Shown here one piece after another: positions 1-20,196 of a stretch of DNA of 20,196 nt. Every line of letters begins with the position of its first letter. Within the stretch, counting starts at the first letter, position 1. The stretch is from a virus. Lineage: Duplodnaviria; Heunggongvirae; Uroviricota; Caudoviricetes. The stretch spans positions 1 to 20,196 of the IMG/VR virus record IMGVR_UViG_2563366948_000002, one strand, 5' to 3'. The position numbers and the translations under genes are program-made. The notes under the pieces were generated by a model. That model was not told the origin of the DNA. It saw only the letters and a program-made list of their open reading frames with translations, and ran no database searches.

Positions 1-7731: not shown

Positions 7732-8769
7732 TCATTCAATACCTAAATTATAATCTTCAAAACGCATGACTTCTTCTCCAAGCCAGTCGTTCAATTCCTG
7801 AAGGCGCTTCTGCAGAGGTATCAACTCGTTGCGAACAAAGACGCGGCTGGCTTTCTCCACATCCCCAAACCCCCCAACATTACTCGGCATAATCCCCATC
7901 ATTTGCGGCGGCACACGATGTGCTGCCATCATGTCATCCCGACTCACGTTCTTGATATTCAAAAACTCATCCTTCGCTGCGACCTCTGACAACGGGATAA
8001 TCTGAAGTCCGTCCTTTTTGCCGTTAGGCGAGTACATAAACAGATTGCGGAAGTTGCCAGGGCCTTTGGCGCTTTTCATTGCGTTGCGGAGGTTGTTCAC
8101 ATCTTCCTGGTTCTGCGCGGCATCGGTCATATACATGATGAAGCCTGCATGGCTACCGTTAATGTAATACTTGCGGCGGAACAGCGTGGCGGACTCGTTG
8201 AGCAGGGCTGACGGAATGGCAGAAAGATAACCGGGCAGGCCGTAGATCTCCTGGTTGATGTCCGGTTCCATCAGATGAAAAATGCTGCCTTTCGTGAACT
8301 GATACGGCAGGGTTGTCATACCGTATTGCACAAACCAGTAGGTATCCAGGTCTAATCCGCGTCGGGTGTATTTTGCAAGCGCAGGCTCAAGAGCGATAAC
8401 TTCACCGAATCGGTTCGTGCGTTTCTCCAGGTAGGCGTTACCAAATACCAGATAGTCCTGCACAAAACGCGAAAAAGCCTGCTGGCTGAGCAGCGGATGA
8501 GGGATATAGGTACTGGTCAGAATGTTGCACTTTACTGCAATCGGGGAACTGTGATGCACGGCGGCGCGGAAGGTGCGCGCCAGTCCGTCAAAGCTGACGG
8601 GCGGCTCATACCAACGGTCCATCTGTACGCATTCCACATAATCCAGCAGTTCTCGGCGGTCCAGAACAGGAACGGGATCGCCGAAGCTGAATGCTTCGGC
8701 TGTAGTTTGACTTTTAAGCTGGATCTGTTTCGTCGCCGCAGCGCGGTTCTTCTTACTCTTTCCCATCAA
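7732..8769 (-). CDS. Q: Portal protein, P2 gpQ family
   Basis: 345 aa (P2 gpQ recalled as about 344 aa); start overlaps the P stop (ATGA) as in P2; translation typical of gpQ portal. Confidence 0.9.
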   Translation of the reverse strand: MMGKSKKNRAAATKQIQLKSQTTAEAFSFGDPVPVLDRRELLDYVECVQMDRWYEPPVSFDGLARTFRAAVHHSSPIAVKCNILTSTYIPHPLLSQQAFSRFVQDYLVFGNAYLEKRTNRFGEVIALEPALAKYTRRGLDLDTYWFVQYGMTTLPYQFTKGSIFHLMEPDINQEIYGLPGYLSAIPSALLNESATLFRRKYYINGSHAGFIMYMTDAAQNQEDVNNLRNAMKSAKGPGNFRNLFMYSPNGKKDGLQIIPLSEVAAKDEFLNIKNVSRDDMMAAHRVPPQMMGIMPSNVGGFGDVEKASRVFVRNELIPLQKRLQELNDWLGEEVMRFEDYNLGIE

Positions 8770-10532
8770 AAAATCTCCACAATATTGCTGGTATTGGCGG
8801 ATTCGCCCTGCAGCGGTTCGTTAAACAGTGCGTGCATCGTTGCCCAGGCCAGATCGGCGTGGCTGGCTTCTTCGCTGCGGCTGGCTTCATAGGTCGGGCG
8901 GTTGCCACTGGCGGTGGTGGCGCGACGGATTGCCATAAAGGACTGCGCTATGTCGGTGTGTCCGGCGTCAAACTCCAGACGGCGGTGGCTGATAATGTCG
9001 TAGGCCTTGAGTACCAGGGCGTTTTTAACGTTGGGGTTGTAGACAAACTCCCGGACGGCAGGAAAAAACGCTTTCACGTTCTCGTAAACCCCGTGACCAA
9101 CGCCGGTTGAGTCGATACCGATATAGGTCACGTTGTACTGTTCGGTCAGTTTTTTGATGGCGTCAGCCTGGGCGCGGAAGTCCATTCCGCGCCACTGGTG
9201 ACGCTCAAGAATGCGGAACTTACCGCCCGGCACGGCTGGCGGCGCCACCACCACGCATCCGGCGCTGTCGCCGTTCTGCGTACCTTTCGCCGGGTCATAT
9301 CCGATCCACACTTCGCGCCAGCCAAACGGGCGCAGGGCCAGTGCATGAAAGTCGGTCCAGACTTCCCAACTGTCCACCATGCACGCCTGCAGCTCGCTGA
9401 GTGGGAACACGGACGCGAGATCGTCCACGAACTCACACATCAGCAGGTTCTGGTATTCGTCCGGGCTGTACTCCATGCGCAACTGGTCGAGGTCGAACAG
9501 GTTACAGCCGCCGCGCACCGCATCTTCCACAGTGACTATCTGGCGGTACTGCCCGTCTGCGCACAGCAGGCCGGGGGCCAGATTGCTGTGGGACAGGTCG
9601 ATGTCCACCTTATCGGCTTTGTTGCGCCCTCGGTTGAACAGCGCACCGGACCAGAACGGATAAGCACTGTGTGTCAGGCTGGATGGCGTGGAAAAATAGG
9701 TTTGTCGCCATTTTTTGTGAATAGCCATACCGGAAGCCACTTTGCGCAGCTCCTGGAATTTCGGTATCCAGAAATATTCATCCAGATACAGGTTGCCGTG
9801 GTAACTCTGGGCCGTGCGGGCATTGGTGCCGAGGAAGTACAGCGTGGCCCCGTTAGGAAGCACCATCGGATCGCCTTTCAGCTCCACCTCCACTTCTTTG
9901 GCGAAGTCGATGATGTACTGCTTAAAGACGTGGGCCTGAGCCTTGCTGGCGGAAAGGAAAATCTGGTTACGCCCGGTTAGCAGGGCGTCAATCAGGGCTT
10001 CACGGGCAAAATAGAAGGTCGCGCCGATCTGGCGTGATTTCAGCAGGTTGCGGATGCGGTTGGTTTTTCCGGCTTCCCACCAGTGGCGCTGGTAGTTGAA
10101 CATGGAGGAATGGAAGATTTCTTCCAACTTCTCAATCTGTTCATCGGTGAAAACGTTCTTTTCCAGCTGACGGCGCGGGCCTTTGTTGCGGTTGGCGACG
10201 TTAGGGTTTAAGTCGGCTTCGTTGCCGCCATTGTTAAACTTGCCGATCCGCGCATGGCGCTCCGACTGGCGCGCCAGCAGGTCAATCTCTTTGAAATCTT
10301 TCCCTTCTTTGTGCTCCTTCATAATGAGCTGGCAGTAGCGTGCGGCGGTGGTGAGCTGCATCTGATCCAGCGGCCCATAGTCACCCCACTTGTCGCGTTT
10401 TTTCCAGCTGTGAACGGTTGCAACTTTCTCGCCCAGCATTTCAGCAATGCGGGCTACGCGGTATCCCTGAAAGTACAGCAGCATGGCCTGCCGACGGGGA
10501 TCGAGATCTGCGGGTGTCAGTGTGGTGTTCAT
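8766..10532 (-). CDS. P: Terminase large (ATPase) subunit, P2 gpP family
   Basis: 588 aa (P2 gpP recalled as about 590 aa); translation matches gpP family by recall; divergent from O as in P2. Confidence 0.9.
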   Translation of the reverse strand: MNTTLTPADLDPRRQAMLLYFQGYRVARIAEMLGEKVATVHSWKKRDKWGDYGPLDQMQLTTAARYCQLIMKEHKEGKDFKEIDLLARQSERHARIGKFNNGGNEADLNPNVANRNKGPRRQLEKNVFTDEQIEKLEEIFHSSMFNYQRHWWEAGKTNRIRNLLKSRQIGATFYFAREALIDALLTGRNQIFLSASKAQAHVFKQYIIDFAKEVEVELKGDPMVLPNGATLYFLGTNARTAQSYHGNLYLDEYFWIPKFQELRKVASGMAIHKKWRQTYFSTPSSLTHSAYPFWSGALFNRGRNKADKVDIDLSHSNLAPGLLCADGQYRQIVTVEDAVRGGCNLFDLDQLRMEYSPDEYQNLLMCEFVDDLASVFPLSELQACMVDSWEVWTDFHALALRPFGWREVWIGYDPAKGTQNGDSAGCVVVAPPAVPGGKFRILERHQWRGMDFRAQADAIKKLTEQYNVTYIGIDSTGVGHGVYENVKAFFPAVREFVYNPNVKNALVLKAYDIISHRRLEFDAGHTDIAQSFMAIRRATTASGNRPTYEASRSEEASHADLAWATMHALFNEPLQGESANTSNIVEIF

Positions 10533-10578
10533 GGCACAAACCTACAGCCTTGAATGAAGGCTTTCCCCGCCTGCGGTT

Positions 10579-10596
10579 TGTGTGGTTGTCGGTACA
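10579..10596. promoter_or_regulatory. Candidate Ogr-type late-activator binding site (TGT-N12-ACA)
   Basis: TGTgtggttgtcggtACA in the P/O divergent intergenic region, centred about 87 nt upstream of the O start codon. Confidence 0.35.
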
Positions 10597-10674
10597 AATA
10601 CCGCGCATTGTTTCACTGCCCCCATCACCGCAACCATAAGGCTCCAGTAAGTTTTTTCTAACGGAGCACGGCTC

Positions 10675-11367
10675 ATGACAGTGAAAGCAAAGCGTTTTCG
10701 CATCGGGGTGGAAGGTGCCACCACCGACGGACGCGAAATCCAGCGTGAATGGCTGGAACAGATGGCAGCCAGCTATAACCCGGCGGTGTATACCGCGCTG
10801 ATTAACCTTGAGCACATCAAGTCTTATCTGCCGGACAGCACCTTTAACCGCTACGGCAAGGTGACGGCGCTGTTTGCTGAAGAAATCACGGAAGGTCCGC
10901 TGGCAGGCAAGATGGCGCTGTATGCTGACGTTGAGCCAACGGAGTCCCTGGTGGAACTGGTGAAAAAAGGCCAGAAATTATTCACCTCTATGGAAGTCAG
11001 CCCGAAGTTCGCTGATACGGGCAAAGCCTACCTGGTCGGCCTGGCTGCCACTGATGACCCTGCCAGTCTGGGCACTGAAATGCTGACATTCAGCGCCAGT
11101 GCAGCCCATAAACCGCTTAACCCGTCGCTGGCCCGCGACATTATCGAAGGTATCCGCGCCAAAATGCGCAGCCTGGTCAGTCAGGGCTATCTCATTGGTG
11201 GTGATTGCTGGCTGGATGAGTCGGTGAACGACAAAGACACGCTGAAAGCCGGAAAACTCACCATCGACTACGACTACACGCCAGTGCCGCCACTTGAAAA
11301 CCTGATGCTGCGTCAGCGCATCACCGATCAGTACCTGGTGAATTTCGCCAGCCAGGTCAGCGCGTAA
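10675..11367 (+). pseudogene. Chimeric ORF: N-terminal part of capsid scaffold gpO fused to a C-terminal fragment assigned by synteny to tail sheath FI
   Basis: First about 150 aa resemble gpO (FRIGVEGxTxDGR...NLEH...[17 protein letters not shown]...NPLN). The ORF then ends 10 nt before FII, the position normally held by FI. N, M, L, lysis, baseplate and fibre genes are absent between O and FII. Confidence 0.6.
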
Positions 11368-11376
11368 GGGGACAAC

Positions 11377-11892
11377 ATGGCTTTACCACGCAAATTAAAA
11401 CACCTGAACCTGTTTAACGACGGGAACAACTGGCAGGGGATCGTTGAGTCGCTGACGCTGCCGAAATTTACCCGCAAATATGAGAAGTATCGCGGCGGCG
11501 GGATGCCGGGTGCGGTGGATGTGGATCTGGGGCTTGATGACAGTGCGCTGGACACAGAATTTTCCATTGGTGGTACTGAATTGCTGCTGTTTAAACAGAT
11601 GGGTAAAGCCACGGTGGATGGCATCCAGCTGCGCTTTACCGGCTCTATTCAGCGTGACGATACCGGGGAAGTGCAGGCCGTGGAGCTTGTCGTGCGTGGA
11701 CGTCACAAAGAAGTGGATTCCGGCGAGTGGAAGACGGGCGAAAGCAACACCACCAAAGTGACCAGTACCAACAGCTACGCGAAGCTGACCATCAATGGTG
11801 AGGTGCTCTATGAAGTGGACCTTATCAACATGGTGGAAATTGTGGACGGTGTGGACCTGATGGAAGCGCACCGCAACGCCCTCGGCCTCTGA
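11377..11892 (+). CDS. FII: Tail tube protein, P2 gpFII family
   Basis: MALPRKLKHLNLFNDGNNW...NMVEIVDGVDLMEAHRNALGL matches recalled P2 FII almost end to end; 171 aa. Confidence 0.9.
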   Translation: MALPRKLKHLNLFNDGNNWQGIVESLTLPKFTRKYEKYRGGGMPGAVDVDLGLDDSALDTEFSIGGTELLLFKQMGKATVDGIQLRFTGSIQRDDTGEVQAVELVVRGRHKEVDSGEWKTGESNTTKVTSTNSYAKLTINGEVLYEVDLINMVEIVDGVDLMEAHRNALGL

Positions 11893-11946
11893 TATATCTG
11901 AACGGCGCGGGATACCGCGCCAGAACCCAATTGACAGGACAGCAAA

Positions 11947-12249
11947 ATGAGCGATAAGCAGACTGAAAAGACCATTCAACTGGATACCCCCATCAAGCGC
12001 GGTAAAACAGAAATCACCGAAATTGTGCTGCGTAAACCGCAGTCCGGTGCGCTGCGCGGTACACGCCTGCAGGCCATTATGGATATGGATGTAAACGCGA
12101 TGATGACCGTGATCCCCCGCATCTCCAGTCCGGCACTGACTGCACAGGAAATTGCAGAGATGGACCCGGCAGATCTCACTGCCATGTCGGTTGAGGTTGT
12201 CACTTTTTTGTTGAAGAAGTCGGTGCTTGCCGGTTTACCGACAGCCTGA
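11947..12249 (+). CDS. E: Tail assembly chaperone gpE
   Basis: Small ORF between FII and T, as in P2; contains slippery heptamer TTTTTTG near its 3' end. Confidence 0.8.
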   Translation: MSDKQTEKTIQLDTPIKRGKTEITEIVLRKPQSGALRGTRLQAIMDMDVNAMMTVIPRISSPALTAQEIAEMDPADLTAMSVEVVTFLLKKSVLAGLPTA

Positions 12250-12383
12250 CGGTTGACGATCTTGTGGCAGATATCGCCACCATTTTTCACTGGCCGCCAT
12301 CCGTTACTGACGTTATGCCGCTGACCGAAGTGCTGGAATGGCGGTATAAAGCGATTCAGAGAAGCGGGGCCAACGATGAGTGA
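11947..12383 (+). CDS. gpE+E' product of a programmed -1 translational frameshift
   Basis: Slippery T_TTT_TTG at 12204-12210 in the E frame; the -1 frame stays open from 12210 to TGA at 12381-12383, overlapping the T start (12376). Confidence 0.55.
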
Positions 12384-15300
12384 TAACAACCTGCGTCTGC
12401 AGGTCATTCTTAATGCGGTTGACAAGCTCACCCGCCCATTTCGATCTGCGCAGGCCAGTTCAAGAGAACTGGCTGCTGCTGTCAAAAAATCCCGCGATGC
12501 AATAAAGCAGCTTGATCAGGCCGGGAGCAGTCTGGACAGCTTCCGAAAGCTGCAGGCAGAAAATCAGAAATTAGGCGACAGGCTGAACTATGCCCGCCAG
12601 CGTGCAAATTTGCTCAGTCAGGAACTGGGAGCGATGGGGCCGCCTTCGCAACGTCAGGTTGTTGCTCTGGGCCGTCAACGGCTGGCTGTTCAGCGCCTGG
12701 AAGAACGCCAGAAAAAGCTGCAGCAGCAGACGGCGCTTGTGCGTGCTGAACTGTACCGGGCGGGAATTTCTGCGAAAGACGATGCGGGAGCAACTGCCCG
12801 TTTAGCCCGTGAAACATCACGTTATAACCAGGAACTTTCGAAACAGGAGGCGCGGCTGAAGCGACTGGGGGAAGCTCAGCGCAGGATGAATGCAGCGCGT
12901 GCCAGTTATGCCCGTTCGCTGGAGGTGCGTGATCGTATTGCAGGTGCCGGAGCCACCACCACGGCTGCAGGGCTGGCAATGGGTGCGCCAGTGATGGCGG
13001 CAGTAAAAAGCTATACCAGCATGGAAGATGCCATGAAAGGTGTGGCAAAGCAGGTCAATGGTCTGCGTGACGATAATGGCAACCGCACTGCACGTTTTTA
13101 TGAAATGCAGGATGCCATCAAGGCTGCCAGCGAACAGTTGCCGATGGAAAACGGTGCGGTGGACTTCGCTGCACTGGTTGAAGGTGGTGCGCGCATGAAC
13201 GTCGCAAACCCTGACGACAGCTGGGAAGATCAGAAACGTGACCTGCTGGCCTTCGCCAGTACGGCAGCAAAGGCGGCAACAGCCTTTGAGCTGCCAGCGG
13301 ATGAACTGTCAGAAAGTCTGGGGAAAATCGCCCAGCTCTACAAAATCCCCACCCGCAATATTGAACAGCTCGGTGATGCGCTGAACTATCTGGATGATAA
13401 CGCCATGTCGAAAGGGGCAGACATCATTGATGTGATGCAACGTCTGGGCGGTGTGGCTGACCGTCTGGATTATCGTAAAGCGGCGGCGCTGGGTTCCACC
13501 TTCCTGACACTGGGCGCTGCGCCAGAGGTTGCAGCCAGTGCAGCAAACGCGATGGTGCGTGAATTGTCCATTGCCACCATGCAAAGCAAGAGTTTCTTTG
13601 AAGGGATGAATCTGCTGAAACTCAATCCTGAAGTGATTGAAAAGCAGATGACGAAGGATGCGATGGGAACCATCCAGCGCGTGCTGGAGAAGGTAAACGC
13701 GCTGCCGCAGGACAAGCGCCTGTCTGCCATGACTATGTTGTTTGGTAAAGAGTTTGGCGATGACGCGGCGAAACTGGCAAACAACCTGCCGGAACTGCAG
13801 CGTCAGTTAAAACTGACAGCGGGCAATGATGCGCTCGGCTCCATGCAGAAAGAATCCGACATTAACAAGGATTCACTTTCTGCGCAGTGGTTGCTGGTCA
13901 AAACCGGAGCGCAGAACACCTTCAGCAGCCTGGGCGAAACGCTGCGCCAGCCGCTGATGGATATTCTGTACACGGTGAAAAGCGTCACGGGGGCGTTGCG
14001 TCGCTGGGTGGAAGCTAACCCGGAACTGACAGGCACACTGATGAAAGCATCGGCTGTTGTGGCTGCGGTTACCGTCGGCCTCGGCACCTTAGCGGTGGCG
14101 CTGGCTGCAGTGCTGGGGCCGCTGGCAGTGATCCGTCTGGGATTCTCTGTGTTGGGTATCAAAACGTTATCTTCCGTTACGGCAGCAGTAACTCGAACCA
14201 GCAGCGCGTTGTCCTGGCTGGCTGGCGCACCACTGGCACTGCTGCGACGCGGGCTTGCTTCATCGGGCAACGCCGCAGGTTTACTTACTGCGCCGTTGTC
14301 GTCTTTGCGCCGCACGGCATCACTGACGGGAAATGTCCTGAAAACTGTAGCAGGTGCGCCGGTTGCACTTTTGCGGTCTGGATTATCCGGTTTACGTGCT
14401 GTTGCTGTGATGTTTATGAATCCTCTGGCGGTACTGCGCGGTGGACTGGCCGCCGCAGGCACGGTGCTGCGAGTACTGGCATCTGGTCCACTGGCGATGC
14501 TGCGCATTGCCCTGTATGCCATATCTGGTCTGTTAGGTGCTCTGCTCAGTCCGATAGGTCTTGTGGTTACTGCACTGGCGGGCGTGGCGCTGGTTGTCTG
14601 GAAATACTGGCAACCCATCACCGCATTTCTCGGTGGCGTGGTGGAAGGATTCAAAGCGGCGGCAGGTCCCATCAGTGCAGCGTTCGAACCGCTTAAGCCC
14701 GTGTTCCAGTGGATTGGCGACAAAGTGCAGGCGCTGTGGGGCTGGTTTACTGATCTGCTGACGCCCGTTAAGTCGACCTCTGCCGAACTGCAGAGCGCAG
14801 CGGCAATGGGGCGGCGATTCGGGGAGGCACTGGCGGAAGGGCTGAATATGGTCATGCATCCGCTGGACTCCCTGAAATCCGGCGTTTCCTGGTTGCTGGA
14901 GAAGCTCGGCATTGTCAGTAAAGAGGCCGCAAAGGCAAAACTGCCGGAAAGCGTGACGCGTCAGCAACCTGCGACGGTGAATGCAGACGGTAAAGTGATG
15001 ATGCCATCGGGTGGTTTTCCATCATGGGGATATGGCTTTGCGGGGATGTATGACAGCGGCGGGTATATCCCGCGCGGGCAGTTTGGCATCGTCGGTGAAA
15101 ACGGGCCGGAAATTGTTAACGGCCCGGCAAATGTGACCAGCCGGAGAAATACAGCTGCACTGGCTGCCGTTGTTGCCGGAATGATGGGCGTTGCTGCCGC
15201 GCCAGCAGAGCTTCCACCGTTGCACCCTTTGGCACTTCCCGCGAAAGGTGGAGAAGCAATTGTGAGTCGCGCAGCCACTGTGCCGCTCGTTCAACGGATT

Positions 15301-15453
15301 GAGGCACCGACGCAGATCATCATTCAGACGCAGCCAGGACAAAGTGCGCAGGATATTGCGCGGGAGGTGGCACGCCAGCTTGATGAACGTGAACGCAGGC
15401 TGAAGGCAAAAGCCAGGAGTAACTACAGCGATCAGGGGGGATACGACGCATGA
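12376..15453 (+). CDS. T: Tail tape measure protein, P2 gpT family
   Basis: 1025-aa Ala/Leu/Gln-rich protein with coiled-coil-like N-terminal half and repeated hydrophobic PLAxLR segments; sits between E/E' and U. Confidence 0.9.
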   Translation: MSDNNLRLQVILNAVDKLTRPFRSAQASSRELAAAVKKSRDAIKQLDQAGSSLDSFRKLQAENQKLGDRLNYARQRANLLSQELGAMGPPSQRQVVALGRQRLAVQRLEERQKKLQQQTALVRAELYRAGISAKDDAGATARLARETSRYNQELSKQEARLKRLGEAQRRMNAARASYARSLEVRDRIAGAGATTTAAGLAMGAPVMAAVKSYTSMEDAMKGVAKQVNGLRDDNGNRTARFYEMQDAIKAASEQLPMENGAVDFAALVEGGARMNVANPDDSWEDQKRDLLAFASTAAKAATAFELPADELSESLGKIAQLYKIPTRNIEQLGDALNYLDDNAMSKGADIIDVMQRLGGVADRLDYRKAAALGSTFLTLGAAPEVAASAANAMVRELSIATMQSKSFFEGMNLLKLNPEVIEKQMTKDAMGTIQRVLEKVNALPQDKRLSAMTMLFGKEFGDDAAKLANNLPELQRQLKLTAGNDALGSMQKESDINKDSLSAQWLLVKTGAQNTFSSLGETLRQPLMDILYTVKSVTGALRRWVEANPELTGTLMKASAVVAAVTVGLGTLAVALAAVLGPLAVIRLGFSVLGIKTLSSVTAAVTRTSSALSWLAGAPLALLRRGLASSGNAAGLLTAPLSSLRRTASLTGNVLKTVAGAPVALLRSGLSGLRAVAVMFMNPLAVLRGGLAAAGTVLRVLASGPLAMLRIALYAISGLLGALLSPIGLVVTALAGVALVVWKYWQPITAFLGGVVEGFKAAAGPISAAFEPLKPVFQWIGDKVQALWGWFTDLLTPVKSTSAELQSAAAMGRRFGEALAEGLNMVMHPLDSLKSGVSWLLEKLGIVSKEAAKAKLPESVTRQQPATVNADGKVMMPSGGFPSWGYGFAGMYDSGGYIPRGQFGIVGENGPEIVNGPANVTSRRNTAALAAVVAGMMGVAAAPAELPPLHPLALPAKGGEAIVSRAATVPLVQRIEAPTQIIIQTQPGQSAQDIAREVARQLDERERRLKAKARSNYSDQGGYDA

Positions 15454-15935
15454 TGATGGTGCTGGGATTGTACGTGTTTATGCTGCGCACCGTTCCGTAT
15501 CAGGAACTGCAGTATCAACGCAGCTGGCGACATGCGGCAAACAGTCGGGTAAACCGACGTCCGTCCACGCAGTTTCTGGGACCGGAAAACGACATGCTGA
15601 CGCTTTCCGGTGTTCTTATGCCGGAAATAACAGGCGGCAGGCTGTCGTTGCTGGCACTGGAGCAGATGGCAGAACAGGGGAAAGCATGGCCCCTGATTGA
15701 AGGCAGCGGCACGATTTACGGCATGTATGTGATTGAGGGACTGAATCAGACTAAAACGGAGTTTTTCCGCGATGGTATGCCGCGCCGGATTGAGTTCACC
15801 CTGTCGCTCAAACGGGTGGATGAATCCCTGTCCGATATGTTCGGTGATCTCAGTGCGCAGCTGAATAATTTGCAGGATACGACAACGTCTGCCTTAAGCG
15901 ATATCAGTAAAACGGTGGGAGGGCTGCTGTCGTGA
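15450..15935 (+). CDS. U: Tail protein gpU
   Basis: MMMVLGLYVFM...GVLMPEITGG...AWPLIEG...GMYVI...TLSLKRVDESL matches recalled P2 gpU; overlaps the T stop. Confidence 0.9.
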   Translation: MMMVLGLYVFMLRTVPYQELQYQRSWRHAANSRVNRRPSTQFLGPENDMLTLSGVLMPEITGGRLSLLALEQMAEQGKAWPLIEGSGTIYGMYVIEGLNQTKTEFFRDGMPRRIEFTLSLKRVDESLSDMFGDLSAQLNNLQDTTTSALSDISKTVGGLLS

Positions 15936-17032
15936 ATTTCAGCTCTGAACTGCTTAACAAAGGCAACAAAACTCCGGCATTCAGCATCAGTATTGAGGGT
16001 AAGGATATCACCACTGTGCTGGATAACCGCCTGATGAGTCTGACGCTGACGGACAATCGGGGCTTTGAAGCGGACCAGCTTGATCTGGAGCTGGACGACG
16101 CCGACGGAAAAATCGTGCTGCCGCGCCGTGGTGCGGTCATTACGCTGGCGTTGGGCTGGAAGGGGCAGTCGCTTTTCCCGAAAGGAGCATTCACGGTGGA
16201 CGAGATTGAACACACTGGCGCACCGGACCGCCTGACTATCCGGGCGCGAAGTGCTGATTTTCGTGAAACCCTGAATATCCGCCGTGAAAAATCGTGGCAC
16301 AAGACCACCGTTGGGGAAGTGGTGAAGGAAATAGCTGCGCGGCACAAACTGAAGATGGCATTGGGTGAAGACCTGTCGGATAAACCTGTGGAGCATATAG
16401 ACCAGACCAATGAGAGTGACGGCAGTTTTCTGATGCGGCTGGCGCGCCAGTACGGTGCTATTGCGTCGGTGAAAAATGACAATCTGTTATTCATCCGGCA
16501 GGGACAGGGTAAAAGCGCCAGCGGTAAACCACTACCGGTTATCACTATCACACGTAAGGACGGCGACAGTCACCGCTTTATCCTGGCAGATCGCGGAGCC
16601 TACACGGGCGTAATTGCCAGCTGGTTGCATACCCGCGAACCCGCGAAGAAAGAAAGCACCACGGTGAAGCGTAAGCGCAGGACTAAGAAGCAGAAGAAAG
16701 AGCCGGAAGCGAAGCAGGGCGATTACCTGGTGGGTACAGATGAAAACGTGCTGGTACTTAATCGCACCTATGCCAACCGGAGCAACGCCGAACGGGCGGC
16801 GAAAATGCAGTGGGAACGCCTGCAACGTGGCGTTGCGTCATTCTCGCTACAACTGGCAGAAGGTCGGGCGGATCTCTACACGGAAATGCCAGTGAAAGTC
16901 AGAGGCTTTAAACAGCCGATAGATGATGCGGAATGGACTATTACCACCCTGACGCATACTGTCAATCCGGATAACGGTTTTACGACCAGTCTGGAGCTTG
17001 AAGTGAAGATTAATGATTTCGAAATGGAATGA
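15932..17032 (+). CDS. D: Tail protein gpD (late control gene D family)
   Basis: 366 aa, probable GTG start overlapping the U stop (GTGA); last late gene before ogr, as in P2. Confidence 0.85.
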   Translation: MNFSSELLNKGNKTPAFSISIEGKDITTVLDNRLMSLTLTDNRGFEADQLDLELDDADGKIVLPRRGAVITLALGWKGQSLFPKGAFTVDEIEHTGAPDRLTIRARSADFRETLNIRREKSWHKTTVGEVVKEIAARHKLKMALGEDLSDKPVEHIDQTNESDGSFLMRLARQYGAIASVKNDNLLFIRQGQGKSASGKPLPVITITRKDGDSHRFILADRGAYTGVIASWLHTREPAKKESTTVKRKRRTKKQKKEPEAKQGDYLVGTDENVLVLNRTYANRSNAERAAKMQWERLQRGVASFSLQLAEGRADLYTEMPVKVRGFKQPIDDAEWTITTLTHTVNPDNGFTTSLELEVKINDFEME

Positions 17033-17122
17033 TTCTTCGTAATAGAGAACTTTTAAGTTTTCAAAATGGAATAATGCGGTATCATTATTGTGAATTTAGC
17101 AAAAATGGGGAGAGCTCGAAAA

Positions 17123-17341
17123 ATGATGATTTGCCCACTGTGTGGAAGTGCCGCCCATACTCGCAGCAGTTTTCAGGTATCTTCATTGACCAAAGAGCGT
17201 TACAACCAGTGCCAGAACATTAACTGCAGCCATACTTTTGTTACCCATGAAACTTTTGTTCGTTCGATTGCAACGCCAAAAGAGTCAAATCCGGTTCAGC
17301 CGCATCCAATGAAATCAGGACAGGTGGCGCTCTCTCTTTGA
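17123..17341 (+). CDS. ogr: Late gene transcriptional activator Ogr (zinc-finger)
   Basis: MMICPLCGSAAHTRSS...ERYNQCQNINCSHTF...PHPMKSGQ: C-x2-C-x22-C-x4-C zinc finger; 72 aa from ATG 17123 with GGGGAGAG SD (ORF track starts further upstream at 17090). Confidence 0.85.
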   Translation: MMICPLCGSAAHTRSSFQVSSLTKERYNQCQNINCSHTFVTHETFVRSIATPKESNPVQPHPMKSGQVALSL

Positions 17342-17421
17342 CTCTGCCGCCAATTTGTCGCCATCGTTAAAAAACAGTGCTTCTAACATCATGATTTTAA
17401 ACGGCATAAATTTCAGGCAAC

Positions 17422-17464
17422 AAAAAACCCATCAACCTTGAACCGAAATGGCGGGGTTGATGGG
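17422..17464 (-). terminator. Rho-independent terminator on the minus strand, downstream of ybjL
   Basis: On minus strand: CCCATCAACC-17 nt loop-GGTTGATGGG followed by TTTTTT (plus-strand arms 17428-17437 and 17455-17464, A-run 17422-17427). Confidence 0.55.
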
Positions 17465-17576
17465 CTCCACAAAATGGGGACATCAAAGAAAAGCAGTGGC
17501 ACTAATTAAGACTGATGCCCTGCGGAAAAGTTCTGCGGTTGTGCAAAAAAATTTCATTTTCAGGGCAACTTCAGTT

Positions 17577-19262
17577 TTATCCTAATCCTGGCCATACCAT
17601 GACGATGATTGTCCCTGCCAGCGTCAGCAGGACGTTGGCGATTGCATAGGTGCCCGCATAGCCCAGCGCCGGGATGTTACTGCGAGCTGTATCACTGATG
17701 ATCTCCATTGCCGGCGCGCAGGTACGTGCGCCCATCATTGCGCCGAACAACAGCGCGCGGTTCATTCGCAATACATAAGCACCGAACAAGAAACAGATAA
17801 CCACGGGCACCAGACTGACAATCAATCCGGCAATCAACATCTGACCGCCAATCGCGCCCAGGCCGTTATTAATACCGCTACCGGCGCTCAGACCAACGCC
17901 TGCCATAAACACCATCAAGCCGAACTCTTTCACCATGCTTAATGCACCCTGCGGAATGTAACCGAAGGTCGGGTGGTTAGCACGCATAAAGCCCAGCATA
18001 ATTCCGGCGAATAACAACCCGGCAGCGTTCCCCATGCCGAAACTGAATGTGCTGAACTGGAAGGTGATCATCCCGATCATCAGCCCAATAACAAAGAAGG
18101 CGCAGAATGCCAGCAGGTCAGTGACCTGGCTGTGAATCGAGATAAAGCCGATGCGATCGGCGATGGTTTTTACGCGGCGGGCATCGCCGCTGACTTGTAA
18201 AACGTCACCTTTGTTAAGCACGACGTTGTCATCTATCGGCATCTCAATCTGGCTACGAATGACGCGGTTAAGGAAGCAACCGTGATCGGTCAACTTCAGT
18301 TGTGCGAGACGTTTACCTACAGCGTTATGGTTTTTAACGACCACTTCTTCAGTGACGATACGCATGTCGAGAAGGTCACGATCGAAAACTTCTTTACCGT
18401 TACGGAAGCTGGGATCGAGTCGGGCATGGGCGTCGGGATAGCCTACCAACGCTATTTCATCGCCCATTTGTAGCACGGCATCACCGTCTGGATTTGCCAG
18501 AATCCCGTTACGTCGAATACGTTCAATGTAGCAGCCGGTTTGTCGATAAATACCCAGTTCACGCAGATTTTTGCCGTCGGTCCAGGCCACCAGTTCCGGG
18601 CCGACGCGATAGGCGCGGATCACCGGTAAATAAACCTTACGGTTGGCATCAGTGTCCAGGCCACGTTCGCGGGCGATTTGCTGGGCGCTGGTCTGTAAGT
18701 CCTGATGCTGCAATTTCGGCAAGTAACGCGCACCAACAATCAAACTCACCAGACCGATTAAATAGGTTAAGGCATACCCGAGGCTCAGATTATCCAGTGC
18801 CAGTGAGAGCTGCCTGCTTTCCATGCCGGAATGACGCAGTGTATCGCCAGCACCGACCAGAACCGGTGTCGACGTCATAGAGCCTGCTAACATACCGGCC
18901 GTCAGGCCAATATCCCAGCCAAACAGCTTACCTAACCCTAAGGCGATCACCAGCGCACTGCCAACCATCACCAGTGCTAACATTAGGTAATTTTTCCCAT
19001 CGCGAAAAAAAATGGAAAAAAAGTTCGGTCCGGCTTCGACCCCGACGCAGAAAATAAACAGCATAAAGCCAAGATTAAGCGCATCGGTGTTAATGCTGAA
19101 ATGTTGTTGGCCTAATAACAGCGATACGACTAAAACGCCAATGGAATTACCCAGTTGGATCGAACCAAGTCGTAACTTTCCGAGACATAGCCCAAGCGCG
19201 AGGACCACAAATAATAACAGAATGTAATTCCCATTTAACAATTCGGCGACGTTTATATTCAC
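17577..19262 (-). CDS. ybjL: Putative transport protein YbjL (two TrkA-C domains flanked by membrane domains)
   Basis: 561-aa polytopic membrane protein; matches E. coli YbjL by recall; GC and codon style differ from the cargo modules. Confidence 0.85.
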
Positions 19263-19531
19263 GGAGGCTAACTTCTTGTTTACTAGTAAGCTGTTGAAAG
19301 AAATGGTAATTTACGATAATGTTTTTTACCAGAATTCAGGGCGCAGATTCATTCAGCGCACCTAAACGATAGTAAAGTAACAATATATTTTACTAGTGTA
19401 ATCACATTAGGTATCAACGGCTATATGAATTGCGTTGGCCTATATTAGCATGGAATGCGAAGCGGCTTTATCTTACTGAACGCCACACTGGCGAAAAATG
19501 TGTTCGATAGACGCAGTGTCAGGAGGAACGA

Positions 19532-19909
19532 GTGAAACATAAACAACGTTGGGCGGGGGCAATCTGCTGTTTTGTCCTCTTCATTGTGGTGTGCCTTTTT
19601 CTGGCGACGCACATGAAAGGCGCTTTTCGGGCTGCCGGGCATCCTGAAATCGGCTTGCTATTTTTCATTCTTCCTGGAGCAGTCGCCAGCTTCTTTTCAC
19701 AGCGTAGAGAAGTCCTGAAACCTCTGTTTGGCGCAATGCTGGCGGCACCCTGTTCGATGCTCATTATGCGGCTGTTTTTTTCACCGACGCGCTCATTCTG
19801 GCAAGAGCTGGCATGGTTACTAAGCGCGGTGTTCTGGTGTGCGCTGGGGGCACTGTGTTTCTTATTTATCAGTAGTTTGTTTAAACCACAGCACAGAAAA
19901 AATCAGTAA
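19532..19909 (+). CDS. ybjM: Inner membrane protein YbjM
   Basis: 125-aa hydrophobic protein, GTG start with AGGAGG SD; divergent from ybjL and convergent with grxA, as in E. coli K-12. Confidence 0.7.
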   Translation: MKHKQRWAGAICCFVLFIVVCLFLATHMKGAFRAAGHPEIGLLFFILPGAVASFFSQRREVLKPLFGAMLAAPCSMLIMRLFFSPTRSFWQELAWLLSAVFWCALGALCFLFISSLFKPQHRKNQ

Positions 19910-19929
19910 AGCCCTCAACGCGAGGGCTT
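19909..19929. terminator. Shared hairpin terminator between convergent ybjM and grxA
   Basis: AAGCCCTC-aacgc-GAGGGCTT: 8-bp stem; T-rich tract follows on the minus strand. Confidence 0.45.
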
Positions 19930-19938
19930 GTCAGACGA

Positions 19939-20196
19939 TCAGGCGTCCAGATTTTCTTTCACCCATGCAGCAAAATCGGTATAGCCGCCGATATGTTGCT
20001 GATCGACAAAAATCTGCGGCACGGTTTCTACGGGTTTACCTGCCTTTTGTTGTAGATCTTCTTTAGTGATCCCTTCCGCACGAATATCTACATACTGATA
20101 CTGAAAATCATCGCGTTCATTGCTCAATTTCTCAGCCAGATCTTTTGCACGCACACAGTAAGGGCAACCCGAACGACCAAAAATAACGGTTTGCAT
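19939..20196 (-). CDS. grxA: Glutaredoxin 1
   Basis: 85 aa with CPYC active site (GRSGCPYCVRAK); complete, ATG at the window end. Confidence 0.9.
   Translation of the reverse strand: MQTVIFGRSGCPYCVRAKDLAEKLSNERDDFQYQYVDIRAEGITKEDLQQKAGKPVETVPQIFVDQQHIGGYTDFAAWVKENLDA

Follow-up and report, generated by a model that had tools for sequence, protein, structure and literature searches.

A P2/186-like prophage at the rcdA/ybjL site

The window, by which we mean the whole 20,196-nt stretch analysed here, carries genes in the order typical of P2/186-like phages, int-CI / cox-cII ... cos-Q-P / O ... FI-FII-E-T-U-D-ogr, with att repeats flanking them (gene calls and Pfam). Two references served for comparison: phage 500465-1 (NC_049342, Wadgaonvirus) and the apparently intact prophage that E. 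coli APEC IMT5155 (NZ_CP005930) carries at this chromosomal position. The window shares att site and gene order with both, its nucleotide identity to them is 95-100%, and the retained genes are 94-100% identical. The whole element lies inside the window except for attL, whose core AACAAAAAACCCAT sits ~75-88 bp to the left, adjoining rcdA; the attR core, a direct repeat of it, is at 17419-17432 (+) and is followed by the host genes ybjL (17577-19262, -), ybjM and grxA, a flank that we found in 5,419 genomes.

The integrase gene at the left end (1-1053, -) encodes 350 aa, is intact, matches Pfam Phage_integrase and is 99.7% identical by tblastn to IMT5155 Int over residues 1-350; a mechanical ORF list had given it as 402 aa (1-1209), and the true gene has the same extent as in relatives. 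A YdcA-like gene of 63 aa (1242-1433) separates it from an intact 186-type CI immunity repressor of 189 aa (1449-2018, -; Pfam Phage_CI_repr), which is 100% identical to the CI of IMT5155. These are followed by a Cox/Apl-like excisionase-repressor of 73 aa (2144-2365, +; phrog_575, E 6e-31), also intact, and by a 96-aa ORF (2398-2688, +) with PHROG matches to both CII and DinI, which blastn to LR-46 and IMT5155 identifies as a CII'-'DinI fusion.

Cargo genes occupy the next 5 kb. Adjacent genes for a DarT ADP-ribosyltransferase (3156-3737, +; Pfam DarT, PADLOC DarT 2e-36) and a macrodomain DarG (3742-4713, +; Pfam Macro, PADLOC DarG 3e-80) constitute an intact DarTG pair. A conserved segment kept in all relatives (5140-5302, +) contains a cos-like 19-mer, GGCGTGGCGGGGATACGAG, at 5266-5284, which matches P2 cos at 14 of 19 positions and which we regard as a putative cos. 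Beyond it lies a three-gene cassette (5444-7662, +; 368, 144 and 221 aa) for which neither Pfam nor PADLOC gave a match and whose only hits were PHROGs of unknown function (phrog_12777, 11490 and 9664); the cassette is also present in AST205, a deletion derivative described below. Because the putative cos falls between DarTG and this cassette, the element carries cargo on both sides of it. The cos-proximal region of P2-like phages is a known defense hot spot (PMC9122126), and it is in this region that DarTG and the three-gene cassette sit, unlike in IMT5155 and 500465-1, where neither is found. The cassette is a candidate for an uncharacterised defense system.

The portal gene Q (7732-8766, -; tblastn 94%) and the large terminase gene P (8766-10532, -; tblastn 99.8%) are both full length and Pfam supported. 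They are separated from the rightward late genes by a divergent P/O late-promoter region (10533-10674). A motif search of this region located TGT-N12-ACA, a dyad of the Ogr type, at 10579-10596, in a position that corresponds to the activator site annotated between P and O in P2, and a ribosome-binding site, GGAG, in front of the next ORF. That ORF (10675-11367, +) is the O'-'FI fusion that is the subject of the following section. Downstream are FII (11377-11892), E (11947-12249), E' (12264-12383), T (12376-15453), U (15450-15935), D (15932-17032) and ogr (17123-17341), all on the plus strand, intact, Pfam supported and 98-100% identical over their full length by tblastn. Every retained late gene is thus full length, with 94-100% identity to functional relatives, and the two junctions described below are the only places in the element where we found pseudogenes. 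Terminator and promoter scans of 10400-17600 gave results no different from those for shuffled sequence.

Two in-frame deletions

The 230-aa product of the ORF at 10675-11367 has two Pfam matches, one to Phage_GPO (PF05929; residues 6-149, profile positions 2-145 of 268, E 1.4e-76) and one to Phage_sheath_1C (PF17482; residues 141-217, profile positions 27-104 of 104, E 5.6e-15). Against the intact IMT5155 prophage at the same rcdA/ybjL site, residues 1-145 are gpO 1-145 and residues 146-230 are residues 306-390 of the sheath protein FI, each at 100% protein identity. This agrees with the initial annotation, which had described an O'-'FI fusion ORF that starts like gpO, switches to unrelated sequence and ends where FI normally ends; derivation of the C-terminal half from a divergent gpO is excluded by the sheath match and the identity to FI.

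The DNA alignments place the event precisely. By blastn to both references, positions 8764-11117 are colinear with P and the first 443 nt of O, and positions 11108-17253 with the last 260 nt of FI through D/ogr. Three-way alignments set the junction at 11108-11117 (+), where the exact overlap between the parents is the 4-bp ATAA at 11108-11111, itself part of an imperfect 10-mer, ATAA[C/A]CCGCT, that matches at 9 of 10 positions. The junction reads GCAGCCCATAA^ACCGCTTAACCCG in the window (here and below a caret marks the break), and the parents read GCAGCCCATAACCCGCTGG (O) and GGTGGATAAACCGCTTAACCCG (FI). The breakpoint had been predicted at 11100-11150, and this was borne out, as was the reading of the fusion as the product of one internal deletion. 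O codon 145/146 is joined to FI codon 305/306, so that the O' part occupies 10675-11111 and the 'FI part 11112-11367. The segment missing relative to the references begins in the 3' part of O, extends into the 5' part of FI, 78% of which is gone, and measures 12.4-14.3 kb. Its length is 12,437 bp on the map of phage 500465-1 and 14,282 bp on that of IMT5155, which has an additional cargo gene in this span. As the O and FI parents share a reading frame, the chimera ends at FI's own stop codon (11367), and the 9 nt that separate it from FII are also the spacing seen in intact relatives.

In P2, gpO residues 1-141 form the maturation protease with S107 as the catalytic residue, residues 142-194 may recruit the portal, and residues 195-284 form the scaffold (PMC7552001). 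The N-terminal 145 residues of the chimera equal this protease domain (PF05929 positions 2-145), and its Ser105, an invariant residue, aligns with the catalytic Ser107 of P2. The gpO alignment stops at residue 145, and the middle region and C-terminal scaffolding domain (195-284 in P2) are replaced by 85 sheath residues. These do not make up a sheath either, since only FI 306-390, a partial C-terminal domain (PF17482 positions 27-104 of 104), is left.

The gene set for morphogenesis, lysis and replication is incomplete. Tblastn with every late and early protein of IMT5155 found in the window none of N, M, L, X, Y, K, holin, lysozyme and LysA/B/C, none of R, S, V, W, J, I, H, G and the invertase, and none of A, Dam, TraR, DUF2732 and DUF5347. 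The initial annotation was thus right to list the major capsid, small terminase, head completion, lysis, baseplate and fiber genes and most of the sheath gene as missing, and relocation of N, M or L to another part of the element can be dismissed. Together with the identity to FI, these absences remove both of the findings that it had named as evidence against its own reading. An R-type tailocin can be excluded on gene content, as sheath, baseplate, fibers and lysis are deleted while Q and P are kept. The same holds for a P4-like satellite: a primase/helicase replicon and sid/psu/delta are not among the ORFs, and the genes present are colinear with, and at least 94% identical to, those of helper-type P2-like phages.

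Replication genes had likewise been reported as absent, which tblastn confirmed, but the cause is a separate deletion that had been overlooked. Positions 1-2604 are colinear by blastn with int through CII codon 69, and from 2605 onward the sequence is that of the end of the DinI-like gene, so that CII codons 1-69 are joined in frame to the last 27 codons of that gene at a blunt junction (2604^2605) that is without microhomology. The missing segment, which begins in the 3' part of CII and ends in the 5' part of the DinI-like gene, comprises 5.1-5.7 kb, both against IMT5155 and 500465-1 and in the blastn comparison with LR-46 and IMT5155. It held Fil, DUF5347, DUF2732, TraR, Dam and the replication endonuclease gene A with the ori, which in P2 is annotated inside A, as well as a 62-aa ORF, a LexA box and most of the DinI-like gene.

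In IMT5155 (L008) a consensus LexA box, CTGTAAATATAAACAG, is found at 13979-13994, upstream of the 62-aa ORF and the DinI-like gene, and this box is deleted in the window. The LexA-boxed pair resembles a Tum-type SOS antirepressor module. Tum of phage 186 is such an antirepressor module, and by analogy with it the remnant has probably lost SOS inducibility; loss of the LexA-boxed module would lock it in the repressed state.

The 12.4-14.3 kb deletion also removed the V and F late promoters. With the F promoter lost, FII-E-T-U-D would be transcribable only by way of the chimera from the Ogr-dependent O promoter, which would also be the sole source of chimera transcription. The late operon thus appears rewired, with FII-E-T-U-D placed behind the Ogr-type O promoter and the chimera ORF. 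An in-frame outcome for both deletions has a chance probability of about 1/9 and could hint at selection against polar or toxic products. In NCBI the O'-'FI chimera is entered as "GPO family capsid scaffolding protein" and its CII'-'DinI counterpart as "DinI-like family protein"; annotation by the best domain conceals fusion pseudogenes such as these.

Carriers, related remnants and the origin of the element

At least 24 contigs from NCBI, ENA and Logan (37 index blocks) encode the exact 230-aa protein, with neighbors that are the same every time; the exact CII'-'DinI protein accompanies it and is likewise found on 24 or more contigs. Carriers include GCA_000408345.1, Pathogen Detection accessions such as EFG5705248.1 and ENA metagenome assemblies. 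Three loci from different samples show 0 differences to the window over 6.4-12.7 kb of the element, and one of three compared carrier loci differs at 5 positions in the host flank. The O'-'FI junction occurs in none of 5,426 complete E. coli genomes, 1,119 of which have the parental genes, and a 35-mer across the junction is absent from the GTDB species representatives. That the source assembly is at scaffold level and that finished genomes lack the junction are what one would expect had an assembler or scaffolder joined two parts of an intact prophage. We give virtually no credence to such an artifact: independent assemblies in NCBI, ENA and Logan arrived at the same junction, which they carry on at least 24 contigs, a 4-bp overlap is too short for assembler mis-joins, and analogous junctions are present in finished genomes. 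The deletion is genuine, and it is inherited in one clone too young for visible decay or selection. The identity among carriers and the absence of the junction from complete genomes and GTDB representatives argue for a clonal, lineage-specific event that is probably recent.

Other strains carry differently deleted prophages at the same locus. LR-46 has a V' to 'T deletion, AST205 a P' to 'E' deletion, H5 an O' to 'E' deletion together with an internal T deletion, HL15 a CII' to 'FI deletion, IAL7255 four deletions, and GCA_949281545 an independent O'-'FI fusion that joins O267 to FI; H3 and EC581 contain further deletions. The first six of these resemble the window in that int-CI is kept on the left and (T)-U-D-ogr on the right, and in that several have O' or 'FI fusions with short microhomology (0-4 bp). 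They differ from it in that their breakpoints are all different, none has the window's junction and most keep the replication genes. A search with the chimera as query returned at least 25 further distinct O'-X fusion ORFs, many of them out of frame, whose partners were FI, FII, E, T, U, D, W, I, X, lysozyme, M, S, R and LysB. In two other cases, P0020 (O145-X) and P0154 (N135-X), the truncated protein runs on, in reverse complement, through the P/O intergenic region and the beginning of P; both junctions are of the inversion type and have one partner site in common, at about 19886-19889 of IMT5155, minus strand. A cryptic P2 remnant in E. coli K-12, 'D-ogr-attR, was reportedly described by Barreiro and Haggard-Ljungquist in 1992. 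It too is reported to keep the right prophage end, but to be far more reduced than the element in the window and to lack int, the immunity gene and cargo.

We interpret the window, with a probability of roughly 85%, as containing a P2/186-like (Peduoviridae) prophage of an E. coli lineage, located between rcdA and ybjL and made defective by two illegitimate-recombination deletions in the course of recent, ordinary decay. We propose that an intact prophage of ~35-37 kb would have been reduced to the present element as follows. One deletion joined O and FI across the 4-bp ATAA overlap within the 9/10-bp imperfect repeat, with loss of the gpO scaffolding domain, N, M, L, X, the genes for lysis, R, S, those for baseplate and fibers and the invertase, and the in-frame join created an ORF for the 230-aa chimera of an intact gpO protease domain and a truncated sheath C-terminal domain. 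The CII'-'DinI deletion took the endonuclease with the ori, Dam, Fil and the LexA-boxed DinI-like module. Host lineages that lose lethal phage functions may be favored, and no selection specific to the fusion would be needed.

Judged by its gene content, the element should be unable to replicate, lyse the cell or make particles, and the initial annotation's statement that it cannot form particles, made on the grounds of the same missing genes, appears sound. It also noted that immunity, int and the defense cargo are retained, and CI, int and DarTG are indeed intact by tblastn, Pfam and PADLOC. The element would accordingly be expected still to provide Int/Cox and immunity through CI, along with DarTG and the cargo of three genes.

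In incomplete prophages it is mainly the genes for replication, packaging and lysis that disappear, while the integrase and accessory genes tend to stay (PMC7744054); the element fits this finding and also the argument made for "grounded prophages" (PMC6379469). The element shows the same preferential losses as such grounded or cryptic prophages, with integrase, immunity and accessory genes retained in both, and differs from them generally in being very young, with copies that have not diverged. Retention of int, immunity and cargo together with loss of lytic functions is thus the pattern that generic prophage decay predicts. The position of the O breakpoint, which leaves exactly the protease domain, is a point that we count against plain decay.

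The initial annotation had gone further and suggested a domesticated, defense-carrying remnant, that is, one from which the host benefits through non-lethal immunity, DarTG and cargo and which purifying selection maintains. Intact immunity, int and cargo alongside the loss of lethal and replication functions would fit this, as would the persistence of the element in at least 24-50 assemblies, gut metagenomes included, and the known defensive nature of cos-proximal P2 cargo (PMC9122126). All copies are identical, however, and so offer no divergence from which selection could be measured, and the junction is absent from the 5,426 complete genomes. Q, P, FII, E, T, U and D are useless alone yet full length, which argues against streamlining. 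The prophage ends are also kept in many differently deleted remnants, as decay alone would lead one to expect (PMC7744054). We consider domestication unlikely and, as stated, unsupported, given clonal carriers with 0 differences over 6.4-10.4 kb of the element, full-length but useless late genes and other strains with different deletions; strict domestication is not needed to explain the data.

A role for the chimera itself is far less probable still. One could imagine that the Ogr of a superinfecting P2-like phage induces it and that its product disturbs capsid maturation or sheath polymerization, and the intact protease domain with its conserved catalytic Ser, the retained Ogr-type promoter and ribosome-binding site and the in-frame fusion would all be compatible with this. 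Conservation is nevertheless limited to one clone, the sheath part is an incomplete domain (profile positions 27-104 of 104), and dozens of other O'-X fusions exist with arbitrary partners, many of them out of frame, which marks such fusions as by-products. The chimera is most likely a by-product without function. The fusion is a further case of a well-known phenomenon, the textbook disarming of a prophage, and illustrates that a defective element can still carry DarTG, a candidate defense cassette and immunity.

Recurrent deletion endpoints in P2-like prophages

While the structure proposed in the initial annotation for the O'-'FI deletion stands, what it overlooked is that the breakpoints coincide with sites reused by independent deletions. 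We mapped 41 junctions on the IMT5155 reference, whose coordinates are used throughout this section. Within O, codon 267 (20801) was joined to 10 different partners and codon 241 (20723) to 6, and codon 145 (20437) was used in the window, in L015 and in P0020; for L015, an O-to-lysozyme deletion in another strain and at another locus, use of the O145 site was confirmed at the DNA level. The E' site, GCCGCTG^ACCGAAG (35929^35930; 12317-12330 in the window, where it is intact), served as the right end of 4 events and the left end of 2, so that at least 6 independent deletions in other strains broke the same phosphodiester bond, with P, O, W, FII, N, T and D as partners. Sites in D (40238-40248, 39883 and 40314-40336), T (38131) and K (23685) were also recurrent. 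About 25 of 999 complete genomes carrying the E' region were truncated at the E' site, compared with only 5 of 1,041 around the O145 region. Clustering of the endpoints is thus firmly established, and their coincidence with recurrent sites makes a picture of "random" illegitimate recombination too simple.

Many of these breaks can be placed immediately 5' of the motif ACC(C)G, which was the case for 14 of 32 distinct right sites and 7 of 23 left sites, against a background of ~2.5% among random pairs handled identically. In O nt 420-834 there are exactly five copies of ACC(C)GC, all of which were observed as breakpoints; on the opposite strand the motif also marks O267 (GTT^ACCGCC), the most heavily used site in O. 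The ends of the O'-'FI deletion can be placed at CATA^ACCCGC in O and GATAA^ACCGC in FI, and the right end of the CII'-'DinI deletion reads CTG^ACCGGACTGC in the DinI-like gene. We carried out an out-of-sample test by searching with the N-terminal part of the capsid protein N. The hottest N site, N65/66, had at least 10 partners, was confirmed at the DNA level in two assemblies and reads CTG^ACCGGACTGC on the bottom strand; it has a 13-mer, CTGACCGGACTGC, in common with the DinI site, and the two are broken at the same bond. The partner sites of the N-X fusions repeat earlier ones (E', D, T, K and I). Only 2 of 17 distinct breakpoint clusters in the N set fit the motif, however, and 12 of the 14 motif copies in N nt 1-620 were unused, so that the motif is neither necessary nor sufficient. 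Over dozens of independent O'-X and N'-X fusions, the breakpoints cluster at O267, O241 and O145 in gene O (20420-20834) and at N65/66 and N118 in gene N (20851-21470).

These observations raise the possibility of a site-preferring nick or double-strand break directly 5' of ACC(C)G. A nuclease of the host or of a phage could make it, or incoming phage DNA could be restricted, its ends joined and the product integrated by Int. The placement of the window's own ends, the independent reuse of O145 in L015, the complete use of the motif copies in O nt 420-834, the excess over background at right and left sites and the 13-mer shared by the hottest N site and the DinI site all point in this direction. 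Against it, the motif was defined post hoc, the N set fits it poorly, and the hot sites T 38131, N118 and D 40317 are without it. Neither the nick site of P2 A nor the att core, the GajA site or serine-invertase geometry fits, and on balance we regard such an activity as doubtful; the link to the motif is suggestive.

Several known activities were compared with the endpoints and rejected. The nick site of the P2 A protein (GCGCCTCG^GAGTCC in P2 and CCCCTTG^GACTCG in a relative) bears no resemblance to them, and the core AACAAAAAACCCAT is unlike them, which dismisses Int acting at pseudo-att sites. A DNA hairpin at the E' hot spot was not significant (z = -0.36). The GajA/OLD-type nicking site, TNNNC^GGGNNA, has a cut position that does not fit, and at serine invertase quasi-sites the crossover would be 3' of AACC, whereas the ACC of the junction comes from the right-hand parent. 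Chi, EcoKI, EcoBI and EcoP15I sites gave no convincing match in a comparison made by eye only.

The recurrent, partly motif-linked endpoints are the part of this analysis worth following up, the fusion itself being of low to moderate interest. A less likely but more far-reaching reading is that deletions in P2-like prophages of E. coli, the window's two included, are non-random and begin or end at a few sequence-defined sites, typically with the break directly 5' of ACC(C)G as in CTG^ACCGRA. If so, a nuclease or recombination activity with a preference for such sites would have to exist, perhaps in the form of a defense system or of restriction of incoming phage DNA with subsequent end joining and integration. 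Its systematic effect would be to convert phages into harmless remnants in which immunity and defense cargo are preserved. One prophage family at one chromosomal site provides dozens of independent deletion junctions with strongly clustered endpoints. Should a defined activity be the cause of this clustering, it would explain how lysogens escape from their prophages and would offer a tractable system for the study of illegitimate recombination in natural populations.

Follow-up and report, generated by a model that had tools for sequence, protein, structure and literature searches.

The late region of a P2-like prophage remnant

We analysed a 20,196-nt stretch of viral DNA (Caudoviricetes; IMG/VR record IMGVR_UViG_2563366948_000002, positions 1 to 20,196), hereafter the window, in which gene E and a second reading frame in the -1 register lie between the tail tube and tape-measure genes. 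Positions 675-20196 are 100% identical to the 3.1-Mb scaffold KE137010.1 of the E. coli draft genome GCA_000408345.1. The prophage extends from an integrase gene (1-1053, minus strand) to ogr (17123-17341), beyond which follow ybjL, ybjM and grxA, and it is the remnant of a P2-like element of the Wadgaonvirus/Elveevirus type. Its late region comprises the following features:

10675..11367, plus strand: in-frame O'-'FI fusion ORF created by the late-region deletion (junction 11108-11117; PF05929, PF17482)
11377..11892, plus strand: FII, tail tube gene upstream of E (PF04985 Phage_tube, E = 9e-60)
11947..12249, plus strand: gene E, tail assembly chaperone, zero frame, 100 aa (ORF, PF10109, phrog_103)
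12204..12210, plus strand: slippery heptamer TTTTTTG, read T_TTT_TTG (X_XXY_YYZ) in the E frame
12210..12383, plus strand: E' extension, 57 codons in the -1 frame plus TGA (PF06528, phrog_1756, third-position bias)
12376..15453, plus strand: T, tape-measure gene (PF10145, E = 2e-18)
15450-15935, plus strand: U, F operon (PF06995, E = 3e-44)
15932-17032, plus strand: D, F operon (PF05954, E = 2e-26)
17123..17341, plus strand: ogr/Delta-type late-gene activator (NF007241, E = 4e-28, below the curated cut-off; PF04606 Ogr_Delta on the identical contig)

Two deletions distinguish this element from its relatives. In the BLAST comparison with Escherichia phage 500465-1, the match runs to 11117 inside the scaffold gene O and resumes at 11108 inside the sheath gene FI, marking a late-region deletion of 12,437 bp at an imperfect 10-bp microhomology, ATAA[A/C]CCGCT. 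The resulting O'-'FI product joins PF05929 GPO (residues 6-149) to the sheath C-terminal domain PF17482 (residues 141-217). The deletion removed N, M, L, X, R, S, V, W, J, I, H and G along with the lysis genes and the invertase; O was left without its C-terminal part and FI without its N-terminal part, about two thirds of the gene. By comparison with the LR-46 prophage, a second deletion took out 5,111 bp: a CII-family gene is joined to a DinI-like gene at 2604/2605, leaving a 96-aa junction ORF (window 2398-2688; PF06892 plus a weak DinI match), and fil, DUF5347, DUF2732, TraR, a Dam methylase and replication endonuclease A are gone. Because of these two deletions, the element can neither replicate nor build heads or tails.

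An earlier note on this DNA had described a prophage that cannot build tails, and the deletion of the sheath N-terminal part, the baseplate genes and the fibre genes bears this out. The same note called the tail module well preserved. This holds for FII, E/E', T, U, D and ogr, which are intact and align to an active phage at 98.6% identity without gaps; it does not hold for FI.

Beyond the tail genes, the variable cargo region of the element holds a DarT/DarG toxin-antitoxin (anti-phage defence) pair at 3156-3737 and 3742-4713 (PADLOC: DarT 2e-36, DarG 3e-80), past which homology to LR-46 reveals an IS5-family fragment at about 4870-4977. Three co-oriented ORFs (5435-6550, 6551-6997 and 6997-7662) occupy the interval from DarTG to the portal gene, where P2 usually has its accessory/defence hotspot. 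They have no NCBIfam or PADLOC match and no Pfam match on record, and they match PHROGs of unknown function (phrog_12777, 11490 and 9664). The block (5435-7662) is shared with the prophage of E. coli AST205 at about 88% identity and is a candidate for an uncharacterised defence system.

In other E. coli strains, the rcdA-ybjL site likewise holds P2-like prophages, and these have undergone different, independent late-region deletions. The AST205 prophage (L023, 15085-15488) is deleted from the terminase gene P into E', which destroys the E/E' site, while the LR-46 prophage (L024, 27849-30287) is deleted from the baseplate gene V into T. That several independently deleted prophages have kept T-U-D-ogr was considered as a sign of selection, a reading rejected as uninformative, since any internal deletion by its construction leaves the ends in place.

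Gene E and its -1 frame

Gene E starts at ATG 11947, with AGGA located 8 nt 5' of the start. Its product matches PF10109 Phage_TAC_7 over residues 9-88 (E = 1e-18; 67.5 bits against a cut-off of 25), a family that Pfam describes as 'tail assembly chaperone proteins E, or 41 or 14', as well as phrog_103 'tail protein' (E = 2e-42). The exact protein is found on at least 1000 contigs under the name 'phage tail assembly protein'. An NCBIfam search gave no model match for E or E+E', and a PDB sequence search gave no solved relative.

The heptamer covers the last base of ACT (12202-12204) and the E codons TTT (12205-12207) and TTG (12208-12210), and is followed by 12 sense codons before the E stop (TGA 12247-12249). 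Its letters, its register and its place near the end of E had all been given in the earlier note and were confirmed here. The -1 frame is open from 12195. From 12210 up to its stop, TGA 12381-12383, it contains 57 sense codons (VEEVGACRF...SGANDE), which yields a predicted E+E' protein of 88 + 57 = 145 aa (join 11947..12210, 12210..12383). The ATG of T at 12376 overlaps the end of E' by 8 nt (ATGAGTGA). For this frame, too, the 57 further codons, the position of the TGA and the overlap with the T start had been put forward, and every figure is correct.

By themselves, the heptamer and the open frame are weak evidence. Bare TTTTTTG occurs 15 times in the window against an expectation of 9.8 +/- 3.1, which is no enrichment, and about 7% of mononucleotide shuffles of 12210-12509 also have a -1 frame open for at least 57 codons. 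In a scan of the tail genes, no gene but E has an in-frame heptamer with a -1 frame that runs beyond the stop, the T/U junction aside.

The -1 product itself carries a recognisable domain. The conceptual fusion matches PF06528 Phage_P2_GpE (E = 2.9e-18; 65.5 bits against a cut-off of 23) over the full profile (1-37), corresponding to fusion residues 107-143. Besides PF10109 and PF06528, no Pfam family reaches E = 0.01 on E/E'. Furthermore, phrog_1756 covers fusion residues 85-145 and spans the slip site.

Two other sequence elements of the tail operon are recorded here. At the T/U junction, G_GGG_GGA (15435-15441) lies in frame 4 codons 5' of the T stop; its -1 frame is the U frame, which is open for 164 codons from there, and a slip would fuse T to U. 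The T and U genes of P2 do not overlap, and we consider this heptamer probably a chance occurrence. Between FII and E, a GC-rich hairpin without a T-tail (GGCGCGG-GATA-CCGCGCC, 11905-11922) occupies the position at which phage 186 annotates a partial terminator (tI), and it could attenuate transcription into E-T-U-D.

Conservation among relatives

The DNA around the site (11900-12420) is 99.8% identical to Escherichia phage 500465-1 (Wadgaonvirus), 98.5% identical to phage Cartapus (Elveevirus) and 99.6% identical to Klebsiella phage KP12, the last being a comparison at the DNA level only. The E and E+E' proteins of 500465-1 and Cartapus are 100% identical to those of the window and are likewise flanked by FII and T. 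Unlike the window element, 500465-1, Cartapus and KP12 have complete genomes, in which the sheath, baseplate, fibres and heads are all represented. The records of 500465-1 and Cartapus list E and a separate 39-aa GpE ORF, with no frameshift join.

A tblastn search with the fusion protein matched 419 phage records, with hosts in Escherichia, Klebsiella, Salmonella, Yersinia, Burkholderia, Ralstonia, Pseudomonas, Vibrio, Aeromonas, Stenotrophomonas and Mannheimia. Among the 60 matches listed (of 419), 57 are split in two, the pattern to be expected of halves that occupy different frames.

The homologous place was compared across 22 relatives (Peduoviridae and related myophages; protein identity from 100% down to about 36%). 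All 22 contain an in-frame X_XXY_YYZ heptamer within the stretch in which both frames are open: TTTTTTG in 16, TTTTTTT and TTTTTTC in 2 each, and G_GGA_AAG and A_AAT_TTT in 1 each. The T run is seven long in Smp131 and 1F53_PE003, and T6G, T7G and T7C variants of the heptamer are known to exist (PMC3931495). In Mannheimia phage phiMhaA1 (694-700; G_GGA_AAG) and Citrobacter phage Shae_phiSM (655-661; A_AAT_TTT), the T run at the E/E' site is replaced.

Downstream of the heptamer, the two frames behave differently. The zero-frame tails of the relatives vary between 2 and 22 aa and are unconserved, whereas the -1 extension is conserved in 22 of 22, with an alignment core of V-[ED]-[DE]-x-x-A-D-I-A-x-[IV]-F-H-W-x-P ... 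E-L-x-x-W-R-x-x-A-x-x-R-S. A lack of such conservation in homologues had been named in advance as an outcome that would speak against a frameshift at this place. In the part read as E' only, nucleotide differences at -1-frame codon positions 1/2/3 number 5/2/10 against RE2010 and 3/3/14 against ST11-VIM1phi8.4. This third-position bias marks coding constraint in the -1 frame. Frame, position, domain match and conservation combined are beyond chance, which the heptamer alone is not; it is the PF06528 match of the -1 product, together with the conservation in 22 of 22 relatives, that places the site far above chance.

Automated gene callers give the same 3' region a different form:

12264..12383, plus strand: 39-aa 'GpE family' ORF with a GTG start (identical E. 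coli contig, 500465-1, Cartapus)

If E' were such a separate gene, initiated independently at GTG 12264 and ending with the TGA at 12383, the heptamer would be incidental. A stand-alone 39-aa 'GpE family phage tail protein' is indeed annotated in several GenBank/RefSeq records, PF06528 covers only the 37 residues concerned, and 16 of the 22 relatives have GTG or ATG at the start position. However, no SD-like sequence is present in the 18 nt that precede GTG 12264, and in 6 of the 22 relatives the equivalent codon is TGG, ATT, GCC, ATC, GAG or TAC (W, I, A, I, E, Y). The missing SD and the replaced start codon argue against independent initiation. The -1 frame is moreover open back to the heptamer in all 22 relatives, including those that lack a start-capable codon, and both the V-E/D-D protein conservation and phrog_1756 reach from the start of the 39-aa ORF upstream to the slip site. 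The curated P2 record, in addition, treats E+E' as an essential -1 frameshift product. We regard a separate gene as highly improbable: the 39-aa ORF is most probably the 3' part of E' and no independent gene.

A nearly identical protein would result from transcriptional slippage, in which RNA polymerase adds one U in the T6 run and the mRNA then reads into E' without any slip of the ribosome. Homopolymeric runs such as the six T found here, or the seven in Smp131 and 1F53_PE003, can support polymerase stuttering. Six residues are nevertheless few for E. coli RNA polymerase, whose efficient slippage generally calls for a run of some 8-9 or longer. The G_GGA_AAG and A_AAT_TTT heptamers of two relatives fit tandem tRNA re-pairing and not polymerase stuttering, and the X_XXY_YYZ register, which polymerase slippage would not need, is conserved. 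We therefore give this route very little credence, and a ribosomal -1 shift at the heptamer is the reading followed below.

Comparison with phage P2

In the P2 record NC_001895, E of the FETUD operon is located at 19430-19705, E+E' is a two-piece join spanning 19430-19857 and T starts at 19850 (E and E+E' are features P2p25/P2p26). The record states that E+E' 'shares amino terminus with gpE; -1 frameshift; essential tail protein' and sets the shift site at 19685, which the P2 heptamer TTTTTTG (19678-19684) directly adjoins. According to the literature, the -1 shift at TTTTTTG in P2 leads to a 91-aa E and a 142-aa E+E' without a downstream hairpin, and the P2-type E/E+E' shift is conserved in Burkholderia P2-like phages (PMC3091744).

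The two sites agree closely in their layout. T_TTT_TTG is identical in letters and register in the window and in P2, the -1 extension is exactly 57 codons long in both, and the end of E' overlaps the start of T by 8 nt in both (19857 versus 19850 in P2). In either genome, E/E' lies between FII and T in the F-operon order, encodes the same two Pfam families and is without a downstream hairpin.

The differences concern sequence and length. In the alignment with P2 E/E' that the earlier note had proposed, the E+E' proteins are 48.9% identical over window residues 7-145. E comprises 100 aa in the window and 91 aa in P2, with zero-frame tails past the heptamer of 12 aa and 6 aa, respectively; E+E' comprises 145 aa versus 142 aa, and T 1025 aa versus 815 aa (the latter from P2 coordinates 19850-22297). 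Finally, the window element is a deleted, non-viable prophage. The -1 shift frequency in P2 was reportedly put at about 10% by Christie et al. in 2002.

On every feature that can be tested in a sequence, the site is a member of the P2 E/E+E' frameshift family. The proposal of a conserved P2-like E/E' frameshift thus finds agreement with P2 in domains, heptamer, synteny, T overlap and relatives.

Comparison with dnaX and lambda

The E. coli dnaX frameshift site consists of the heptamer A_AAA_AAG, an SD-like element about 10 nt upstream of it and a stem-loop downstream. The window site shares with dnaX an X_XXY_YYZ tandem-slippage heptamer in an enterobacterial mRNA. A candidate for an upstream SD-like element is the following:

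12191..12198, plus strand: Shine-Dalgarno-like TTGAGGTT, candidate stimulator (GAGGT core 12193-12197, ending 6 nt before the heptamer)

This spacing of 6 nt differs from that of dnaX, and the element is not universal among relatives. With respect to downstream structure, the fold of 12211-12300 (-26.1 kcal/mol) compares with a shuffle mean of -23.5 kcal/mol (z = -0.76), so that no exceptional structure was found in this interval and a downstream RNA stimulator was rejected as no better than shuffles. The result agrees with what has been reported for P2-like phages (PMC3091744). Judged by this predicted fold, the window site is not a dnaX-type site with downstream structure.

Within E, TTGAGGTT ranks third among 302 anti-SD duplex windows. 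The anti-SD site near the heptamer is the strongest or among the top three in E in the window, P2, RE2010, ST11-VIM1phi8.4, RsoM1USA, KS5 and SEN5, and the element is absent from 5 of the 19 sequences scanned (Smp131, VHML, Shae_phiSM, 1F53_PE003 and 3LV2017). This signal is confounded, as it coincides with conserved E/K-V residues and the scanned sequences are related to each other. The element could be a previously unremarked contributor to the shift, and we treat it as a lead and not as a result. We think it unlikely that GAGGT (12193-12197) tunes or stimulates the E/E' shift in many P2-like phages, or that products of the remnant interfere with superinfecting P2-like phages.

The tail assembly chaperone frameshift of lambda G/GT is associated with the work of Levin et al. 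in 1993 and of Xu et al. in 2004, 2013 and 2014. In that system, the two proteins share a domain that binds the tape measure, and the tube subunit is bound by the extension; the proportion of the two products is critical, and neither is present in the virion (PMC5009743). The reported G:GT ratio is about 30:1. The analogy to lambda G/GT drawn in the earlier note stands for function and architecture. It does not extend to sequence: according to the literature, lambda G/GT has no amino-acid similarity to the E/E' pair, and E and E' belong to Pfam families of their own (PF10109 and PF06528). Lambda also differs in its heptamer, its lower reported frequency and its non-contractile tail. One point of contact is phiMhaA1, the Mannheimia relative of the window, whose E/E' site has G_GGA_AAG, which we take to be the lambda G/GT heptamer.

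Proposed mechanism

Taken together, 12204-12210 is very probably the programmed -1 ribosomal frameshift signal of a P2-type tail assembly chaperone pair, E and E+E'. Most ribosomes translating E would read through T_TTT_TTG to the stop at 12247-12249 and produce the 100-aa gpE. A minority would slip back by one base at the heptamer, with tRNA-Phe on TTT and tRNA-Leu on TTG re-pairing with TTT TTT. The slipped ribosomes would then resume at GTT (12210) and read 57 codons up to TGA 12381-12383, yielding the 145-aa E+E'. Tandem slippage after TTG would give the junction peptide ...VVTFLVEEVGACR, and a P-site slip with an empty A site would give ...VVTFFVEEVGACR.

By analogy with lambda G/GT, the shared N-terminal domain may bind the tape-measure protein T, and the E' domain may recruit the tube protein FII. 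A fixed slip frequency would set the ratio of the two chaperones. The slip at 12204-12210, its efficiency and the chaperone roles are all carried over here from the literature on P2 and lambda.

Present use in a deleted prophage

Whether the signal is still used in this element is separate from what the signal is. An intact signal may sit in an operon that is no longer expressed, or whose products are idle, and that will decay; this reading concerns present use and not identity, and it is compatible with a programmed -1 frameshift. The loss of sheath, baseplate, fibre, head, lysis and replication genes makes a current function of the E/E' signal doubtful. Among the parts that are gone are the sheath N-terminal part, the baseplate, the fibres, tail completion, the capsid, the small terminase and the lysis and replication genes, and the native pF promoter region disappeared when the 5' end of FI was deleted. 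Few contigs have the exact O'-'FI fusion: an exact-protein look-up found it on 14, all E. coli, and the junction occurs in 0 of 5,426 complete E. coli genomes and has 0 matches in GTDB species representatives. The gap-free 98.6% identity to an active phage points to a recent event that left no time for decay.

Set against an idle relic, all six ORFs downstream are intact, and the element has kept ogr and a candidate activator site upstream of the O'-'FI fusion:

10579..10596, plus strand: TGT-N12-ACA dyad in the P/O intergenic region, candidate Ogr-type activator site (position only)

Matches to this pattern number 6 in the window where 5 are expected, which is no enrichment, and the P2 record annotates a pO/pP activator-binding site in the P/O intergenic region, as for this dyad. 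The dyad would now drive O'-'FI-FII-E/E'-T-U-D. Since pO now lies upstream of the fusion, Ogr-dependent expression is conceivable despite the loss of pF, and transcription from pO might still follow activation by Ogr or Delta, for example from a superinfecting P2-like phage. On balance, we lean towards a signal that is at present idle. For the intact state of FII-E/E'-T-U-D-ogr, a recent deletion offers as good an explanation as selection does, and it is the simplest and probably the right one.

Meaning of the site

The P2-type E/E' frameshift site in the window is of an already known kind and is ordinary. It matters little beyond correct annotation, and no open question becomes testable through it. 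The correct annotation is one E+E' CDS joined across the -1 shift, in place of E and an orphan 39-aa 'GpE family' gene. If the products were indeed made, which is a remote prospect, pO-driven O'-'FI and FII-E/E'-T-U-D would appear upon superinfection by a P2-like phage and could disturb its assembly. For the history of the prophage itself, the intact recoding signal is a marker of a recent late-region deletion.

Follow-up and report, generated by a model that had tools for sequence, protein, structure and literature searches.

Evidence that a 186/P2-like prophage remnant ends in the 3' end of the small RNA gene rybB

We argue that the 235 bp between the phage gene ogr and the host gene ybjL hold the right attachment site (attR) of a 186/P2-like (Peduoviridae) prophage, integrated into the 3' end of rybB by a tyrosine integrase. 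We put the probability of this reading at about 0.95. The stretch of DNA analysed, which we call the window, is the 20,196 nucleotides of virus record IMGVR_UViG_2563366948_000002, and all positions refer to it unless another locus is named. A first-pass annotation of the window had placed the right junction between the stop of ogr at 17341 and the end of ybjL, on the minus strand, at 17577. Both gene ends are confirmed by the open reading frames, and the junction does lie between them. The same annotation described the junction as lying in the tail of ybjL, and this description does not hold: a complete rybB sits between ybjL and the junction, and the core of the attachment site is the last 14 nt of rybB. 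The junction rests on direct comparison of sites and not on a statistical argument, so chance is not a concern.

Comparison of occupied and empty sites

The main evidence comes from genomes with and without the prophage. We searched 5,426 complete E. coli genomes by megablast with positions 17000-18000 of the window. Of these genomes, 1,115 have an occupied site and match the full query, from D and ogr into ybjL; in other words, ogr adjoins rybB/ybjL in about 20% of complete E. coli genomes. The prophage-free genomes (about 4,300) align only from window position 17406 (query position 407) rightwards. In K-12 TG1 the homology breaks 3 bp past the stop codon of rcdA. A comparison with empty sites had been suggested as a check on the first-pass interval, and together with the att alignment it places the junction inside that interval.

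The att alignment is six-way and contains attB of K-12, attL of E. coli EC931, attP of Klebsiella phage KP12, attL and attR of Klebsiella phage 4LV2017, and the attR of this window. It gives an att core of 27 bp, of which the 14 bp on the rybB side are identical in attB, attP, attL and attR (Table 1). The interval is thus neither all host nor all phage, since it contains a core that the four kinds of site share. The attB site reads ...GGGTAGTAG ATAAGTTTTAGAT AACAAAAAACCCAT CAACCTTG... and the attP site reads ...AAACGGC ATAAATTTCAGAC AACAAAAAACCCAT TTATGTAAAC.... In attL the left flank comes from attB and the right flank from attP; in attR, the site in this window, the left flank comes from attP and the right one from attB, which is a reciprocal exchange. 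All four sites agree over these 14 bp, which means that the two strand exchanges must lie in 17419-17432.

Table 1. Features of the right prophage junction, its flanking genes and the prophage left end; positions are those of the window.
Feature	Position	Strand	Sequence or basis
Tyrosine integrase gene int, 350 aa, prophage left end	1-1053	-	Stop codon at 1-3; PHROG 1
Candidate P' arm-type Int sites, tandem 11-mers	22-43	+	TGCCGCCACTT, TGTCGCCACTT; within the 3' end of int
ogr (late-gene activator), last prophage gene	17123-17341	+	NCBIfam NF007241 ogr/Delta, E = 2e-28
Phage P arm of attR	17342-17405		In attP, missing from the empty site (alignments, KP12 attP)
Candidate P arm-type Int sites, tandem 11-mers	17345-17366	+	TGCCGCCAATT, TGTCGCCATCG; just after ogr; analogy with annotated P2/186 attP
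Weak IHF-like motif	17384-17396	-	AATCATGATGTTA, one mismatch to WATCAANNNNTTR; between arm sites and core, as in P2
Extended att core, 27 bp	17406-17432		ATAAATTTCAGGCAACAAAAAACCCAT; alignments
14-bp identity core	17419-17432		AACAAAAAACCCAT; att alignment and Rfam alignment
rybB small RNA gene	17419-17500	-	RF00110 at 17419-17497; intact
rybB terminator hairpin and U-run (U6)	about 17422-17466	-	Fold -24.1 kcal/mol, z = -2.6
Predicted sigma-E-type promoter of rybB	17506-17533	-	GAACTT 17533-17528, 16-nt spacer, TCTTAA 17511-17506
ybjL (aspartate:alanine antiporter), host gene	17577-19262	-	ORF; uninterrupted

The left 13 bp of the core (17406-17418) are present here in the phage version. K-12 attB differs from it at 17410, 17414, 17417 and 17418, so that 9 of the 13 positions match. 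This raises the question of how long the recognised site is. It could be the full 27-bp block, with the E. coli attB a tolerated imperfect version that matches at 23 of 27 positions, and we would give this slightly less than an even chance. The partial similarity does extend 13 bp to the left of the identity (ATAAgTTTtAGat versus ATAAaTTTcAGgc), and the annotated core of P2 is 27 bp long as well. The identity is 19 bp long in Klebsiella, several other genera share TTCAGGCAAC, and two cryptic-clade Escherichia species have an attL whose host side is phage-type over the 27 bp. Against this, the four E. coli mismatches segregate cleanly: they are host-type in attL and phage-type in attR, which confines the exchange to the 14 bp.

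The distribution of the site outside E. coli bears on the same question. The phage-side junction AAAAAACCCATTTATGTAAACGGG is found in the species-representative genomes of 13 Enterobacteriaceae species. Its carriers include Raoultella, Klebsiella michiganensis, Citrobacter freundii, Enterobacter asburiae, Leclercia and Lelliottia, and also Buttiauxella, Scandinavium, Silvania, Dryocola and two cryptic Escherichia species. Several of the species with the junction have a host side that reads ...TTCAGGCAAC, which is nearer to attP than that of E. coli K-12. Identity extends over 14 bp in E. coli and over 19 bp in Klebsiella, and in the cryptic Escherichia it reaches 27 bp or more. In attL of the cryptic-clade Escherichia (loci L013 and L018) the host side is the phage-type ATAAATTTCAGGC, versus ATAAGTTTTAGAT in K-12. 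Either all 27 bp of attB are the same as in attP in these species, or the left half of the core has undergone conversion.

The other sites of the set come from relatives. When the whole 20-kb window was sought in complete E. coli genomes, none covered more than 78% of it, and attL was therefore taken from another genome, that of E. coli EC931, whose sequence agrees with positions 1-2500 of the window at 100% identity. There the 27-bp core lies at 2900-2926 of locus L004, and its 14-bp part lies 74-87 bp past the int stop and 16 bp past the rcdA stop. EC931 thus repeats the 14-bp core to the left of int, in agreement with the first-pass view that the left junction lies beyond int and off the window. 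By this comparison, which covers the identical positions 1-2500 only, attL of the present prophage would lie about 74-100 bp to the left of the int stop, outside the window. For attP, Klebsiella phage KP12 carries a contiguous ogr-attP-int that joins the P and P' arms around the core. Klebsiella phage 4LV2017 has an attL and an attR annotated in GenBank on the same sequence as this att.

These sites also bear on whether the junction is a site-specific att at all. A decaying prophage could end in a scar left by deletion or illegitimate recombination, and this one is heavily degraded, with two internal deletions that created gene fusions. We nevertheless consider a scar vanishingly unlikely here, because a base-identical junction adjoins full-length prophages in both E. 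coli and Klebsiella, the reciprocal attL exists, and the attP of a free phage joins both arms.

The target gene rybB

The identity of the target rests on an Rfam scan. RF00110 matches the minus strand at 17419-17497 over model positions 1-79 of 79, with 105.3 bits against a gathering cutoff of 40 (E = 2e-22). The copy is identical in sequence and score to the RybB of K-12, where the gene lies at 3014-3092 of locus L002 and the host order is rcdA (ybjK) - rybB - ybjL. The RybB model ends on exactly the base at which the 14-bp core has its left edge, and read on the minus strand the core is AUGGGUUUUUUGUU, the last 14 nt of rybB. Rfam finds no match to RybB in attL or attP, so only this 14-nt fragment of rybB is duplicated. 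A target among the tRNA and tmRNA genes was also considered and rejected, ARAGORN having found no such gene in the window.

The start of rybB is probably the G at 17500, given that RybB begins 5'-GCCAC. Upstream of it are the GAACTT and TCTTAA elements that we presume, from the established consensus, to be of sigma-E type. This predicted promoter is wholly on the host side and is unaffected by the insertion. RybB is an RpoE-dependent, Hfq-binding repressor of outer-membrane-protein mRNAs (PMC5736990).

The first-pass annotation had seen a hairpin at 17422-17464 and called it the terminator of ybjL. The hairpin is real (-24.1 kcal/mol), but it is the terminator of rybB, since the full gene, with its 105.3-bit match, occupies 17419-17497; by the same argument, the phage integrates in the 3' end of rybB. 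A consensus terminator scan of 16900-17800 found nothing. The RybB terminator is invisible to such a scan because its loop is longer than the 8-nt limit, so folding and Rfam were used instead.

It could still be argued that the phage aims at the ybjL mRNA, namely its 3' tail and terminator, with the hairpin no more than ybjL's own terminator and no small RNA gene involved. After all, ybjL is the nearest protein gene on the minus strand, and there is no other terminator-like site between 17577 and 17500. We find this very unlikely indeed. A full-length rybB (105 bits versus 40) and its own sigma-E-type promoter fill 17419-17533, the core ends where the RybB model ends, and 144 bp separate the ybjL stop codon from the core. 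Published descriptions, which we discuss below, also name rybB as the target. We therefore keep to rybB as the target gene. Because no other terminator was seen between 17577 and 17500, read-through from ybjL may, to judge from the sequence, also stop at the rybB hairpin.

The integrase, its arms and the state of the prophage

The integrase is a P2/186-family tyrosine recombinase by sequence. It matches PHROG 1 with E = 8e-75, is 56% identical to the Int of 186 and 35% identical to that of P2, and its R...HxxR...Y region aligns with both. It is about 54-56% identical to the integrases of the SopEPhi/RE2010 type and more than 99% identical to those of Escherichia phage vB_EcoM-813R9 and several Klebsiella phages. 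At the other end of the prophage, the RefSeq annotation of an identical locus agrees with our assignment of ogr.

Both arms carry a repeated motif. The 18-bp sequence GCCGCCAnTTTGTCGCCA occurs exactly at 23-40 and at 17346-17363 in direct orientation, with 0.01 chance matches expected, and it also occurs in the P' arm of loci from eight other species. Each arm copy consists of two units 11 bp apart (TGCCGCCAYTT and TGTCGCCAYYK; overall YGYCGCCAYTT). The 11-mers TGCCGCCACTT and TGTCGCCACTT fit the 186 consensus YAYCGCCAYTY at 10 of 11 positions each, and the P arm pair TGCCGCCAATT and TGTCGCCATCG conforms to it as well. By analogy with 186 these motifs would be the binding sites of Int. The span from arm to arm is 205 bp in the attP of KP12, versus 204 bp in the annotated attP of P2. 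A search with the IHF consensus gave matches in both arms, but no more of them than chance would give (6 found, 6.2 expected); the IHF-like motif in Table 1 is suggestive by its position only. The stretch between core and int contains two 18-nt direct repeats 19 bp apart. On the int side of attL and attP there is a hairpin of -9 kcal/mol followed by the shared U-run; the hairpin is not more stable than shuffled sequences (z = -0.9 to -1.3).

We propose the following mechanism. The phage attP carries a copy of the last 14 nt of rybB, in which the end of the terminator stem (5 nt) is followed by the U-run and GUU. While in the phage, these 14 nt would double as the 3' half and U-run of the small hairpin downstream of int, and on the minus strand of attP and attL that hairpin would be expected to terminate the int operon. 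By homology with 186 and P2, Int would bridge the paired arm-type sites, one pair per arm, to the core, and a bending protein would bind in the P arm. An excisionase of the Apl/Cox type probably binds the 19-bp-spaced repeats between core and int. Strand exchange within the 14-bp identity yields both junctions. In attL the rcdA stop codon is followed by the host-type left half of the core, and then come the 14 bp, the P' arm and int. In attR the phage P arm is followed by the core and the body of rybB, so rybB stays intact and unchanged.

The prophage itself is a remnant of about 17.5 kb, versus about 33.5 kb in a full-length relative, and has two internal deletions; its junctions are canonical. 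One deletion, at 2604/2605, lies in the plus-strand ORF 2392-2688, where the N-terminus of cII (Phage_CP76) is fused to a DinI-like C-terminus. It removes the replication genes, the region from fil to A of full-length relatives being missing. The second, of about 10.8 kb, lies at a short overlap at about 11108-11117 in the plus-strand ORF 10675-11367, which begins as the N-terminus of gpO, the capsid scaffold, and ends as the C-terminus of the tail sheath FI. With this deletion the genes for capsid, lysis, baseplate and tail fibre are lost, and the prophage therefore cannot make virions. What remains is int, cI, Q, P, FII-D and ogr, together with a cargo region that includes DarT/DarG.

This cargo lies between the lysogeny module and Q. 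DarT (193 aa) and DarG (323 aa, with a macro domain) form a toxin-antitoxin anti-phage system at 3156-4713 on the plus strand, with PADLOC E-values of 2e-36 and 3e-80 and Pfam matches to DarT and Macro. Beside it in the cargo hotspot, at 5435-7662 on the plus strand, are three tightly packed or overlapping ORFs of 371, 148 and 221 aa. Searches of Pfam, NCBIfam, PADLOC and the PDB sequences gave nothing for them, their only matches being PHROGs of unknown function (12777, 11490 and 9664), and at the DNA level they were found in no phage record. They are candidates for an uncharacterised defence or accessory operon.

Consequences and comparison with known systems

The insertion changes what lies beyond the end of rybB. 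It swaps the DNA directly 3' of the RybB U-run from GUU-AUCUAAAAC to GUU-GCCUGAAAU, and ogr and the late operon read head-on, antisense, towards rybB. P2 and 186 have an annotated terminator straight after ogr/B, whereas none is recognisable here: neither a terminator scan nor reading of the sequence revealed a terminator-like hairpin with a U-run on the plus strand of 17342-17420. Late transcription may thus run antisense into rybB. From the changed DNA 3' of the U-run and the antisense late operon without a recognisable terminator, one could argue that lysogeny affects RybB, and that induction or altered termination modulates the sigma-E/RybB envelope-stress response. We think this quite improbable.

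The insertion site has been described before. According to the genome paper of E. coli W, the P2-type prophages Rybb*W, Rybb*B (with retron Ec86) and Rybb*Cr (of strain Crooks) are inserted in the 'rybB ncRNA' (PMC3032704); a derivative of E. coli B matches window positions 17000-18000 at 99%. In Klebsiella, the island Kpn38RybB was described as lying 'precisely within the gene for ... RybB' (PMC4048246). At hotspot #29 of a survey of E. coli defence islands, only Felsduovirus prophages were found within rybB, in 109 genomes (PMC10121019), and the prophage NC-MV of strain NC101 sits 'between ybjL and rcdA' (PMC12803456). In E. coli HS, removal of a 'P2' prophage between rcdA and a point '77 bp downstream of ogr' recreated attB for de novo lysogeny (bioRxiv 10.1101/2024.06.12.598711). 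Applied here, that boundary is 17341 + 77 = 17418, the base just before the 14-bp core, and so agrees with ours. Literature searches with 'ybjK' and 'P2-like' gave nothing, and searches with 'rybB' gave the published site. The base-level anatomy presented here, namely the 14/27-bp core and the arm motifs, is a refinement and not a discovery, and the mapping leaves current understanding unchanged.

Its value is more practical. Annotators should name the 3' end of rybB as the target instead of ybjL, and they can set the limit of the prophage to the base at 17419-17432. It is a clean case of a phage that uses a small RNA gene in the way that others use tRNA and tmRNA genes: the 3' end is regenerated and the host keeps its sigma-E stress regulator. 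The site is filled in about one fifth of complete E. coli genomes and carries variable anti-phage cargo, which is DarTG in this prophage. Precise boundaries at so commonly occupied a site should therefore aid surveys of defence islands.

The first-pass annotation did not recognise the locus as a classical P2 or 186 site, and rightly so. The P2 attachment system is rejected because its core, AAAAAATAAGCCCGTGTAAGGGAGATT, is unrelated and its Int is only 35% identical. The 186 system is rejected because 186 uses the 3' end of the tRNA-Ile gene ileY, whereas the target here is rybB and the window is without a tRNA gene. At 56% identity to the Int of 186, the present integrase is related to it and has a different specificity.

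The likeness to 186 is still considerable. Besides the related integrases, the two share a lysogeny module of the CI/Apl/CII type, tandem arm motifs of the CGCCAYTY type flanking the core on either side, and the habit of inserting into the 3' end of a structured RNA gene and regenerating it. They differ in that 186 targets a tRNA gene and the present prophage a small RNA gene, and in that the shared block is 36 bp in 186 versus 14 bp (up to 27) here. They also differ in orientation. Here the fragment of the RNA gene in attP is directed towards ogr, and the intact rybB therefore comes to lie beside ogr and not beside int. There is also no orf69 between attP and int here. Next to attP, 186 has a 'terminator of lysogenic operon' (positions 425-458 of locus L022) that begins GGCAACAAAAAGGCC and resembles the core here, CAGGCAACAAAAAACCC (window 17414-17432). 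It is tempting to speculate that the att core of this lineage derives from, or doubles as, a terminator of the int operon.

With P2 the prophage shares the order of attP: ogr, the Int sites of the P arm, a bend site, a 27-bp core, an excisionase region, and a P' arm that overlaps the 3' end of int. In P2 and 186, Cox and Apl bind between the core and int, which is where the 18-nt repeats lie here. The arm motif differs, being of the TGTGGAC type in P2 versus the CGCCA type here. Phages of the P2-like Fels-2/SopEPhi type, whose integrases are about 54-56% identical to this one, integrate at the 3' end of ssrA (tmRNA), and so differ from the present prophage in their RNA-gene target and in core sequence. 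A small RNA target is itself not peculiar to this lineage. P2-type prophages also use the small RNA gene cyaR/ryeE (PMC3032704, PMC3603311), and ryeB has been reported as a phage target alongside ryeE/cyaR (PMC3603311).

The closest comparison is with the published P2-like/Felsduovirus prophages of the rybB site. They occupy the same locus, rcdA-rybB-ybjL, with ogr on the rybB side and int on the rcdA side, as here. Nothing essential separates the present prophage from them; what is particular to it is that it is a 17.5-kb deletion remnant and that it carries DarTG rather than, for example, retron Ec86.
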